Below are positions 1-59,442 of a stretch of 59,442 bases of DNA, piece by piece. Within the stretch, counting starts at the first letter, position 1. The number at the start of each line of letters is the position of its first letter. The DNA lies in contig JAIYDG010000144.1 of assembly GCA_027487625.1 (NCBI GenBank), positions 1 through 59,442 of the forward strand. The letters are read 5' to 3'. The translations under genes and the position numbers were made by a program. Origin of the DNA: Bacteroidota bacterium. GTDB taxonomy: Bacteria > Bacteroidota > Bacteroidia > UKL13-3. The notes beneath the pieces were generated by a model. It was not told the DNA's origin. It did no database searches and worked only from the letters and a program-made list of their open reading frames with translations.

Positions 1-396
1 GCAAAACGCACAAGACTAGGCTTAGTAAATGAAGGTGCAGCCAAAATGATATACAGTGCATCACTAACTAATTTTGGCATGTATAATTGTGACCGTTTTA
101 GCACTACTCCGCCAGCCATGATGGTTTACATTGAAATTCCATTTAATGAAGAAGCACAAATTTATTTCCAGATTAAAGGAGAAAAAAGTTTGGTTTTTGC
201 TTATAGAGATGCTAAAGGATATAATATAAGGTTGCCAAAAAACAAGGAAGTTAACGTAATCATGATGAGTTTCGATAAAAATTTAGGACCATTATTTTTA
301 AAGGAAACAAAGAAATTTAGCTCAAACGAAAAACTAGAATTAAAGCCCGAACCATTCAATTTGAAGGAAATTAAAACGGCATTGGCTGCATTGTAG
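1..396 (+). CDS. 3' end of an unidentified protein (partial, open from base 1)
   Basis: The frame of ORF 46..396 stays open back to base 1. The stop is at 394-396 and a hairpin terminator follows. No family recognised. Confidence 0.4.
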   Translation, partial: AKRTRLGLVNEGAAKMIYSASLTNFGMYNCDRFSTTPPAMMVYIEIPFNEEAQIYFQIKGEKSLVFAYRDAKGYNIRLPKNKEVNVIMMSFDKNLGPLFLKETKKFSSNEKLELKPEPFNLKEIKTALAAL

Positions 397-490
397 ATGA
401 ATAGAGTTTATATAAAAAACCAAATTGAATAATTAGACAAATAAACTTAAAGCAAATAAATACATTTCAAGAGCAGCTTTAAGTAGAAAA

Positions 491-528
491 AAGAGGCTGT
501 TTCAAATGATGAAACAGCCTCTTTTTTA
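491..528 (+). terminator. Rho-independent terminator hairpin
   Basis: AAGAGGCTGTTTC / GAAACAGCCTCTT 13-bp stem with a 7-nt loop, followed by a T-run. An A-run lies upstream, so it could act in both directions. Confidence 0.6.
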
Positions 529-785
529 TTTGGACAGGTATATGAAGAAAATTCTTTTATTCGATTCTAACGCCCTTCATTTTGACTTTTGATACAGCCT
601 CATTTTTAAAGATTGTAAAGATGAAAGCTAACTGGAAGAATAAAAGTTTGTAAATAGTGATGGAATTTGGCGAAAAAGCGGATTTAAAGTAGTAAACTAA
701 TCAGCCAGAACTGAACCTTGCAAGATGATTAAAACTTCATCTTAAAACAGAAGCCACCTTTTGCCAAACATATATTCAAGCTAAT

Positions 786-1607
786 TTATTTCTCTGCTCT
801 TAATCTTTCAATTTGTTCGATAGTTAATTCCGTAAAATCGGATATTTGTTCGTTTGTATGATTAGCTTTAATTAGTTTTCTAGCAATGTCTTCAGCTTTT
901 TTTCTAATTGCAAATTTTAATCTACCTCTATCGTCTTGCTCTCTTATTAAAACGTAATCATAAGCTTCTAATTCTGCTTTTGTCCAATTATGTTTGTCTG
1001 CACTTTCATAAGCAGATTTTAACCCTTCGTCTTTTAAGTTCTCTGGAATTACATCAAGATTTTCTACGTTTTTAATAAAGTAAACCCATTGGTCAATTAT
1101 ACTTTCGAGCTCATTTTCTTTCTTGTTGAATTTTGGAAGTTCTATAAAGTTAAATTCAATATCCTTTAAATAATTTTCATTCGTTTCGGTATCAACAATT
1201 TTATGTCTATTTATGTAACTAGGATTTTTTGTTACTTCAAAATCTAAAATTCCAATAAAGTAAGTTGGATTCAGATTTTCGTACTGGTCACCTCTTTCTA
1301 TTTGTGCCGAATAACTTTTAGATGCATAATATAAAACACGTTTATCAAAACCGTCTACTTCTGCGACTTGCATTTCCACAATATAAGTTTTATCGTTTTG
1401 GTCTTTCGCTTTTACATCAACAATTGTTACTTTCCCTCCCTTCAAATCGGGTAGCTGATAGGGTGTTAAAATATCTACATTTACGATTTTATGATTTTCT
1501 TGAAGCAATAAAACTGCGTTTAGGAAAGAAATTAATACTTCCTTCCTGTTCTCATTTCCAAATATTTTCCGAAATGCAACATCATTTTTTATGTCTACAA
1601 ATTTCAT
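786..1607 (-). CDS. Rpn-family recombination-promoting nuclease / PD-(D/E)XK putative transposase
   Basis: 273-aa ORF. The N-terminus MKFVDIKNDVAFRKIFGNE..., the D..V...E.Q nuclease core (IVDVKAKD...YIVEMQV) and the ~270-aa length are typical of this family. Confidence 0.8.
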   Translation of the reverse strand: MKFVDIKNDVAFRKIFGNENRKEVLISFLNAVLLLQENHKIVNVDILTPYQLPDLKGGKVTIVDVKAKDQNDKTYIVEMQVAEVDGFDKRVLYYASKSYSAQIERGDQYENLNPTYFIGILDFEVTKNPSYINRHKIVDTETNENYLKDIEFNFIELPKFNKKENELESIIDQWVYFIKNVENLDVIPENLKDEGLKSAYESADKHNWTKAELEAYDYVLIREQDDRGRLKFAIRKKAEDIARKLIKANHTNEQISDFTELTIEQIERLRAEK

Positions 1608-1727
1608 AATGCGAATTTATGAAATTCTATCTCATTTACTGTTTTCTAAATGTTGTGATGTCTCAATTAAAAATCGTTTAACTGACAGATACATTTATTA
1701 AAGCTAGAAATTCAAAAATTAAATTGC

Positions 1728-1752
1728 ACAAAAAAACCAGCCGAAGCTGGTT
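1728..1752 (-). terminator. Terminator of the initiator tRNA gene
   Basis: AACCAGC-CGAA-GCTGGTT hairpin immediately 3' of the tRNA on the minus strand, followed by a U7 run in that orientation. Confidence 0.6.
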
Positions 1753-1762
1753 TCTTTTTTTG

Positions 1763-1834
<72 letters not shown>

Positions 1835-1845
1835 ATTTAGGGATG

Positions 1846-1876
1846 CAAAAATAGGAATAATTTCGGATTCTGCAAA
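1846..1876 (-). promoter_or_regulatory. Bacteroidota sigma-A type promoter for tRNA-fMet
   Basis: The minus strand reads TTTG-N19-TATTTTTG, a perfect match to -33 TTTG / -7 TAnnTTTG with the optimal 19-nt spacer. It ends ~11 nt upstream of the tRNA 5' end. Confidence 0.55.
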
Positions 1877-2204
1877 CTAATTTACAAAATATATCCAATA
1901 GTCTGTATACCAGTCCAATAATCAGACTTCATGAAAAAAAAATCAGTGATTTTAACCTAAACAGAACTAGCTTAACTTTAAATTTTTCCGGATCATTAAC
2001 ACAAAAACTTAAGCCCTTACGAGGGCTTTTTCATTTTTACTCCAATGGGAAAATTCTGCAACTAATTTATTTAATCTCCGAAATTCCAAAAGATTTATGT
2101 TGGATTTGCTTCTAATAAATAAAACTCCTATAAGCAATTCATTTCTTCAAGGTGAATTCTATGAACTAAAGTCTTTAGTAGTAAATTCGTTCTAAATTTG
2201 CACT

Positions 2205-2726
2205 ATGAAACTAAATGATTTAATTAAAACCAATAATTGGCTGAGTCTTCAAAATACTTTTCTGAGCTTATATCCAGATGAGGAACATTTATTGGATGAA
2301 TACAAAAATGTGTTTGAAAAGCTCCAAAATTTGGAATCTACAAATATGGATCTGGAGATTGTTCTAACCAAAATAGGTTCAGAAGAATCCGATTTTTATA
2401 TTGATGTTTCCGGATGCGAAATAAATCATGACCAAAATTCAAGTTCTAATAGTTATTCATTAGCATCCACCAAATGGAACGAATGGATTGGAATGAATAT
2501 TAGTCAAAGCACATTGAATGAATTTAATGAATTAGAAATCATTTCACATTGTCTTTATGAAATGACATTTTTCGCATTTGATGAGGATGAAATACAGGAG
2601 CAATTAGCTTCACTTGAAAAATCAATGGAAGAATACAAGGAATTAAGCGATGAAGAAAAGAAATCCCAAACTTTTACTCTTGATGAATTATTAAAAAAAA
2701 CAGATGAAGATCCGGATGAAAACTAG
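2205..2726 (+). CDS. Hypothetical cytoplasmic protein with acidic C-terminus
   Basis: 173-aa ORF with no overlapping competitor. The ATG lies 4 nt after a TAAATTTG -7-like box. No family recognised. Confidence 0.55.
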   Translation: MKLNDLIKTNNWLSLQNTFLSLYPDEEHLLDEYKNVFEKLQNLESTNMDLEIVLTKIGSEESDFYIDVSGCEINHDQNSSSNSYSLASTKWNEWIGMNISQSTLNEFNELEIISHCLYEMTFFAFDEDEIQEQLASLEKSMEEYKELSDEEKKSQTFTLDELLKKTDEDPDEN

Positions 2727-2746
2727 CCCGCTTTTTGCTCTAATTC

Positions 2747-3328
2747 CTACCCATGAACAGTCTCTTTCTTTCCGTAATTTCTGATGATACTGTCTTCGTA
2801 GTTAATCCATTCTTGCCATCTTTTTTCAATATCTAATTCTCCGCAATACTTTCTGGCATAACCTAAAAACGTTGTATAATGTCCGGCTTCACTTACCATT
2901 AAATCGTGGTAGAATTTGGCTAGTTCTTTGTCCTGAATGTTCTGTGATAATACTTTAAATCTTTCACAACTTCTGGCTTCAATCATGGCAGAAAACAATA
3001 ATCTATCTAAAAACGATTGCTGTCTGCTTCCATCTTTCTTTAAAAACTTAACCAAATCGTTTACATAATCGTCTTTTCTTTCTCTACCCAATTTCAATCC
3101 TCTAGCTTTAATAAGTTCATGAACTTGGTTAAAATGTTCAATTTCTTCTTTAGCAATCCCAAGTAAATCTGTTACCAAATCTTGGTGGTCTGAGTTTTGT
3201 GTAATGATTGTAATGGCATTGGTTGCAGCCTTTTGCTCACACCAAGCATGATCCGTTAAAATCTCTTCTATATTCGATTCAACAATATTTACCCAGCGAG
3301 GGTCGGTACTTAATTTTAATCCTAACAT
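2747..3328 (-). CDS. miaE: tRNA-(ms2io6A37)-hydroxylase MiaE (ferritin-like di-iron)
   Basis: 193-aa ORF. The N-terminus LGLKLSTDPRWVNIVESNIEEILTDHAWCEQKAA and the E..H di-iron motifs (EEIEHF, SEAGHY) are characteristic of MiaE. Confidence 0.8.
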   Translation of the reverse strand: MLGLKLSTDPRWVNIVESNIEEILTDHAWCEQKAATNAITIITQNSDHQDLVTDLLGIAKEEIEHFNQVHELIKARGLKLGRERKDDYVNDLVKFLKKDGSRQQSFLDRLLFSAMIEARSCERFKVLSQNIQDKELAKFYHDLMVSEAGHYTTFLGYARKYCGELDIEKRWQEWINYEDSIIRNYGKKETVHG

Positions 3329-3396
3329 ATGCCGCCAAATTTACCCCTTTTCAATTTCAAAAAAGCAATCAGTTTATTTCTTTTATTTGTGGCTGC

Positions 3397-4638
3397 ATGA
3401 TTTCAAACCCTCTTTTACTCATAATCGGCTCTGTTTGGCCTGAACCTAATTCTTCTGCTGCAGGGTATAGAATGATGCAAATCATCGAATCTTTTCAAAC
3501 AAATAACTGGAAAATACACTTCGTTAGCACAGCTGCAGATTCCGCTTATAAATTTCCTTTAGAAACAATCAATATCGACTATTCAATTGTTCAGCTAAAT
3601 CATTCTTCTTTTGATGATTTTATCAAAAAACTAAATCCAAATATTGTATTGTTTGATAGATTTATGGTAGAAGAACAATTTGGATGGAGGGTTTCTGAAA
3701 ATTGTCCGGATGCCCTTAAAATACTTGATACGGAAGATTTACACTTTTTACGAAATGCACGTCAAATAGCCTTTAAAGAAAAAAGAGAGTTGACAGAAAA
3801 CGATTTATTTTCTGATTTAACAAAGAGAGAAATTGCATCTATTTATCGCTGTGATTTTTCCATTATCATTTCAGAATATGAAATGAATTTGCTTAAATCA
3901 AACTTTAATATCCCAGAACAAATTCTACTTTATCTACCTCTGTCATTTGATGCCAAAAATATCAAACATGGCTTTTCTTTTAATCATAGAAAAGATTTCT
4001 TTTTTATCGGCAATTTTTACCATGAACCCAATAAACAAACAGTTCAAATTTTAAAGGAAAAAATCTGGCCATTGCTAAAGAAAAAACTACCTGATGCAGA
4101 ATTGCATATTTATGGAGCTTATGTTTCGGAACATTTTTTAAACTTAAGCAATGAAAAAAGTGGATTTATTGTAAAAGGAAGAGCTGAAAACTCAGAAGAA
4201 CTTTTCTTAAAATACAGATGTCTATTGGCTCCTATTCCTTTTGGTGCGGGATTAAAAGGAAAAATTCTTGAATCGATGTTGTATTCATGCCCTTTTATCA
4301 CAACAGATATTGGTGCTGAAGGCATTTTAGATTCAAAAATTTTTAAGGATTTTATTCAAAATAATCCAGAAAACTTAATTGAATCGGCTTTTGATTTATA
4401 TACCAATGAAGTTAAATGGAATGATGCCATTCAATTGGGCCATCATTGCATCAGAAACAAGTTTAATGCTGAAACTTTTAAAACCACTTTGATTGACAAA
4501 ACAAACTTTGTTATTCAAAATAGAATCGAACTAAGAAAATTGAATTTTATTGGTCAATTGCTTCAAACAGAATTCAATCAAAGCAAAAAATATCTATCAA
4601 AATGGATTGAACTTAAATCTTCCAATTCATCCGAATAA
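3397..4638 (+). CDS. Glycosyltransferase (GT-B fold, family 1/4-like)
   Basis: The ORF track starts at 3223 and would overlap miaE. The ATG at 3397 (MISNPLLLIIGSVWPEP...) removes that overlap. The C-terminal half carries a GT1-type sugar-donor motif (PFGAGLKGKILESMLYSCPFITTDIGAEG). Confidence 0.7.
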   Translation: MISNPLLLIIGSVWPEPNSSAAGYRMMQIIESFQTNNWKIHFVSTAADSAYKFPLETINIDYSIVQLNHSSFDDFIKKLNPNIVLFDRFMVEEQFGWRVSENCPDALKILDTEDLHFLRNARQIAFKEKRELTENDLFSDLTKREIASIYRCDFSIIISEYEMNLLKSNFNIPEQILLYLPLSFDAKNIKHGFSFNHRKDFFFIGNFYHEPNKQTVQILKEKIWPLLKKKLPDAELHIYGAYVSEHFLNLSNEKSGFIVKGRAENSEELFLKYRCLLAPIPFGAGLKGKILESMLYSCPFITTDIGAEGILDSKIFKDFIQNNPENLIESAFDLYTNEVKWNDAIQLGHHCIRNKFNAETFKTTLIDKTNFVIQNRIELRKLNFIGQLLQTEFNQSKKYLSKWIELKSSNSSE

Positions 4639-4648
4639 CAAACAAATC

Positions 4649-5062
4649 CTACTTGTGTTTATCCCAATATTTTTTACCATAAGCACAAAAAATCTCTTCG
4701 CCCGCTTTGATTTTTCTTTTGGCAACCAGACAAATTTTATTGGTATCCTCTAATTTGATAATGGCATTATTGGTAAAATCAGATTTTGAAAAACCATCGG
4801 CATCATTCGCATATTTCGCAAAACAATCAGTTAATGATGTATCGAAAACAGAACCATTAGGCAAGTTCATGAAGTAACGGTCTTCTTTTTTCAAAACCCT
4901 GATTTTAGCTTGTTTTTGACTTAAAACCTCGCCTTTAAAAATTGAGATAATTTCATCTTTATAAATATCAATAGCTGTGAACAATCCCAATCCAGCACCT
5001 GAAATATTTGATTCCTGTATGAATAAATAATCCCTTTCCTCACTATCTATCGACTGATCCAT
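4649..5062 (-). CDS. SET-domain protein (putative lysine methyltransferase)
   Basis: 137-aa ORF with ISGAGLGLFT...IYKDEII..FKGEV, YANDADG and IKAGEEIFCAYG motifs arranged as in minimal SET domains. Confidence 0.65.
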   Translation of the reverse strand: MDQSIDSEERDYLFIQESNISGAGLGLFTAIDIYKDEIISIFKGEVLSQKQAKIRVLKKEDRYFMNLPNGSVFDTSLTDCFAKYANDADGFSKSDFTNNAIIKLEDTNKICLVAKRKIKAGEEIFCAYGKKYWDKHK

Positions 5063-5190
5063 GCGCTAAATATCAATATTTCTTCAAAAAAATCAAAGGA
5101 ATTAAAAAAATTCAATCGTTCACTTTGCAAAACTATCAACCAAAAAACAAGACAAATGGTTTATTAATTGATTTTAATAGTTGAAAATAA

Positions 5191-5442
5191 ATGTCAATTT
5201 GCAGTATGCCTAATTCCGCTAAAGAAAATATCAGAATCTTGAGTTTAATCATCATCAGTTTGATTATTATTTTCATTGGCATAATCATGATGTTATCTGG
5301 AAACGATACGAATCCTTATACATCATTGGATTTAGGCCCAAGTTTGCAATTAAAAATCAGTAATACACAGCAATTATTGGTAGGTGGAATTTGTTTTGCT
5401 TCAGTGATAGTATTGTTCGGAAAACGAAATCAGCATCACTAA
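5191..5442 (+). CDS. Small membrane protein (two predicted TM helices)
   Basis: 83-aa ORF with hydrophobic stretches ILSLIIISLIIIFIGIIMML and LLVGGICFASVIVLF. The true start may be ATG 5206, 4 nt after a TTTG box. Confidence 0.4.
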   Translation: MSICSMPNSAKENIRILSLIIISLIIIFIGIIMMLSGNDTNPYTSLDLGPSLQLKISNTQQLLVGGICFASVIVLFGKRNQHH

Positions 5443-5466
5443 AGAAATATTCCTTTTCTTTGCAGT

Positions 5467-6348
5467 ATGTCATTTAAATCTGGATTTGTTGCCATTATAG
5501 GCAAACCCAATGTGGGAAAATCAACCTTACTCAATGCAATACTTGGGGAGAAACTTTCGATTGCCACTCAAAAAGCACAAACTACACGTCACCGTATCAA
5601 GGGAATTTATAATACACCTGAATGTCAGATTGTATTTTCCGATACCCCCGGAATCATTGAGCCTAAATACAAACTTCAGGGCAGTATGATGAAATTTGTG
5701 AATGAAAGTTTAGCAGATTGTGACCTGGTTTTATTTATGACAGATTTCAATGACTACAATGAAGAACCTGAACTTATTGAAAAACTTAAACTCATTCAAA
5801 CTCCTGTAATTTGTATCATTAACAAAATTGATGAGCACAGTCAGGAAGAAGTTGTAGCTAAAATTGAATTTTGGAAAAAGCTTGAAATCTTTAAAGAAAT
5901 TATTCCTGCTTCGGCAAGTAATCAGTTTAATATGGACATCATTCTAAAATCATTGATGGAATATTTACCTGTTGGAGCTCCATTTTACGACCAAGACCAA
6001 TTAACAGATAAAAGTGAAAGATTTGTTGCTTCTGAAATCATCAGAGAAAAAATCTTATTGAGATACAAAGAAGAAATTCCTTACTCGGTTCAGGTAGAAA
6101 TTGAGAGTTTTAAAGAAGAAGAAAAAATAATTAGAATAAGCGCAGTAATTTATGTGATGCGCGCTTCGCAAAAAATAATCATGATTGGAAAAGGTGGAAT
6201 TGCCATTAAAAACATGGGAATTGCAGCTCGTCGTGATTTAGAATTATTCTTCAAAAAACAAATATTCCTTCAAACCTTTGTGAAGGTAAAAGAAGATTGG
6301 AGAGACAACGATAGAACCCTAAAACAATTTGGTTACGAGACTGAATAA
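5467..6348 (+). CDS. era: GTPase Era
   Basis: 293 aa. G1 GKPNVGKST, G3 DTPG and G4 NKID motifs, plus a C-terminal KH-domain region. Confidence 0.95.
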   Translation: MSFKSGFVAIIGKPNVGKSTLLNAILGEKLSIATQKAQTTRHRIKGIYNTPECQIVFSDTPGIIEPKYKLQGSMMKFVNESLADCDLVLFMTDFNDYNEEPELIEKLKLIQTPVICIINKIDEHSQEEVVAKIEFWKKLEIFKEIIPASASNQFNMDIILKSLMEYLPVGAPFYDQDQLTDKSERFVASEIIREKILLRYKEEIPYSVQVEIESFKEEEKIIRISAVIYVMRASQKIIMIGKGGIAIKNMGIAARRDLELFFKKQIFLQTFVKVKEDWRDNDRTLKQFGYETE

Positions 6349-6443
6349 GCCTCATTTTCAATAGTTTTTAATTAGTTAGCTTCAAACAAATTGGCCTGAA
6401 TCCATTTAAATTCCTTAGCTTTGCAGGCTAATTTTTTTGGAGA

Positions 6444-7754
6444 GTGGGAAATATTGTTGCTATAGTTGGAAGACCAAACGTGGGTAAGTCTACCCTTTTT
6501 AATCGTATTATGGGTGACCGTAAAGCCATCGTTGATGACTTTAGCGGCGTTACCAGAGATCGTCATTACGGCAAAGCTGAATGGCAAACAAGGGAATTTG
6601 TTTTAATTGATACCGGAGGTTATGTGCCAAGCAGCGCAGATATTTTTGAAGCTGCTATTCGTGAACAAGTAAAAATCGCCATAGAAGAAGCAGATGTACT
6701 TTGCTTTATGGTGGATGTACAAACCGGAATTACTGATTTAGATTTGTCGTTTGCTGATTTATTGAGAAGAAGCAAAAAGCCTGTAATTCTTGTTACAAAC
6801 AAGGTTGACAGTTTCGAAAAGCAATATGAAGCGGCCGAATTTTACAGCTTAGGTTTTAAAGAAATGCATTTAATTTCATCAACAAGCGGAAGTGGAACCG
6901 GTGATTTATTGGATGCTATCATAAATCTGATACCTGCTGAAGATTTGGTGGAAACTGAAGAAGTAATTCTGCCCAAAATTGCTGTTGTTGGTAGACCCAA
7001 TGTTGGAAAATCATCTTTGGTTAACGCCTTATTAGGTGAAGACAGAAATATTGTAACAGAAATTGCTGGTACAACTAGAGATGCAATTCATTCTCATTAC
7101 AAATTGTATGGAAAAGAGTTAATTCTGGTTGATACTGCAGGTATTAGAAGAAAAAAGAAAGTAGAAGAAGATATTGAGTTCTACTCAGTAATGAGATCTC
7201 TTAGAGCCTTAGAAGATTGTGATGTTGCTATTTTAGTTATTGATGCTACTGTTGGTTTAGATCAACAGGATTTAAACCTAGTTAATCTTGCTGTTAAAAA
7301 CAGTAAAGGATTATTGGTTTTGGTAAATAAATGGGATTTAATTGATAAAGACACAAAAACTGCAAGAACATTTGAATTGGCAATTAAAGAAAGATTGAGA
7401 CCATTCGATGATGTGCCCGTTTTATTTATCTCTGCTATCGAAAAACAAAGAATATTCAAAGTAATTGAAGAAGCTCTTCATGTTTATGAAAATAGAACCA
7501 GAAGAATTTCAACCTCAGAATTGAATGAATTTTTTGGTGAAGTGATTGCAGCAAACCAACCTCCTTCTGTTAAAGGAAAGTTTGTTAAAATTAAATATGT
7601 CACCCAATTACCTGGTAGAAATCCAAAATTTGTAATGTTTTGTAATTTACCACAATACATAAATGAGAGCTACAAACGCTATCTAGAAAACAAATTAAGG
7701 GATGCTTATGATTTCAAAGGATGCCCAATTACAATTTATTTTAGAAAAAAATAG
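6444..7754 (+). CDS. der: Ribosome-biogenesis GTPase Der (EngA)
   Basis: 436 aa with two tandem GTPase domains (GRPNVGKS twice; DTGG and DTAG; NKVD and NKWD) and a C-terminal KH-like domain. GTG start, with a TAGCTTTG -7-like box ~20 nt upstream. Confidence 0.95.
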   Translation: MGNIVAIVGRPNVGKSTLFNRIMGDRKAIVDDFSGVTRDRHYGKAEWQTREFVLIDTGGYVPSSADIFEAAIREQVKIAIEEADVLCFMVDVQTGITDLDLSFADLLRRSKKPVILVTNKVDSFEKQYEAAEFYSLGFKEMHLISSTSGSGTGDLLDAIINLIPAEDLVETEEVILPKIAVVGRPNVGKSSLVNALLGEDRNIVTEIAGTTRDAIHSHYKLYGKELILVDTAGIRRKKKVEEDIEFYSVMRSLRALEDCDVAILVIDATVGLDQQDLNLVNLAVKNSKGLLVLVNKWDLIDKDTKTARTFELAIKERLRPFDDVPVLFISAIEKQRIFKVIEEALHVYENRTRRISTSELNEFFGEVIAANQPPSVKGKFVKIKYVTQLPGRNPKFVMFCNLPQYINESYKRYLENKLRDAYDFKGCPITIYFRKK

Positions 7755-7828
7755 ATAAGTATTTGGTAATTTGAAACTAACCGATATATTTGCACCGAAT
7801 TTTAGAAACAAATTAATTTAAAAGCAAA

Positions 7829-8056
7829 ATGAAAAAAGTATTATCAATCGTTGCTGCATCTGCTATGTTGGCTATCGTAGCTTGTGGTCCTTCAGCTGAA
7901 GAAAAAAAGAAAATGGAAGAAAAAAGAATCGCTGATAGCATCGAAGCTGCTACTCGTACTGCTGATTCTTTAGCTGCTTTAGAAGCATCTATGATGCCTG
8001 ATTCAGCTGCTGCTACAACTGATTCAGCTGCTGCTACAACTGAAGCTGCTCACTAA
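7829..8056 (+). CDS. Small Ala-rich lipoprotein
   Basis: 75 aa. Signal peptide with lipobox (LAIVAC), a charged helix, and a tandem DSAAATT DSAAATT tail encoded by a perfect 21-bp duplication. Confidence 0.6.
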   Translation: MKKVLSIVAASAMLAIVACGPSAEEKKKMEEKRIADSIEAATRTADSLAALEASMMPDSAAATTDSAAATTEAAH

Positions 8057-8081
8057 TCTTTAGTAGATCAGAATTGAAAAA

Positions 8082-8113
8082 AGAGTGTCGAAGTTTCGAC
8101 ACTCTTTTTTTTT
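8082..8113 (+). terminator. Rho-independent terminator
   Basis: AGAGTGTCGAA / TTCGACACTCT stem followed by a 9-10 nt T-run. Confidence 0.7.
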
Positions 8114-8265
8114 AACAAGCCGATTCTCCCTTCAGTTCTTCCTTTTTTTAGGAAAATTCACAAAAAAAGTAGAAAAACAGGGAAAAAATTATTCAGTAAA
8201 GAAGAAAATATTTGCAGAGATAAAAATTCCCCTTATCTTCGCAGTCCTTAAAAAATTTAGACGTC

Positions 8266-8427
8266 ATGGCACAACCAACCTATAACCCATCAATCAGAAA
8301 AAGAAGAAACAAACATGGATTCCGTGAAAGAATGGCTAGTGCCTCCGGTAGAAAAGTTTTGGCTTCTAGAAGAGCTCGTGGTCGTAAAAAATTAACCGTT
8401 TCAGACGAAAAGCGTCACAAAAAATAA
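8266..8427 (+). CDS. rpmH: 50S ribosomal protein L34
   Basis: Below the ORF-track size cutoff. ATG 8266 to TAA 8425-8427 gives [53 protein letters not shown], which has the L34 core signature. It lies directly upstream of rnpA. Confidence 0.9.
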
Positions 8428-8474
8428 TTGAGTCTTTTCTCAATTAACGCTATTTGTTTAAGCGAATAAAATTG

Positions 8475-8500
8475 AATCCGGTTATGCCGGATTTTTTTTT
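8475..8500 (+). terminator. Terminator/attenuator between rpmH and rnpA
   Basis: AATCCGG-TTATG-CCGGATT hairpin plus a T9 run that ends 2 nt before the rnpA start. Confidence 0.7.
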
Positions 8501-8502
8501 GC

Positions 8503-8901
8503 ATGGAAGAGTACAAACTTACAAAAGCAGAAAGGCTCTCGAATAGAAGTCATATTGATGCCTTGTTTAAAAAAGGCAATCCCTCTTTCCATGCCGCTCC
8601 TTTTCGTTTTGTATGGATTAAACCTGAAACATCTGAAGTCGATTCATTTTGCCAAATCATAATTATTTGCCCTAAAAAAAGGTATAAAAGAGCGCATACC
8701 AGAAATAGAATTCGCAGACAAATCAGAGAAATCTATCGGCAGAATAAAAATCCTCTGCTCGAAAAATTAAAATCCGTTAACAATAAAATTGCGTTGGGCA
8801 TTTTTTATCAGGGTGCAGATGAAATGGATTTTCAAATAACTAAGGATATCTTTGTGAGTGCTTTGTTAAAATTAGCATCCAATTTTGAAAAAAATACTTA
8901 G
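8503..8901 (+). CDS. rnpA: Ribonuclease P protein component
   Basis: 132-aa basic protein (KLTKAERL..., [13 protein letters not shown]-like motif) in the conserved position after rpmH. Confidence 0.85.
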
Positions 8902-9106
8902 TCTTCCATTTATTCTCTTAATTAAAGTATATCAATTACTGCTTTCTCCCCTTTTACCTAATTCATGCAGGTATACCCCAACTTGTAGTCAGTATGGTAT
9001 TGAAGCCCTAAAAAAATATGGTCCAATTAAAGGTTTATGGTTAACAATTAAGAGAATTTCTAGCTGTGGACCTTGGGGCGGACATGGTCACGATCCTGTT
9101 CCATAA
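8885..9106 (+). CDS. yidD: Membrane protein insertion efficiency factor YidD
   Basis: 73 aa with the YidD signature [30 protein letters not shown]...G. TTG start overlapping the rnpA 3' end by 17 nt. Confidence 0.9.
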
Positions 9107-9149
9107 ACTTAAATCTATTCCTTTATCTTATTTAATTGATATTTGTATT

Positions 9150-9788
9150 ATGATTGAAATTAAATCTTTTGAATTCAATGATTTCCACGAAAACACATAT
9201 GTTGTTTGGGACGAAACTTTACAATGTATGATTGTTGATCCAGGTTGTTATACTGAAAAGGAAAAGAATGAACTTAAAAACTTCATTCTTGGCAAACAAC
9301 TCACCCCTGTTTTATTAGTCAATACACATTGCCATATCGATCATATTCTTGGAAATAATTTTGTTTCTGAACAATGGAATCTTGCGCTTCATTTACATAA
9401 GGATGAACTGAAAACCTATGAAGAAACTGGAAGATGGGCTGATTTTTTCGGAATTGTAACCAAAGAAATGCCAAAAGAATTGGTTTTTATTGATGATACT
9501 CAAAAACTAAATTTTGGTAATTCAAGCTTTGATATACTCTTTACACCCGGACATTCAATCGCTTCATTAAGTTTCTATAACCCTAATCAAAACTTTATTT
9601 TAGCCGGTGATGTTCTTTTTAGCAGAAGCATTGGCAGAACAGATTTACCAAGTGGAAATCATCAGCTTTTACTGGATATTATCAGTACCAAACTATTTAC
9701 TTTACCTGACGATTGTATAGTATATAGTGGCCATGGACCAGCAACAAATATTGGAGATGAAAAGAAATTTAATCCATTTTTAAATTAA
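9150..9788 (+). CDS. MBL-fold metallo-hydrolase (glyoxalase II-like)
   Basis: The ATG at 9150 (MIEIKSFEFNDF...) avoids overlap with yidD. Contains the HxHxDH motif (THCHIDH) and downstream His/Asp ligands (TPGHS, GDVLF, SGHG). Confidence 0.8.
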   Translation: MIEIKSFEFNDFHENTYVVWDETLQCMIVDPGCYTEKEKNELKNFILGKQLTPVLLVNTHCHIDHILGNNFVSEQWNLALHLHKDELKTYEETGRWADFFGIVTKEMPKELVFIDDTQKLNFGNSSFDILFTPGHSIASLSFYNPNQNFILAGDVLFSRSIGRTDLPSGNHQLLLDIISTKLFTLPDDCIVYSGHGPATNIGDEKKFNPFLN

Positions 9789-9793
9789 ATTTT

Positions 9794-9940
9794 ATGAGCT
9801 TTGATTGGCAAATAATTCCGGTTTTTCTAATATTCAGTTTGGCTGTTTATTATATTTTAAAACGATTCTTCTTCAAGAAAAAAGTTGCTAATTGCGGCTC
9901 TGATTGTGGATGTGGAGAAGGGATTAAACTTAAAAACTAA
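9794..9940 (+). CDS. FeoB-associated Cys-rich small membrane protein
   Basis: Not in the ORF track. The 48-aa product MSFDWQIIPVFLIFSLAVYYILKRFFFKKKVANCGSDCGCGEGIKLKN has one TM helix, a basic patch and a CGxxCGCG tail, which is the pattern of this family. No feoB is nearby. Confidence 0.55.
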   Translation: MSFDWQIIPVFLIFSLAVYYILKRFFFKKKVANCGSDCGCGEGIKLKN

Positions 9941-10007
9941 GTTTTACCCTTTGTAGACAAACTCTCTTGAAATAACAATGTTTTACATGGATACCAATAA
10001 CTATACC

Positions 10008-10430
10008 ATGTCACAAAAAATCAGTATTCCAATTTTATTCATTCTAGCATTATTTACTTTCCAATCTTCTAAAGCTCAAAACAGAACAGATTCTCTGCAA
10101 GCAGTGAATTTTTTTGGAACTATTTATGCTGTTAAAAGTAGCACCGCCCTTCAACTTAGTGAATTAAAACCTTTAGTAAAAAACAATCAAAATGCTTTTA
10201 AATCATTCAAAAAAGCAAGAAGAATTAAAGCATTCAGCATCGGTTTAGAAATTATTTCAATAATACCTGCTGCATTTGCAATTGCTACAGAAAATGAAAC
10301 AGAATTTTGGATAGGAATCGGAGTATCAGGAATTCTTAATGGAGTTGGTACCTATTTAATGTTAGATCCCTACAATAAACACATCACCAATTGCATCAAA
10401 GAATACAATAAGGGAAATAGTTATAGATAG
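10008..10430 (+). CDS. Hypothetical exported/membrane protein
   Basis: The ATG at 10008 gives a signal peptide (MSQKISIPILFILALFTFQSSKAQ), and two C-terminal hydrophobic helices follow. Its TAG stop is formed by the first bases of repeat copy A. Confidence 0.5.
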   Translation: MSQKISIPILFILALFTFQSSKAQNRTDSLQAVNFFGTIYAVKSSTALQLSELKPLVKNNQNAFKSFKKARRIKAFSIGLEIISIIPAAFAIATENETEFWIGIGVSGILNGVGTYLMLDPYNKHITNCIKEYNKGNSYR

Positions 10431-10764
10431 GGCCTGCTGAAAATTCATAATAGTACTTATTATCAACCAATTAGACTGTTTTTTTAATGATTTAAATTCA
10501 AGGTTTTAAGAGCAATTGTTAAAAAATCCTTGCATCAAGTACAATTAGTTTTCAATTAACTTAAAGACAGAAACAAGGCCATCTTTGTCGTTGCTGCCAA
10601 ATTGAAGTATCATACATACATCTTAAACACAAAATGGAAATCAAACAGTTTAATACAGAGGCAATTTTGTTTAGGCCAATTTGTTGGACTTTAACAAAAT
10701 GCATTCGGTATAATTTGGCAGCGTCTAAAATCTGACCTGTTTCTGTCTTTTTCAGCGGGCCCTA
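10428..10764 (+). repeat. Copy A of a TIR-bounded structured element (MITE or ncRNA), 337 nt
   Basis: Starts TAGGGCCTGCTGAAAA and ends TTTTCAGCGGGCCCTA. Colinear with 38981-39227, with a 63-nt identical core at 10548-10610, nested long-range stems, and a 90-nt insertion (10624-10713) in the apical loop relative to copy B. Confidence 0.85.
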
Positions 10765-10770
10765 GATAAC

Positions 10771-10804
10771 AAAAAAGCCATTCGCAAAACGAATGGCTTT
10801 TTTG
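10771..10804. terminator. Bidirectional terminator between convergent genes
   Basis: AAGCCATTCG-CAAAA-CGAATGGCTT hairpin flanked by an A-run and a T-run. Confidence 0.7.
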
Positions 10805-10820
10805 TTTAAAATCATTAAGA

Positions 10821-11753
10821 TTACTTCAAATTGCTTAGCATCACTTCAGTCATTTTATCCAAATCAAATTCTGGCTTCCAATTCCAATGCTCACGTGCTT
10901 CTGCATCATTAATACTTTGAGGCCAGCTATCGGCAATGGCTTGTCTAAAATCTGGATTATAACTCAATGTAAAATTAGGGATGTGTTTTCTGATACTTGC
11001 AGCAATACCTTCTGGATCAAAACTCATACCTGCTACATTATAACTGCTTCTAATTTTAACTTGCTCGGCTGGCGCTTCCATCAACTCAATTGTTGCTCTG
11101 ATTGCATCATCCATATACATCATTGGAAGTGTTGTTCCAGCTGCTAAAAAGCTGGTATATGAAGCATTTTTAATGGCCTCATGGTAAATATGAACTGCAT
11201 AATCAGTTGTTCCTCCACCTGGAGCACTTTTCCAACCAATTAAGCCAGGATACCTGATACTTCTTACATCAACACCATACTTCTGGTGGTAATATTCACA
11301 AAACCTCTCCCCTGCTTGTTTACTGATTCCGTAAATGGTGTTTGGCTCCATTACAGTGTATTGAGGAGTATTAACTCTAGGAGTGCCTGGACCAAAAACC
11401 GCAATAGAACTAGGCCAGTAAACTTTTTTAATCAGTCCTTCTTTGGCAGCATCCAAAATATGGAACAAACCATTCATGTTTAAATCCCAGGCAAATTTTG
11501 GATTTTTTTCTGCTGTTGCACTTAATAAAGCAGCTAAAAGGTAAACTTGAGTAATTCCATGTTTTTTAACAATTTCATGAAACCTATCTTTATCTAATAC
11601 ATCTAATACCTCAAATGGCCCTTCTTGATTATCTAAGGCTCTTAAATCGCCGCAAACAACATTATCAAAACCATAATTCTTACGTAAGGTTGCGGCCAAC
11701 TCAAGGCCAATTTGGCCATTTGAGCCAATGATTAATATTTTTTCCGTTGACAT
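10821..11753 (-). CDS. tdh: L-threonine 3-dehydrogenase, SDR/UDP-glucose-4-epimerase-like type
   Basis: 310 aa. The Rossmann motif IIGSNGQIG, the YxxxK motif (YGISK) and the overall pattern match short-chain TDHs of Flavobacteria. The partner enzyme gene kbl is in the same window. Confidence 0.75.
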   Translation of the reverse strand: MSTEKILIIGSNGQIGLELAATLRKNYGFDNVVCGDLRALDNQEGPFEVLDVLDKDRFHEIVKKHGITQVYLLAALLSATAEKNPKFAWDLNMNGLFHILDAAKEGLIKKVYWPSSIAVFGPGTPRVNTPQYTVMEPNTIYGISKQAGERFCEYYHQKYGVDVRSIRYPGLIGWKSAPGGGTTDYAVHIYHEAIKNASYTSFLAAGTTLPMMYMDDAIRATIELMEAPAEQVKIRSSYNVAGMSFDPEGIAASIRKHIPNFTLSYNPDFRQAIADSWPQSINDAEAREHWNWKPEFDLDKMTEVMLSNLK

Positions 11754-11792
11754 GCTTGTTGGTTTGGTATTTGGACTTCAAATGTAAAAAAA

Positions 11793-13460
11793 TCATTGTG
11801 CTATCAAAGCACTTCTTAACTTGAATTTTCCCCCAAGTGAACCCGGAAGTTCTGTAAATGGAGTATCAGTTGGACTTATCCAGACTAATTTCGATGTATC
11901 AATTTTGTTTTCACCCAATCTCATTTTAAAAGATTTAGCCCAACCCGAATCAATTGCATAGTCATCTTCCTTCCCCAACAACAATTCTAAATAAGAGTTT
12001 AATTCTTTAGTTTTTTGATTAACCGCACTTATCACTTTAACCTCCATTCGGTAAACATTAAAAAATAAGCCTAATAGACAAATAAAACTTAACCATTTTA
12101 ATTGTGCATGTTCCCATAAAGAAGCTGCAAATACAACTGTGAGTAGCCAAAAATGTGGTACATATCTAAATATATAAGCTTCAGGATTGATAAAAATACT
12201 AATTAGTAAAACCAAAGTAAATCCAAGCATAAACCATTTGTACTTTTTGTCTTTGTTGAATATCAAACCCAATAAAAAAACAATAAGTGCTAAACTAAAT
12301 GCTTCCTGAAATAAAGGTCCAAATGCACTTATATCTGGAATTCCACTACCATAACTTCCCAAACCATCAAAGGTAAATGGTGCTTTAAATTTTGTCACAT
12401 TTGGTGTTCTAATCCAACCTGCTTCTGAATAAAGTGAAATCGTAAATTTTTCAAATCGATTTAAACCTTTAAAGTTTTCAGGATAATTCACATCACCAAA
12501 AAAATTGATTTCAGGATTTTCAACCACAGGAAAAAATGGATGTCCTTTTTCCATGGTATTTGAAATAAATGGATGGTAACCAAAAACACCTACTACAAGT
12601 ATTACAAAAAGTGAAAACCTTAGAAACCAAATTCTCCAGTTTTTTACTGATTTTATTACAACTAAAATGGCAAAAAACATCATAAAAATTACGGTATAAA
12701 CAGTTCCTGTTATTTTTAGATGTGTTAAAATAGCAAAACAAATAAAAGCAGGTAGCCAGGCTGTTTCGTCTTTGCCAAATATTTGAACAACAATAAAAAT
12801 AATACCTAAACTTAAAATGATTGCAATTGGTCCATCCAAATAAAAAGTAAACAAATTCAATAATGTAATTGGATTCAATGAAATAAGAATTCCGATACTT
12901 ATTGACTTCCATTTGTTCCAGCCGAAGTTATTTGCCAATAACCCCCCACATAATATAAATGATGAAGCTAAAATAAGCGCTAAACTTATACCTTTTGCGG
13001 CCTCAATTGTTTGGGTGAACAAATAAATTGAAGCTCCATAAACCCAATTACCAGTAGGAAAATAATTTAAATAATAAAAACAATAGGCAGTTTCCTCCTC
13101 AGCCAAATAACGCTTATAAGGATTCCAGGATTTAGCCAAATTATAAACCGCATCATGATGGTACCAAATAGCATCAAATAATGTTTCATGATAAAATGTT
13201 GCCCACCATAAACAAATACCCAAAATGCCTATTGAAACGAAAGGAATGATAAGAGATTTAAGCCAATTGAATTGAGCTGTTCTATTTAAATAAAATGAAA
13301 ATAAAGTTACAAAACTTATTATCGATAATGGCGCTGTTAAAGAAGTTAAAGATTGTCCAATAATTAAATTTACAAAGCCTCCAAAAATCAGTATTGCATA
13401 GATAAAAACAATACCCAATCCAACATAATAAATAGCAGAATACTTGTTAGTTGTTTGCAT
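11793..13460 (-). CDS. Polytopic inner-membrane protein of unknown function (~14 TM)
   Basis: The ATG at 13460 (MQTTNKYSAIYYVGLG...) sits 2 nt after the stop of the upstream helicase gene. The longer track start (13520) would overlap that gene. Very hydrophobic throughout. Confidence 0.6.
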   Translation of the reverse strand: MQTTNKYSAIYYVGLGIVFIYAILIFGGFVNLIIGQSLTSLTAPLSIISFVTLFSFYLNRTAQFNWLKSLIIPFVSIGILGICLWWATFYHETLFDAIWYHHDAVYNLAKSWNPYKRYLAEEETAYCFYYLNYFPTGNWVYGASIYLFTQTIEAAKGISLALILASSFILCGGLLANNFGWNKWKSISIGILISLNPITLLNLFTFYLDGPIAIILSLGIIFIVVQIFGKDETAWLPAFICFAILTHLKITGTVYTVIFMMFFAILVVIKSVKNWRIWFLRFSLFVILVVGVFGYHPFISNTMEKGHPFFPVVENPEINFFGDVNYPENFKGLNRFEKFTISLYSEAGWIRTPNVTKFKAPFTFDGLGSYGSGIPDISAFGPLFQEAFSLALIVFLLGLIFNKDKKYKWFMLGFTLVLLISIFINPEAYIFRYVPHFWLLTVVFAASLWEHAQLKWLSFICLLGLFFNVYRMEVKVISAVNQKTKELNSYLELLLGKEDDYAIDSGWAKSFKMRLGENKIDTSKLVWISPTDTPFTELPGSLGGKFKLRSALIAQ

Positions 13461-13462
13461 AA

Positions 13463-16400
13463 TTATTCTTCCTCTTCTACTGTATTTGGTGCTGCCAATA
13501 ATTCTTTTCCTTTCATCCAATCCTTTGTAAAATTACACCAATCACAATCTTCTTTACCACAACCCTTAGAGAACTCCTTTGCTTTAATTTTTCCGTAAAC
13601 ATCAATTACTTGCTTTTTTACAATTTCTAAATCTATTGGAGTAATTGCTACTTTTTCTTTGTGAAAGTGACCATCAATTTGGTCAGGTTCTACAAAATCA
13701 AATTCAGCACTTCTCATTTCCCATTGTTTGGTTTGATCGTAATCTAAAATCAATTTATAAAATACTGCCTGTCTCCAATAATCTCCACCATTTACATCTT
13801 CAAAAGAAGGTTCTTTTCCTTTTGCAATATCTGCTTGAACTTTCTCATCATTTGGTCTGCCAAATTTCTTTAATGCTTTTTTATAATTGCCAGTTTTATA
13901 ATCAACCACATTTACAAAATTACCATCAAACTCAAGTTTATCTAATTTACCATTGATAGGAACTCCTTTCATCACAACATTCCTATAACTCTTTTCAATA
14001 CTTGTAACCTTATTCCAATAATTGATGTATTGCTCATAAAACTTCACCAAAATTTGTTCTCCGTATTCCAATCGCCTTTCATAAGCTGCTTCAACAAAAC
14101 TATCCTGATGCTTTTTCATATACCACCTAAAATCACTTAAAAATTTAGTGGAATCATGAAACTGTTTTTCAGGATTTTCATTCATCTTTTTAAACAACAT
14201 TTCCAATGCGTAATGCACTGCAGAACCAAATGTTAATGCGCCACTTTTAGCAGCAGGTACTTTAATAAAATTATTGAAATAAAAAGACAAAGGACAGTGC
14301 AAATATGCATTCAAATGTGTTACACTTAAGGTGTATTTTTCTATTAAACTATCAATATAAGGTGAGTCTAATAAACTTTTTGGAAGCTCTATTTCCTTCT
14401 GTTCATTTATTCCTGCAATGAAATTACTAAGGTCTTCCGTTTGCATAAAAACCTCCAGTTCATCGGCCAATCCTGCTTCACGAATTTCGGCAACAAACAA
14501 ACTTGGTTCTAATTCTTTACCTTTTAAATCATGTTGATGATAACTAATTACCAATTGTTTTCTGGCTCTAGTTAATGCAACATAAAACAACCTTCGCGCC
14601 TCTTCAATTTCCTCTTCAGTATGATTGAATAAATTATCGGGCATTTTGTATTGATTCCGGGTTTTACTTGAATCCCATTTCTGACTATTTACACCCAATA
14701 AAAATACATGATCGAACTCCAAACCTTTGGATGAATGAGCTGTTATGAAATTCACTCCATCTTCACTGTAATAAACCCTTTCAGCTGGAAGTGAAATTTC
14801 TTGTTCAACCATTAAATTCAATAAAGTTACTATTGATTTTAATTGATGAGTTGTTTGTTTATTGCATTCTGTTTTAATGAAACCAAAAAATGTATTAATC
14901 ATTTCCATTTGCCAACTTTGGTCTGCTCCACCTAAAGCTGCTGATAAAAATCCACATTGATTGATAATCTTTTGAATCAATTCCTGAACAGTAACATTAT
15001 GCACCTCACCTATTAAACTTTCAATGGTTTGTGTGAACCTAACCAATGATGTAACATCTTTTTCAGGCTCAAATAAACTTTGCTGCTTTTTAGTAGCTAG
15101 AGACTTTAATTCATCTCTCCAGGAAGTACTTCTATTATCAAAATTCTTTCTTGCAATTTCTGTTGAAATAGAAGCTAATTCCAACAAGGGAATTTTAAAT
15201 TCATCATAATGTAAAATCTCGAATAAATAGGTTTCACCACTATGTGCCTTCCTACTTTCTGCATCTACATAACGCATAACCTGAATTATCTTTCTGATAA
15301 CAGGATACTGAAGAATATTTTCTCTTCTTCTTGTATTTATTCCTAATCCTTTTTTCTGTAAGTATTTAATAATCTCATTCGATTGCGCATGATTTTTATA
15401 CAATACTGCAATTTCTTTTAATGGAACACCTTGCTGATGTAACTGTAAAATATTTTCTGTTATTGCTGATGCTTCATGTAATGAATTATGACAAGTCCAA
15501 ATACTTGGTTTATAAGTTGAATTATGAGCATTCGGACCTTTTGCTGACAGCGTTTTATCTTCTAAAATTCTGGTTTTATTATTCTTTATTACTTGAGCTG
15601 AAATATCCAAAATAATTTGAGTACTTCTATAGTTGTTTTCAAGAGGAATCAATTCTAGGTGGTCTTTAAACTGACTTTGAAACTGAACTATATTTTCAAC
15701 ATTGGCTCCTTGAAACCTATAAATACTTTGGTCATCATCGCCAACAGCAAAAACGTTTGGTTTATCCCAATACTGAATCAGTTTTTGAAGCAATTCGTTT
15801 TGAGAACCAGAAGTATCTTGAAATTCATCAACCAAAAAGTATAAAAATCTTTCTTGATAAGATGCCAATAAACCTGAATTCTCATGAAATGCTTTAATCA
15901 CCCAAAGAATCATATCATTAAAGTCATATCGCTTTAATTCTTGAAGTCTTTTGTTATAATCATCAAACAAATTTGCTGCGGCTTTCAGCAATTCCATTTT
16001 CCTTAGCTCTTCATTCAGTTTATCGGTATTTAAATCTCCTTTCGAAAATTTAGTTCCATCCTTTCTTGTACCAGCTCTTTTGTAAATGTATTCATCTCTA
16101 AACTCAAGTTCTTTGCAATAAGCTTCAATTTTTTGAGATAAATATTCAGGCTTCCAATCCTCTCTTTTCATGATATCAAAAAGAGATTTCATTCTGTCAC
16201 TCTCGAAATACTCTTCTCCGGTGTAGCGTTTTAAAGGATGATTTTTAGGTAAATCATCAATTATTGCTCTTAATATTTGAACTTGCTCTAATTCATCAAC
16301 AGGGTCTAAATTTCTAAATCCAAATACATCCAGATTTTCCTGGATAACCATGTTACAAAAGGAGTGAAATGTATGTATTGCAACACGGTAAGAATCAGGA

Positions 16401-16660
16401 CCAATAAAAGAAAGCAAGCGCTTTCTCATGGCAATTGTTCCTGCATCAGTATAAGTTAAACAAAGAATGTTTTCAGGTAAGGTATCGGTTTCAACAAGAA
16501 TGTTTGCAATTCTGGCCGCTAAAATTTGCGTTTTACCTGTTCCTGGGCCTGCTATTACTAAAACTGGGCCATCAATAGCCTGAACAGCTTTTAGTTGTTG
16601 CTGATTTAATTCCTTTAAAATCGAATCAAACTTTTGTTGATATTGTTCTCTGAGCATCAT
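13463..16660 (-). CDS. UvrD/PcrA-type helicase fused to a C-terminal PD-(D/E)XK (Cas4/AddB-like) Fe-S nuclease
   Basis: 1065 aa. Walker A AGPGTGKT, DEFQD motif II and the helicase C-terminal motifs VALTRAR are present. The C-terminal nuclease region has one upstream Cys (LHCPLSFY) and a terminal CGKEDCDWC cluster. Confidence 0.85.
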   Translation of the reverse strand: MMLREQYQQKFDSILKELNQQQLKAVQAIDGPVLVIAGPGTGKTQILAARIANILVETDTLPENILCLTYTDAGTIAMRKRLLSFIGPDSYRVAIHTFHSFCNMVIQENLDVFGFRNLDPVDELEQVQILRAIIDDLPKNHPLKRYTGEEYFESDRMKSLFDIMKREDWKPEYLSQKIEAYCKELEFRDEYIYKRAGTRKDGTKFSKGDLNTDKLNEELRKMELLKAAANLFDDYNKRLQELKRYDFNDMILWVIKAFHENSGLLASYQERFLYFLVDEFQDTSGSQNELLQKLIQYWDKPNVFAVGDDDQSIYRFQGANVENIVQFQSQFKDHLELIPLENNYRSTQIILDISAQVIKNNKTRILEDKTLSAKGPNAHNSTYKPSIWTCHNSLHEASAITENILQLHQQGVPLKEIAVLYKNHAQSNEIIKYLQKKGLGINTRRRENILQYPVIRKIIQVMRYVDAESRKAHSGETYLFEILHYDEFKIPLLELASISTEIARKNFDNRSTSWRDELKSLATKKQQSLFEPEKDVTSLVRFTQTIESLIGEVHNVTVQELIQKIINQCGFLSAALGGADQSWQMEMINTFFGFIKTECNKQTTHQLKSIVTLLNLMVEQEISLPAERVYYSEDGVNFITAHSSKGLEFDHVFLLGVNSQKWDSSKTRNQYKMPDNLFNHTEEEIEEARRLFYVALTRARKQLVISYHQHDLKGKELEPSLFVAEIREAGLADELEVFMQTEDLSNFIAGINEQKEIELPKSLLDSPYIDSLIEKYTLSVTHLNAYLHCPLSFYFNNFIKVPAAKSGALTFGSAVHYALEMLFKKMNENPEKQFHDSTKFLSDFRWYMKKHQDSFVEAAYERRLEYGEQILVKFYEQYINYWNKVTSIEKSYRNVVMKGVPINGKLDKLEFDGNFVNVVDYKTGNYKKALKKFGRPNDEKVQADIAKGKEPSFEDVNGGDYWRQAVFYKLILDYDQTKQWEMRSAEFDFVEPDQIDGHFHKEKVAITPIDLEIVKKQVIDVYGKIKAKEFSKGCGKEDCDWCNFTKDWMKGKELLAAPNTVEEEE

Positions 16661-16728
16661 ATGAGGTGCTCAATTTAAGTCGATTTTAGGAAGCAAAAAA
16701 ACTAAGAAGAATAATTTAAAAGAAAGTT

Positions 16729-17202
16729 CTATGATTTTTTTAGCAGAACAGTTGCATATGCAACAATTCCTTCACCTCTGCCAATAAAACCCATTTTTTC
16801 ATTGGTTGTAGCTTTCACAGAAACATCATCAATGGAAATCTTACAAATATGTGCAATCGATTCTCTCATTGCTTTTGCATGTGGCATAACTTTGGGTTTT
16901 TCACAAACAATACAAGTATCAATATTTCCTACAAAATAGCCCTTTTCTTCTATCAATGAAATACATTTTGATAAAATTAAACCACTATTTATACCTTCAA
17001 TACTTTTATCTGTATTTGGAAAATGTTCGCCTATATCACCTAAGGCAAGTGCACCTAAAACTGCATCAGAAATTGCGTGTAAAAGCACATCGGCATCACT
17101 ATGACCCAAAATTCCTTTTTCTGATTCAATCTTAACTCCACCTAAAATAAATGGTCTGTTTTCTGCTAATTGATGAACATCAAACCCGAAACCTATTCTC
17201 AT
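16729..17202 (-). CDS. ispF: 2-C-methyl-D-erythritol 2,4-cyclodiphosphate synthase
   Basis: 157 aa. MRIGFGFDVHQL..., GHSDADVLLHAI and the remaining pattern are unmistakably IspF. Confidence 0.95.
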   Translation of the reverse strand: MRIGFGFDVHQLAENRPFILGGVKIESEKGILGHSDADVLLHAISDAVLGALALGDIGEHFPNTDKSIEGINSGLILSKCISLIEEKGYFVGNIDTCIVCEKPKVMPHAKAMRESIAHICKISIDDVSVKATTNEKMGFIGRGEGIVAYATVLLKKS

Positions 17203-17203
17203 A

Positions 17204-18484
17204 TTATTCGGCTATTTCGTCATCGTTTTTCTTTTTCTCATCTTTTGATTGACTGGCAAAAGCATCAAAATCAAACAAGAAAGAAAAACGTAAAGTATTA
17301 TTCAATGGATGGTTTTGCCCAATTGCCACCAAATATGATAAGTCTAATCCAAAAACACTGAATTTAAATCCTGTTCCAAAAGTTAAATACTTTCTATTTC
17401 CTTTGGTTGGACTTTCATGAAAATAACCAGCTCTTAAAGCAAATTGTTTATCATACCAATACTCTAATCCAGCAGAATAATTTATTTCTTTTAACTCCTC
17501 TTTTAATCCACCTGGTGCATCATAAAAAGATTGTGTCATCCCTTGAATTAAAGGAACATCAGGATCCATTCCTTCTAAAATTACAGTATTTCCATTTTCA
17601 ATAACTACTCTACCAGATGAATCTGTTTTATAAATAGGATTTGTAGGAACTAATAATTTAGTAAAATCAACAGCTAATGCAATGGTATTGTATTGGTCGA
17701 TTTCAACCTGACCATAAGTACCTAATCTTAAATTTACTGGAATAAAGTTTTCGTATTGTTGAGATGTATATGAAATTTTAGAACCAATATTTGTTATAGC
17801 ACCGCCAAAACCATAATTAACTTTGTAATTTTTACCTTCTAATTTTACCCTAGTTTTATTGGTATAATAAGCTGTAATATCACCAGCAAAAGAATTTCCA
17901 GCACCAACTGGAGTTTGAGATTGATTGAATCCACCAGCTAAATCAGAACGAATATATCTGAAAGCAATACCTAATGAAAAATGGTCGGAAAGTTTTGAGG
18001 CATAACCCAAATCCAAGGCCAATTCGTTTGGTGTGTAATTACCAGTACTGTTACCAAATTGGTCGGTAAAGTTAATTTGACCTAAAGAAAAATACCTCAA
18101 AGAACCTGCTACTGCTGATTGCTCATTGATTTTTCCATAAATAGATAAGTAACCTAAATTAATATCTGGAACCAACTGCTTTAACCAAGGTGTATAAGAC
18201 AAAGAAACAGCTCCTTTTCTTTCATTAAAAGGAAATTTCGCCATATTCCAATGCAATGCATTCGGGTCATTGGGAGTAGCAGCTCCTAAATCGCCCATTC
18301 CACCTGCTCTTGAATCAGGAGTAATCATTAGAAAAGGGACAGCAGTTGTGATTGTATTCTGTCTGCCATCTAATCCCGTATTTGAGCCTCCAACTGTAAC
18401 TTGAGCTTCACTATTCTTTACAATACCCGAAAAAATAAGGGCTGTAAATCCTAACTTAATAATTGAATTCTTCACTTTATTCAT
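17204..18484 (-). CDS. porV: T9SS outer-membrane shuttle/channel protein PorV (LptO)
   Basis: 426 aa. Signal peptide, then ...TAVPFLMITPDSRAGGMGDLGAAT...NPA and a beta-barrel pattern. Lies directly downstream of porU. Confidence 0.9.
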   Translation of the reverse strand: MNKVKNSIIKLGFTALIFSGIVKNSEAQVTVGGSNTGLDGRQNTITTAVPFLMITPDSRAGGMGDLGAATPNDPNALHWNMAKFPFNERKGAVSLSYTPWLKQLVPDINLGYLSIYGKINEQSAVAGSLRYFSLGQINFTDQFGNSTGNYTPNELALDLGYASKLSDHFSLGIAFRYIRSDLAGGFNQSQTPVGAGNSFAGDITAYYTNKTRVKLEGKNYKVNYGFGGAITNIGSKISYTSQQYENFIPVNLRLGTYGQVEIDQYNTIALAVDFTKLLVPTNPIYKTDSSGRVVIENGNTVILEGMDPDVPLIQGMTQSFYDAPGGLKEELKEINYSAGLEYWYDKQFALRAGYFHESPTKGNRKYLTFGTGFKFSVFGLDLSYLVAIGQNHPLNNTLRFSFLFDFDAFASQSKDEKKKNDDEIAE

Positions 18485-18636
18485 ATCTACTAATCAACAA
18501 AAATAACTTTCCAATTAACTTATCCAATTTTTACCTGTTCCATATTTAGTTTAGCCTTAAAAATAAGTAAACTAAAAATTAGAAAAACCTTAAGAAAGCA
18601 CATAAAACGGCAATCCACAAATTAAATTGCCATCTA

Positions 18637-21600
18637 TTAATTAATTACTACCAGTTTCTGGAACTGTTCAATTGGCTTTTGGCCCGAAACCCTGAATTTA
18701 ACTTTGTAAATATAAACTCCATTGGCCAACTTATCTCCATATTCGTCATTTCCATTCCAACTCAATTCAGAAAAGTGATTTCCTTCTGCATATCCATCGT
18801 AATCAAGTGTTTTGATTAATTGTCCGTTTACTGTAAAAATTTGAATGCTAACCGAGATGTCTTGTCCGGCCTGATTGTGGTCGAAATGAAAAACAGTGCT
18901 TCTGGTAAATGGATTTGGATAGTTTAAGACATGTTGAATTGATGGCTTTCCAGCAGGTTTTATTTCAAAATCAAGACTCGATTCTGCAGGATTATTATAA
19001 GCATCATATGAACGGAAACGAAGCGTATGTTTTCCAATTGGTAGATTTTTGAATTTATACCTTACTTCTCCACTTTGATAAGAATTAATGGTAGCTTGGT
19101 AATAATCATTAACAACAATTGCTTTGCTATTTTCATTGTTTAAAACCAATGTTAAATCTCTACCAATTCCTCTTCCGGTAGTATTGATTCCATTTTCATC
19201 AAATAATTTGGCAATAAAAGTTGGATTCTCATCTGTTAACCCTCCATTTACAAACTTCTCATCATTCATAAATAATTTCAATTCCGGACCTGTTTTGTCT
19301 GAACCAATTGAATCTGAAGTACCTCCAATAATTAATGAATTTGAATAACCTGATGCATCTGAAACTCCATTGCTTGCATATGCAGAAAATTTGCCATAAC
19401 CAAATTGATAGGAAATATCTTTAGGCACAATAAAAGTGAAGCTAAATAATCCATCATTTACAGAAGCTTTACCTCTATATAAAACATTATTTTGCATCCT
19501 AAATTCCATAGGATTACTTTGTTCTGGATTGTTTACCAAAGTTTTGTAGTTTTCCGATTTGTCGAATAAGGTTGGGAAAATTTCACCATCAAAATCACTC
19601 ATCAAAACTCCTTTTTTATCAACTAATTTCCCTGAAATAGTAACTTTTTCTAAAGCTTTAATCGTATCATTAAATTGAAGGATTGATACACCATTAATTT
19701 CTGTTGGTATTATTTCATTTTTAGGATACGACATCTTCAAAAATGGATCTCCTAAAAAAGTAAAGTTTCTTGTATTTTTATCTAAATAGGAATTCTTAGT
19801 TTTCATTAAAACATCACCCAATCTTGGTGGATTTAATTGCGAAACAGAATCAAGTCCTACATTGTCAAAAAATCTTGAATTTAGAATTTCATTTTGACCT
19901 GAATAAACTAATCTAACAGTAGTGAATAATCCTATTCCACCGCCATTTGGATTCAATAAAACCATTTCTCCTGCTGAAACTCTTGATGGGTCATCAAACC
20001 TACTAAACTCACAAGTTGCAGTAACAAACAATGGCAGTTTGGTTTTATTCGACCAAGCATTGATATCTTCAACTCCCATTACTCTTTCAGCAGTTAAACC
20101 AACTTCACCACCATGACCAGTATAATTAAAAATAAGGCATCCTTTTTCAATAGCATTATTCATGGCTTTATTTGCGTCTGGATAACGCGCTCCGCCAGCC
20201 GTAATCTCTCTTGGATAAGCATCTAAAAAAATCTTTTGAATATTGTACTCAGGAAAACGATTTCCTACATTATTCGCTAAACTATTCGATTGATTTTGAT
20301 GTGCATTAAAATCTTCATCATCGGCCATAAACACCATTTTGTTTCTCCAATCACCAAATGAAGTTTCTTTGGTATAAGAAATGAATTTATCTACCATTTC
20401 AGCAGCTTCAGAAGCACTTGAAATAGGCAACCTACCTAAGCCAATATCCATTAATTCTCCAGGGTCGCCATCTCTATCCCAATTACCTTCATTTTCATCT
20501 AAAAAGCATATATAATCATCGCTGCAATATGATGTTGTTGGGTCGAACGATTCAAAACTTTGGAATGCAGGAACAAAATTTGAGTTCACTTTGATTCTAT
20601 ATTTATAATCATATGAAGCCCTTCCAAATAACATAACATCAGCTAATTTTATGGAACCTGTTAGTGTTTTTTCATAAAACATTTTTAAAAAATCTCTCAA
20701 TGCAGTTAAGTCTTGTGAACCTGAAGAAAACTCATTATAAATCTGTTGAATATTGATAACATGAATATCTAATCCATCATTTTCTTTATGAAATTTCGCT
20801 AAGCGACTAGCCTCATCAAAAAAATCAGGATGTGTTAAAATTAAGCCATGAGCTGGACTTAAAGCATGTAGATTTTGGTTAAGTATTTTACCAATAATTT
20901 TAGGCTGAAGAAAATTACTTCCATCAATTACTGCGAACTCTCTTAAACTATCGGTGTTACAAGTAAAACTATAATTACTTGCAGCAAAAGATCCTTCTAT
21001 TTCAAAAGGATTTACTGCATTTGTTACATCCCATACATTTAAAGTACGGTTAGTATTGATATTAAACTTGGTTTTAGCAGCACTAGCAATTGATTTTTTA
21101 TCTCTAAATACGAAATTACCACTTGAATTTTTTAGATTTACCCGAGCCACAATTTCGAAAAAATCTAACCAACCAATACTTCCACTGGCTGGTTTATTGT
21201 ATGCATAAGTTACATTTAAAGTTTGGTTTGAAACCGTAAATTCAGCAGCAACATAATTTAATCCAGATGTAAATGGTTTCTCATAACCACCAATAGTAAT
21301 ACCCATATTATGTGATAAAACATTGGAACCATTAATTGTAACTGCAAATGTACTTGGAACAATTGATCTGGAGGTTGCTGAAGACAACATACGCAATGGC
21401 TGAGCAATAATTAAATTTGGAATACTCAAGTTAAAACTTTGTGAGGTAACCCTATCAAATTCTTCTCCTACCCAAACTTTTCCTGATTTGGTTAGATTTG
21501 ATCTCTCGTTTTCATATAAATAAGTATAATCAGCTTCAGAAGATTCTTGAGTGAAAGTGGATTCTGAGTTAATTTTAGAAATTCTCTTTCCATTTTCATT

Positions 21601-22422
21601 AGAAACAGTTAGAAAATAATAAGTGGTATCACTATACAAATTTGATTGGTGACTATAGGTTCCAGATTGTTTGTTAAAAATCCATTGGTCGATTTGAGAT
21701 TCGCCATAAAACAGGATAAAATCATTTGTATTAAATTTACCATCCTCTTCACCCTTTACCTGAATTGAAATTTCATTTAAATCATCATATCTAAAAGCAC
21801 TATTAGGAGTAGGGAGCATTCCAGCACCGTTTCCATAAAATTTAATTTTTCTTGGGTCGATTAAATCTGGATTAATGCCCATTGTTCTTAATCCATTATA
21901 ATCAATTCTATGAATACCGTTTTGGGTTGTTGCGATTTTAAACCAATCACCTGAGGCCAAAACCGAATTTGCAGCAGCTTTTTTTAATGAAACTTTCTTG
22001 ATTGCTGGTTTGGTATTGATTTGAAGTTTGAAACTCTGCAAAATCAGCAAATCATTTGCATTTTGCTTTATAGCATCAATTTGAACAATCAATTTTGATT
22101 TTCCTTTTTCAAAAGCAGGATAAGTTCTTATTGAAAAATTTGAAGGAAAATTCCCCATTGAGGCAATACTTGGAAAATCCAATCGTTTAAAATCTTCAAA
22201 AATTAGTTGAGCTGAAAGAAATTCTTCACCATTTAGGTCTAAAATTTCTGAAAAAACCGGAACTGATTCCTGATTTTTAAGAAAAATTTCACCTTCGAAA
22301 TGAGGTAAATTCTTAAAATTGGAAGAATTTTTCCAATTAATTTTCCTTTCAACTAAAATTTCTTTTGCCTCCAAAAAGTGAGAAAAAAGAAAAAAAAGCG
22401 ACGAAAAAAGAAAAATTTTCAT
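18637..22422 (-). CDS. porU: T9SS C-terminal signal peptidase PorU (C25 gingipain-like)
   Basis: The ATG at 22422 gives signal peptide MKIFLFSSLFFLFSHFLEA. C25-type catalytic His (NYTGHGGE) and Cys (FVTATCEFSRFD) are present, along with a retained C-terminal T9SS-type domain (VLNYPNPF...). The track start at 22524 is a TTG upstream extension. Confidence 0.9.
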   Translation of the reverse strand: MKIFLFSSLFFLFSHFLEAKEILVERKINWKNSSNFKNLPHFEGEIFLKNQESVPVFSEILDLNGEEFLSAQLIFEDFKRLDFPSIASMGNFPSNFSIRTYPAFEKGKSKLIVQIDAIKQNANDLLILQSFKLQINTKPAIKKVSLKKAAANSVLASGDWFKIATTQNGIHRIDYNGLRTMGINPDLIDPRKIKFYGNGAGMLPTPNSAFRYDDLNEISIQVKGEEDGKFNTNDFILFYGESQIDQWIFNKQSGTYSHQSNLYSDTTYYFLTVSNENGKRISKINSESTFTQESSEADYTYLYENERSNLTKSGKVWVGEEFDRVTSQSFNLSIPNLIIAQPLRMLSSATSRSIVPSTFAVTINGSNVLSHNMGITIGGYEKPFTSGLNYVAAEFTVSNQTLNVTYAYNKPASGSIGWLDFFEIVARVNLKNSSGNFVFRDKKSIASAAKTKFNINTNRTLNVWDVTNAVNPFEIEGSFAASNYSFTCNTDSLREFAVIDGSNFLQPKIIGKILNQNLHALSPAHGLILTHPDFFDEASRLAKFHKENDGLDIHVINIQQIYNEFSSGSQDLTALRDFLKMFYEKTLTGSIKLADVMLFGRASYDYKYRIKVNSNFVPAFQSFESFDPTTSYCSDDYICFLDENEGNWDRDGDPGELMDIGLGRLPISSASEAAEMVDKFISYTKETSFGDWRNKMVFMADDEDFNAHQNQSNSLANNVGNRFPEYNIQKIFLDAYPREITAGGARYPDANKAMNNAIEKGCLIFNYTGHGGEVGLTAERVMGVEDINAWSNKTKLPLFVTATCEFSRFDDPSRVSAGEMVLLNPNGGGIGLFTTVRLVYSGQNEILNSRFFDNVGLDSVSQLNPPRLGDVLMKTKNSYLDKNTRNFTFLGDPFLKMSYPKNEIIPTEINGVSILQFNDTIKALEKVTISGKLVDKKGVLMSDFDGEIFPTLFDKSENYKTLVNNPEQSNPMEFRMQNNVLYRGKASVNDGLFSFTFIVPKDISYQFGYGKFSAYASNGVSDASGYSNSLIIGGTSDSIGSDKTGPELKLFMNDEKFVNGGLTDENPTFIAKLFDENGINTTGRGIGRDLTLVLNNENSKAIVVNDYYQATINSYQSGEVRYKFKNLPIGKHTLRFRSYDAYNNPAESSLDFEIKPAGKPSIQHVLNYPNPFTRSTVFHFDHNQAGQDISVSIQIFTVNGQLIKTLDYDGYAEGNHFSELSWNGNDEYGDKLANGVYIYKVKFRVSGQKPIEQFQKLVVIN

Positions 22423-22502
22423 CTTTTTTGGGCTTAAATACTCAAAATATTGCATGTTAGATTTTAAAATACTTATTATTGAAAATTCGTAAACTGGATT
22501 AA

Positions 22503-22539
22503 AAACGATAACAAAGAAAAACAAATTGTGTTATCGTTT
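22503..22539. promoter_or_regulatory. 11-bp perfect inverted repeat in the divergent porU / sprF intergenic region
   Basis: AAACGATAACA-N15-TGTTATCGTTT lies between the porU start (22422) and the PorP/SprF start (22607). Confidence 0.4.
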
Positions 22540-22606
22540 GAAACATTGTTTACAGAAACCCTATAATTGCAAACTTGTTTTTAAACTAGGATCGAAAATT
22601 AATATA

Positions 22607-23635
22607 ATGACCTTTTATCAAAAGTGGCATAAAAAGGCCTACATATTTCTGCTAATTATAATCACCATTTGTGGTGAATATGCCTCTGCGCAGGATCCTC
22701 AGTTTTCTCAGTTCTATGCCAATCCAATTTATACAAACCCAGCCTTCGCCGGAACTCAGACGGTTGGAAGAATTGTAACCAATGTCAGACAACAATGGCC
22801 AGGTATTCCAGGTTCATTCAGAACTGGTACATTTAGTTATGATGAACACTTTGATGCTATTAATGGAGGATTTGGTGTTCAAGCAACATTTGATGAACAA
22901 GGTGTTGGTACACTTAGAACAGTTGGTTTGAATGTAATGTATTCTTATCAAATTCCTGTTACAAGGAAATTTACAATGAGAGCAGCTGTACAAGCCGGAG
23001 TTATTCAAAAATCAGTAGATTTCTCAAAATTAACTTGGTATGATCAAATAGTTTTAGGAAATGGATTTATAAATCCACCAAGTGAATCGGTTTATATGCA
23101 AGGTGGTGATTTAAACCCATCTATATTCATTACTAACTTTGCAGCAGGAATTTCTGGATACTCTAAGAATTTCTATTTTGGTTTAGCCGCACATAATTTA
23201 TTTGAACCAACCCAAGACTTTTTCTCTACTGGAGATGTAGAAAATCCTAATAGAATTCCTAGAAGATTTACTGGAAATATAGGCTTAGTAATTCCTGTTG
23301 TTGAAAGCAGAAATCCCAAATACAGAGCTAATCTTTATCCGAATGTCATTGTAAAATCGCAAAGACAATTTCAGCAATTGAATTTAGGTATGTACGCAAG
23401 TAGAGGCTCATTTTTAGCCGGATTGTACTACAGAGCGAATGCCGTAAATTCAGATGCTTTTATCATACTTTTAGGTATCAGAACTCCAAAAGTAAGAATC
23501 GGATATTCATACGATGCAACTGTTAGTGAAGCCAGACCAGGTGCAGCCAACTCTCACGAAGTTTCATTATCTTTTGAATTACACAAAAGAACACCGAAAA
23601 GAACTGTTAGAGCAATGCGTTGTCCAGAATTTTAA
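22607..23635 (+). CDS. T9SS membrane protein, PorP/SprF family (paralogue 1)
   Basis: The ATG at 22607 gives a signal peptide ending SAQDPQFSQFYANPIYTNPAFAG, the family signature. The rest is a beta-barrel-like pattern. Confidence 0.85.
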   Translation: MTFYQKWHKKAYIFLLIIITICGEYASAQDPQFSQFYANPIYTNPAFAGTQTVGRIVTNVRQQWPGIPGSFRTGTFSYDEHFDAINGGFGVQATFDEQGVGTLRTVGLNVMYSYQIPVTRKFTMRAAVQAGVIQKSVDFSKLTWYDQIVLGNGFINPPSESVYMQGGDLNPSIFITNFAAGISGYSKNFYFGLAAHNLFEPTQDFFSTGDVENPNRIPRRFTGNIGLVIPVVESRNPKYRANLYPNVIVKSQRQFQQLNLGMYASRGSFLAGLYYRANAVNSDAFIILLGIRTPKVRIGYSYDATVSEARPGAANSHEVSLSFELHKRTPKRTVRAMRCPEF

Positions 23636-23773
23636 GAGGAAATTAATTTTCCTTACTTCGATTTTACATAAAAAATAAAAAGATTTTCTAAATTGCAGAT
23701 TCTAAATATTCAATAGAATTTAATTTCTTTAAGAAATAAGAAAAAATAATTCGCGTTGGAATTTATATTTAGC

Positions 23774-24775
23774 ATGAACCAAATGAGAAAAATATTATTT
23801 GTTTGCCTGACTTTAAGCTTGTTGCTTCCAGAATTAAAAGCACAAGATCCACAACTTAGTCAATACTATGCCGCTTCTTTATATACTAACCCAGCAATGG
23901 CTGGAGCGAGTAGAAATCTTCGTTTAGCAATCTCTGGTAGAAGTCAGTACACTGGCTTACAAAATAACTATAAGACTGGTGTAGCTGCATTTGACGCTTA
24001 CATTGGCGGAGTTAATAGTGGAATTGGGTTAATTAGTTCTTATGATGTTTCTGGTGATGGATTTCTAACCACAAGCTCAGCATCTGCCATTTATTCTTAC
24101 AATGCTCAATTAAACAGAGATTGGGGATTTAATGCAGCTCTACAAGGAGGAATCATTCAAAAAACCTTCGATTTTAACAAATTTACCTTTGGTGACATGA
24201 TTGACCCGGTTTTGGGTCCGATTTTAAAAACCCAGGAAACAATTCCAATGGAAACCAGAACCATCCCAAACTTTGGTTTTGGAACATTAATTTTCAGCAA
24301 TAGATTATTTGCTGGTGCTGCCATTCACAATTTACTTGAACCAAACCAATCTTTCTTCTACCAAAATGCAGATTCATCAGCATTAAGATTACCAAGAAGA
24401 TATACTGTTCATGGAGGTTTTAACATTTATTTGAATAAAACTAGGTACGAAGAAGATAGAATTATTTTATCTCCCAACTTGCTTTTCATGCAACAAAGGA
24501 ATTTTTATCAGGTGAATGTAGGATTTTATGTAAAGCAAAAAGCTTTGACACTAGGAACTTGGTTCCGTCAAACTTCCAAAAATGCTGATGCAGCAATTTT
24601 CATGATTGGAATGCGTTTTACTAATTTTAAAATTGGTTACAGTTATGATGCTGTAATTTCTAAGGCATCTACAGCAGCAGTAGGCTCTCACGAAATCTCT
24701 ATGGTATTTGAATTCAAGCCAGATACAGGAGGAAGAAGAAGGAGTAGTAAAGCTTTAAGATGCCCAGATTTATAA
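23774..24775 (+). CDS. T9SS membrane protein, PorP/SprF family (paralogue 2)
   Basis: KAQDPQLSQYYAASLYTNPAMAG signature. The C-terminus ...GSHEISMVFEF...ALRCPDL parallels paralogue 1 (...NSHEVSLSFEL...AMRCPEF). Confidence 0.85.
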   Translation: MNQMRKILFVCLTLSLLLPELKAQDPQLSQYYAASLYTNPAMAGASRNLRLAISGRSQYTGLQNNYKTGVAAFDAYIGGVNSGIGLISSYDVSGDGFLTTSSASAIYSYNAQLNRDWGFNAALQGGIIQKTFDFNKFTFGDMIDPVLGPILKTQETIPMETRTIPNFGFGTLIFSNRLFAGAAIHNLLEPNQSFFYQNADSSALRLPRRYTVHGGFNIYLNKTRYEEDRIILSPNLLFMQQRNFYQVNVGFYVKQKALTLGTWFRQTSKNADAAIFMIGMRFTNFKIGYSYDAVISKASTAAVGSHEISMVFEFKPDTGGRRRSSKALRCPDL

Positions 24776-24910
24776 AATTTTACACTCAGACTTTTTTTAA
24801 TAAAAATCCGTTATATTTGAAAATTCCAAATTTCCCGTTTTCCACAATCTTTTAAAGATTCAAGAAAAATGAGTGATTTAGAAAACAACTAAAAAACAAT
24901 TGATACTCAA

Positions 24911-26356
24911 ATGAAAATAAGTTCAAAAGCTTTGGTATTCACACTTGCAGGAGCATTAGCGCTCTATACAAGTTCCTGCAATCGTGCTGGTAAATCGAGC
25001 ACAACAGGTTGGAAATACAATGATGCTAAATGGGGCGGATTTGAAAAACACAAATTCAAGGAGCAAGAAACAGGCCCGGGTCTTGTTTTTGTTGAAGGTG
25101 GTACCTTTACTATGGGTAGCGCTGAACAGGATTTGACTTTCGACCATAATAACTACAAACGTCGTGTTTCAGTTAGTAGCTTCTATATGGATGAAACTGA
25201 GGTTACCAATTTTCATTATTTAGAATATTTACATTGGTTGATGCGTCAATATGGCGATAACCCAATTATTCATAAAAAAGCTTTACCTGATACTTTGGTT
25301 TGGAGAGATAAATTATCTTATAACGAACCTTATGTATTGTATTATTTACGTCACCCTGCTTACAGAGATTATCCTGTAGTTGGTGTAAGTTGGGTACAAG
25401 CAGCTGAATATTGCAAATGGCGTACAGACCGTGTTAATGAAATGATTATGGTTCGTGAAGGTTTAGTAAACCTTGACATCCAAAAACAAACAGGTGATCA
25501 AAACTTCAACACTGAAGCTTATTTATTAGGATTATATACTCCTTCAGTTAAAAAAGAATTGAGAGATTATGCTCCAGGTGGAAAAACTCGTGGTGTTAGA
25601 ATGGAAGATGGTATTTTATTACCTTCATACCGCCTACCAACAGAAACTGAGTGGGAATACGCTGCAGGTGGTTTCAAATCTGCTTCTTTCAACGAAAACA
25701 TCGATGCTAAAAGAATTTATCCTTGGAATGGTTTAACATTAAGAAGAGGTGATACTGAGAAAACTCGTGGTAAAATGTATGCAAACTACACTCGTGGTCG
25801 TGGAGACGGAGCTGGTATTGCAGGTAACTTAAACGACGGTGCTCTTTATACTCATAAAGTTAAAGATGCCAAGTTTTTACCAAATGATTATGGTTTGTTC
25901 CATATGTCTGGTAATGTAAGCGAATGGACTGGTGATGTTTATCGTCCACTTTCATTAGAAGATATGACAGGTTTTAATCCTTATCGTGGTAACGTTTACA
26001 AAAAATACAAAACTGATGCTGATGGATTCATTTCTGAAAAAGATAGCTTAGGTCGTTTGATTTATGTTGACGTAACTGAAGAAGATAACGCCCAAAGAAG
26101 AAACTACAAACGTTCTGACAATATTGGTTTCAAAGACGAATTAACTTATACCGATATCGAACAAAAATATGATTACGGTGCAAGTTCTTTAGTTGATAAC
26201 GCAGCTCGTGTTTACAAAGGTGGATCTTGGGCAGATAGAGCTTATTGGTTGAGTCCTGGTACTCGCAGATACTTAGACCAAGAGCAATCAACAGCTACAG
26301 TAGGTTTCCGTTGTGTTATGGACCGTGTAGGTGAAATGACCAAAAAAGGTAAATAA
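24911..26356 (+). CDS. gldJ: Gliding motility / T9SS lipoprotein GldJ (SUMF1/FGE-like fold)
   Basis: 481 aa. Lipoprotein signal (LYTSSC), then TTGWKYNDAKWGGFE...VFVEGGTFTMG and the sulfatase-modifying-factor-like repeats typical of GldJ. A TATATTTG -7 box sits at 24812-24819. Confidence 0.9.
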   Translation: MKISSKALVFTLAGALALYTSSCNRAGKSSTTGWKYNDAKWGGFEKHKFKEQETGPGLVFVEGGTFTMGSAEQDLTFDHNNYKRRVSVSSFYMDETEVTNFHYLEYLHWLMRQYGDNPIIHKKALPDTLVWRDKLSYNEPYVLYYLRHPAYRDYPVVGVSWVQAAEYCKWRTDRVNEMIMVREGLVNLDIQKQTGDQNFNTEAYLLGLYTPSVKKELRDYAPGGKTRGVRMEDGILLPSYRLPTETEWEYAAGGFKSASFNENIDAKRIYPWNGLTLRRGDTEKTRGKMYANYTRGRGDGAGIAGNLNDGALYTHKVKDAKFLPNDYGLFHMSGNVSEWTGDVYRPLSLEDMTGFNPYRGNVYKKYKTDADGFISEKDSLGRLIYVDVTEEDNAQRRNYKRSDNIGFKDELTYTDIEQKYDYGASSLVDNAARVYKGGSWADRAYWLSPGTRRYLDQEQSTATVGFRCVMDRVGEMTKKGK

Positions 26357-26377
26357 GAAAAAAAGAATTTATAAAAA

Positions 26378-26404
26378 ATGCCGCTTCAAAAGAGCGGCAT
26401 TTTT
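26378..26404 (+). terminator. gldJ terminator
   Basis: ATGCCGCT / AGCGGCAT stem followed by a T-run. Confidence 0.7.
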
Positions 26405-26495
26405 ATTTTATTATGATCTGATAAGTAGGGATTTAATGCCTTAAATCCCTACTCAATCGATTGATGTAGCTATAAAAGATTTTAGCAGCCCAAAT

Positions 26496-27803
26496 TTATT
26501 TGATAAAATCTATTAATGATTCTAACTTCATTCCCCTTGAGCCTTTTAGAAAGACAAATCTTGAACTGATAGGATGCAATTTTAATTCTTCAATAACATC
26601 AGACGTTTGTTCAAATTTCCTAAAAATTGAATTGGTTTTATAAAAGGCTTTACCAACTAACCAAACCTCAATTCCTGAAATATTCTTACAGTAATCAGAA
26701 ATACTTTGGTGTTCCTCTGCTTCATATTTGCCCATCTCAAACATATCACCCAAAATCAATAATTTATTGGGACCATCCATTTGGATAAAATTCCGAATGC
26801 TAAGCTCCATGCTACTGGGATTGGCATTATATGCATCTAAAAATATTTTGTTCTCTGTTTTATCAATTAACTGGGACCTTAAATTACTTGGTTTGTATGC
26901 TTCAACTCCTGCTTTAATTTCTTCTTCACTTAATCCAAAATGTAAGCCGATTGCAACTGCTGCCATGATATTATCAAAATTGTAATCACCACTTAAATTA
27001 CTTTCGATATCAAATCCATCTAAATTGAATATAATTTTAGGCTGAAGTGTTTTGGCATAACATGAATAATCAGCTGTAGTAGATTTATCTTTATGATTAC
27101 CCGAATAAGTTATTCTGTTTTCAATCCCTAAAGACATTTCCATTAATTTGGAATCCTGGATATTTACAAATGCTGTTCCATTATTCGCTTTTAAGAAATC
27201 ATACAATTCTTTGTTAGATTGAATTACACCTTCTATGCTGCCAAATCCTTCCAAATGATCTTTTCCATTATTTGTTACAAGTCCAAAATCAGGTAATGCA
27301 ATTTCACATAAAAGGGCATTTTCATTGACATGATTGGCACCCATTTCAATAACTGCCAACTGGTGCGAATCCTTCAACATTAATAATGTTAAAGGTAAGC
27401 CTATATGATTATTAAAATTTCCAGGAGTAAATAAAATATTCTTAGCCTGACTTAATACAGAACTGATAAGTTCTTTACTAGTTGTTTTGCCATTTGAACC
27501 AACAATAGCAATCACTGGAATATTGAGCTTTCTTCTGTGAAAAGAAGCCAAATCCTGCAAAGCCTTTAAAGCATCTTCAACTAAAATAAAACGATGATCT
27601 GCACAAACACTTGGATCATCAACCAATGCTAAAGCTGCACCATTGTTTAAAGCCTGATTCGCAAAGGAATTTCCATCAAAATTTCCCCCCTTCAACGCAA
27701 CGAAAAAACAGTCTTTTGTAATTTTTCTGGTATCTGTGCACACATCAGGAAAATTAAGATATAATTGATATAACTTCTCAATCGAAATCATTTTATGAAC
27801 CAT
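26496..27803 (-). CDS. murF: UDP-N-acetylmuramoyl-tripeptide--D-alanyl-D-alanine ligase
   Basis: 435 aa. Mur ligase P-loop VGSNGKTT, the MurF N-terminal domain (DTRKI...FVALKG..FDG) and the C-terminal domain are present. The start may instead be ATG 27791. Confidence 0.9.
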   Translation of the reverse strand: MVHKMISIEKLYQLYLNFPDVCTDTRKITKDCFFVALKGGNFDGNSFANQALNNGAALALVDDPSVCADHRFILVEDALKALQDLASFHRRKLNIPVIAIVGSNGKTTSKELISSVLSQAKNILFTPGNFNNHIGLPLTLLMLKDSHQLAVIEMGANHVNENALLCEIALPDFGLVTNNGKDHLEGFGSIEGVIQSNKELYDFLKANNGTAFVNIQDSKLMEMSLGIENRITYSGNHKDKSTTADYSCYAKTLQPKIIFNLDGFDIESNLSGDYNFDNIMAAVAIGLHFGLSEEEIKAGVEAYKPSNLRSQLIDKTENKIFLDAYNANPSSMELSIRNFIQMDGPNKLLILGDMFEMGKYEAEEHQSISDYCKNISGIEVWLVGKAFYKTNSIFRKFEQTSDVIEELKLHPISSRFVFLKGSRGMKLESLIDFIK

Positions 27804-27855
27804 TTAAGTTTAACTTAATGGCAATTACGTTAATTTTACTCTCAAATTCACAAAT

Positions 27856-30162
27856 ATGAAAAAGCAAATTCTACTCATTTTATGCCTTTTGACTTTTGTT
27901 GGCAGTTTTGCTCAACCAGTTAAATTCAAAAGATCCTTTGCAGGTAAATTCTTAAAAGTAAATTCTCAGGATTCATTTCAAAACAGTTTTGCAGGTGGTT
28001 TAAATGCGCCTCAATTTTCAGAAATAGATTTGAACAGTGATGGATTAAAAGACATTTATGTATTTGACAGATCTGCTAATAAAAGCATTACCTTCATTAG
28101 AACTGCAAATCAAAAATTTAAATATGAACCTTACTATTCAAATATGTTTCCTCCATTAAATAGTTGGGTTCTTTTAAGAGATTATGATGGTGATGGGAAA
28201 CCGGATATTTTTTCGGAAATTGATTTTAATGCTAAACCAGAACCAGAAAAGTTTTTCTGGCAACAAGGAATCAGGTTTTTAAAAAACGTTACCCTTAATA
28301 ATTCAGACCAAATAAAATTTTATCAATGGAGAAATCAGCTTTATGATACAGGAAATGCATTTTTACCACCAAGCAATATTGGTATTCAAAATTTAGATAT
28401 TCCTAGTATTGAAGATATGGATGGGGATGGTGACCTAGATTTATTGTTTTTCGGATATGGTAAAAATACTTTTACCTATCAACAGAATGTAAGTGTGGAG
28501 CGTGGTTTCAAAAAAGATTCATTGTTGTATGTTTTAAGGGATGATTGTTGGGGACACGTTTATTACAAGGTAAATACCCATGGATTCAGTCTTCATGATA
28601 ATTCAAATTGTTTCAAAAACTATAAAACAAAAATGCACAATGGCAGCACTGTTACAGTATTTGATTCAGATGGTGATGGAGATAAAGATGTTCTTTATGG
28701 AGATGTTAGTTTTAATTCATTATTGTATTTGAAAAATGGAAAAACCATCAATAGCCTTGGAAGAGATTCAATACTTAGCGAAGAAAATGTGTTTCCTAAT
28801 TCTGGTACGCCAGCATCTTTAGAAATTTTTCCTGCATCATATATGATTGATGTTGATGCGGATGGCAAAAAAGATTTGTTAGTAGCTCCTAATGCTGATG
28901 TAGCTGCTAAAAACAATAAAATGGTTATGTATTTTAAAAATACAGGTATCACTTCTATTCCAAGTTTTACTTATCAAAATAATGATTTTTTAGTTGGTGA
29001 AATGTTAGACTTAGGTGGTGGAGCAAAACCTGTTTTAGTTGATATTGATAATGATAATGACTTAGATTTAGTTGTTGCTACACAAGGTGAATTTACTCAA
29101 ACTCAAAATAGTAATGATAGATTGGTATTATTCAAGAATGAAGTTAAAGCAGATGGTCAATCTTATTTTAGTCTTGCTGATACTAATTTTTTACTTATAA
29201 ATTTTGGAACGAGTAGCCAAATTTTCCAAATGCATCCAAGTTTTGGTGATTTAAATGGAGATGGAAAAGTTGATTTAATTATTGGTGATATGAATGGGAA
29301 ATTCCATTTTTATGAAAACACCAGTGCATCAAACAACCAAATAAGTTTTGAAAAGAAGAGCAGTAATTATTTTGAGATGTATGCAGGCACATTTATTACA
29401 CCTCAATTAATCGACTTAAACAAAGATTCAAAATTAGATATAGTGGCAGGCAGAAAAAACGGCTCTTTAGTCTATTTTGAAAATAAAGGAACTATCACGA
29501 ATCCGCAATTTAATTCTAAACCTGATATTGATTCAATTGGTAAAATAAGCTCAGCTGAAATTTACGTAAATGGGCAAACAATCAGCTATTTTGACGGGTA
29601 CTCTAGCCCCTTGGTTTGCGATTTGGATAAAGATGGCAAATACGAAATTATTGTCGGTGGAAATGATGGAAGAGTTCAATTATATAGCAATTTTGATTTG
29701 AGTCCAAATAGAGTTTGCACAGCTATAGATAGTGTTTTTATTGAAAAAGAAAATGATTTAGCAAGACCAGGAAATTTTGGAAAAAAATCATCAGTATGCG
29801 TTGGAGATATCAATAAAGATGGAAGTTTAGAACTTATTATAGGAAACATAAGAGGTGGATTGGATTTAATGGAAGTTCAAGCCAAAGGAATTATCAGTTC
29901 TATTAGTGAAAAAATTAAAACACAAACAACTTATCAGGTTTATCCAAATCCAGCTCAAGATTTTATTGTTGTAAAAACTGACCAAAACTTCAAAAATGGA
30001 AAGATTTCAGTTTATGATTTAAACGGCAAAATGATTCTATCAGAAACAATAGATGCTTATGAGAAGCAATTAGACATGAGCTCCTTTATTTCAGGATTTT
30101 ATATTGTAAAGGTTGAATCTATTTATGGCGAAAACTTCTTCGAAAAAATTATTAAAGAATAA
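27856..30162 (+). CDS. FG-GAP/VCBS-repeat protein with T9SS C-terminal sorting domain
   Basis: 768 aa. Signal peptide, many D.DGDG.(D/K)(L/I) calcium-binding FG-GAP repeats, and a C-terminal YQVYPNPAQDFIVV...FYIVKV type-A CTD. Confidence 0.8.
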   Translation: MKKQILLILCLLTFVGSFAQPVKFKRSFAGKFLKVNSQDSFQNSFAGGLNAPQFSEIDLNSDGLKDIYVFDRSANKSITFIRTANQKFKYEPYYSNMFPPLNSWVLLRDYDGDGKPDIFSEIDFNAKPEPEKFFWQQGIRFLKNVTLNNSDQIKFYQWRNQLYDTGNAFLPPSNIGIQNLDIPSIEDMDGDGDLDLLFFGYGKNTFTYQQNVSVERGFKKDSLLYVLRDDCWGHVYYKVNTHGFSLHDNSNCFKNYKTKMHNGSTVTVFDSDGDGDKDVLYGDVSFNSLLYLKNGKTINSLGRDSILSEENVFPNSGTPASLEIFPASYMIDVDADGKKDLLVAPNADVAAKNNKMVMYFKNTGITSIPSFTYQNNDFLVGEMLDLGGGAKPVLVDIDNDNDLDLVVATQGEFTQTQNSNDRLVLFKNEVKADGQSYFSLADTNFLLINFGTSSQIFQMHPSFGDLNGDGKVDLIIGDMNGKFHFYENTSASNNQISFEKKSSNYFEMYAGTFITPQLIDLNKDSKLDIVAGRKNGSLVYFENKGTITNPQFNSKPDIDSIGKISSAEIYVNGQTISYFDGYSSPLVCDLDKDGKYEIIVGGNDGRVQLYSNFDLSPNRVCTAIDSVFIEKENDLARPGNFGKKSSVCVGDINKDGSLELIIGNIRGGLDLMEVQAKGIISSISEKIKTQTTYQVYPNPAQDFIVVKTDQNFKNGKISVYDLNGKMILSETIDAYEKQLDMSSFISGFYIVKVESIYGENFFEKIIKE

Positions 30163-30262
30163 CGTTTGATTTCATCCTAAATATGGTAAAATAACTTGTT
30201 TAGGATGAAGTCACTTTGTGATTCAATAATGATTCCTATTTTTGTTTGTAAATATTACCACT

Positions 30263-31453
30263 ATGTACGGAGGATTACAAGATCAATTGAAAAAAGAGCT
30301 TGCAGAAATTGAATCAGCAGGACTTTATAAAAAGGAAAGAATTATTGCTTCTCCTCAGGGAGCCGAAGTAAAATTAGCAGACGGAAAAGAAGTAATTATT
30401 TTTTGTGCCAATAACTATCTAGGATTATCATCACATCCAAAAGTTACTGAAGCAGCTAAAAAAGCAATTGATACACATGGATATGGAATGAGTTCTGTTC
30501 GTTTTATATGTGGAACTCAGGATATTCATAAAGAATTAGAGAAAAAGTTAGCTGATTTCCTTGGTACTGAAGATACCATATTATATGCAGCGGCTTTTGA
30601 TGCAAATGGTGGTGTATTTGAACCATTATTTAATGAAGAAGATGCCATCATCAGTGATGCATTAAATCATGCCAGTATTATTGATGGAGTTCGTTTGTGT
30701 AAAGCAGAACGTCATAGATACGAGCATAACAATATGGCAGATCTTGAAGAAAAGCTAAAAGTAACTCAACATTGCAGAAACAGAATTATTGTAACTGATA
30801 GTGTTTTTAGCATGGACGGAACCATTGCTCAGTTAGACCATATTGTAACTTTGGCAGAAAAGTACAATGCATTAATTATGGTTGATGAGTGCCATTCAAG
30901 TGGATTTATGGGAAAAACCGGTAGAGGAACTCATGAATACAGAGATGTAATGGGAAAAATTGACATCATAACCGGTACCTTGGGAAAAGCTTTAGGCGGT
31001 GCTATGGGTGGTTTTACATCAGGCAAAAAAGAAATTGTTGAGTTATTAAGACAAAGATCTAGACCTTATTTATTCTCAAATACCTTGGCACCATCGATTG
31101 TTGGAGCAAGTATTGCTGTTTTAGATATGTTAACTGAAACCACAGAATTAAGAGATATTCTTTGGGACAATACTCAGTATTTCAGAGCAAAAATGACTGA
31201 AGCAGGATTCGACATTAAACCGGGAGAACATCCAATTGTTCCTGTTATGTTATATGATGCAAAATTGTCTCAGGATTTTGCTGCTGCATTATTAGAAGAA
31301 GGAATTTATGTTGTTGGATTTTATTACCCTGTTGTACCCAAAGGACAGGCAAGAATAAGGGTACAAATTAGTGCAGGTCACTCAAAAGAACATTTAGATA
31401 AAGCCATTACAGCTTTCACCAAAATTGGCAAACAATTAGGTGTTGTAAAATAA
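30263..31453 (+). CDS. kbl: Glycine C-acetyltransferase (2-amino-3-ketobutyrate CoA ligase)
   Basis: The ATG at 30263 (MYGGLQDQLKKELAEIE...) is the likely start. PLP-dependent alpha-oxoamine synthase pattern including the FSMDG and TLGKALGG (PLP lysine) motifs. Confidence 0.9.
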   Translation: MYGGLQDQLKKELAEIESAGLYKKERIIASPQGAEVKLADGKEVIIFCANNYLGLSSHPKVTEAAKKAIDTHGYGMSSVRFICGTQDIHKELEKKLADFLGTEDTILYAAAFDANGGVFEPLFNEEDAIISDALNHASIIDGVRLCKAERHRYEHNNMADLEEKLKVTQHCRNRIIVTDSVFSMDGTIAQLDHIVTLAEKYNALIMVDECHSSGFMGKTGRGTHEYRDVMGKIDIITGTLGKALGGAMGGFTSGKKEIVELLRQRSRPYLFSNTLAPSIVGASIAVLDMLTETTELRDILWDNTQYFRAKMTEAGFDIKPGEHPIVPVMLYDAKLSQDFAAALLEEGIYVVGFYYPVVPKGQARIRVQISAGHSKEHLDKAITAFTKIGKQLGVVK

Positions 31454-31457
31454 TAAA

Positions 31458-31495
31458 GAAGGGTCCATTCACTAGAAGAATGGACCCTTCCTTTG
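31458..31495 (+). terminator. kbl terminator hairpin
   Basis: 13-bp perfect stem GAAGGGTCCATTC / GAATGGACCCTTC with only a weak T-run after it. Confidence 0.55.
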
Positions 31496-31511
31496 ACTTG
31501 ATAATATTAAA

Positions 31512-31548
31512 TTAACATTAGCCTAACATTGAGTTTACCTAATGTTAA
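31512..31548. promoter_or_regulatory. Repeated TAACATT half-sites (two direct, one inverted) upstream of the TonB-dependent receptor
   Basis: TTAACATTAG (31512-31521) and its exact reverse complement CTAATGTTAA (31539-31548). A third direct copy, TAACATT, lies at 31524-31530, 11 nt from the first. A TACTTTTG -7 box sits at 31582-31589. Confidence 0.45.
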
Positions 31549-31607
31549 CTCACCATTAACCTCAATGAAGGTATACAAACATACTTTTGTGGCAGATCAA
31601 AACTGCT

Positions 31608-34529
31608 ATGAAAATCAGCAAGAAACAACTTTTAAACTTCATTTTATTCCTATTATTAACTGCATTTCAGGTAAATGCACAAAATGGAAAAATCTCTGGA
31701 AAGGTAGTCGATAAGAAAACTGGGGAAGAACTTATTGGGGTAACCGTAATTATAGAGGGAAGCTCATTTGGGGCTGCAACTGATTACGAAGGTAAATTCA
31801 CTATAAATAATGTTAAACCAGGAACTTACAACTTAATCGCATCTTTTGTATCTTATGGAAAGAAACAAATTAAAGATGTTGAGGTGAAAGCCAATGAAAT
31901 AACTCCATTATCGATAGTTTTAGAACGCACCACTAAAGAATTAATAGAGGTTGTTGTTCAAGGAACATTAAAAAGAGAAAATTCAAGTGCTCTTTTATTA
32001 CAACAAAAGAAAAATATTTCTATTTCAGATGGAATTTCAGCTGATATGATTAGAAAAACTCCGGACGCTACGACTGGAGATGTAATGAAAAGAGTAAGTG
32101 GTACATCAATTCAAGACAACAAATTTGCTGTTATCAGAGGATTAAACGACAGATATAATACAGCTTACATTAATGGAGCTCCACTTCCAAGTTCTGAAAG
32201 TGATAGAAAAGCATTCAGTTTCGATATTTTTCCATCGAACATGTTGGATAATATGGTTATAACTAAAACGGCTTCACCTGATTTACCAGGAGATTTTGCT
32301 GGAGGTTTAATCACCATTAATACAAGAGATATTCCTGAGAAAAAATTCACTTCATTCTCAACAGGAATTAGCACACATAGCATTACAACAGGAAAAGCCG
32401 GAGTTGGAGCAAATACAAGCAGCACCGATTTCTTAGGATTTGATGATGGAAAACGCTCTTTGCCTGAAAATATTCCAGCAAGAGGAGAATTCAATTCATC
32501 ACCTGACAAAGTTGAAAATTCAAGAAAATTTGATAACGACTGGACTTTATTAAGACCCTCAAATCTTCCTTTAAACTATTCATTTGGTGTATCAGGCGGT
32601 AATAGTTATAAAGTAAGAAAAAAAGATGAATTCGGATTTATCGTTTCAGGTTCATATAGCAATAGCGTAAAAAATTCATTCGTTGAAAGAAATCAATTCA
32701 ACAGACCAATGGATGGTAACGATAACCAAATTGTAAGATCTTACCAAGATACCATTACTAAAGAAGAAATTCTAGCCGGAATTATGGCCAATTTTGGTTA
32801 CAAAATTGGAAATCTACATAAAATTGCTTTCAAAAACGCATTGACATTAAACTCTGAAAATCTTACTACCATTAGAGGTGGAGCAGATGATTATGCATCA
32901 GAACAAGCTCCTTTGGTAAGAAATACTTACTTTAACTATAATCAAAGTAGATTGTTAACCAATCAATTAATTGGAGAACATTTTTTACCTACCTCAAAAA
33001 TTAAATTGAAATGGGTATTAAACAACAATACAATTGATAGAAGCACTCCTGATTTTAGAAGATTTTCATCACAAGCAATTTTAATAGATCCAGAAACTGG
33101 TTATACACCATATCAGGCAAAAATTACAAGCAGTAATCCTGATATAACCCAAAACGGTAGATTCTTTTCAAAGTTGAATGAAAATATTAGAAGTGTTGGT
33201 GTTGATGTGCAAAAATCTTTAAGCTTTCTTAGTGGCAAAAAAGTTAAAACAGAATTTAAAACTGGTTTATTCTATCAAGTACGTAAAAGAGATTTCCAAG
33301 CTAGAGCTTTTGCACCAATCTTGAAAAAAGGTGGTTTAGAAAGATTAAAATTCCTTGAAGGAAACTTAGATACATTATTCAGGTCAGATTTATATTCAAA
33401 CGATTACTACTGGGATGAAGATTTCCGTGCCCAAGATATTTACAGTGCTAGTTCAAATTTATCTGCCGCATACTTAATGTTAGATCAAAGAATTGGAAAC
33501 AGAATTAGAGTTGTTTATGGTGTTCGAGCTGAAGTATATAAACAAGTAATTGGTTCTTATGAATTGAATTCAAATCCACCAAAACCATTAAATGTTGATA
33601 CTACATTTAATGATTTCTTACCATCATTGAACTTTACTTACGAGTTATCAGAAAAAACCAATTTAAGATTCTCAGCATCTCGCACTTTAGCTCGTCCTGA
33701 GTTTAGAGAAATCGCATCTTTCTCTTTCTATGATTTCAATATCAATACAGTAGTAACAGGTAAATCAACATTAACTAGAACAAGAATTGATAACTATGAT
33801 GTAAGATATGAATTCTATCCTGGTGAAGGACAAATGTTATCAGTTTCAACTTTTTATAAATCATTTAAAAATCCAATTGAAATGGTTTATGAATTTAGAG
33901 GAAGTGATACTTACTTAAGTTATTCTTCACAAACAACAGCAACCAATTATGGTATTGAGTTTGAAGTTCGCAAAAACTTTGATTTCTTAGATAAATTATT
34001 TGATACCAAATGGATTAGAGATTTCAGTTTTACTGCTAACTATGCTTATATTGTTTCCCAGGTTAAATTTGATAAAAATGTAGCATTAGAAAAATTTGGC
34101 TCACGTCCATTGCAAGGTCAATCACCTTATATTCTAAATACTAGCCTACAATACTATAATCCAAAATCAGCTTTAAGTGCTGCTATTTTTGTAAACAGAA
34201 TTGGAAGAAGAATTGCATTTACAAGAGAGATTAATGGTTCAATTCCTGATTTATGGGAAAACCCAAGAACAGTTATTGATATTAGCGTTTCAAAAAGAAT
34301 CTGGAAAGGACTTGAAGGTAAACTAGCAATCAATGATATTTTAGCTCAAGATTTGGTTTTCTATTGGGACAATAATGGAAACGGAAAACTTGATAAATTC
34401 ACAAAAGACCAATTAATCAATGCTTCAAATCTTCCAGGTGAATCTGCAAAGAGATTTGAAATGGACAATGATGTTTTTAGATATAAAATGGGATACTCTT
34501 TATCTTTTAGCTTATCTTATAAATTCTAA
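31608..34529 (+). CDS. TonB-dependent receptor with N-terminal carboxypeptidase-regulatory-like domain
   Basis: The ATG at 31608 gives a signal peptide. It is followed by GKISGKVVDKKTGEELIGVTV (CarbopepD_reg-like), a plug region (V.RGLNDRYN) and a long beta-barrel ending in an aromatic residue (...LSYKF). Confidence 0.85.
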   Translation: MKISKKQLLNFILFLLLTAFQVNAQNGKISGKVVDKKTGEELIGVTVIIEGSSFGAATDYEGKFTINNVKPGTYNLIASFVSYGKKQIKDVEVKANEITPLSIVLERTTKELIEVVVQGTLKRENSSALLLQQKKNISISDGISADMIRKTPDATTGDVMKRVSGTSIQDNKFAVIRGLNDRYNTAYINGAPLPSSESDRKAFSFDIFPSNMLDNMVITKTASPDLPGDFAGGLITINTRDIPEKKFTSFSTGISTHSITTGKAGVGANTSSTDFLGFDDGKRSLPENIPARGEFNSSPDKVENSRKFDNDWTLLRPSNLPLNYSFGVSGGNSYKVRKKDEFGFIVSGSYSNSVKNSFVERNQFNRPMDGNDNQIVRSYQDTITKEEILAGIMANFGYKIGNLHKIAFKNALTLNSENLTTIRGGADDYASEQAPLVRNTYFNYNQSRLLTNQLIGEHFLPTSKIKLKWVLNNNTIDRSTPDFRRFSSQAILIDPETGYTPYQAKITSSNPDITQNGRFFSKLNENIRSVGVDVQKSLSFLSGKKVKTEFKTGLFYQVRKRDFQARAFAPILKKGGLERLKFLEGNLDTLFRSDLYSNDYYWDEDFRAQDIYSASSNLSAAYLMLDQRIGNRIRVVYGVRAEVYKQVIGSYELNSNPPKPLNVDTTFNDFLPSLNFTYELSEKTNLRFSASRTLARPEFREIASFSFYDFNINTVVTGKSTLTRTRIDNYDVRYEFYPGEGQMLSVSTFYKSFKNPIEMVYEFRGSDTYLSYSSQTTATNYGIEFEVRKNFDFLDKLFDTKWIRDFSFTANYAYIVSQVKFDKNVALEKFGSRPLQGQSPYILNTSLQYYNPKSALSAAIFVNRIGRRIAFTREINGSIPDLWENPRTVIDISVSKRIWKGLEGKLAINDILAQDLVFYWDNNGNGKLDKFTKDQLINASNLPGESAKRFEMDNDVFRYKMGYSLSFSLSYKF

Positions 34530-34562
34530 AGTACATTAGATTAAATAAAATTCTAAAGTAGC

Positions 34563-34595
34563 AAAAAACCGACGATTACATCGTCGGTTTTTTTT
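34563..34595 (+). terminator. Terminator after the TonB-dependent receptor
   Basis: AACCGACGA-TTACA-TCGTCGGTT hairpin with a T8 run. Confidence 0.75.
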
Positions 34596-34699
34596 GTGTA
34601 AAATAGATTCAAAATTCCTCTAATTAACGTTTTGGTAATCTTACGTTAACCTTTTAACAACAGCCTAAAACTAGCTTCGCAAGCACAATTCAATAAAAC

Positions 34700-37600
34700 A
34701 TGAAGAAGCTATACCTTTTCATTTTTGTATTTTTATTTAGCATGGTTTCATTTGCTCAAAAAGCAAGAACAATTGCAGGTAATATTGATGCAAACACAAC
34801 ACTATTTAGTGACACAATCTACACATTAGACGGTTACGTTTATGTAAAGAACAACGCTACACTAACAATTCAACCTGGAACCATTATAAAAGGTAAATCA
34901 GGTACAAAAGCAACATTAATCATCACTAGAAATGGAATGATTAATGCCAATGGAACTCCTACAAGACCAATTGTTTTCACATCTGACAAAGCTATTAATG
35001 CTAGAAGCAAAGGTGATTGGGGTGGAATAGTAATCCTTGGAAAAGCAAAAATCAATCGTCCAACAGATTGTTCTACTTGCCCAGGAGCAACAGTTGCTGC
35101 TGCTGAAGCTGGAATTCAAGCTGCTGTTGAAGGCGACGTTGATAATACCAATGGTGATGCATTATATGGCGGAAATGATGACAATCACAATTCAGGAACA
35201 TTACGTTTTGTTCGTATTGAATTTGCTGGAACTGTAATCACCCCAGGTAATGAAATTAATGGTTTAACTATGGGTGGAGTTGGTAAAGCAACACAAATAA
35301 ATAATATCCAAGTTTCATTTGCTGATGATGATGGTTTTGAATGGTTCGGTGGAACTGTAGATGCAAAACACTTAGTATCATTCAGAAACGTTGATGATGA
35401 TTTTGATACTGATTTTGGTTATACTGGAAAAGTACAATTTGGAATCGCATTACGTGATTCATTGTTATATGATATTGGTACTGGACCAACTACAAACGGA
35501 TTTGAATCTGATAATGATGGTTCTGGTACTGAAGCACAACCATTTACTGAACCTACCTTTTCTAATATGACAATTTTAGGCCCTTTAGCCAATGGAACTC
35601 CTTTAACTTATAATAACTCTTTCCAAAATGGAGCACGTTTAAGAAGAAATACTTCAACAAGTATTTTCAATTCAGTGTTTATGGGTTGGAATGATGGTGT
35701 ATTCATCGATGGTGCGCGTGCAGTAAACAAACACCAAAACGATACATTGTTATACAAAAACAATATTCTTGCTGGAAATATCAGAGCAGTAAATGGTACT
35801 TCTACAGGTGGTTCAAATCCAACTGCTACAAGAGCAAAAATATTTGCAAACGCTAATGATTCAATTACTTCATCAGCTGGAATTTTATCTGATCCTTTTA
35901 ATTATTTGAATCCAAATTTCACACCTGCATCTGGTTCACCAGCATTAACAGGTGCATCATTTACAGGTGCTAAAATTTCTGATGGTTTCTTTAATTCTAC
36001 AACTTATAGAGGTGCAATGGGTAGTGAAAACTGGACATCTTGCTGGTGTAATTTCAACCCAAATACAGCTAATTACGATAATGCTCCATTAAACTTAATG
36101 CCATTAACTTATGATGCTGGAAAAGATTCAACAATTTGTTCTGGACGTTCTTTAGTAATCGGACAAACATTAAGTGGTGTTTATAAAGCTACTTGGTTCC
36201 CAACAACAGGTTTAAGTTCAGCTACAGCTGCTCGTCCTACAGCAACTCCTAGTGTTACTACAAAATATTATGTAACAGTTACAGATTCTGTAACAGGATG
36301 TGCAATGGTTGATAGTATTTTAGTTACAGTTAACCCTACTCCTACTGCTAATTTCACATCAGCAAATGGTACAGGTGCTGGTGTAGTTGAATTCACTAAT
36401 ACATCTACAAATGCCACAACTTATTCTTGGAATTTTGGTGATGGAAATACTTCAACCGCAACAAGTCCTAGTAATACTTATGCAGCAAATGGAACTTATA
36501 CAGTAAGATTAACTGCTATTTCAGGAACATGTAATAATGCAACAAGCAGACAAATTAATGTTACAGGTATTGCTTCTCCAGTTAGAGCATTTACAGGTGA
36601 TATTACTTCAAATACAACTTTCTATTCTGATACCATTTACATCATCAATGGTTATACTTATGTAAAAAACAACGCTACTTTAACAATTCAACCTGGAACT
36701 ATTATTAAAGGTGGTGCAAACAAAGCAACTTTAATTATAACTCGTAATGGTAAAATTGAAGCGAATGGTACAAAAAACCAACCTATTGTTTTCACTTCTG
36801 GTAAGTCAGCTGGTCAACGTGCTAAAGGTGATTGGGGTGGATTGGTAATTCTTGGAAAAGCAGTTATTAATCGTCCTACTGATTGTACAACTTGCCCTGG
36901 TTCTGCTGTTGCTGCTGGTGAAGCAGGAATTCAAAATGCAGTTGAAGGTGACTTAGATAATACTTCTGGTGATGCATTATATGGTGGTCAAGATGATAAT
37001 CACAATGCAGGAACTTTAAAATATGTTAGAATTGAATACGCAGGAACAGTTATTACTCCTGGTAACGAAATCAATGGTTTAACTATGGGTGGTATTGGTA
37101 AACAAACTACTATTGAATACGTTCAAGTTTCATTTGCAGATGATGATGCATTTGAATGGTTTGGTGGTTCTGCTGATGCGAAACATTTGGTATCTTACAG
37201 AAACGTAGATGACGATTTAGACGTTGATTTTGGTTTCTCAGGAAGAGTTCAATATGCAATTGTATTAAGAGATTCTTTATTATATGATATCGGTCAAGGT
37301 CCAACTACAAATGGATTCGAATCTGATAATGATGGTTCTGGTTCAGAAGCTAAACCTTATACAAATCCAACTTTCTCAAACATTACTGTTTTAGGTCCAT
37401 TAGCAAATGGAACTGCTTTAACTTATAACAACTCATTCCAAAACGGTGCTCGTATCAGAAGAAATTCTTCTACAAGTATCTACAATTCAATTTTCATGGG
37501 TTGGAATGATGCATTATTCATTGATGGAGCTCGTTCGGTAAACAAACACCAAAACGATACTTTGATGTACAAAAACAATTTATTAGCTGGAAATATTCGT

Positions 37601-38707
37601 GCAGTAAATGGAACTTCAACAGGTGGTTCAAATCCTGGTTTAACAAGAAGCAAAATTTTCTCAAACGGAACTGATTCATTGGCTTCTGCTAGTGGTGTTT
37701 TAGCTGATCCTTTTAACTACTTAAATCCTAATTTTGCTCCTCAGGTTGGTTCGCCTGCTTTAACTGGTGCTTCATTCAGTGATTCAAGAATTTCAGATCC
37801 TTTCTTTACTGCTACTTCATACAGAGGTGCATTAAGTGAAAATGCTGATAGTAACTGGACAAACTGCTGGTGTAATTTTGATCCTCAAAATGCAAATTAC
37901 AATTCATCACCAATTAATAACCCTGCTGCAACTGCTAACTTTACAGCTCCTACAACTTCTAACTCATTAAAAGTTGATTTTGCTAATACTTCATCAAATG
38001 CAGTATCATACATGTGGGATTTTGGTGTAGCTACTAGCACAACTGATACATCATCTGCTGCTAGTCCTAGCTTTACTTATCCTGCAAATGGTAAATACAC
38101 TGTAACATTAGTTGCAAAAAGCAAATGTGGTAATTCTGTTAAAACATTTGAAATAACTATTAATGATGTAAGTATCCTTCCAATAGTTGATTTCACATTT
38201 GTACAAAATACTACAACAGGTTCAAGAGAGTTAACTTTTACAAATGCAACAACTGAAAAAGGATTAACTATCGATTATTCATGGAAATTTGGTGATGGTG
38301 CAACTGCAAATACTAAAAATGCAACTCACACTTATACTTCAAATGGAAATTATACAGTTACTTTAATTGCAACTCATATTTATGGTGTTGATTCAGTTTC
38401 AAAAACAATTAATGTAATTGCTACATCAGTAAGTGAAGAAGTATCTGCTTTCAACAACTTTGTTATGTATCCAAATCCAACAAGAGAAAATGTAACTATT
38501 GATTTCAATTTAATTAAATCAGAAACAGTTTCAGTTTCAATTATGGATTTATCAGGTAAAGAAATCATCAGTTTACCTGCTTCTAGAATGAATGTTGGAA
38601 AACAATCAATGGAATTAAACACATCAGAATTATCTGAAGGTATGTATATCGTAAGAGTAAATGGAGTTGAATCTTCTATTAGCTCTAGATTGGTTATCAT
38701 AAAATAA
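34700..38707 (+). CDS. T9SS-secreted protein with an internally duplicated ~450-aa module, three PKD-like domains and a type-A CTD
   Basis: 1335 aa. After the signal peptide, two copies of a module carry GDWGG(I/L)VILGKA, CxTCPG, GNEINGLTMGG, FADDD.FEWFGG, NVDDD.D.DFG, TNGFESDNDGSG and CWCNF motifs. PKD-like segments follow (SWNFGDGNTS, MWDFG, SWKFGDGAT), and the C-terminus is FVMYPNPTRENVTI...MYIVRV. Confidence 0.8.
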   Translation: MKKLYLFIFVFLFSMVSFAQKARTIAGNIDANTTLFSDTIYTLDGYVYVKNNATLTIQPGTIIKGKSGTKATLIITRNGMINANGTPTRPIVFTSDKAINARSKGDWGGIVILGKAKINRPTDCSTCPGATVAAAEAGIQAAVEGDVDNTNGDALYGGNDDNHNSGTLRFVRIEFAGTVITPGNEINGLTMGGVGKATQINNIQVSFADDDGFEWFGGTVDAKHLVSFRNVDDDFDTDFGYTGKVQFGIALRDSLLYDIGTGPTTNGFESDNDGSGTEAQPFTEPTFSNMTILGPLANGTPLTYNNSFQNGARLRRNTSTSIFNSVFMGWNDGVFIDGARAVNKHQNDTLLYKNNILAGNIRAVNGTSTGGSNPTATRAKIFANANDSITSSAGILSDPFNYLNPNFTPASGSPALTGASFTGAKISDGFFNSTTYRGAMGSENWTSCWCNFNPNTANYDNAPLNLMPLTYDAGKDSTICSGRSLVIGQTLSGVYKATWFPTTGLSSATAARPTATPSVTTKYYVTVTDSVTGCAMVDSILVTVNPTPTANFTSANGTGAGVVEFTNTSTNATTYSWNFGDGNTSTATSPSNTYAANGTYTVRLTAISGTCNNATSRQINVTGIASPVRAFTGDITSNTTFYSDTIYIINGYTYVKNNATLTIQPGTIIKGGANKATLIITRNGKIEANGTKNQPIVFTSGKSAGQRAKGDWGGLVILGKAVINRPTDCTTCPGSAVAAGEAGIQNAVEGDLDNTSGDALYGGQDDNHNAGTLKYVRIEYAGTVITPGNEINGLTMGGIGKQTTIEYVQVSFADDDAFEWFGGSADAKHLVSYRNVDDDLDVDFGFSGRVQYAIVLRDSLLYDIGQGPTTNGFESDNDGSGSEAKPYTNPTFSNITVLGPLANGTALTYNNSFQNGARIRRNSSTSIYNSIFMGWNDALFIDGARSVNKHQNDTLMYKNNLLAGNIRAVNGTSTGGSNPGLTRSKIFSNGTDSLASASGVLADPFNYLNPNFAPQVGSPALTGASFSDSRISDPFFTATSYRGALSENADSNWTNCWCNFDPQNANYNSSPINNPAATANFTAPTTSNSLKVDFANTSSNAVSYMWDFGVATSTTDTSSAASPSFTYPANGKYTVTLVAKSKCGNSVKTFEITINDVSILPIVDFTFVQNTTTGSRELTFTNATTEKGLTIDYSWKFGDGATANTKNATHTYTSNGNYTVTLIATHIYGVDSVSKTINVIATSVSEEVSAFNNFVMYPNPTRENVTIDFNLIKSETVSVSIMDLSGKEIISLPASRMNVGKQSMELNTSELSEGMYIVRVNGVESSISSRLVIIK
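34763..36095 (+). repeat. Module copy 1 of the in-frame tandem duplication
   Basis: aa ~22-465 of the 1335-aa protein. Aligns colinearly, by eye at roughly three quarters identity, with aa ~628-1072. Confidence 0.85.
36581..37915 (+). repeat. Module copy 2 of the in-frame tandem duplication
   Basis: Begins VRAFTGDITSNTTFYSDTIY and ends CWCNFDPQNANYNSSP. Offset ~1818 nt from copy 1. Confidence 0.85.
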
Positions 38708-38720
38708 TCAAACCAAAAAA

Positions 38721-38757
38721 AGAAAACCTGCTGCTTAAAAACAGTAGGTTTTCTTTA
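38721..38757 (+). terminator. Terminator after the 1335-aa gene
   Basis: AGAAAACCTGCTG / CAGTAGGTTTTCT stem (one G:U pair) followed by a T-rich tail. Confidence 0.6.
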
Positions 38758-38923
38758 TAGTAAGGAGTAAATCTTTACAAAAAAGAAGTGGTGTAAAATA
38801 GAATGTGTTATAACAACAATTCAGAATTGCATCATACCCACAAGAATTAAGGTATTAAACCAAACGATTCTTACTCAAACGAAAGCTTGTTCTTGTAAAT
38901 AGGCTCTGTTTTGATCGACAGAC

Positions 38924-38950
38924 AAAAAGCCTCCCTCGGGAGGCTTTTTT
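38924..38950. terminator. Strong bidirectional terminator with no CDS immediately upstream on the + strand
   Basis: AAAAAGCCTCCC-TCG-GGAGGCTTTTTT. On the minus strand it lies downstream of the thiamine pyrophosphokinase gene and repeat copy B. Confidence 0.75.
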
Positions 38951-38980
38951 ATTTAGTACTAGTTAAACTCTCGCTTATTT

Positions 38981-39227
38981 TAGGGCCTGCTGAAAACCTT
39001 TAGTAGAACTTGTTATCAATCAATTAGACTATATTTTAATAATTTAAATGCAAGGTTTTAAGAGTAATTGCTTAAAATCCTTGCATTAAGTACAATTGGT
39101 TTTCAATTAACTTAAAGACAGAAACAAGGCCATCTTTGTCGTTGCTGCCAAATTGAAGTATTATATATACATCTGTTTTGGCAGCGTCTAAAATCTGACC
39201 TGTTTCAGTCTTTTTCAGCGGGCCCTA
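38981..39227 (+). repeat. Copy B of the TIR-bounded structured element, 247 nt
   Basis: Same 16-nt termini as copy A, a 63-nt identical core (39099-39161) and the same orientation. It lacks the 90-nt apical insertion. Confidence 0.85.
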
Positions 39228-39244
39228 TTTAATAATCGAAAATA

Positions 39245-39907
39245 TTAATCCCAACATTCCATCATTAATAAATCACCACTTTCATAAGTGATATAAATTT
39301 GTCCATCCTCCTCCACTTCATTACTACTACTGGTTCTATAACCTAATTCAAGTTCTTCATTATTTAAATTATAAACCAGTCCTTTTGTTGAAATACCACT
39401 TACTATACCAACAGGTATTAATGAAATAGGAGTTCCTTTTGTATACCATTTAGTATACTGCTTTTTTAACAAAAAGATTTTTGAGTAATCATCATAAATT
39501 ACCAAATTGGCTTTGTCTTTGTATCGTGCCAATAAAGTCATATTATTAATTGTATGGTCTGCTCTCCTTCCAGTAGCCCAAATAATATTTATAAAAGTAT
39601 TACCTCTTTCAATCAATAATTCTATACCCTTTTCCAAATCAGTTTTATTTTGGTCCGGAGTATGAACTATTTCTACTGAATTTTGGTAATTTAAAATTTC
39701 TCTTGGGTCTTTGTTTCTATCAAAATCACCTGCAAGAATATCAATCTTTATGCCTAGGGGAATTACTCTATCTATTGCACCATCTAAAACCATTACAATC
39801 GGACTCCATTCTAATAATTGATCAAGTAAATTACGTGAACAAGACTCGCCATTGGCAATAATCAAAGCAGGTTCTTGGCCGTCGCGTATAATATGGTGTG
39901 ATGACAT
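39245..39907 (-). CDS. Thiamine pyrophosphokinase
   Basis: The ATG at 39907 (MSSHHIIRDG...) is the likely start. Contains the GDFD motif (ILAGDFDR), DQNKTDLEK and RADH motifs, and a C-terminal thiamine-binding beta domain pattern. Confidence 0.75.
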   Translation of the reverse strand: MSSHHIIRDGQEPALIIANGESCSRNLLDQLLEWSPIVMVLDGAIDRVIPLGIKIDILAGDFDRNKDPREILNYQNSVEIVHTPDQNKTDLEKGIELLIERGNTFINIIWATGRRADHTINNMTLLARYKDKANLVIYDDYSKIFLLKKQYTKWYTKGTPISLIPVGIVSGISTKGLVYNLNNEELELGYRTSSSNEVEEDGQIYITYESGDLLMMECWD

Positions 39908-40016
39908 AATGATTTTTAAAAAACACAAAGGTAATATTAGCCTAACTATAAATTAAGGACAACTTAATCATTTGTTATTGTCGCTGTTCGTGCTTTGAAC
40001 AAATTTCAAAACAAAA

Positions 40017-43000
40017 ATGAAAAATACTTTACAAAATCTCAAATTATGCAGTACACTACTGGTACTCTTAGCTTTAGGATTAACACAAGTAAAAGCTCAA
40101 GTTAGCTTAAATTTCCTAGGAAGGTATTCAACAGGCATTTACAACAATGCTGCTGCTGAAATTACAGCCTATGATCCAATCACGAAAAGACTTTTTATTA
40201 CAAACGGTCCTGATACCTCACTAAAAATTGTGAATATCAGTAATCCAACAAATCCTACTTTAGTTACATCATTATCTATAAAACCTTATGGTATTGATTT
40301 AACATCTGTTACTTGCAAAAACGGAATTGTTGCAATTGCAGTAATCGATTCAAATGGAAAAACAAATCCAAGTAGCATCGTATTTCTTGATGCAAATGGA
40401 ACTTTCCTAAGTAAAGTAAAAGCTGGTCCAAATGCTGATATGATTACTTTTACTCCTGATGGAAGAAAAGTATTAGTAGCCAATGAAGGTGAACCAAACT
40501 TAGGTTATACAATCGATCCTGAAGGTTCTGTTTCTATCATTGATATCAGTGGTGGAATTTCTAATTTGAATCAATCTCACGTAAGTACAGCTACATTCAC
40601 AGCCTTTAATAATGTAACTTTAGACAAAAGCATCAGGGTATTTGGTAGAATCCAAACAACAGGTGGTGCTTTCTTAAGAAATTCAACTGTTGCTGAAGAT
40701 ATGGAACCTGAATACTTAGCAGTTTCAGATGATAGCAAAACTGTTTGGGCAACATGTCAAGAAAACAATTGTATTGCTGAAATTAGTGTCGATAGTGCTT
40801 ATATCAGAAAATTAATTCCATTAGGATTTAAGAATCATTCATTACCGGGCAACGGATTGGATGCTTCTGATAATGGTTCTACAATTAATATTGCAAACTA
40901 TCCTGTATTTGGTTTATACGATCCAGATGCAATTGCTTATTCAAGATTAAACAACACTAACTATTTATTCACTGCAAACGAAGGTGATGCTAGAGCTGAT
41001 TGGGGTGCTGCAAATGTTGAAGAAGTTAGATTTGGAAGTTCTGCATACGTTGTTGATACAGCTAAATTTGGTGGAACAGCAGCAGTTACAGCTTTAAAAG
41101 CAAATACTGCTTTAGGTAGACTTACTGTAAGCAACAGATTCGGTGATTTTAACAATGATGGTAAAATGGATTCTGCATTCTGCTTTGGTGGAAGATCTTT
41201 CTCTATTTGGGATGCAAATACAGGAACATTGGTTTGGGATAGCAAAGATGAATTTGAACAAATTATAAAAAATAGATTACCTGCAAATTTTAATGCCAGT
41301 CATACTGCAAATACATTAAAAAATAGAAGTGATGATAAAGGTCCTGAACCAGAAGCCATCACGCTTGGAAAAATAGGCGATAGTACTTATGCGTTCATTG
41401 GTTTAGAAAGAGTTGGTGGTATAATGGTATTTAATGTTACAAACCCAAGCAACCCTTATTTCGCTAATTATATCAATACAAGAAATTTCTCAGTTACACC
41501 TGGTTCTGGAACATTAGCAACTGTTGGTGATTTAGGTCCTGAAGGTTTAGTTTTTGTTCCTGCTTCACAAAGTCCAAATGGTAAAAACATGATTATTTTA
41601 TCAAATGAGATTAGTGGTACAGTTGCTTTATTTGAAATCAAATCAAAATCAGATTTCCAATTACAAGTTTTACATGCTTCAGATATGGAATCAGGAATTG
41701 ATGCTGTAATTGATGCACCAAACTTTGCAGCAGTATTAGACAAATTAGAAGATGAACACAATAGCACATTAAAATTAGCTTCTGGTGATTGTTATATCCC
41801 TGGACCGTTTTTAGCAGCAGGTGAAGATGCTAGTTTACAAACACCATTAAGAAATACTGCTTCATCATATTTCCCTGGAACAACTTCTGGTTTAAGAGCT
41901 GCAATTGGTAGAGTTGATATTGCTATGATGAATATTATGGGCTTCCAAGGTTCAGCTTTAGGAAACCATGAATTTGATTTAGGAACAGCGGAAGTTAACA
42001 GCATTATTGGTGTTGATATTAGAAGTAATGGTAACGATAAAAGATGGATTGGCGCACAGTTTCCATACTTAAGCGCAAACCTTGATTTTACAAATGATAT
42101 CAACTTATCATACTTATATACCAACCAAAGATTACATACAGATTCATTCAAAACTAAAGCAACTATTACAGCTAATTCACAAAAGAAAGGTTTAGCACCT
42201 TCTGCAATTGCAATGGTTAATGGACAAAAAATAGGATTGGTTGGTGCTACAACTCAATTGCTTGCTAATATTTCTTCACCTGGAGCAACAATAGTTAAAG
42301 GTGGTAATTCTGATAACATGGCTGCTTTGGCTGCTGTTTTACAACCAGTAATTGATTCATTAAGATTTACTGAAGGTATCAACAAAATTATTGTAATGAG
42401 TCATTTACAACAATTGGCAAATGAAGAAGCATTGGCTCCATGGTTAAAAGGAGTTGATATCATCATTGCCGGTGGTTCACATAGTTTATTAGCTGATAGC
42501 AATGATAGATTAAGAACTGGTCATACAGCAGTTAGAACTTATCCTATTATGAAAACCAATTTTGATGGTGAGCCATTAGCTATTTTAAATACTAGTTCAG
42601 AATGGAAATATATTGGAAGATTTGTTGTTGATTTCGACTCAGCGGGAGTAATTATTCCTTCGATGTTAAATAGTGTAATCAATGGAGCTTATGCTGCTGA
42701 TAGCGCAATGGTTACTTCATTATACGGAAATTATGCTACTGCATTCACAGCAGGAACAAAAGGTGCTTTAGTTAGAACTTTAACTTCTGCTATTGGAAAT
42801 GTCATCAACAATAAAGATGGTAATAAATTTGGTAAGACATCTGTATTCTTAGAAGGTAGAAGAAATGCAGTAAGAACAGAAGAATCAAACCTTGGAAATT
42901 TATCATCAGATGCAAACTTATGGGTTGCTAGAAGAGTTGATCCAACTGTAAAAATTTCTATTAAAAATGGTGGTGGAATTCGTTCTGCTATTGGTGAAGT

Positions 43001-45593
43001 ATTTGCTGCTGGTAGTTTGGTTGAATTAAGACCAACTGCTGCTAATCCTGGTGCTAATAAAGTAAGTGGTGATATTAGTCAGCTTGATATTGAAAACTCA
43101 TTACGTTTCAATAACAAACTTTCTATCTTAAGCGTAAATGCTGCTGGTTTAAGAAGAATTGTTGAACATGGTATTTCAGCTACAACTCCTGGTGCTACTC
43201 CTGGACAATTCCCTCAAGTTGGTGGAATTCAATTCAGTTATGATACCACATTGGCAAGAGGAAGCAGAATTCGTTCATTGGTTGTTTTAGACAGTTTAGG
43301 CGTAAGAACAGATACAGTAGTTAGAAATGGTCAATTATATGGCGATACTTCAAAAGTATTTAAATTGGTTACTTTAGACTTTTTAGCTGGTGGTGGTGAT
43401 AACTATCCTTTCCCTGCAAACGGATTCAACAGAATCAATTTAGATACAGCTTTAAAAGATTCTATGTATGCAAGATTCCAAGCCAATGGAACTGAACAAG
43501 ATGCTTTTGCTGATTTTATGTATGCGAAACACAATACTACAGCTTATGCAGTAAGAGATACAAACTTATTAGGTGATACAAGAATTCAGTTATTAAATGC
43601 AAGAAGAGATGGAATCTTCCCTGAAACCAATCCTGCAATAAGTATTGCTGCTGCAAGAGCAATCTCTGCTCCAACAATGGTAAGAATAAGAGGAGTTGTA
43701 ACACGTGCTTATGGAAGATTCATTTATATCCAAGATGCAACAGCTGGTATCGGTGTTCGTCAATCTTCTGGTGACATGGTAAATGCGATTACCAATAATT
43801 TGTTACAAGAAGGAGATAGCGTTGAAGTTCTAGGACCAAGAAACGACTTTAATAACTATGCACAAATTCAATTAGCAAGCGGAGTTTATACTAGCACAAA
43901 TACAGTTATCAAATTAGGAACTACAAGTGTACCTGCACCTATTGAATTAACATTAAAACAAATTAACCAACAAGGTGAAATGTATGAAAGTAGATTGGTA
44001 AAAGTTGTTGGATTAAACAGCATTCAAAAAGGAACATTCACTGCTAGTTCAAATGTTACAGTTTATGATGGAAGCACTGCCGGAGATACAACAATCCTAA
44101 GAATTTTAGCTTCTGCTGATACTGAAATTGATGATGCACCAGCTCTTAAAATTCCTAATGGAGATTTTGTGTTTGAAGGAATTTTAGCTCAGTTCTGTAG
44201 TTCACCTGCTGCCAATTGTGCTACTGGTTACCAATTGTATGCTGTAAGAAAAAAAGACATTACTCCTAGTGTTATTCAATTGGGTATGTTTAACTTATTA
44301 AATCCAGCTGATAATGCTGTTTTAACAACTAAATCAAACAACTCAACAAATGTTGTAATCGATTGGAATAACTCAAACAAAGCAGTTTCTTATAAATGGA
44401 TGTTAGATGTACCTTCTGGAAACTTCTCTGCTCCTGTATTAACAATACCTGCTATGGCAAAAGATACATTTATCTCACTTAGAAATAGTCAAATCGATAC
44501 TGTCTTAGCTGGTTTAGGATTAAAAACAGGCGATTCAATTGCTACTAAATGGACAGTTTATGCATACAGTGCAAACAACGATTCATTGATGAGCAATAAT
44601 ACTTTCAACCTAACTTTAAAAAGAGCTGCGGTATTAACTCCATTTGCATTGGTTAGTCCACTTAACAATTCAAGAGTAGTAGTTAAAGAAGGTGCTGCTG
44701 ATATCATCCAAGCTAAATGGAACAAATCACAAGCTGCTATTGGATACAAATGGAAAGCTACTCCATTAAATGGAACTTTCACTAATGCTTTATTAAGTGT
44801 TGCATCCGATAAAGTAGGAACTGATACTGTATTAACTTTAAACTCAGGTTTGGTTGATGGTATTTTAGCTGGATTAGGTATTCAAAAAGGTGATTCAGTT
44901 GAATTAAAATGGACAGTTTATGCTTTCGAAAATGTTACTGATTCATTAGAAGCTAGTAATGTATTTAACATCAAATTGGTGAGAGCAAATCCTTTAAATG
45001 CATTTAATTTATTAACTCCATCAAATGGAGCAAGATTAGTAGTTAAAGAAGGTGATAATACACCAGTAAGCATTACTTGGGAAGCTTCAAACAATGTTGC
45101 TTCTTACAAATGGATTGCTTCAACTAATACAACATTAATTCCTGAATTATTGAGAATCAATTCTGATAATAACGGTAAAGCAACTACATTAACTTTAACA
45201 TCAAATGCAATTGATGCTGTTTTGGCTGCCAATGGTATCGCAAAAGGAGATTCATTGGAATTAAAATGGACAGTTAGAGCTTATGATGCAACAGATTCAT
45301 TACAAGCAAACCAAGTCTTTGGAGTTAAAATCATCAGAGACAGAGCTACCGGAATTGATGTTGTAAATGCAGGTAACAACTGGACTATTTACCCAGTACC
45401 AACAAGTTCAATATTAAATATAAGCAGTAAAAACAACAGTTCATTTGTTGCTGAAATTATGAGTATGGATGGTAAATCATTGAAAAAATCGAATATCTCA
45501 AGTATTGATGTTTCAGATTTAAGTTCAGGAATGTATATTTTGATGATACACTCAGAAGGACAAAGCAAATCGTTTAGATTTACTAAAGACTAA
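40017..45593 (+). CDS. Giant T9SS-secreted fusion: choice-of-anchor-I-like propeller + 5'-nucleotidase/metallophosphoesterase + OB-fold + three repeat domains + CTD
   Basis: 1858 aa. Signal peptide, then N-terminal AAEITAYDP...RLFITNG / EPEY / GPEG repeats. Calcineurin-like phosphoesterase motifs follow (HASDMES, GNHEFDLG), then a 5'-NT C-terminal-like region and an OB-fold like those in extracellular nucleases (VRIRGVVTRAYGRFIYIQD...EGDSVEV). Three ~119-aa repeats and the CTD (WTIYPVPTSSILNI...MYILMI) complete the protein. Confidence 0.75.
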   Translation: MKNTLQNLKLCSTLLVLLALGLTQVKAQVSLNFLGRYSTGIYNNAAAEITAYDPITKRLFITNGPDTSLKIVNISNPTNPTLVTSLSIKPYGIDLTSVTCKNGIVAIAVIDSNGKTNPSSIVFLDANGTFLSKVKAGPNADMITFTPDGRKVLVANEGEPNLGYTIDPEGSVSIIDISGGISNLNQSHVSTATFTAFNNVTLDKSIRVFGRIQTTGGAFLRNSTVAEDMEPEYLAVSDDSKTVWATCQENNCIAEISVDSAYIRKLIPLGFKNHSLPGNGLDASDNGSTINIANYPVFGLYDPDAIAYSRLNNTNYLFTANEGDARADWGAANVEEVRFGSSAYVVDTAKFGGTAAVTALKANTALGRLTVSNRFGDFNNDGKMDSAFCFGGRSFSIWDANTGTLVWDSKDEFEQIIKNRLPANFNASHTANTLKNRSDDKGPEPEAITLGKIGDSTYAFIGLERVGGIMVFNVTNPSNPYFANYINTRNFSVTPGSGTLATVGDLGPEGLVFVPASQSPNGKNMIILSNEISGTVALFEIKSKSDFQLQVLHASDMESGIDAVIDAPNFAAVLDKLEDEHNSTLKLASGDCYIPGPFLAAGEDASLQTPLRNTASSYFPGTTSGLRAAIGRVDIAMMNIMGFQGSALGNHEFDLGTAEVNSIIGVDIRSNGNDKRWIGAQFPYLSANLDFTNDINLSYLYTNQRLHTDSFKTKATITANSQKKGLAPSAIAMVNGQKIGLVGATTQLLANISSPGATIVKGGNSDNMAALAAVLQPVIDSLRFTEGINKIIVMSHLQQLANEEALAPWLKGVDIIIAGGSHSLLADSNDRLRTGHTAVRTYPIMKTNFDGEPLAILNTSSEWKYIGRFVVDFDSAGVIIPSMLNSVINGAYAADSAMVTSLYGNYATAFTAGTKGALVRTLTSAIGNVINNKDGNKFGKTSVFLEGRRNAVRTEESNLGNLSSDANLWVARRVDPTVKISIKNGGGIRSAIGEVFAAGSLVELRPTAANPGANKVSGDISQLDIENSLRFNNKLSILSVNAAGLRRIVEHGISATTPGATPGQFPQVGGIQFSYDTTLARGSRIRSLVVLDSLGVRTDTVVRNGQLYGDTSKVFKLVTLDFLAGGGDNYPFPANGFNRINLDTALKDSMYARFQANGTEQDAFADFMYAKHNTTAYAVRDTNLLGDTRIQLLNARRDGIFPETNPAISIAAARAISAPTMVRIRGVVTRAYGRFIYIQDATAGIGVRQSSGDMVNAITNNLLQEGDSVEVLGPRNDFNNYAQIQLASGVYTSTNTVIKLGTTSVPAPIELTLKQINQQGEMYESRLVKVVGLNSIQKGTFTASSNVTVYDGSTAGDTTILRILASADTEIDDAPALKIPNGDFVFEGILAQFCSSPAANCATGYQLYAVRKKDITPSVIQLGMFNLLNPADNAVLTTKSNNSTNVVIDWNNSNKAVSYKWMLDVPSGNFSAPVLTIPAMAKDTFISLRNSQIDTVLAGLGLKTGDSIATKWTVYAYSANNDSLMSNNTFNLTLKRAAVLTPFALVSPLNNSRVVVKEGAADIIQAKWNKSQAAIGYKWKATPLNGTFTNALLSVASDKVGTDTVLTLNSGLVDGILAGLGIQKGDSVELKWTVYAFENVTDSLEASNVFNIKLVRANPLNAFNLLTPSNGARLVVKEGDNTPVSITWEASNNVASYKWIASTNTTLIPELLRINSDNNGKATTLTLTSNAIDAVLAANGIAKGDSLELKWTVRAYDATDSLQANQVFGVKIIRDRATGIDVVNAGNNWTIYPVPTSSILNISSKNNSSFVAEIMSMDGKSLKKSNISSIDVSDLSSGMYILMIHSEGQSKSFRFTKD
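44280..45344 (+). repeat. Three tandem ~355-nt in-frame repeats (~119-aa domains)
   Basis: Units start near 44280, 44631 and 44991. Each contains ...(S/G)YKW...L(A/S)GLG(L/I)(K/Q)(T/K)GDS(I/V/L)..KWTV(Y/R)A(Y/F)... Confidence 0.7.
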
Positions 45594-45613
45594 TTCAAAA
45601 TACGATTTTTAAG

Positions 45614-45650
45614 GAAAGCCTCTTCATTCATTTGAAGAGGCTTTCTTTTT
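45614..45650 (+). terminator. Terminator after the 1858-aa gene
   Basis: GAAAGCCTCTTCA / TGAAGAGGCTTTC 13-bp stem plus a T-run. Confidence 0.75.
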
Positions 45651-45663
45651 ATATATTTGGAAC

Positions 45664-46515
45664 ATGAATAGCTTATTAAAAACTTTATTTATTTGTTTTC
45701 TTTTAGGTTTGATGCAAAATCTTCAAGCCCAAAACTATACTTGTTTAACCTACAATATTCGTTATGCCAACGAGAATGATGGTGAAGATAAATGGAGTAT
45801 CCGCAAAGACTTTTTAATCAAACAAATTCAAAATCAAAAGCCTGATTTTTTTGGAGTACAAGAAGCATTGGCTTCACAAATGGATTATATACAACTTAAC
45901 CTAAAAAATTTCAGACCCATTGGTGGAGGAAGAGATGATGGGATGAGAAAAGGAGAGTTTTCTGGCATTTTCTATAATATCACCAAATTTATGGTTGTTA
46001 GAAGTGGGCAGTTCTGGTTAAGCGAAACACCCAACGAAATTGGTATTGGCTGGGATGCTGCTTTGCCAAGAATCTGCACCTATGCACTTTTAAAAGATAT
46101 TAAAACTATGCAATCATTCTGGGTATTCAATGCACATTTTGATCATGTTGGTGAAATGGCTAGAGAAAACAGTGCAAAACTAATACTACAAAAAACCAAG
46201 GAATTCAACTCACAAAACCTGCCAGTTGTGGTGATGGGTGATTTAAATATGGAAGAAGGCACAGAAGGAATTCGGGTTTTGGCAGATAATTTTCAAGATG
46301 CCAAAACAGTTGCTAAAAAAGTAACACAAACACAAGCAGGAACCTTCAATGGATTTAAAGTTGATGAACCCGCAGTAGCACGAATAGATTATATATTTCT
46401 TTCAAAGGAAATCAAAATAGTTAACCGTTATGAAGTGCTGATTGAAAAGCCAAATGGACGTTATCCTTCAGATCATTTTCCTGTTATAGTAAACTTTGAA
46501 TTACCTAGAAAATAA
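45664..46515 (+). CDS. Secreted endonuclease/exonuclease/phosphatase (EEP) family protein
   Basis: 283 aa. Signal peptide, then the EEP motifs LTYNIRY, GVQE, N.HFDH, GDLN and SDHFPV. Confidence 0.85.
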   Translation: MNSLLKTLFICFLLGLMQNLQAQNYTCLTYNIRYANENDGEDKWSIRKDFLIKQIQNQKPDFFGVQEALASQMDYIQLNLKNFRPIGGGRDDGMRKGEFSGIFYNITKFMVVRSGQFWLSETPNEIGIGWDAALPRICTYALLKDIKTMQSFWVFNAHFDHVGEMARENSAKLILQKTKEFNSQNLPVVVMGDLNMEEGTEGIRVLADNFQDAKTVAKKVTQTQAGTFNGFKVDEPAVARIDYIFLSKEIKIVNRYEVLIEKPNGRYPSDHFPVIVNFELPRK

Positions 46516-47088
46516 ATGAAAAAGCTTGGAGATAAACTTTTTAAAAGTGGCTTTTTCTCTACAGAATTAAGTTCAATTATTGAAAATCAATTTCAATCAA
46601 AAACATTTGAAAAGAACGAATTTCTTCTGAAAGAAAATGAAGTTTCAGATGCTTATTATTTCATTGAATCCGGCATCATCAGGTCATTTGCAATTGATAC
46701 CGATGGCAATGAAATCAGCACCCAATTTTATACAGAAGGTGACATGGTTTTTGAAGTACAATCCTTCTTTTTAAGATGTCCATCAAAAGAAAACTTTCAA
46801 GCACTAACACAAATAGATTGTAAGTGGATATCGTTTGAAACCATGAACAAACTATTTCATGAATACCCACAATTCAGGGAATTTGGAAGAAGTATGCTTG
46901 TACAAGGATTTGCGAATTTAAAAGGACGAATGTTATCTCATATCACTACAACAGCCGAAGAGCGCTACCAACAATTAATTTTAGATAAACCCTTTTTAAT
47001 AGAGCAAGTTCCTTTAAAATACCTATCAAGTTATCTAGGAATTACTGATACTTCATTGAGTAGAATCAGGAAGGAAATGAGCAAGTAA
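46516..47088 (+). CDS. Crp/Fnr-family transcriptional regulator
   Basis: 190 aa. N-terminal cNMP-binding beta-roll and a C-terminal HTH (LKYLSSYLGITDTSLSRIRKE). The ATG directly abuts the EEP gene's stop. Confidence 0.85.
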   Translation: MKKLGDKLFKSGFFSTELSSIIENQFQSKTFEKNEFLLKENEVSDAYYFIESGIIRSFAIDTDGNEISTQFYTEGDMVFEVQSFFLRCPSKENFQALTQIDCKWISFETMNKLFHEYPQFREFGRSMLVQGFANLKGRMLSHITTTAEERYQQLILDKPFLIEQVPLKYLSSYLGITDTSLSRIRKEMSK

Positions 47089-47115
47089 AAAGGAAGTAAC
47101 TGAAATAACCCAACC

Positions 47116-47778
47116 ATGGAATTAAAACAATACGATACCAATTTTAATCGTCGGATTTTCAAAATAAAGGAAGATGGCGTACATGTAACTCAAAAAGGCA
47201 TTACATCATCCTCCGAATACTTTGTTGAATTTGAAGAAATCGGCACAAAAACAAGTATCCAAAAATCAAGGAATCTCATTTGGATAAGCTTATCCATTTT
47301 ATTCCTGATTATTGGTATATCTGTATTTATAAACAGAATGAATGGAGGTAAAGTTGGCAATGGTGCTGAAGTTTTCCATTTTGTTTCAAGTGCTATATTT
47401 TACTTGGTTTTCATTTTAACCAGAAAAAATACTTTTACTTTATTAAACCATGATAATACATCAGGAATCGATTTTATTGGCTCCTCGAGGTACCGAAATA
47501 AAGTTGATAATTTTATCAATTTAATACATGAAAAGAGAAAGTTATATCTAATAGAAAAATATACTTCATTAAATGATTTCATACCTTATGAGCAACAGTA
47601 CAATGATTTAATATGGCTATATAAAATTAAGTTATTGAATGAAGAAGAATTAAAATCAAAAATTCAGTTATTGAATGAGATAGACTTTTCAAGCATCAAA
47701 GAAAATATCGGAAAATCAGACAGAATTATTGGATTCAGGAAAAGTTTTGAAAGTGAACTGGATGAAGATGATTACTAA
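47116..47778 (+). CDS. Hypothetical membrane protein with SHOCT-like C-terminal segment
   Basis: 220 aa. Two central TM helices, then a C-terminal ...LLNEEELKSKIQLLNE segment resembling a SHOCT motif. Confidence 0.5.
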   Translation: MELKQYDTNFNRRIFKIKEDGVHVTQKGITSSSEYFVEFEEIGTKTSIQKSRNLIWISLSILFLIIGISVFINRMNGGKVGNGAEVFHFVSSAIFYLVFILTRKNTFTLLNHDNTSGIDFIGSSRYRNKVDNFINLIHEKRKLYLIEKYTSLNDFIPYEQQYNDLIWLYKIKLLNEEELKSKIQLLNEIDFSSIKENIGKSDRIIGFRKSFESELDEDDY

Positions 47779-47850
47779 AAAGCTTCCATTTCTTGCCATT
47801 TGTAAAGTAGTTTAAAAACTTAAGCTTGTTATTTTGCTTAAAATTAAACC

Positions 47851-48525
47851 ATGGAAAACTTCATCAACTTTACTACTCCCCTATTTTTTGTTTGTATAGC
47901 TTATAGCTTGTTTATTGTTTATATCAGCTTTAGTAAAATCAAATGGGCCCTACCTATTTTTTTAATTTGGACAATCATACAGTTACTTATTACAGCTACT
48001 GGATTTTATGAAGTAACAATGGTTTTACCACCTAGATTTCTTCTGTTAATTGGACCAAATGCTTTGGCGATATTATTCCTGTTTTTCCATAAAAAGGGGA
48101 TTGAAATCAGAAACAAAATCGATGCCAATAAACTTCAATGGATACACCCCGTTCGTATTTTAGTTGAGTTCTGTTTATGGGTATTGTACTTACAAAATTT
48201 GGTTCCAAAACTCATGACTTTTGAAGGAACAAACCTTGATATTTTAATAGGATTCAGTTCCCTTGTTGTGATTTATTTAGTTGCTAAAAACAAGATAAAA
48301 TCAACCAAACCATTGATAATTTGGAATTATATAGGATTGATTTTTTTAGCAAATATTGTTATTACAGCAGTATTAGCTGCTCCAACACCCTTTCAGCAAT
48401 TGTCGTTTGAACAAGCCAATATTGGTGTGTTTAAATATCCATTTACCTTATTACCCGGATTGATAGTTCCGCTGGTATTGTTGAGTCATTTAGTTTCTTT
48501 GAAAAAATTAAATCAAAATGAATGA
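47851..48525 (+). CDS. Hypothetical polytopic membrane protein
   Basis: 224 aa with ~6 hydrophobic helices. No family recognised. Confidence 0.55.
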   Translation: MENFINFTTPLFFVCIAYSLFIVYISFSKIKWALPIFLIWTIIQLLITATGFYEVTMVLPPRFLLLIGPNALAILFLFFHKKGIEIRNKIDANKLQWIHPVRILVEFCLWVLYLQNLVPKLMTFEGTNLDILIGFSSLVVIYLVAKNKIKSTKPLIIWNYIGLIFLANIVITAVLAAPTPFQQLSFEQANIGVFKYPFTLLPGLIVPLVLLSHLVSLKKLNQNE

Positions 48526-48559
48526 TAATTTTTATATCTTTCATTTGAAATAATTAATC

Positions 48560-49201
48560 ATGAAAAAACTAATCTATACTCTTGTTTGCTTTTCTTTGAG
48601 TCTTATATCATGTGAACCCAATTCTGGTAAATTAGTAACAGAAGAAAAAGACCTTGATGCGTTTGAAGAAATTGAAATCGGCAGCAATTTTGATATTGAA
48701 ATAAAAAAATCAGATTCCTATAAAATCATCATTCAAGATGGAGAAAATTTCATAAACAAAATCCAACTTGAAGTAGCTGATGGTATATTAAAAATAGATA
48801 GAGAATCGGGAATATTTTTGAGTAGTAATCTTGATTCTAAAATCACCATTTTTACTCCAGAACCAATCAATAGTATCAAACTGAATGGAAGTGGGACCAT
48901 TAAAAGTAATGAGAATTGGGAATACAATAAACTTTACTGCATTTTAAGCGGCTCTGGTGATATTCAGTTAAAAGGAGTAGCCAACGAATGCCATATCAAT
49001 TTAGATGGCTCTGGTGATATTTTATTATCAAAGATGAAATCACTTGAAGCAGAAGTTCAATTAAACGGAAGTGGTTCAGTTGAAATCCATGCTTCAAAAA
49101 AATTAAAGGTTGATTTAAATGGCTCAGGAGATGTAGATTATAGCGGCAATCCAGAAGTGGAAGAAAACATCAATGGCTCGGGAAGTGTTTCAAAATTATA
49201 A
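48560..49201 (+). CDS. DUF2807 / head-GIN-domain lipoprotein
   Basis: 213 aa. Lipoprotein signal (LSLISC) and repeated (L/I)NGSG(D/S/T)(I/V) beta-helix motifs. Confidence 0.7.
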   Translation: MKKLIYTLVCFSLSLISCEPNSGKLVTEEKDLDAFEEIEIGSNFDIEIKKSDSYKIIIQDGENFINKIQLEVADGILKIDRESGIFLSSNLDSKITIFTPEPINSIKLNGSGTIKSNENWEYNKLYCILSGSGDIQLKGVANECHINLDGSGDILLSKMKSLEAEVQLNGSGSVEIHASKKLKVDLNGSGDVDYSGNPEVEENINGSGSVSKL

Positions 49202-49203
49202 TC

Positions 49204-49755
49204 ATGTTAGATACTGCCTTTCATATTGAAACCAAGCGTTTATTGCTCCGAAAAATGGATCCTGAACTGCATAAGTATGTGTTTACCCATTTGAATGAAA
49301 CAGAACAAAAAGAGTTTTTTGGTCATAAAAGCGATGAGGCCATGACAAAGGAAATTCAGATGTTTAAAGAAGGACTAACTTCCTACAACAGGAGTTTTTG
49401 TATCTTTCATTTGATAGAAAAAACAAGCCAGAAAACCATTGGCTGGTGTGGGTTTCATGTCATTGCAACTAAACACGACAGAGCCGAAATTGGTTATGTA
49501 ATTCACGACAAAAACAATTGGGGCAAAGGTTACATGAAAGAAGCCTTACATGAGGTTTTGTGTTATGGTTTTGATGAATTGAAATTCCATAGAATAGAAG
49601 CATTAACTAGTAAAGAGAATTTTGCTTCCCAAAAGCTTTTAATAGACAGAGGTTTTTTGCTTGAAGGATTACTTAGAGAACACTATTTCACAAACAATGT
49701 TTATGAAGATTCAATTATATTTTCTTTAATGGAGAAGGAATTAATCCGAATGTAA
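49204..49755 (+). CDS. GNAT-family N-acetyltransferase (RimJ/RimL-like)
   Basis: 183 aa. Contains RLLLRK..., the acetyl-CoA motif (WGKGYMKEAL) and a N..S..L..K.GF tail. Confidence 0.85.
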   Translation: MLDTAFHIETKRLLLRKMDPELHKYVFTHLNETEQKEFFGHKSDEAMTKEIQMFKEGLTSYNRSFCIFHLIEKTSQKTIGWCGFHVIATKHDRAEIGYVIHDKNNWGKGYMKEALHEVLCYGFDELKFHRIEALTSKENFASQKLLIDRGFLLEGLLREHYFTNNVYEDSIIFSLMEKELIRM

Positions 49756-49834
49756 ATTCTGTTATTAAAACTGTCTTCCTGTTTTTAATTATACCGAATT
49801 CGGTACAATTAAAAATGCTGAGGGAAGCTAGATA

Positions 49835-50055
49835 TTGGGTGCAAGCACAGCGGACAACCCAACCGACATCGAACAGAAAGACAAACGGCTGGTAAAAATC
49901 TATCCTTTCGCAAAATTAAAAGAGCTGCAAGCCGGTATAAATACCAAAGCTTTTGCAGCACATTTAATTTTACCCAACCGCACCAATTCTTCGTGAATAA
50001 ATTCCAACATTACAGAGACGCCTTAGAAGCTGAGCTGAAAAATATTTTCGATTAA
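49835..50055 (+). pseudogene. Frameshifted remnant of a small gene
   Basis: One frame reads protein-like ...ADNPTDIEQKDKRLVKIYPFAKLKELQAGINTKAFAAHLILPNRT and stops at 49994-49996. A second frame continues QFFVNKFQHYRDALEAELKNIFD* to 50053-50055. Neither frame has a convincing start, and local GC looks above background. Confidence 0.3.
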
Positions 50056-50056
50056 A

Positions 50057-50087
50057 TTTGCATAGTTAGGACTCCTAACTATATTTG
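50057..50087 (+). promoter_or_regulatory. Consensus promoter with palindromic operator upstream of the protoglobin operon
   Basis: TTTG (50057-50060), a 19-nt spacer and TATATTTG (50080-50087). A perfect 10-1-10 palindrome ATAGTTAGGA-C-TCCTAACTAT (50062-50082) fills the spacer and runs 3 nt into the -7 box. Confidence 0.6.
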
Positions 50088-50117
50088 CATAATCATTCAC
50101 AAATAATAATTTAAATA

Positions 50118-50696
50118 ATGTCAGAACAAATCAAAGGTTACGCCTACGGGCAAGTAGGGCAATCACCTGTAAGTATTGCCGATTTAGACCTTCTCAAAAA
50201 AACAGTTTTGTTTGGAGAAGAAGATGAAAAAAACCTTCAACTTGCAGGTGAAGTGCTTAAAGACCAAACAAACGAAGTGCTTGACCTTTGGTACGGTTTC
50301 GTTGGCGGCAACGAACATTTGGTGCATTACTTCACCAAAAACGGACAGCCAAATATGGATTACCTAACTTCGGTTAAGGCAAGGTTTGGGCAATGGATTA
50401 TGGACTTGTGTAACAAGCCTTACGACCAAATTTGGCTGAACTACCAACACGAGATTGCATTGAGACACCATAGCATCAAGAAAAACAAAACTGATAATGT
50501 GGACACAGTCCCAATCATCCATTACCGTTATATGGTAGCATTTATTTTCCCAATCACAGCAACAATAAAAGGCTTTTTAGCTAAAAAAGGACACGATGCT
50601 GAAACAGTTGAAGCAATGTATTCAGCTTGGTTTAAAGCAGTAACACTAACCGTAATACTTTGGACTTATCCCTACATCAATAAAAACGAATTTTAA
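50118..50696 (+). CDS. Single-domain protoglobin
   Basis: 192 aa. Colinear over its whole length, from memory, with archaeal protoglobin. Shared stretches include GY.YG, DL.LLK..V.F..EDE..L..AGEVL.DQ..E.LD.WYGFVG, YDQ.WL.YQ.EI.LRHH..KKN.TDNV..VP...YRY.VAFI.PITAT.K.FLA.KGH and WFKA.TL.V.LW.YPY. Confidence 0.9.
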   Translation: MSEQIKGYAYGQVGQSPVSIADLDLLKKTVLFGEEDEKNLQLAGEVLKDQTNEVLDLWYGFVGGNEHLVHYFTKNGQPNMDYLTSVKARFGQWIMDLCNKPYDQIWLNYQHEIALRHHSIKKNKTDNVDTVPIIHYRYMVAFIFPITATIKGFLAKKGHDAETVEAMYSAWFKAVTLTVILWTYPYINKNEF

Positions 50697-50721
50697 TTAA
50701 CCAATTAAAAAAATAAAAAAA

Positions 50722-51465
50722 ATGAAAAGTATAGTAGCAATAATTGCAATAGTAACATTAGGTTTTACAACTGCCAATGCTTGCGACAAATGTGGAAATT
50801 ACAACAATGGTAATTTCAAAATCAAATCCACATCAATAACTCACAATAAAGATTTAGGCGTAACTATTTGGGAAATAAAAGTTGATAGCCTTGCTGGTAA
50901 CACCACACCAAAAGCTGTTGGACAATTAAATGGTGCACCTGTATTAGGTTATGTTTTTCCTACAACGCTTAAACCTACTGATGTTGGTTTTAACCAAACA
51001 GACGGAATTGTGGCTTTGGCCTTAACATCTCATCCCGACTTTGATGACAGCCCACTTTGGGATGAAAACACAGATGGCAAATTTGACAATGATGGTATCG
51101 TTTGGCATGCGCATTGGGTAATTCTTACCGAAGACACAAGAGTGGCAGGTGGACTTTCGGTAAAGGAATTTAAGAAGGACGACAAAACCGTTGTGCTACC
51201 TAAAACTGCACCCAATATGCCAATGTATATGGATAGTCCTGGTTTTAACGTAACAACAAATGGGAACTCAATTAAAGTTGTAGTTCCAGATTATCGTATC
51301 AAAAACAAAACAGACTTCAAATTTGATGCAGTTACTTGTTTTATGGAAGTGAATACAGGCGAAGGTGGCAAACATACTGAGAGTGGAGCTAAACCGATGC
51401 TTGGTGTTTACAAAGTGTATTCGGTAGCAAGCGGAAATCTTTCATTACCATACTCAGTTAAGTGA
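50722..51465 (+). CDS. Secreted protein of unknown function
   Basis: 247 aa. Signal peptide, a CDKCG motif, and an acidic HPDFDDSPLWDENTDGKFDNDGIVWHAHW segment. No family recognised. Confidence 0.55.
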   Translation: MKSIVAIIAIVTLGFTTANACDKCGNYNNGNFKIKSTSITHNKDLGVTIWEIKVDSLAGNTTPKAVGQLNGAPVLGYVFPTTLKPTDVGFNQTDGIVALALTSHPDFDDSPLWDENTDGKFDNDGIVWHAHWVILTEDTRVAGGLSVKEFKKDDKTVVLPKTAPNMPMYMDSPGFNVTTNGNSIKVVVPDYRIKNKTDFKFDAVTCFMEVNTGEGGKHTESGAKPMLGVYKVYSVASGNLSLPYSVK

Positions 51466-51479
51466 GCAAAATCCGAAAT

Positions 51480-51584
51480 ATGAAACCGTATTTCAAAAAA
51501 ATTGGGATAGCTGGTTTTTTGTTCTTTCTAATCAAAGGATTAATCTGGCTATTCCTTTTTCTATTCATCAAATCAAAAATTTAA
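51480..51584 (+). CDS. Putative 34-aa single-pass membrane peptide
   Basis: Not in the ORF track. The product MKPYFKKIGIAGFLFFLIKGLIWLFLFLFIKSKI exactly fills the gap between two operon genes. Confidence 0.4.
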   Translation: MKPYFKKIGIAGFLFFLIKGLIWLFLFLFIKSKI

Positions 51585-51588
51585 AATT

Positions 51589-51852
51589 ATGCAAGTAGCA
51601 ATTTGGGACACATATGTAACAAAAAAAGACGGTAGCATAATGCATTTCGACATTATTGCACCCGACCATATAAAAGAAGAAAAAATAATTTATACCTTTG
51701 GTAAGGATTACTTACAATCAAAAAATCAAGAAAACCAGCCATTAACTTCAAAAGAATGTAGCTTTTGCCATATTGAAAAGGCAACAGATGAAATGATTTT
51801 AAGTATCCAACAAAAAGGATATTATATTATTGAAATGCAAAACTGCAATTAA
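51589..51852 (+). CDS. DUF2024-family protein
   Basis: 87 aa. MQVAIWDTYVTKKDGSIMHFDIIAP..., C.FCH... and GYYIIEMQNC match the DUF2024 pattern. Confidence 0.75.
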   Translation: MQVAIWDTYVTKKDGSIMHFDIIAPDHIKEEKIIYTFGKDYLQSKNQENQPLTSKECSFCHIEKATDEMILSIQQKGYYIIEMQNCN

Positions 51853-52450
51853 CGTGTCGATATTTAATTTAGAAAATCAAAATGCAAACCTTGACAACAA
51901 AATAGTTGCAGGACTTGAACGCTTATCACAAGTTTTCCGTATTTTATTATGGAATAAAGCAAAAGAGCAAAGTTTAAGTCCAATACAAATTCAGTTATTG
52001 ATTTTTATTAAACACCATTCAGCAGACAAAACAACAATAAGTTATTTGGCACAAGAATTTAATTTTACCAAACCTACGATCAGCGATGCGATAAAAGTAT
52101 TAGAACAGAAAAAATTAATTAAAAAAATCACTGACAGTAACGACACAAGAAGCTATACGATACAACTAACTGCATCAGGAAAAAAGATAATTGCTGAAAC
52201 AGAAAACTTTGCCAGTCCGTTGACAACAATTATTGCCAAAACAAGTGAAGCAGACAAAATGATATTGTGGCAAAATGTATCAAACTTAATTATTCATCTC
52301 AACAAACTTGAAGTAATAAGTGTGCAACGAAGCTGCTTTAATTGCAAACATTATAGGACTAAAAACAAAACACACTTTTGTAATTTACTCAATCAAAAAT
52401 TAGAAACACAAGACATAAGAATTGACTGTAGTGAGTTTGAAAATGCTTAA
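51830..52450 (+). CDS. MarR-like winged-helix regulator with C-terminal four-Cys module
   Basis: 206 aa. wHTH region (LSPIQIQLLIFI...ISYLAQEFNFTKPTISDAIKVLEQKKLI.K...D.R) and a C-terminal C-x2-C-x12-C-x17-C module (CFNCKHY...FCNLL...DCSEF). The start is uncertain: TTG 51830 or GTG 51854, either one overlapping or abutting the DUF2024 stop. Confidence 0.7.
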   Translation: MKCKTAINVSIFNLENQNANLDNKIVAGLERLSQVFRILLWNKAKEQSLSPIQIQLLIFIKHHSADKTTISYLAQEFNFTKPTISDAIKVLEQKKLIKKITDSNDTRSYTIQLTASGKKIIAETENFASPLTTIIAKTSEADKMILWQNVSNLIIHLNKLEVISVQRSCFNCKHYRTKNKTHFCNLLNQKLETQDIRIDCSEFENA

Positions 52451-52606
52451 ATCGCCATTGATTTTGGTGGCACATTTGTATTATTTTCAACGCATAGACC
52501 AACGCAAAAAAATTCAAAAGTGCCCCCAAGCCAGTGAACAAAGACAGCAGCAAAGAATGGACAACCTAGCAAAGACAGACAAAACGCCAGCCCCTAACAA
52601 CACATC

Positions 52607-52668
52607 TGCAATAGGCGTACATTAAGTCTCCATTTGCAGTGATTTATGGGATTGGTAAATTCGTTTCC
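52607..52668 (+). repeat. 62-nt direct repeat R1 carrying a near-consensus promoter
   Basis: 57/62 identical to 53380-53441. Contains TTTG (52633-52636), a 19-nt spacer and TAAATTCG (52656-52663). Confidence 0.8.
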
Positions 52669-52743
52669 CTAAGCTACATTTGAGTATAAACGCTCGCCCA
52701 TCGCAAATTTACAAAACGTTATAGCCAATTTTAAAAGACAACT

Positions 52744-53352
52744 GTGAAGATAAGGACACTTATTTTGATTGTATTAATATGGGTTATGTTGACTTTGGTT
52801 AACTACTATTACATTCCTTTTTTCTTTATTGTACTCAATTGGTTAGGAATGTCTCTCGTACTTCTAATTTGGACAATAGTACAGACCCAAAAAACAATTA
52901 AGGAAAGGAATAACCTTTCTAAACAGAGAATTATTTCTACTTTGACAATCTTTGTCCTATTCATTTTTACCTTTTATCGAAAACCAGTAAATAGATTAAT
53001 AGAACAAGCTGACTGGCGCATGTTTTATTCGAAAAGAATAGGTGTTATTAACTTAATAAAAGAAGGTAAATTGACACCAAATGAGGGTTGGAATAACTGG
53101 ACATATGAACTCCCCTACGAATTTCCAATTATTTCAAATAATGGTAATGAAATTGAAATTACTAGAAATGATAGCACTAAAAATATGACTGTAACTTTTT
53201 GGATTTTCAGAAACTACTTTAATGCTCCATCGACATATTTTGTTTATACTGATGACCAAATAGAAATTAGCAAAATTGAAGATATTATAAAAAATAATCC
53301 TGAGGACAACTGGAAAATAACTAACAATTGGTACAGAAGATGTCATAAGTGA
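52744..53352 (+). CDS. Hypothetical membrane-anchored protein (orphan)
   Basis: 202 aa with a GTG start. Three N-terminal TM helices and a soluble C-terminal domain rich in Asn, Trp and Tyr. No family recognised. Bracketed by an 11-bp inverted repeat. Confidence 0.5.
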   Translation: MKIRTLILIVLIWVMLTLVNYYYIPFFFIVLNWLGMSLVLLIWTIVQTQKTIKERNNLSKQRIISTLTIFVLFIFTFYRKPVNRLIEQADWRMFYSKRIGVINLIKEGKLTPNEGWNNWTYELPYEFPIISNNGNEIEITRNDSTKNMTVTFWIFRNYFNAPSTYFVYTDDQIEISKIEDIIKNNPEDNWKITNNWYRRCHK

Positions 53353-53379
53353 TATAAAAACTGGCTATAACGGCATATT

Positions 53380-53441
53380 TGCAATAGGCTTACAATTAGT
53401 CTCAATTTGCAGTGATTTATGCGATTGGTAAATTCGTTTCC
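53380..53441 (+). repeat. 62-nt direct repeat R2 carrying a near-consensus promoter
   Basis: Second copy of R1. Contains TTTG (53406-53409), a 19-nt spacer and TAAATTCG (53429-53436), ~120 nt upstream of higB. Confidence 0.8.
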
Positions 53442-53557
53442 ACAAATTTCATTAAAATTTAAACTCAAATCCCCAACATGTTATTCTGCAATAAAAAAAA
53501 TCTTCTTGTAGACTTAATTTACTATACTTATCTTTGGCGTTAGTATCGTAAGAAGAG

Positions 53558-53839
53558 ATGATTATATCATTTGGAAATAAGGAAACAGAGAAAATTTGGA
53601 ATGGTGAACGAGTAAAGGGACTATCCGCCGAGATTCAAGAAGTTGGAAGACGAAAACTCAGGATGCTAAACAACTCTACCAATATTAGCGACCTGAGAGT
53701 TCCTCCCTCGAATAGGCTTGAAAAACTGAGTGGGAACTTTAAAGAGTTTTACAGTATCAGAATCAACGACCAATGGAGAATCATATTCAAATGGAAATCA
53801 TCAAATGCTACTGATGTTGAAATAATAGATTATCATTAA
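53558..53839 (+). CDS. higB: Type II toxin HigB (RelE/ParE superfamily, 'plasmid maintenance system killer')
   Basis: 93 aa. The pattern MIISFGNKETEKIWNGERVKGL..., L..L.., LRVPPSNRLEKLSG....YSIRINDQWRI.F.W is typical of HigB. Confidence 0.85.
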   Translation: MIISFGNKETEKIWNGERVKGLSAEIQEVGRRKLRMLNNSTNISDLRVPPSNRLEKLSGNFKEFYSIRINDQWRIIFKWKSSNATDVEIIDYH

Positions 53840-53840
53840 T

Positions 53841-54140
53841 ATGAAAACATTAAAAAATATTCACCCAGGTGAGATTTTGTTAGAGGAGTTTCTAAAACCC
53901 TTGAACATAACCCAATATAAAATTTCAAAAGATATTGGTATTCCACAAACACGAATCTCTCAGATTGTAAAAGGACAACGCAGAATAACTGCCGATACAG
54001 CTTTAAGACTTTCTAAATACTTAGGAAATTCCGCAAAATTTTGGCTCGGATTGCAAGATGACTACGATTTGGAAGAGGAGAAAATGCACATCGAAAATTT
54101 GCTTGAATCAATTCCTAAAGCCCAAAATAATGTGGCTTAA
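53841..54140 (+). CDS. higA: HigA antitoxin (XRE-type HTH)
   Basis: 99 aa. HPGEILLEEFLKPLNITQYKISKDIGIPQTRISQIVKGQRRITADTALRLSKYLGNSAKFWLGLQ is the HigA signature. It starts 1 nt after the higB stop. Confidence 0.85.
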   Translation: MKTLKNIHPGEILLEEFLKPLNITQYKISKDIGIPQTRISQIVKGQRRITADTALRLSKYLGNSAKFWLGLQDDYDLEEEKMHIENLLESIPKAQNNVA

Positions 54141-54222
54141 TTGAGTAGAAGGGTCTTCGTATTTATATCAATCTATTCTTAAAATAGGCCTTTAACAACT
54201 TAGATAATTTACTTACTAACAA

Positions 54223-54315
54223 CGCCGCTCGCGTAAGGGATAGTAGCGGATATCCTTTTTGTGAGGCACGAGCAAAAAGATAGCAGCGGATAGCCCGGCC
54301 CGTAGGGATACGCCC
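54223..54315. other. GC-rich noncoding patch with internal direct repeats and a central hairpin
   Basis: GATAGTAGCGGATATCC (54239-54255) and GATAGCAGCGGATAGCC (54279-54295) are 15/17 identical and 40 nt apart. They flank a CTTTTTG / CAAAAAG hairpin (54255-54279). GTAAGGGATA and GTAGGGATA lie outside them. Confidence 0.5.
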
Positions 54316-54341
54316 AAAAGAAAATTTTACTTATACATGGA

Positions 54342-54389
54342 ATTGAGTTGAAGAAAAAAATTGTTGTTTTATCTCTTCTTCAACTCAAT
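54342..54389. other. 14-bp perfect hairpin
   Basis: ATTGAGTTGAAGAA (54342-54355) and TTCTTCAACTCAAT (54376-54389) with a 20-nt loop. No adjacent U-run on either strand. Confidence 0.6.
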
Positions 54390-54501
54390 GTGTTTATACT
54401 AAATTTAGTGTTTTATCTTACTTAGATTTTGTATGAAGTTATTGGCAATCTTGAGGAAAGCAATTTTAATTTAGCTAAAAGATTAAATATGATTCTAAAA
54501 C

Positions 54502-54834
54502 TTATTTAATTTCCTGTTCTTTTAATACCAAACTTGTTAAAAACAATCCCAAAACAAATAGCGGCATCAATGGATTTCCAAGGGAACTCACATAAGATAC
54601 GGCGATGGCACCACCTAAATAACTACAAATTAAGTAGGAACCCATTGTTCTCGTTTTGGGGATGATGTATACAACGACACAAAACACTTCCAATAAAAGT
54701 ATTGGTAATAACTTATCGCTTAATTCCGGCGAGGGCAATTTAGTTGGATTCAATAAACCCACTATTTTCCCTAACATACTTAATACCAAAATCCCGATTG
54801 GAAGGAAGTGAAAATTTCTTTTTAGATTCTTCAT
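54502..54834 (-). CDS. DoxX-like small membrane protein
   Basis: The ATG at 54834 (MKNLKRNFHFLPIGILVL...) follows the ATPase stop by 1 nt. About 110 aa with 3-4 TM helices. The ...LLLEVFCVVVYIIPKTRTMG...GGAI pattern resembles DoxX-like proteins. Confidence 0.5.
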   Translation of the reverse strand: MKNLKRNFHFLPIGILVLSMLGKIVGLLNPTKLPSPELSDKLLPILLLEVFCVVVYIIPKTRTMGSYLICSYLGGAIAVSYVSSLGNPLMPLFVLGLFLTSLVLKEQEIK

Positions 54835-54835
54835 A

Positions 54836-55561
54836 CTATTCAAATAATTTATTGTAATTAATGATTTTTCCATCTGCCATTTCAATGGTTCTATCGCTTG
54901 CTTTTGCAAAGTCGTTATCGTGCGTTACCGCAATAATTGATTGACCAAAATCTTGCGATAATTGCTTGAAGATATCGAACACAATTTGAGTGTTTTTACT
55001 ATCAAGATTACCTGTTGGCTCATCACCCATTATGATTGCTGGATCGTTTATCAATGCCCTGGCTATAGAAACCCGTTGTTGCTGTCCACCACTTAACTTA
55101 GATGCTTCTTTTAAGGCTTGGTCTTTAAGTCCTAACATATCAAGTTTCTCATAGGCGCGATGTTCAATTTCTTCATAGGAATATTTACCTAATTTTAGTG
55201 CAGGAATCATTACATTCTTTAAACAAGAAAACTCAGGCAAGAGGTAATGAAATTGGAATACAAAACCGATTTTTTCATTCCTTAACATGGCGAGTTGGTC
55301 TGTGGTTTTACCAGTTGCTTTTTCGCTATCAATGTATAAATCGCCCATGTAGTTTGTATCCATTGTACTAAGGCAATATAACATGGTTGATTTACCGCAC
55401 CCACTTTTGCCAACAATCGTAAGAAACTCACCCTTTTTTACATCAAAACTTATATCATCCAAAACCTTAAACTCTTGCGGGTCGTAAAAGTATTTGCACA
55501 AATTTTTTGTGCTTAAAATTATCTCTCTGTTTAACATAAAATTATTTTCTAAAGATTTCAA
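54836..55561 (-). CDS. ABC transporter ATP-binding protein (MacB/LolD-like)
   Basis: Walker A GKSGCGKST, signature LSGGQQQRV, Walker B IIMGDEPTGNLD and an H-loop (VTHD). The start may be ATG 55537, which would remove the 20-nt overlap with the permease gene. Confidence 0.9.
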   Translation of the reverse strand: MKSLENNFMLNREIILSTKNLCKYFYDPQEFKVLDDISFDVKKGEFLTIVGKSGCGKSTMLYCLSTMDTNYMGDLYIDSEKATGKTTDQLAMLRNEKIGFVFQFHYLLPEFSCLKNVMIPALKLGKYSYEEIEHRAYEKLDMLGLKDQALKEASKLSGGQQQRVSIARALINDPAIIMGDEPTGNLDSKNTQIVFDIFKQLSQDFGQSIIAVTHDNDFAKASDRTIEMADGKIINYNKLFE

Positions 55562-56771
55562 CCGGGTCTATTTTAGAGGCTTTTCTTGCAGGAAAATAAC
55601 CTGCGCCAATTGAAACTGACAGGCCAAACATTGCTCCGGTTAGGTAAACTTTTGGGTCATGAAAAATGGGGAAATAACCGATTGGAGCACCGATATAAAC
55701 ATTCTGCATAATACTCACCAAAATAAAACCAATTGTAAGTCCTAAAAAGGTACCAATACTTCCCATAATAAATGCTTCTGATACAAATATTTTAACGATA
55801 TCATTTCCTTTAAATCCATTGGCTTTTAAAATAGCAATATCATTCATCTTTTGGGTGATGGTCATGTTTAAGATATTGTATATTCCAAAGGCTGCAACTA
55901 GCATAATACAAAATGAAATCAAAGGTGTCATTGTTCCCAACATATTGTCTTGAGCCAATTGATCGGCATTTGCCGACTTCCAATCTTCTACATTGTAAGT
56001 TGTTATACCTTGTAATTTTGATGCATAAATTTCAGCCTCATCTGGATTTTTAACACTTGCATAAATATCTGTAACAAAATTTGAATTTTGCTTCAATAGT
56101 TGTTGCGCAGCAGCTATATGGATATACGATTTAGAATTATCGAGAGCCTTATTTCCTGTAGTAAAAATACCGCTTACCCTCATTATCCTTTTTATTCCAA
56201 GTGAAGATGAAACTGAAATATTATCGCCAATACCAATATTCAGTTTTTCAGCCACACCACTGCCAATGATAATGGCATTTAAATCAGAAATCAAACTATT
56301 TAAGTTTCCGGCAACCATTGTACTTTGGATATTAAACATGGCATCGGCTTCTGTTATAACTACCCCATTACTTTGTCCTTTTAAACTTGAATTACCATTG
56401 ATATAAAACAAATCTACATTCACTTGTGGCGATGCAAAAGTGATATATTCTTGTTTTCTAATTTCACTCACCAATAAAAACGGATTCACAATATTGTTTG
56501 TAAGTGTAGTAATCTTTGGGTTTGTGATTACTACTAAATTCTTGTCGGATTTAAGAAGTGGCTCACTTAATTTGTCTTCATTAAACACTCTTAAATGAGG
56601 TGCCGATTTAAACATTTCGCCTTTTGAATAAGCACCAAAACCCGAAACAATAGAGTTAGAGAAAATATACAAGGCTATACCTATTGTAACGCCCATAGCA
56701 GCAACTATTGTTTGTTTCTTACGAGTAAGAATATGAGTTAATGCTATTTCATAATTTACTTTAAACCTCAT
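55542..56771 (-). CDS. ABC transporter permease, FtsX/MacB-type
   Basis: 409 aa. An N-terminal TM helix, a large periplasmic domain and a C-terminal FtsX-like 3-TM bundle (...ILKANGF....I...F...). Confidence 0.85.
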   Translation of the reverse strand: MRFKVNYEIALTHILTRKKQTIVAAMGVTIGIALYIFSNSIVSGFGAYSKGEMFKSAPHLRVFNEDKLSEPLLKSDKNLVVITNPKITTLTNNIVNPFLLVSEIRKQEYITFASPQVNVDLFYINGNSSLKGQSNGVVITEADAMFNIQSTMVAGNLNSLISDLNAIIIGSGVAEKLNIGIGDNISVSSSLGIKRIMRVSGIFTTGNKALDNSKSYIHIAAAQQLLKQNSNFVTDIYASVKNPDEAEIYASKLQGITTYNVEDWKSANADQLAQDNMLGTMTPLISFCIMLVAAFGIYNILNMTITQKMNDIAILKANGFKGNDIVKIFVSEAFIMGSIGTFLGLTIGFILVSIMQNVYIGAPIGYFPIFHDPKVYLTGAMFGLSVSIGAGYFPARKASKIDPVEIFRK

Positions 56772-56772
56772 A

Positions 56773-57870
56773 TTATTTCAATTTATCAGTAACAATTATA
56801 TTTGATTCATCAAGTCCAGATAACACTTGAACCCATTCACTGCTTACAAATTTGGTTTCAATCTTTATTGGGTCTTTCTCACCTTTAATCATCACTAAAT
56901 TGCCATACTGCAAATAATTACGCGGAATCAACAAAGCATTCTTAGTTGCTCCCGAAACAATATTCACCTGCAATTGCGTATTAATTATGTTAAAATCGAG
57001 TTTTTCTGTGAAACGAATTTTACATACAAACGATTGGGTTTGCTCATTAAAAGCAGGCATAATTTCAGCAACTTTTCCTTTGTAGGTTTTATCTTTATCA
57101 ACGTTTAATTGGATAACTGCTTCTTGGCCCATTTTAAGCTTAGCTATACTGCTTTCATCAACATTTACTTTAGCATATATTAAATCCGGATTTCCTATCA
57201 AGGCTATTACATCTCCTTTGCGAACAAAATCTCCAGTTTCTTTTAATTTCTTAAAAACCCTTCCAGAAAAAACAGCTTTGACTTGGTTATTACCTGAATA
57301 AATTTCATTAGCCCTTTTCTGTGCATTATTGATGATTAGTTGTTGTTCAGCCTGTTGTTTAACCAATCTATAATTATCTAATAATTTGTTGTATTCGGCT
57401 TTAGCGCTTTTATAGGTCAAATCAGCTGTTTCATAATCTAATTTAGAAACACTGTTTGATTCTAATAATTTCTTATAAGTCTGTGATTTATTCAACTCAA
57501 AATCCATTTTTTGTTTTGCATTATCAACTGCAAGTTTTGCTGAACTTAACTGAGGTGAATTGTCTTGTAGATTCTTTAAAGAAATAGATTGCAAAGCATT
57601 GGCACTTGCTTCATTAATTTCATTGGGTTTATTTTCAACAATTCCTAAAATCTGCCCCTGTTTTACATCATCGTTTTCTTTAAAATTCAATTTGATTAAA
57701 TAGCCATCAGACTGTGAAACCAATTGATAAGTTTGGTCTGCTTCAAGATTACCAGATGCGAATACGGTTTCTGTAATATCCTTTCTAATTGGATTTGTTT
57801 CTTGGTATTTCTTTCCACAAGAAATGAAAGCTAAGAGGAAAGAAAAGAGAATTATTTTTATGTTTTTCAT
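56773..57870 (-). CDS. Efflux periplasmic adaptor (HlyD/MFP family) lipoprotein
   Basis: 365 aa. Lipoprotein signal (AFISC), a lipoyl-like motif (VKQGQILG), a coiled-coil hairpin and a beta-barrel domain. Confidence 0.85.
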   Translation of the reverse strand: MKNIKIILFSFLLAFISCGKKYQETNPIRKDITETVFASGNLEADQTYQLVSQSDGYLIKLNFKENDDVKQGQILGIVENKPNEINEASANALQSISLKNLQDNSPQLSSAKLAVDNAKQKMDFELNKSQTYKKLLESNSVSKLDYETADLTYKSAKAEYNKLLDNYRLVKQQAEQQLIINNAQKRANEIYSGNNQVKAVFSGRVFKKLKETGDFVRKGDVIALIGNPDLIYAKVNVDESSIAKLKMGQEAVIQLNVDKDKTYKGKVAEIMPAFNEQTQSFVCKIRFTEKLDFNIINTQLQVNIVSGATKNALLIPRNYLQYGNLVMIKGEKDPIKIETKFVSSEWVQVLSGLDESNIIVTDKLK

Positions 57871-57872
57871 GT

Positions 57873-59201
57873 TTAGTTGATTTTATTATTGAGATTAATT
57901 TTTGCGTTCATCATCTCAACCATTTTCTGAGATGAAATAAAATTGAACTGACTACTTATCATTTCATTCATACTTTTAATAAGTGTTTCTATACTGATGA
58001 TTCCTTTTTCATAATTGGCAAGATTCTTTTCATAATTACTTTTACGTAATAAAAAAATCTCTTTGTTTGAATCTCTTTGAGAAATCTGCTTTTGAGTTTC
58101 GATAGTAAGTTGATTCTTGTGGTACTGCTGTTGGCTTCTTTCTTTCTTTACCGTATTCTTCGATATCAAATAATCATGTTTTGCTTTAGATGACTGAGAA
58201 ATTTCCATAGCAGAAGGAATTCTTAGGTTTAATCGAAGTCCGACATAATTACTTGGAATCCAATTCACATTAGGATTATAAAAACCAGATTTGGTATTAA
58301 ACTGTTGCTCTTGATGAGAAGCAAAAGCCGAAAAAGTTGGTGTAAATGCTAACCTTGCTTTGTTGTAATTTGAACGCATTAATCGTTCATTAATCACTGC
58401 ATGATTTAATGCCAATTCATTCGTACTAATTTGTGTAGTGATATTACTGGTTACTAGCTCATTTTTAGCTTCCCCTTCATCAATTCTAAACGAAATTTCC
58501 TCAGGAATATCGCATAGAATTTTCAATGTTAGGTATTGTTGCTCTATAGTAAACTGAATCTGATTGATGTTTTCTGAAACAGCTTTTCTTTGCAAAATAC
58601 TTTCATTTAATTCTTGTTGATTTATTAGTCCGGCATTGAATTTGTTTGATGAAATTTCATACAACTTATTAGCATTTTCGAGGTGTTCTACTGAAGATTG
58701 AAATTGTGCTTGCAGAGAAATGATATTATAATAAATCAAAGCGCAGTTTTCATACAAACTCTTTAAAGTGATTTTATTATTAAGCTCGGTTAAACGAATA
58801 TTTAATTTAGCAAATCGTAATCCTTCCCAACCTTGCAAATTGATTAATTTTAATTCGGTGTTTGCTTGTGCACTGGTATTGTACTTTACTCCAAACTGAA
58901 CTTCTTTGAAGGTTCCAGCTTGTCCGCCTAAAACTTCACCAGGAATTAAATTTACAGGTAGTTGAGTATTGTTTGTATAAGTAGAAGAAACATTACCAAC
59001 AGGATCAATAACACTATAAATTGCAGCAATTCTAGCGGCTTTAGCTTGACCTAATTGGATAGTACCATTTTTTATACTTAAGCTATTCGTCTCCGCCAAA
59101 CCTATAAATTCATCGAAAGATTTAATACTTGTTTGAGCTGATAACTGTTTCGTATTTAAAACAAGGACAATTAAAAGTCCTAATAAAATTAGACTCCTCA
59201 T
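57873..59201 (-). CDS. TolC-family outer-membrane efflux protein
   Basis: 442 aa. Signal peptide and two coiled-coil/beta repeats. First gene of the four-gene efflux operon, which has 1-2 nt spacers. Confidence 0.8.
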   Translation of the reverse strand: MRSLILLGLLIVLVLNTKQLSAQTSIKSFDEFIGLAETNSLSIKNGTIQLGQAKAARIAAIYSVIDPVGNVSSTYTNNTQLPVNLIPGEVLGGQAGTFKEVQFGVKYNTSAQANTELKLINLQGWEGLRFAKLNIRLTELNNKITLKSLYENCALIYYNIISLQAQFQSSVEHLENANKLYEISSNKFNAGLINQQELNESILQRKAVSENINQIQFTIEQQYLTLKILCDIPEEISFRIDEGEAKNELVTSNITTQISTNELALNHAVINERLMRSNYNKARLAFTPTFSAFASHQEQQFNTKSGFYNPNVNWIPSNYVGLRLNLRIPSAMEISQSSKAKHDYLISKNTVKKERSQQQYHKNQLTIETQKQISQRDSNKEIFLLRKSNYEKNLANYEKGIISIETLIKSMNEMISSQFNFISSQKMVEMMNAKINLNNKIN

Positions 59202-59442
59202 TGTACTATTCTTTTAAAAGTAAAAGTTTTGGTGAAAATGAATTTGCCTACAGAGAATTTAAACTTATCTGTTCCCAACATTTGAATTTCAACAGAAAAT
59301 TTATCTCCATTATCTGGGTTGATAATTGAACCTACATAAGAGTTCTTTGAATCACTCCAAACTAAATCACGGAAAACAATACTGATTTGATTGGGCTCTG
59401 ATTGAATACTTTTTCCAAAGTACTTGCCAGATAAACTAAACA
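59198..59442 (-). CDS. 3' end of a DUF2147-like protein (partial; start lies beyond the window)
   Basis: The minus-strand reading ends ...SIINPDNGDKFSVEIQMLGTDKFKFSVGKFIFTKTFTFKRIVQ*, with its TGA overlapping the TolC ATG (ATGA). The pattern resembles DUF2147. My hand-read frame was off by one base from the coordinate arithmetic, so the boundaries are approximate. Confidence 0.4.
   Translation of the reverse strand, partial: FSLSGKYFGKSIQSEPNQISIVFRDLVWSDSKNSYVGSIINPDNGDKFSVEIQMLGTDKFKFSVGKFIFTKTFTFKRIVQ

Follow-up and report, generated by a model that had tools for sequence, protein, structure and literature searches.

Small dispersed intergenic repeats with inverted ends and hairpins are known from Neisseria (Correia/NEMIS), enterobacteria (ERIC) and the Bacillus cereus group (bcr). 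They are co-transcribed with their neighbours, compensatory changes or processing by RNase point to effects exerted through RNA, and the RNA hairpin is formed mostly by pairing of the two ends. RUP and Nezha are bacterial MITEs of the IS630/Tc1-mariner, "Stowaway-like" type. For the subgroups of the IS5 family, target duplications are usually quoted as 2-4 or 9 bp. MITEs derived from IS5-family elements have been described in Porphyromonas gingivalis as BrickBuilt, MITEPgRS/MITE464, MITE239 and MITE700 (PMC4596501). These are short, intergenic and non-coding, and a genome holds ~10-20 copies; the terminal inverted repeats (TIRs) match those of resident IS5-family insertion sequences (ISs), the interiors bear no relation to the transposase gene, and one end type is common to several unrelated MITE families (PMC4596501). 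The Neisseria IS5-family element ISNme1 has the end GAGACCTTTGCAAAA, and ISPg1 and ISPg4 of P. gingivalis have the related 12-mers GAGACCATTGCA and GAGACTGTTGCA (PMC4596501).

The window analysed here is a 59,442-nt stretch of a Bacteroidota genome (contig JAIYDG010000144.1). We consider it likely, with a probability of about 0.8, that two stretches in it (10428-10764 and 38981-39227) are copies of a MITE that belongs to a group of IS5-family ISs widespread in Bacteroidota and that carries a hairpin selected on the minus strand. The element resembles the P. gingivalis MITEs in being short, intergenic and non-coding, with IS5-type ends, an unrelated interior and an end type common to several families. 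In our own comparison 9 of 15 positions are alike between the ISNme1 end GAGACCTTTGCAAAA and AGGGCCTGCTGAAAA of the present element. It differs from BrickBuilt in terminal sequence and host lineage, in its regular TA-N2-3-TA flank (BrickBuilt duplications are irregular) and in carrying a ~95-nt covarying hairpin across families where BrickBuilt has a 23-nt minisatellite. The autonomous relatives are like the IS5 family (NF033578; DUF772 + DDE_Tnp_1_2) in their short inverted ends, single transposase ORF and short AT-rich duplications, whereas the window copies encode no protein and TA-N2-3-TA, which can be read in more than one way, cannot be assigned to any one of the duplication lengths usual for IS5 subgroups. 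TA at both junctions and inverted ends are shared with the Stowaway-like MITEs, but here more than TA is duplicated, and the cognate transposase is of IS5 type. Unlike in Correia/NEMIS, ERIC and bcr repeats, to which no homology was found, the hairpin is a separate internal domain beside one end with conserved internal loops, and it recurs in many MITE families with a clear single-strand signature.

Two copies of one element in the window

Sequence comparison agrees with the original prediction that 10428-10764 (copy A) and 38981-39227 (copy B) represent one element, both copies being oriented alike. Both start with TAGGGCCTGCTGAAAA and end with TTTTCAGCGGGCCCTA, and four matches to the terminal 14-mer (≤2 mismatches) were found in the window, compared with 0.23 expected by chance. 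The inverted repeat is 16 nt long when TA is counted; the single T:G position that had been noted in it is present but polymorphic, a perfect T:A being found in about half of 30 related copies. More generally, the inverted ends of the element measure 16-21 bp (TAGGGCCTGCTGAAAA[AG.C]), and it lacks an ORF. The hairpin-distal TIRs lie on the plus strand at 10428-10443 (TAGGGCCTGCTGAAAA) and 38981-38996, and the hairpin-proximal TIRs on the minus strand at 10745-10764 and 39208-39227, both reading TAGGGCCCGCTGAAAAAGAC; a 20-mer of the same class as the latter ends autonomous IS5-family elements. Copy A is the long form, a 333-bp element (GGGCC...GGCCC) with TA on each side, to which 10 long-form full copies align over their full length. 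Copy B is the short form, a 243-bp element with TA on each side, and has 20 short-form full copies in related MAGs at 82-96% identity. Both lengths are below the ~600-bp limit for MITEs, and there is no conserved ORF: the sole ORF of the element, 47 aa in copy A, is absent from copy B.

The longest run identical between the copies is the predicted 63-nt core, with exact coordinates 10548-10610 and 39099-39161. With the 90-nt block of copy A left out, the copies are 90% identical overall, the first 120 columns being less alike (84%) than the remainder (96%). Nested complementarity was also borne out, with AAAGACAGAAACAAGG at 10563 pairing with CCTGTTTCTGTCTTT at 10736 in copy A. Folding of copy B is much more stable than that of shuffled sequence on either strand (z = -8.3 and -8.2). 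The 90-nt block itself (10624-10713) was found near the apex of the hairpin in copy A only, copy B having 2 nt at that place. It is not the one-off insertion it seemed to be: it folds as a separate arm and marks a long subfamily, with at least 18 copies or fragments detected by BLAST, all inside this MITE family, and no BLAST match outside the family among the loci examined.

The long hairpin module occupies, on the minus strand, positions 39113-39227 of copy B together with the terminal repeat (covariance model R1, 104 bits, E = 6e-23; supported by covariation). In copy A its predicted fold spans 10562-10764 on the same strand (70.2 bits, E = 7e-15, with a 103-nt insert at the apex relative to R1), the 90-nt block lying near its apex. 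A second, leader hairpin (TGCAAGG...CCTTGCA), also found in autonomous IS5-family elements, lies on the minus strand at 39049-39085 in copy B and at 10497-10534 in copy A, where one arm has a G-to-T change.

Copy A is flanked by the target duplication TAGATA on the left (10424-10429) and on the right (10763-10768). The left repeat overlaps the stop codon of ORF 9978-10430, whose TAG is made, as predicted, by the flanking TA and the first G of the element. Copy B is flanked by TATTTTA (38976-38982), an imperfect repeat with one T different from the right flank TATTTA (39226-39231). The TA flanks that had been predicted are therefore present on both sides, but they are part of a longer repeat. 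The terminator-like hairpin AAAAAAGCCATTCG...CGAATGGCTTTTTT (10771-10804) does lie after copy A, outside the element, between it and a convergent epimerase gene; it was missed by a consensus terminator scan. A symmetric host terminator, also outside the element, lies immediately to the left of copy B (38924-38949).

Spread, target sites and autonomous relatives

Copy number and an empty site were the checks proposed for the MITE reading, and both gave positive results. A genome scan found copies at at least 25 loci in one related Bacteroidia MAG, JBIMKP01, and further carriers were three other Bacteroidia MAGs and a bin labelled Vulcanococcus. About 45 true loci were recognized among the matches listed, and 30 full copies were aligned. 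The element is common in freshwater Bacteroidota. All 30 full copies are intergenic and none of the 30 lies within an ORF. Stop codons adjoin either end of the element, often with insertion exactly at the stop codon, and in the window's family there is no preferred orientation relative to neighbouring genes; the proposal that the element serves as the 3' UTR of the adjacent gene is thus not general. Tandem copies occur, and contig ends frequently fall inside the element. In other MITE families from metagenomes the far-side gene is directed into the element 18 times out of 20, against 8 of 16, a possible bias that is doubtful without real gene calls. BLAST of the element against phage and plasmid collections gave no match. 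A first scan of viral contigs gave chance matches only, and a second found one MITE with the same ends and an unrelated interior. Apart from KRAS primers and unrelated papers, nothing was retrieved from the literature for the terminal sequence.

Direct repeats of 6 bp or more flank 18 of 29 independent insertions, whereas re-paired random flanks gave a mean of 1.3 and a maximum of 5. The repeat has the form TA-N2-3-TA (6-7 bp); in the remaining 11 of the 29 the flanks have only TA or less in common. Repeats of 6-7 bp were also found for 19 of 33 metagenome elements, and two complete IS copies in assembled genomes carry TAATTA (L207) or TAAGTA (L205) on both sides. One occupied locus (L047) has an unoccupied ortholog (L008), for which length and alignment score favour loss of the element plus one 6-bp repeat over a TA-only model. 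This empty site is supportive rather than exact because the ortholog is diverged (84% identity on one side), and it is equally compatible with duplications of 2-3, 4-5 and 6-7 bp. The staggered cut can be read in each of these three ways because TA belongs to both the inverted repeat and the target. A search with the neighbouring proteins for exact empty alleles of the two sites in the window recovered occupied contigs only, each ending inside the repeat.

Autonomous elements of 1.1-1.9 kb whose ends and flank pattern are the same code for DDE transposases of the IS5 family. Such elements occur in metagenomes and other genomes, and seven were collected (L133, L180, L150, L181, L202, L183 and L130). 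The L133 and L180 transposases score 365 and 421 bits against NF033578 (cutoff 275) and contain Pfam DUF772 and DDE_Tnp_1_2; the other five are tblastn homologs of the L133 protein. The transposases of the end-sharing ISs are long (~510-585 aa), and their homologs number more than 7,900, of the IS5 family wherever named. In these ISs the leader hairpin sits around the transposase start codon or shortly before it, is conserved in sequence without clear covariation, and is preceded by a promoter-like TAnnTTTG box. One TIR-bounded element contains an IS110-family gene. A lone TIR-like end at another locus (L064) was rejected as an IS, the neighbouring 241-aa ORF not being transposase-like; by eye from its sequence, we take this ORF to resemble a peptidoglycan glycosyltransferase. 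As predicted, no transposase gene lies near the two copies: tblastn detected no IS5-family transposase in the window, nor in ~360 kb of loci from MITE-bearing MAGs. For this reason a partner IS in the same genome is an assumption, and the copies in the window could be immobile relics today. In the mechanism we propose, an IS5-family transposase made elsewhere in the genome would bind the ends of the element, whose insertion would take place in AT-rich DNA between genes, with TA-NN(N)-TA as the target. Read on the minus strand, the element would have the layout of an IS without its transposase gene: end, long hairpin, leader hairpin, ~60 nt and end.

Two other accounts of the element were weighed against these data. 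The original prediction had offered, as one of two readings, an IS630/Tc1-mariner-type MITE that duplicates TA alone. TA is indeed found on both sides of nearly every copy and also lengthens the inverted repeat, and the assignment to a MITE stands on copy number, ends, duplication and empty site. The family assignment does not: the 6-7-bp repeats are far in excess of the ~1.3 expected, the unoccupied site fits a longer duplication, and the search for an IS630 transposase with the same TIR found IS5-type enzymes instead in all seven end-sharing autonomous elements. We regard duplication of TA alone by an IS630-type enzyme as hardly credible. The other reading, a free-standing, non-mobile structured ncRNA gene present as two paralogs, could account for the very stable folds and for the covariation in the long hairpin described below, and an undescribed RNA would give no Rfam match. 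It is nevertheless very improbable given the number of loci in a single MAG, the target duplications, the tandem copies, the unoccupied ortholog and the assembly breaks, together with ends common to autonomous ISs and insertion at stop codons in both orientations. Nor is there a consistent promoter or terminator, since the terminator after copy A is a plus-strand one and that after copy B a minus-strand one. MITE and structured RNA, which had been posed as alternatives, are both real features of one object, the hairpin being part of the element.

The conserved hairpin and its strand

The hairpin of ~95 nt consists of a 16-bp basal stem, tandem GA/GA, an irregular internal loop and an apical GUAU/AUAC hairpin, and its internal-loop and apical nucleotides are invariant. 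The covariance model that had been suggested as a check was built (R1), and it detected the module in ~38 of 88 metagenome loci, in many diverged MITE families and always at an element end; none of the autonomous ISs sampled contains it. In the metagenome alignment 96.6% of 672 cells are paired (76.6% when shuffled), although common descent of the sequences means that independent events are fewer than the cell counts suggest. The covariation score is 0.618, compared with 0.232 after shuffling (reached in 0 of 500 shuffles) and at most 0.143 when partners were slid, and 17 of 28 pairs show compensatory changes, with both sides altered. The RNAalifold energy is -36.9 kcal/mol on the minus strand and -14.2 kcal/mol on the plus strand. 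G·U cells outnumber A·C cells by 53 to 3, which indicates that pairing is selected on one strand, the minus strand of the window, and not on the strand that the original prediction had assumed for a structured RNA. The minus strand is also the transposase-sense strand. We concluded that the hairpin is conserved as a base-paired single strand across diverged MITE families. It is retained in families that are otherwise unalignable, on host contigs of 33-47% GC. Within the window's own family, variation among subfamilies is 2% in the hairpin and 6-11% in the other half; covariation is uninformative there because the hairpin is almost invariant, and one compensatory change (G-C to A-U) was seen.

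At gathering score no Rfam 15 family matched the element. With E relaxed to 10, no hit came near the threshold of its family, and the three that lie wholly within the element scored 13-19 bits against thresholds of 85-119; 12 related loci gave no match. Hairpin-ribozyme loop motifs were considered and dropped, the architecture being different and Rfam giving no match. The IS110 bridge RNA, TnpB/IscB omega RNA and retron ncRNA were likewise dismissed, as no such gene is adjacent, the targets are diverse, and TIRs and a duplication are present. Tn3- and Tn7-type ends were ruled out by sequence and duplication length, and a published Cardinium MITE is an unrelated IS982 derivative.

Several functions can be considered for the hairpin. 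It might be an intrinsic terminator on the plus strand, where the AAAAAG of the inverted repeat provides a U5 run: in every family CTTTTTCAGC stands at the end of the plus-strand hairpin, the stem is perfect on both strands in the window's family, and the far-side gene reads into the element in the 18 of 20 metagenome-family cases mentioned above. Such a terminator, which would halt transcripts exiting the element or read-through from the far-side gene, is unlikely on both counts, as pairing is selected on the opposite strand and the 53 G·U pairs become A·C mismatches on the plus strand, where more than half of the consensus energy is lost. In addition, a terminator has no need of invariant internal-loop and apical nucleotides, the hairpin was not called by the consensus terminator scan, and the window's own family has no orientation bias. 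The hairpin might also lack a function of its own and hitch-hike in a successful MITE lineage, either as a relic of palindromic DNA or as an inverted repeat bound by the transposase. Three direct AGAT(G) motifs within it are candidate protein sites, and the sampled autonomous ISs manage without it. We find this improbable too, in that a protein-binding palindrome should keep its sequence rather than covary, double-stranded or cruciform DNA offers no reason for the 53:3 bias, and the hairpin is kept in families that cannot be aligned elsewhere and in hosts of differing GC content. One specific DNA strand, on the other hand, would yield the same G·T bias as RNA.

For the minus-strand hairpin of the IS5-group MITE, the sequence pattern tentatively suggests action at the RNA level, in transcripts running into the element from the hairpin end. 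Because it lies upstream of the TAnnTTTG box, the hairpin would be transcribed by read-through only. Against this, neither orientation of the copies is preferred with respect to neighbouring genes. The likeliest putative role, held with low confidence, may be that of a cis-acting processing, stability or insulating structure that aids persistence or mobilization of the MITE. A more specific and rather improbable proposal is that the hairpin is a functional RNA needed by the MITE, either binding or regulating the transposase, so as to compete for a cis-acting IS5-family enzyme, or processing itself. Room for it is left by the single-strand selection, the invariant loop and apical nucleotides, the occurrence in many MITE families and the absence from the sampled ISs.

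Significance of the element and its hairpin

The MITE aspect of the element is ordinary biology. The element explains why assemblies of freshwater Bacteroidia break at these points, and its occupied and empty sites provide a strain-level marker. With it, ends and a TA-N2-3-TA target are now defined for a very large and poorly described IS5 subgroup, that of the more than 7,900 transposase homologs. What is unusual is that a non-coding DNA transposon keeps a ~95-nt structure selected on a single strand across families while the sampled autonomous relatives do without it, and this raises the question of what use an RNA, or one DNA strand, is to a MITE. An alignment and a covariance model now exist for this motif, which is absent from Rfam. 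If the hairpin were an RNA required by the MITE, there would be an RNA-dependent step in the spread of a classical DDE transposon of the "DNA-only" kind.

Two copies and their dispersed family

Copy A (10428-10764, a 333-bp element) and copy B (38981-39227, 243 bp) share the start TAGGGCCTGCTGAAAA and the end TTTTCAGCGGGCCCTA, and the terminal 14-mer has 4 matches in the window against 0.23 expected. Reading and aligning both regions bore out everything that the original prediction had described in the sequence, namely the ends, the 63-nt core that is the longest identical run (10548-10610 = 39099-39161) and the additional 90 nt of copy A (10624-10713). With the 90-nt block set aside, identity between the copies is 90% (84% in columns 1-120 and 96% in the remainder), in agreement with a core better conserved than the 5' third. 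Copy B folds at ∼-84 kcal/mol on either strand (z ∼-8 vs shuffles). The genes around the copies are ordinary chromosomal ones, encoding a Der-like GTPase, RNase P protein, an epimerase, T9SS cargo proteins and thiamin pyrophosphokinase, and searches of phage and plasmid collections with the element found no similar sequence. No Rfam family matched the element at the gathering score; with E-values up to 10 allowed, all matches were far below the family thresholds.

Other features of the window were recorded. GC skew switches from negative to positive at ∼21000-24000, and copies A and B lie on opposite sides of this switch in the same orientation. After the gene for a 1335-aa T9SS cargo protein there are two terminator-like hairpins (38720-38757 and the symmetric 38924-38949) ∼170 nt apart with no ORF between them, a stretch that may give a small transcript or be a remnant. 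A match to the Rfam Flavo-1 RNA at 54226-54304 on the plus strand scores 46.8 bits against a gathering score of 42, consistent with a Flavobacteriia-like host within the Bacteroidota. A 97-nt direct repeat (52595-52691 and 53368-53464; 81% identity, 773 nt apart) is without the MITE ends and could be the shared leader of paralogous genes or a different repeat family.

When a set with one genome per species was scanned, the 18-mer GTCTTTTTCAGCRGGCCC matched at least 109 loci, and about 45 among the matches listed are true copies of the element. At least 25 element-bearing loci belong to one MAG, Bacteroidia bacterium CCAP1403_21_bin-002; further ones are in Bacteroidia MAGs from Lake Mendota and Lake Erie, and on contigs of 31-33% GC binned as 'Vulcanococcus'. 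The latter CALRIT02 contigs (L035, L037 and L110), deposited as the picocyanobacterium Vulcanococcus limneticus, probably represent wrongly binned Bacteroidia DNA. Many contigs terminate within the element, as does every public contig bearing the window's own flanking genes. Multiple copies exist of the short (243-244 bp) as well as of the long form (327-333 bp). At least 18 copies or fragments of this family have the 90-nt block, which was found nowhere else among the loci compared; it is therefore a subfamily marker, and not a private insertion of copy A. All 30 full copies are intergenic, with stop codons adjoining either end and no orientation preference. One locus (L071, ∼7726-7771) has a ∼46-nt mini-palindrome consisting solely of two TIR-like arms (GTGCCTGCTGAAAGTC...TTTTTAGCAAGCAC), which may be a minimal derivative.

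Target repeats and the cognate transposase

TA is present on both flanks of nearly all copies, and the repeat extends further as TA-NN-TA or TA-NNN-TA. Copy A is flanked by TAGATA on the left and right, and copy B by TATTTTA on one side and TATTTA on the other. A direct repeat of at least 6 bp was found in 18 of 29 independent insertions, compared with a mean of 1.3 (maximum 5) after random re-pairing of left and right flanks. Insertions with differing inner flank bases mostly retain the outer TA, and this pattern suggests a TA-N2-3-TA target preference followed by mutation or by exchange among copies. The tandem copies at L077 (5213-5646) and L052 (7306-7705) are arranged head to tail and separated by exactly TA-nn-TA, the target being recreated at both junctions by each insertion. 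The search for empty sites gave one orthologous pair, occupied L047 and empty L008. Removal of the element and one 6-bp repeat from L047 restores the length and aligns to L008 better than a TA-only model; support from this pair is moderate because the orthologs have diverged. The 6-bp repeats and the empty site speak against the duplication of TA alone that had been proposed. Since TA serves both as the outermost inverted-repeat pair and as a piece of the target, staggers of 2-3, 4-5 or 6-7 bp all fit, readings that are inseparable by any sequence comparison.

Ends identical to those of the window family surround unrelated interiors in L046 (a Cyclobacteriaceae MAG) and L116 (a viral-collection contig), which implies a shared transposase. 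A metagenome scan with the hairpin-proximal end TAGGGCCYGCTGAAAAAGNCB, designed to leave out the window's own family, returned 88 loci. Among these are 28 complete MITEs (217-319 bp, many families) and 7 autonomous elements of 1.1-1.9 kb, each bounded by both ends and encoding a transposase. The L133 and L180 transposases scored 365 and 421 bits against NCBIfam NF033578 ('IS5 family transposase', cutoff 275), and both have the DUF772 and DDE_Tnp_1_2 domains. Their homologs number more than 7,900 and, where named, are IS5 family; IS copies in assembled genomes have matching ends and perfect TAATTA or TAAGTA repeats. Because the autonomous elements found with matching ends carry transposases of the IS5 type, the originally proposed IS630-type MITE was rejected, on transposase as well as on TA-only duplication. 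Neither the window nor ∼360 kb of loci taken from the MITE-bearing MAGs contained an IS5-family transposase of this type.

Two loci may contain nested elements. In L158 a 1508-bp element (30-1537, minus strand) with matching inverted ends and TATTTA repeats encloses an IS110-family (RNA-guided) transposase (NF033542, 221 bits) in place of IS5, and may be an IS110 element nested in a MITE of this class. The 314-bp Cyclobacteriaceae MITE of L046 (1968-2285) contains a second, nested 25-bp inverted repeat (CGTCATTCCTGCGTAGGCAGGAATC...) and looks like a MITE inside a MITE.

We concluded that the element is a dispersed, mobile repeat. The MITE reading was correct in kind (dispersed copies, inverted ends, target repeats and one empty orthologous site), and the element has the defining properties of a MITE, with a same-genome partner IS presumed. 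It forms a new MITE family in a large TIR-defined superfamily. Among described elements, those nearest to it in kind are the MITEs that derive from IS5-family elements in Porphyromonas gingivalis (PMC4596501).

Leader hairpin and layout

Autonomous ISs carry a hairpin TGCA(A/G)GG...AAAACCCTTGCAC 65-70 nt from one end, just past a Bacteroidota-type -7 box TAnnTTTG (read from sequence) and directly before or around the transposase start codon. Its asymmetric form is kept in the MITEs (39049-39085 in copy B, 10497-10534 in copy A), so the transposase-sense strand is the window minus strand. On this strand the MITE order is end, long hairpin, variable small hairpin, leader hairpin, ∼60 nt, end. 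In some autonomous ISs, such as L207 (1487-1530) and L133, the start codon lies within the leader hairpin, whose 3' arm codes for N-terminal K-K-L/H-A, an arrangement that resembles sequestration of the translation start. Between the long and leader hairpins, L118, L122, L144, L182 and similar loci have a small palindrome AAAATAT-N-ATATTTT; it takes in a TAnnTTTG-like box immediately ahead of the leader hairpin in L118/L131/L159-type elements, and only near-matches (TATTTTCA, TATTTTTT) in L122, L144 and L182. Some of these MITEs may have kept an outward-reading IS promoter.

Covariation and possible role of the long hairpin

The long hairpin module, together with the terminal repeat beside it, occupies the minus strand at 39113-39227 (copy B) and 10562-10764 (copy A). 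Subfamily variation within the window family is ∼2% in the hairpin half vs 6-11% in the other half, and private substitutions per 100 cells are 1.0 in the hairpin vs 1.6-2.0; with a near-invariant hairpin half, family-internal covariation is nearly absent. Diverged metagenome families supplied the variation; 24 sequences were aligned with MAFFT, and 28 pairs in three helices were scored. Pairing reached 96.6% vs 76.6% with partners shuffled, 17 of 28 pairs had changed on both sides, and the covariation score was 0.618 vs 0.232 in shuffles (0/500 reached 0.618) and ≤0.143 with partners slid by 1-3 columns. Among the conserved unpaired features are a tandem GA/GA step (C-A-G-A-U opposite A-G-A-U-G), a GUAU-loop-AUAC hairpin at the apex and internal-loop strands that contain GGCA. 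In the window the covariance model R1 of this module found only copies A and B, on the minus strand. Of the 88 metagenome loci about 38 have the module, in each case beginning at an element end; no R1 module was found inside an autonomous IS across these 88 loci. Correia, ERIC and bcr elements are RNA-structured repeats similar in kind, and the conserved hairpin motif is undescribed.

The consensus energy is -36.9 kcal/mol in the minus-strand orientation vs -14.2 in the plus-strand orientation, and G·U cells outnumber A·C cells 53 to 3 (47 to 2 with the window's family left out). This bias is unexplained by a double-stranded palindrome or cruciform, and pairing is therefore under selection on a single strand. 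RNA is the simplest form of that strand; it may instead be a specific DNA strand. The structured RNA of the original prediction therefore survives as a part of the MITE, not as the alternative to it. An intrinsic terminator is conceivable on the plus strand, where the U5 of the terminal repeat comes after the hairpin, but this is the strand without selection on the pairing; on the minus strand the hairpin has no U-run after it and is therefore not an intrinsic terminator.

Lying upstream of the promoter-like box, the long hairpin would be transcribed only through read-through, yet orientation bias relative to neighbouring genes is absent in the window's family and doubtful in other families. 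With low confidence, our best guess is that the hairpin acts in cis as an RNA structure within read-through transcripts that come in at the hairpin-proximal end. Its effect on processing, stability or insulation could in turn bear on MITE persistence or mobilisation, and the data also allow a direct role of the hairpin in mobilisation.

Follow-up and report, generated by a model that had tools for sequence, protein, structure and literature searches.

Two similar intergenic blocks in a contig of an uncultured Bacteroidota bacterium (JAIYDG010000144.1; its 59,442 nucleotides are the window analysed here) raise the question of whether a structured RNA gene or a mobile element has left two copies of itself in the same genome. 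An earlier note on this DNA had argued that the differences between the copies, here called A and B, keep base pairing only if the plus strand is the RNA, and had also observed that both lie in gaps between convergent genes, a typical neutral landing site for MITEs. The data presented below indicate that copies A and B are very probably insertions of a non-autonomous DNA transposon (MITE), which has ISMae6-type IS5-family ends and no coding capacity.

The 247 nt of copy B (38981-39227) are homologous to the 337 nt of copy A (10428-10764), with 91% identity over all aligned positions. By blastn (E 1e-69), the two are 89% identical along 196 nt and 98% identical along 51 nt, and the surplus of ~88 nt in copy A falls within an apical loop. 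Both copies run from TAGGGCCTGCTGAAAA to TTTTCAGCGGGCCCTA. The core of copy B (GGGCC...GGGCCC, 38983-39225, plus strand, where plus denotes the orientation of the transposase sense in the parent-type IS) was recognized as a family member by blastn and nhmmer (267 bits), and so was the long-form core of copy A (10430-10762, plus strand; nhmmer, 250 bits). The family ends in 14-bp terminal inverted repeats, GGGCCTGCTGAAAA and GGGCCCGCTGAAAA, complementary at 13 of their 14 positions and the same in almost every copy; in copy B the left one (38983-38996, plus strand) is near-invariant among copies and identical to the ends of IS-sized elements described below, and the right one (39212-39225) reads GGGCCCGCTGAAAA on the minus strand. 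The T/C difference between the left and right repeats is fixed throughout the family. Immediately outside the cores, copy A is flanked by an exact 6-bp repeat, TAGATA (10424-10429 and 10763-10768), and copy B by TATTTTA (38976-38982) and TATTTA (39226-39231), an imperfect duplication whose one-base indel suggests an older insertion. Direct repeats of 6-7 bp with the form TA-N2-3-TA flank the family cores (TAAATA, TATCTA and TAAGTA elsewhere, and the 7-bp TAATGTA in L031), with one mismatch in the duplications of several older copies; their central NN is identical in 8 of 13 own pairs, as compared to 21 of 156 cross pairs.

Three internal parts can be told apart in copy B: the hairpin H2 (GCAAGG...CCTTGC, 39050-39084, plus strand), the hairpin H3 (39087-39114, and 10536-10563 in copy A; assigned to neither strand), and the H4 domain, a long hairpin of ~93-96 nt on the minus strand (39116-39211; covariance model R1, 85.4 bits). 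The H4 domain of copy A (10565-10748, minus strand), placed by alignment and by a partial match of the covariance model at 10566-10657 (24.8 bits), is split in its upper part by an insert of ~88 nt (10623-10710), which defines a long subfamily that also includes L014, L019 and L027b/c. This long-form insert is independent of the 5′-half subtypes, as the 5′ half of L027b resembles that of the short copy L028a and yet L027b has the insert, which points to recombination among copies or to repeated loss of the 88 nt. Copy B contains no ORF of 40 aa or more, and the sole ORF of copy A (47 aa) is not conserved in other copies.

The genomic contexts of both copies proved to be as the earlier note had described them, and for copy A an empty site could be recovered. 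Two contigs (L156 and L157), found as orthologues of the 150-aa ORF that adjoins copy A (90% and 80% aa identity), show in succession the left flank of the window, a single T(C/A)GATA and the right flank of the window, with the empty site reading ...AATAGTTA TCGATA ACAAAAAAGCCATTCGC... The ORF at 9978-10430 ends in a TAG made of the target TA and the first G of the element, and the empty site reads AGA/CGA TAA at this point; insertion thus replaced a TAA stop by TAG without changing the protein. The gap between the same convergent genes measures 42-49 nt in more distant relatives, as compared to 390 nt in the window. A terminator hairpin of the convergent genes, read from the sequence at 10771-10804, lies directly 3′ of the stop codon at the L156 empty site. 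The insertion of copy B separates the stop codon of the thiamine pyrophosphokinase (TPK) gene from a bidirectional intrinsic terminator (38924-38950). The element is absent at this site in L003, L005 and L162, with flanks that are not alignable base for base: in L162, whose TPK is 92% identical, 29 nt separate the terminator from the TPK stop and the element is missing, and the orthologous TPK loci at 85% identity show unrelated intergenic sequence, no element and no clean empty site. A search for an empty site in strains with identical neighbour proteins gave none, the contigs breaking inside the element. Each copy parts a gene from its terminator and would therefore become part of a 3′ UTR, with A and B oppositely oriented; by the positions of genes and terminators, the TPK transcript would carry the minus strand of copy B in its 3′ UTR, and the transcript of the ORF at 9978-10430 the plus strand of copy A.

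The window contains two very large genes for secreted proteins (34700-38707 and 40017-45593), which have internal DNA repeats (D1-D5, D10) and whose orthologues show PKD, beta-helix, SusE-like, 5′-nucleotidase and Por secretion-tail domains. Elsewhere, the window contains a tRNA gene (1763-1834, minus strand, 66.4 bits) and a match to the Rfam Flavo-1 RNA (RF01705; 54226-54304, plus strand; 46.8 bits versus a gathering score of 42), which fits a Bacteroidota host. It also harbours a non-coding 97-nt direct repeat (52595-52691 and 53368-53464, 81% identity, 773 nt apart), located just upstream of the ORFs 52744-53352 and 53558-53839, which may be a common leader or promoter or another small repeat.

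Copies A and B are members of a dispersed family. A genome scan, using as pattern the two GC-rich stems of the element, matched 10 stretches of the MAG Bacteroidia bacterium CCAP1403_21_bin-002 (JBIMKP01) and two further Bacteroidia MAGs, and in JBIMKP01 at least 12 dispersed copies, tandem and truncated ones included, were delineated by blastn and nhmmer. Pairwise identity among copies ranges from 79 to 100%, and L028a equals L027a at 100% identity, yet their flanks differ. In the window's own species, short-read contigs end inside the element, as expected for a repeat. A metagenome scan with a 16-nt inverted-repeat pattern yielded ISs and distant MITEs and, among the matches listed, at least a handful of copies from the window's own family (L144, L092 and L143/L136). 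By blastn, copy B had no match in phage and plasmid collections, and the core 22-mer had 0 matches in viral contigs, where the inverted-repeat pattern matched seven times; one of these matches (L011) is a related MITE.

Some of the elements seen in these scans deserve a description of their own. The one in L011 (7270-7539 of IMGVR_UViG_3300009826_001457, a predicted viral contig) is 266 bp long, with ends GGTTCTGCTGAAAA / GGGCCTGCTGAAAA, an exact TAAATA duplication and an unrelated interior. In L027, two MITE copies lie head to tail (5150-5646) with one TAAATA common to both, as if the later copy had inserted into the target duplication left by the earlier one. At ~4817-5211 of the same locus (JBIMKP010000015.1), a long-form copy has its H4 apical region interrupted by a second, unrelated MITE-like element of ~395 bp. 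This nested element is bounded by the inverted repeats TACGAATATCCGC...GCGGATATTCG and by 8 duplicated bp, AAGTATTT; in its interior lies a perfect, GC-rich hairpin of 25 bp. Scan matches in Maribellus and Draconibacterium were discarded, as they correspond to a conserved coding region and not to the element.

A probable autonomous partner of the family can be recognized by its ends. Metagenome contigs fetched by the end pattern contain at least 17 elements of 237-391 bp and at least three of 1593-1787 bp, that have the ends GGG(C/T)CTGCTGAA(A/T)A and whose 6-bp TANNTA duplication is exact. The IS-sized elements (L059 632-2226, L061 57-1649 and L150 1219-3005) combine MITE-type ends and duplication with an IS5-family transposase: their proteins of 485-548 aa match NCBIfam NF033578 (IS5 family) with 386-442 bits, versus a cut-off of 275, and also Pfam DUF772 and DDE_Tnp_1_2. 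Homologous transposases adjoin an inverted-repeat match in at least 12 further contigs. The sequence GGGCCTGCTGAAAA(A) forms the ends of L059, L061, L082 and L139, with 2-3 mismatches to ISMae6, and TAATTA or TAAGTA is duplicated at three IS copies and at ISMae6. The latter, a 1686-bp IS5-family element (PMC2779907, Table 1), is the closest named element to these transposases (51% aa identity, in a range of 40-51%). The ISMae6 copy examined on a Microcystis plasmid has the ends GGGTTTGCTGAATA / GGGTTTGCTGAAAA and a TAATTA duplication.

The kinship with these ISs reaches inwards from the left end. Just upstream of the transposase start, the IS left ends, that of ISMae6 included, contain a motif (A)GTGCA-N~30-TGCA(C) that corresponds to the H2 of the MITE, and by nhmmer the left end of L150 is similar to the 5′ half of the MITE (E 5e-5). 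This common motif implies that the MITE plus strand is the transposase sense, and that its first ~110 nt, H2 included, probably go back to the left end of an IS. Beyond these ~110 left nt and the right inverted repeat, the MITE has nothing in common with the ISs examined, in which the right-hand 130 nt (H3 and H4) were not found. The motif itself is hairpin-like (L061 ~57-200, L150 1219-1340, L056, L082 and L163 335-450) and stops 10-20 nt short of the likely start of the transposase, MY(K/R)KRD...; it could control translation or transcription, or be bound by the transposase. Neither the window nor the ~100 kb examined of JBIMKP01 contains a transposase of the ISMae6 type; in this host, the element would presumably be mobilized in trans.

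Copies A and B, at 247 and 337 bp, stay below ~600 bp and have no transposase ORF; the family shows terminal inverted repeats, a target-site duplication and dispersed copies, with a precise empty site for copy A and an autonomous counterpart whose ends and duplication agree with its own. Such features are the ones by which MITEs are defined (PMC10969869). The suggestion that both convergent gaps had received a MITE was borne out by target-site duplication, empty site, copy number and autonomous partner. Mobilization would start with a DDE transposase of an ISMae6-type IS which, supplied in trans, would bind both element ends. Insertion would then take place at TA-N2-3-TA through a staggered cut of 6-7 bp, leading to the flanking duplication. 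This transposase lineage is presumably the one that moves the window's MITE family, and the host would have, or have had, a copy of it. An IS630/Tc1-type origin, prompted by the flanking TA, was rejected, as the duplication is of 6-7 bp and the partner transposase is of the IS5 family.

A second question is related to the right-hand part of the element. The nhmmer searches and the covariance model link the window's family to the divergent MITEs L083, L131, L041, L045, L063, L078 and L034, which come from unrelated metagenome contigs among the matches listed, and partial matches were obtained in L124 and L070. What the window's family and the divergent MITEs have in common is the ~93-nt H4 domain, which adjoins the right inverted repeat; the seven IS copies examined lack it, and covariance model R1 finds none in them at E<=1. 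On the minus strand, H4 forms the same long hairpin in every lineage: a helix a of ~16 bp, a 2x2 loop (usually GA/GA), a helix b of 3 bp, a loop, a helix c of 6 bp and a helix d of 3 bp, closed by an apex GAUGUAU-N4-5-AUACUUCGA with one non-paired position (GAUGUAU-N5-AUACUUC in copy B). In a plain MAFFT alignment (A5), 98.2% of the cells pair, as compared to 77.7±1.8% in shuffles, and double-sided changes occur in 17 of 20 pairs, versus 7.3±1.5 in shuffles (reached by 0 of 500) and 2-6 with slid partners. An alignment fitted to the covariance model (A6) gives double changes in 29 of 33 pairs versus 15.5±2.2 (0 of 500), a result given less weight than that of A5 because A6 leans toward the model; A6 also places the outer helix of the window's family out of register with that of the distant lineages, which makes its wobble counts (44 versus 20) noisy and of little weight. 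Rfam gave 0 matches for the distant members L045 and L083. The H4 apex motif matched 18 times in viral contigs, but these candidates were set aside, since chance alone would give about as many and the covariance model fits the apex only.

In the distant relatives, one strand is also favoured. In six distant lineages, H4 folds with -27 to -48 kcal/mol on the minus strand and -16 to -28 kcal/mol on the plus strand, and the consensus fold of the six reaches -40.4 kcal/mol with 31 pairs on minus versus -13.6 kcal/mol with 22 pairs on plus. Along the minus-fold ladders, 25 wobbles fall on minus and 4 on plus; along the plus-fold ladders, the counts are 10 and 9. In the window's own family the strand asymmetry of H4 is small (-39.9 versus -34.8). 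The idea that wobbles can reveal the working strand, on which the earlier note relied, thus holds for H4 in the distant relatives and only there, and the strand that they indicate is minus, not plus.

All this could still be the behaviour of a plain MITE with functionless hairpins, in which the covariation of H4 would come from repair or template switching between the arms of a quasi-palindrome, and the wobble asymmetry from composition, the minus strand having more G than C. Such an explanation falls distinctly short of probable, but it is a serious one: the window's family shows neither covariation nor strand bias, the shuffled minus strands of the distant elements, with G>C, are also somewhat more stable, the whole-element z-scores of L131 are equal on both strands, and stable folding is generic to MITE transcripts (PMC10969869). 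However, arm-to-arm correction should remove mismatches, and yet the asymmetric loops, the tandem GA/GA and the non-paired position next to the apex persist, even in lineages with almost no helix sequence in common. Moreover, the composition-controlled z-scores of H4 favour minus in 6 of 6 distant lineages (-2.8 to -7.7 versus -1.1 to -3.7), and the difference in consensus fold between the two strands points the same way. The strand asymmetry is therefore partly compositional, and the remainder, as judged by the z-scores, is not. Strand-biased deamination of cytosines was discarded as a source of the wobble asymmetry, as the minus strands have G>C but no excess of T over A. A plain, structure-neutral selfish MITE does not predict H4, on account of its covariation, conserved internal loops and strand-asymmetric wobbles. 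We tentatively regard H4, at a little less than an even chance, as an undescribed structured passenger module on a widespread MITE lineage mobilized by IS5/ISMae6-type elements, maintained through compensatory changes and selected as a single-stranded molecule of the minus strand, that is, antisense to the transposase direction. The molecule could be an RNA, acting for example on read-through transcripts or on the transposase system, or alternatively a folded DNA strand required in the mobilization of the element itself.

With respect to the proposal that copies A and B are paralogous copies of a structured non-coding RNA gene on the plus strand, most of what had suggested it is real. The hairpins in which substitutions had been reported, and the substitutions themselves, were recovered at the same positions, and the A/B changes in the 5′ hairpin and at the apex of H2 are G:U-compatible on plus. 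Two U:G pairs, one in the terminal stem and one in the GCTGCCAA stem, are present and fixed in 12 of 12 aligned family copies, where their presence in all copies implies inheritance from the founder copy. The fold is very stable, and copy A is co-oriented with its upstream gene. However, pairing compatibility is not restricted to the plus strand, as had been claimed. Folding both copies on both strands, a check that the earlier note had itself proposed, gave plus no advantage: ViennaRNA predicts -83.2 kcal/mol (z -8.3) on plus and -84.9 (z -8.2) on minus for copy B, and -93.3 kcal/mol on plus and -95.3 on minus for copy A, an equally stable folding of both strands that follows from the inverted-repeat architecture. 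The A/B differences in H3 (10536 C versus 39087 T; 10547 A versus 39098 G) give C.A and A.C on the plus strand of copy A and are wobble pairs on minus only, with -0.6 for the H3 of copy A on plus versus -5.0 on minus. Minus has fixed wobble sites as well (e.g. the alignment column pair 152/308); wobble-only cells over 13 copies number 34 on plus and 41 on minus, and the more stable strand is minus in 9 of 13 family copies.

The collection of homologues and the covariation test, also proposed in that note, lent the plus strand no support either. Among 13 full copies of the window's family, covariation does not exceed that of shuffles (one double-change pair, matched by 202 of 500 shuffles), the covariation term of RNAalifold is +0.65, and there is no strand bias. 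The G:U signal between copies A and B is made of wobbles inherited from the founder plus a few chance transitions. For the elements of the window, Rfam gave 0 matches at the gathering thresholds, and its permissive E-value mode yielded sub-threshold noise only. Furthermore, the element is not kept at syntenic positions, its neighbours and orientation vary, and mechanical calls based on ORFs of at least 100 aa that read toward the element place six copies in sense and six in antisense. With at least 12 dispersed copies of mixed orientation that show duplications and empty sites, and a conserved H4 domain that favours minus in distant relatives, a plus-strand RNA gene becomes very improbable.

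Least credible of all is a REP/REPIN or IS200/IS605-derived palindromic element moved as single-stranded DNA by an HUH (Y1) transposase, which would suit the extensive hairpins and the strand-asymmetric wobbles of H4, but elements of these kinds are not known to have terminal inverted repeats or a target duplication, and the window element has both, the transposase encoded between identical ends is of the DDE type and the IS5 family, and no TnpA(Y1) or RAYT gene was seen beside any copy.

Copies A and B, as MITE insertions, are similar to the ISMae6-type ISs in their ends, GGG(C/T)(C/T)TGCTGAA(A/T)A, in the 6-bp TA-NN-TA duplication, and in H2, which resembles the IS left-end hairpin TGCA...AAAACCCTTGCA upstream of the transposase start. 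Unlike those ISs, they measure 247-337 bp, lack a transposase gene, and contain an H3 and an H4 with no counterpart in the seven IS copies examined. Their host is an uncultured freshwater lineage of Bacteroidia, whereas that of ISMae6 is a cyanobacterium, Microcystis aeruginosa. Bacterial MITEs, such as the Correia elements of Neisseria, ERIC, Nezha, the MaeMITEs of cyanobacteria and BrickBuilt of Porphyromonas, are short, AT-rich, non-coding, intergenic and multicopy elements with inverted and direct repeats, often found 3′ of genes, whose transcripts are predicted to fold stably (PMC10969869). The window's MITE has the same general features, and differs from them in its ends and its duplication. 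Correia elements, for instance, have TA as target duplication. To our knowledge, the family has no earlier description, and, short of a dedicated literature search, we have met no report of a MITE-internal domain with cross-lineage covariation and a preferred strand. Integron attC sites and the ends of IS200/IS605 elements are imperfect hairpins in which structure is kept over sequence, unpaired positions are retained and one strand is active. H4 resembles them by analogy only, as the elements that carry it have DDE-type inverted repeats and a duplication, and no integrase or HUH transposase.

For the annotation of this genome, two intergenic blocks that look like structured RNAs find their explanation in transposon insertions. 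The analysis also defines a MITE family of uncultured freshwater Bacteroidia, unnamed until now, and ties it to an ISMae6-like transposase lineage and to a target rule, TA-N2-3-TA with a 6-7 bp duplication, both of which extend to many unrelated MITEs of metagenomes. As to H4, from which any wider import of these elements would come, it would represent, if functional, a structured nucleic-acid module that has spread by hitch-hiking on MITEs.
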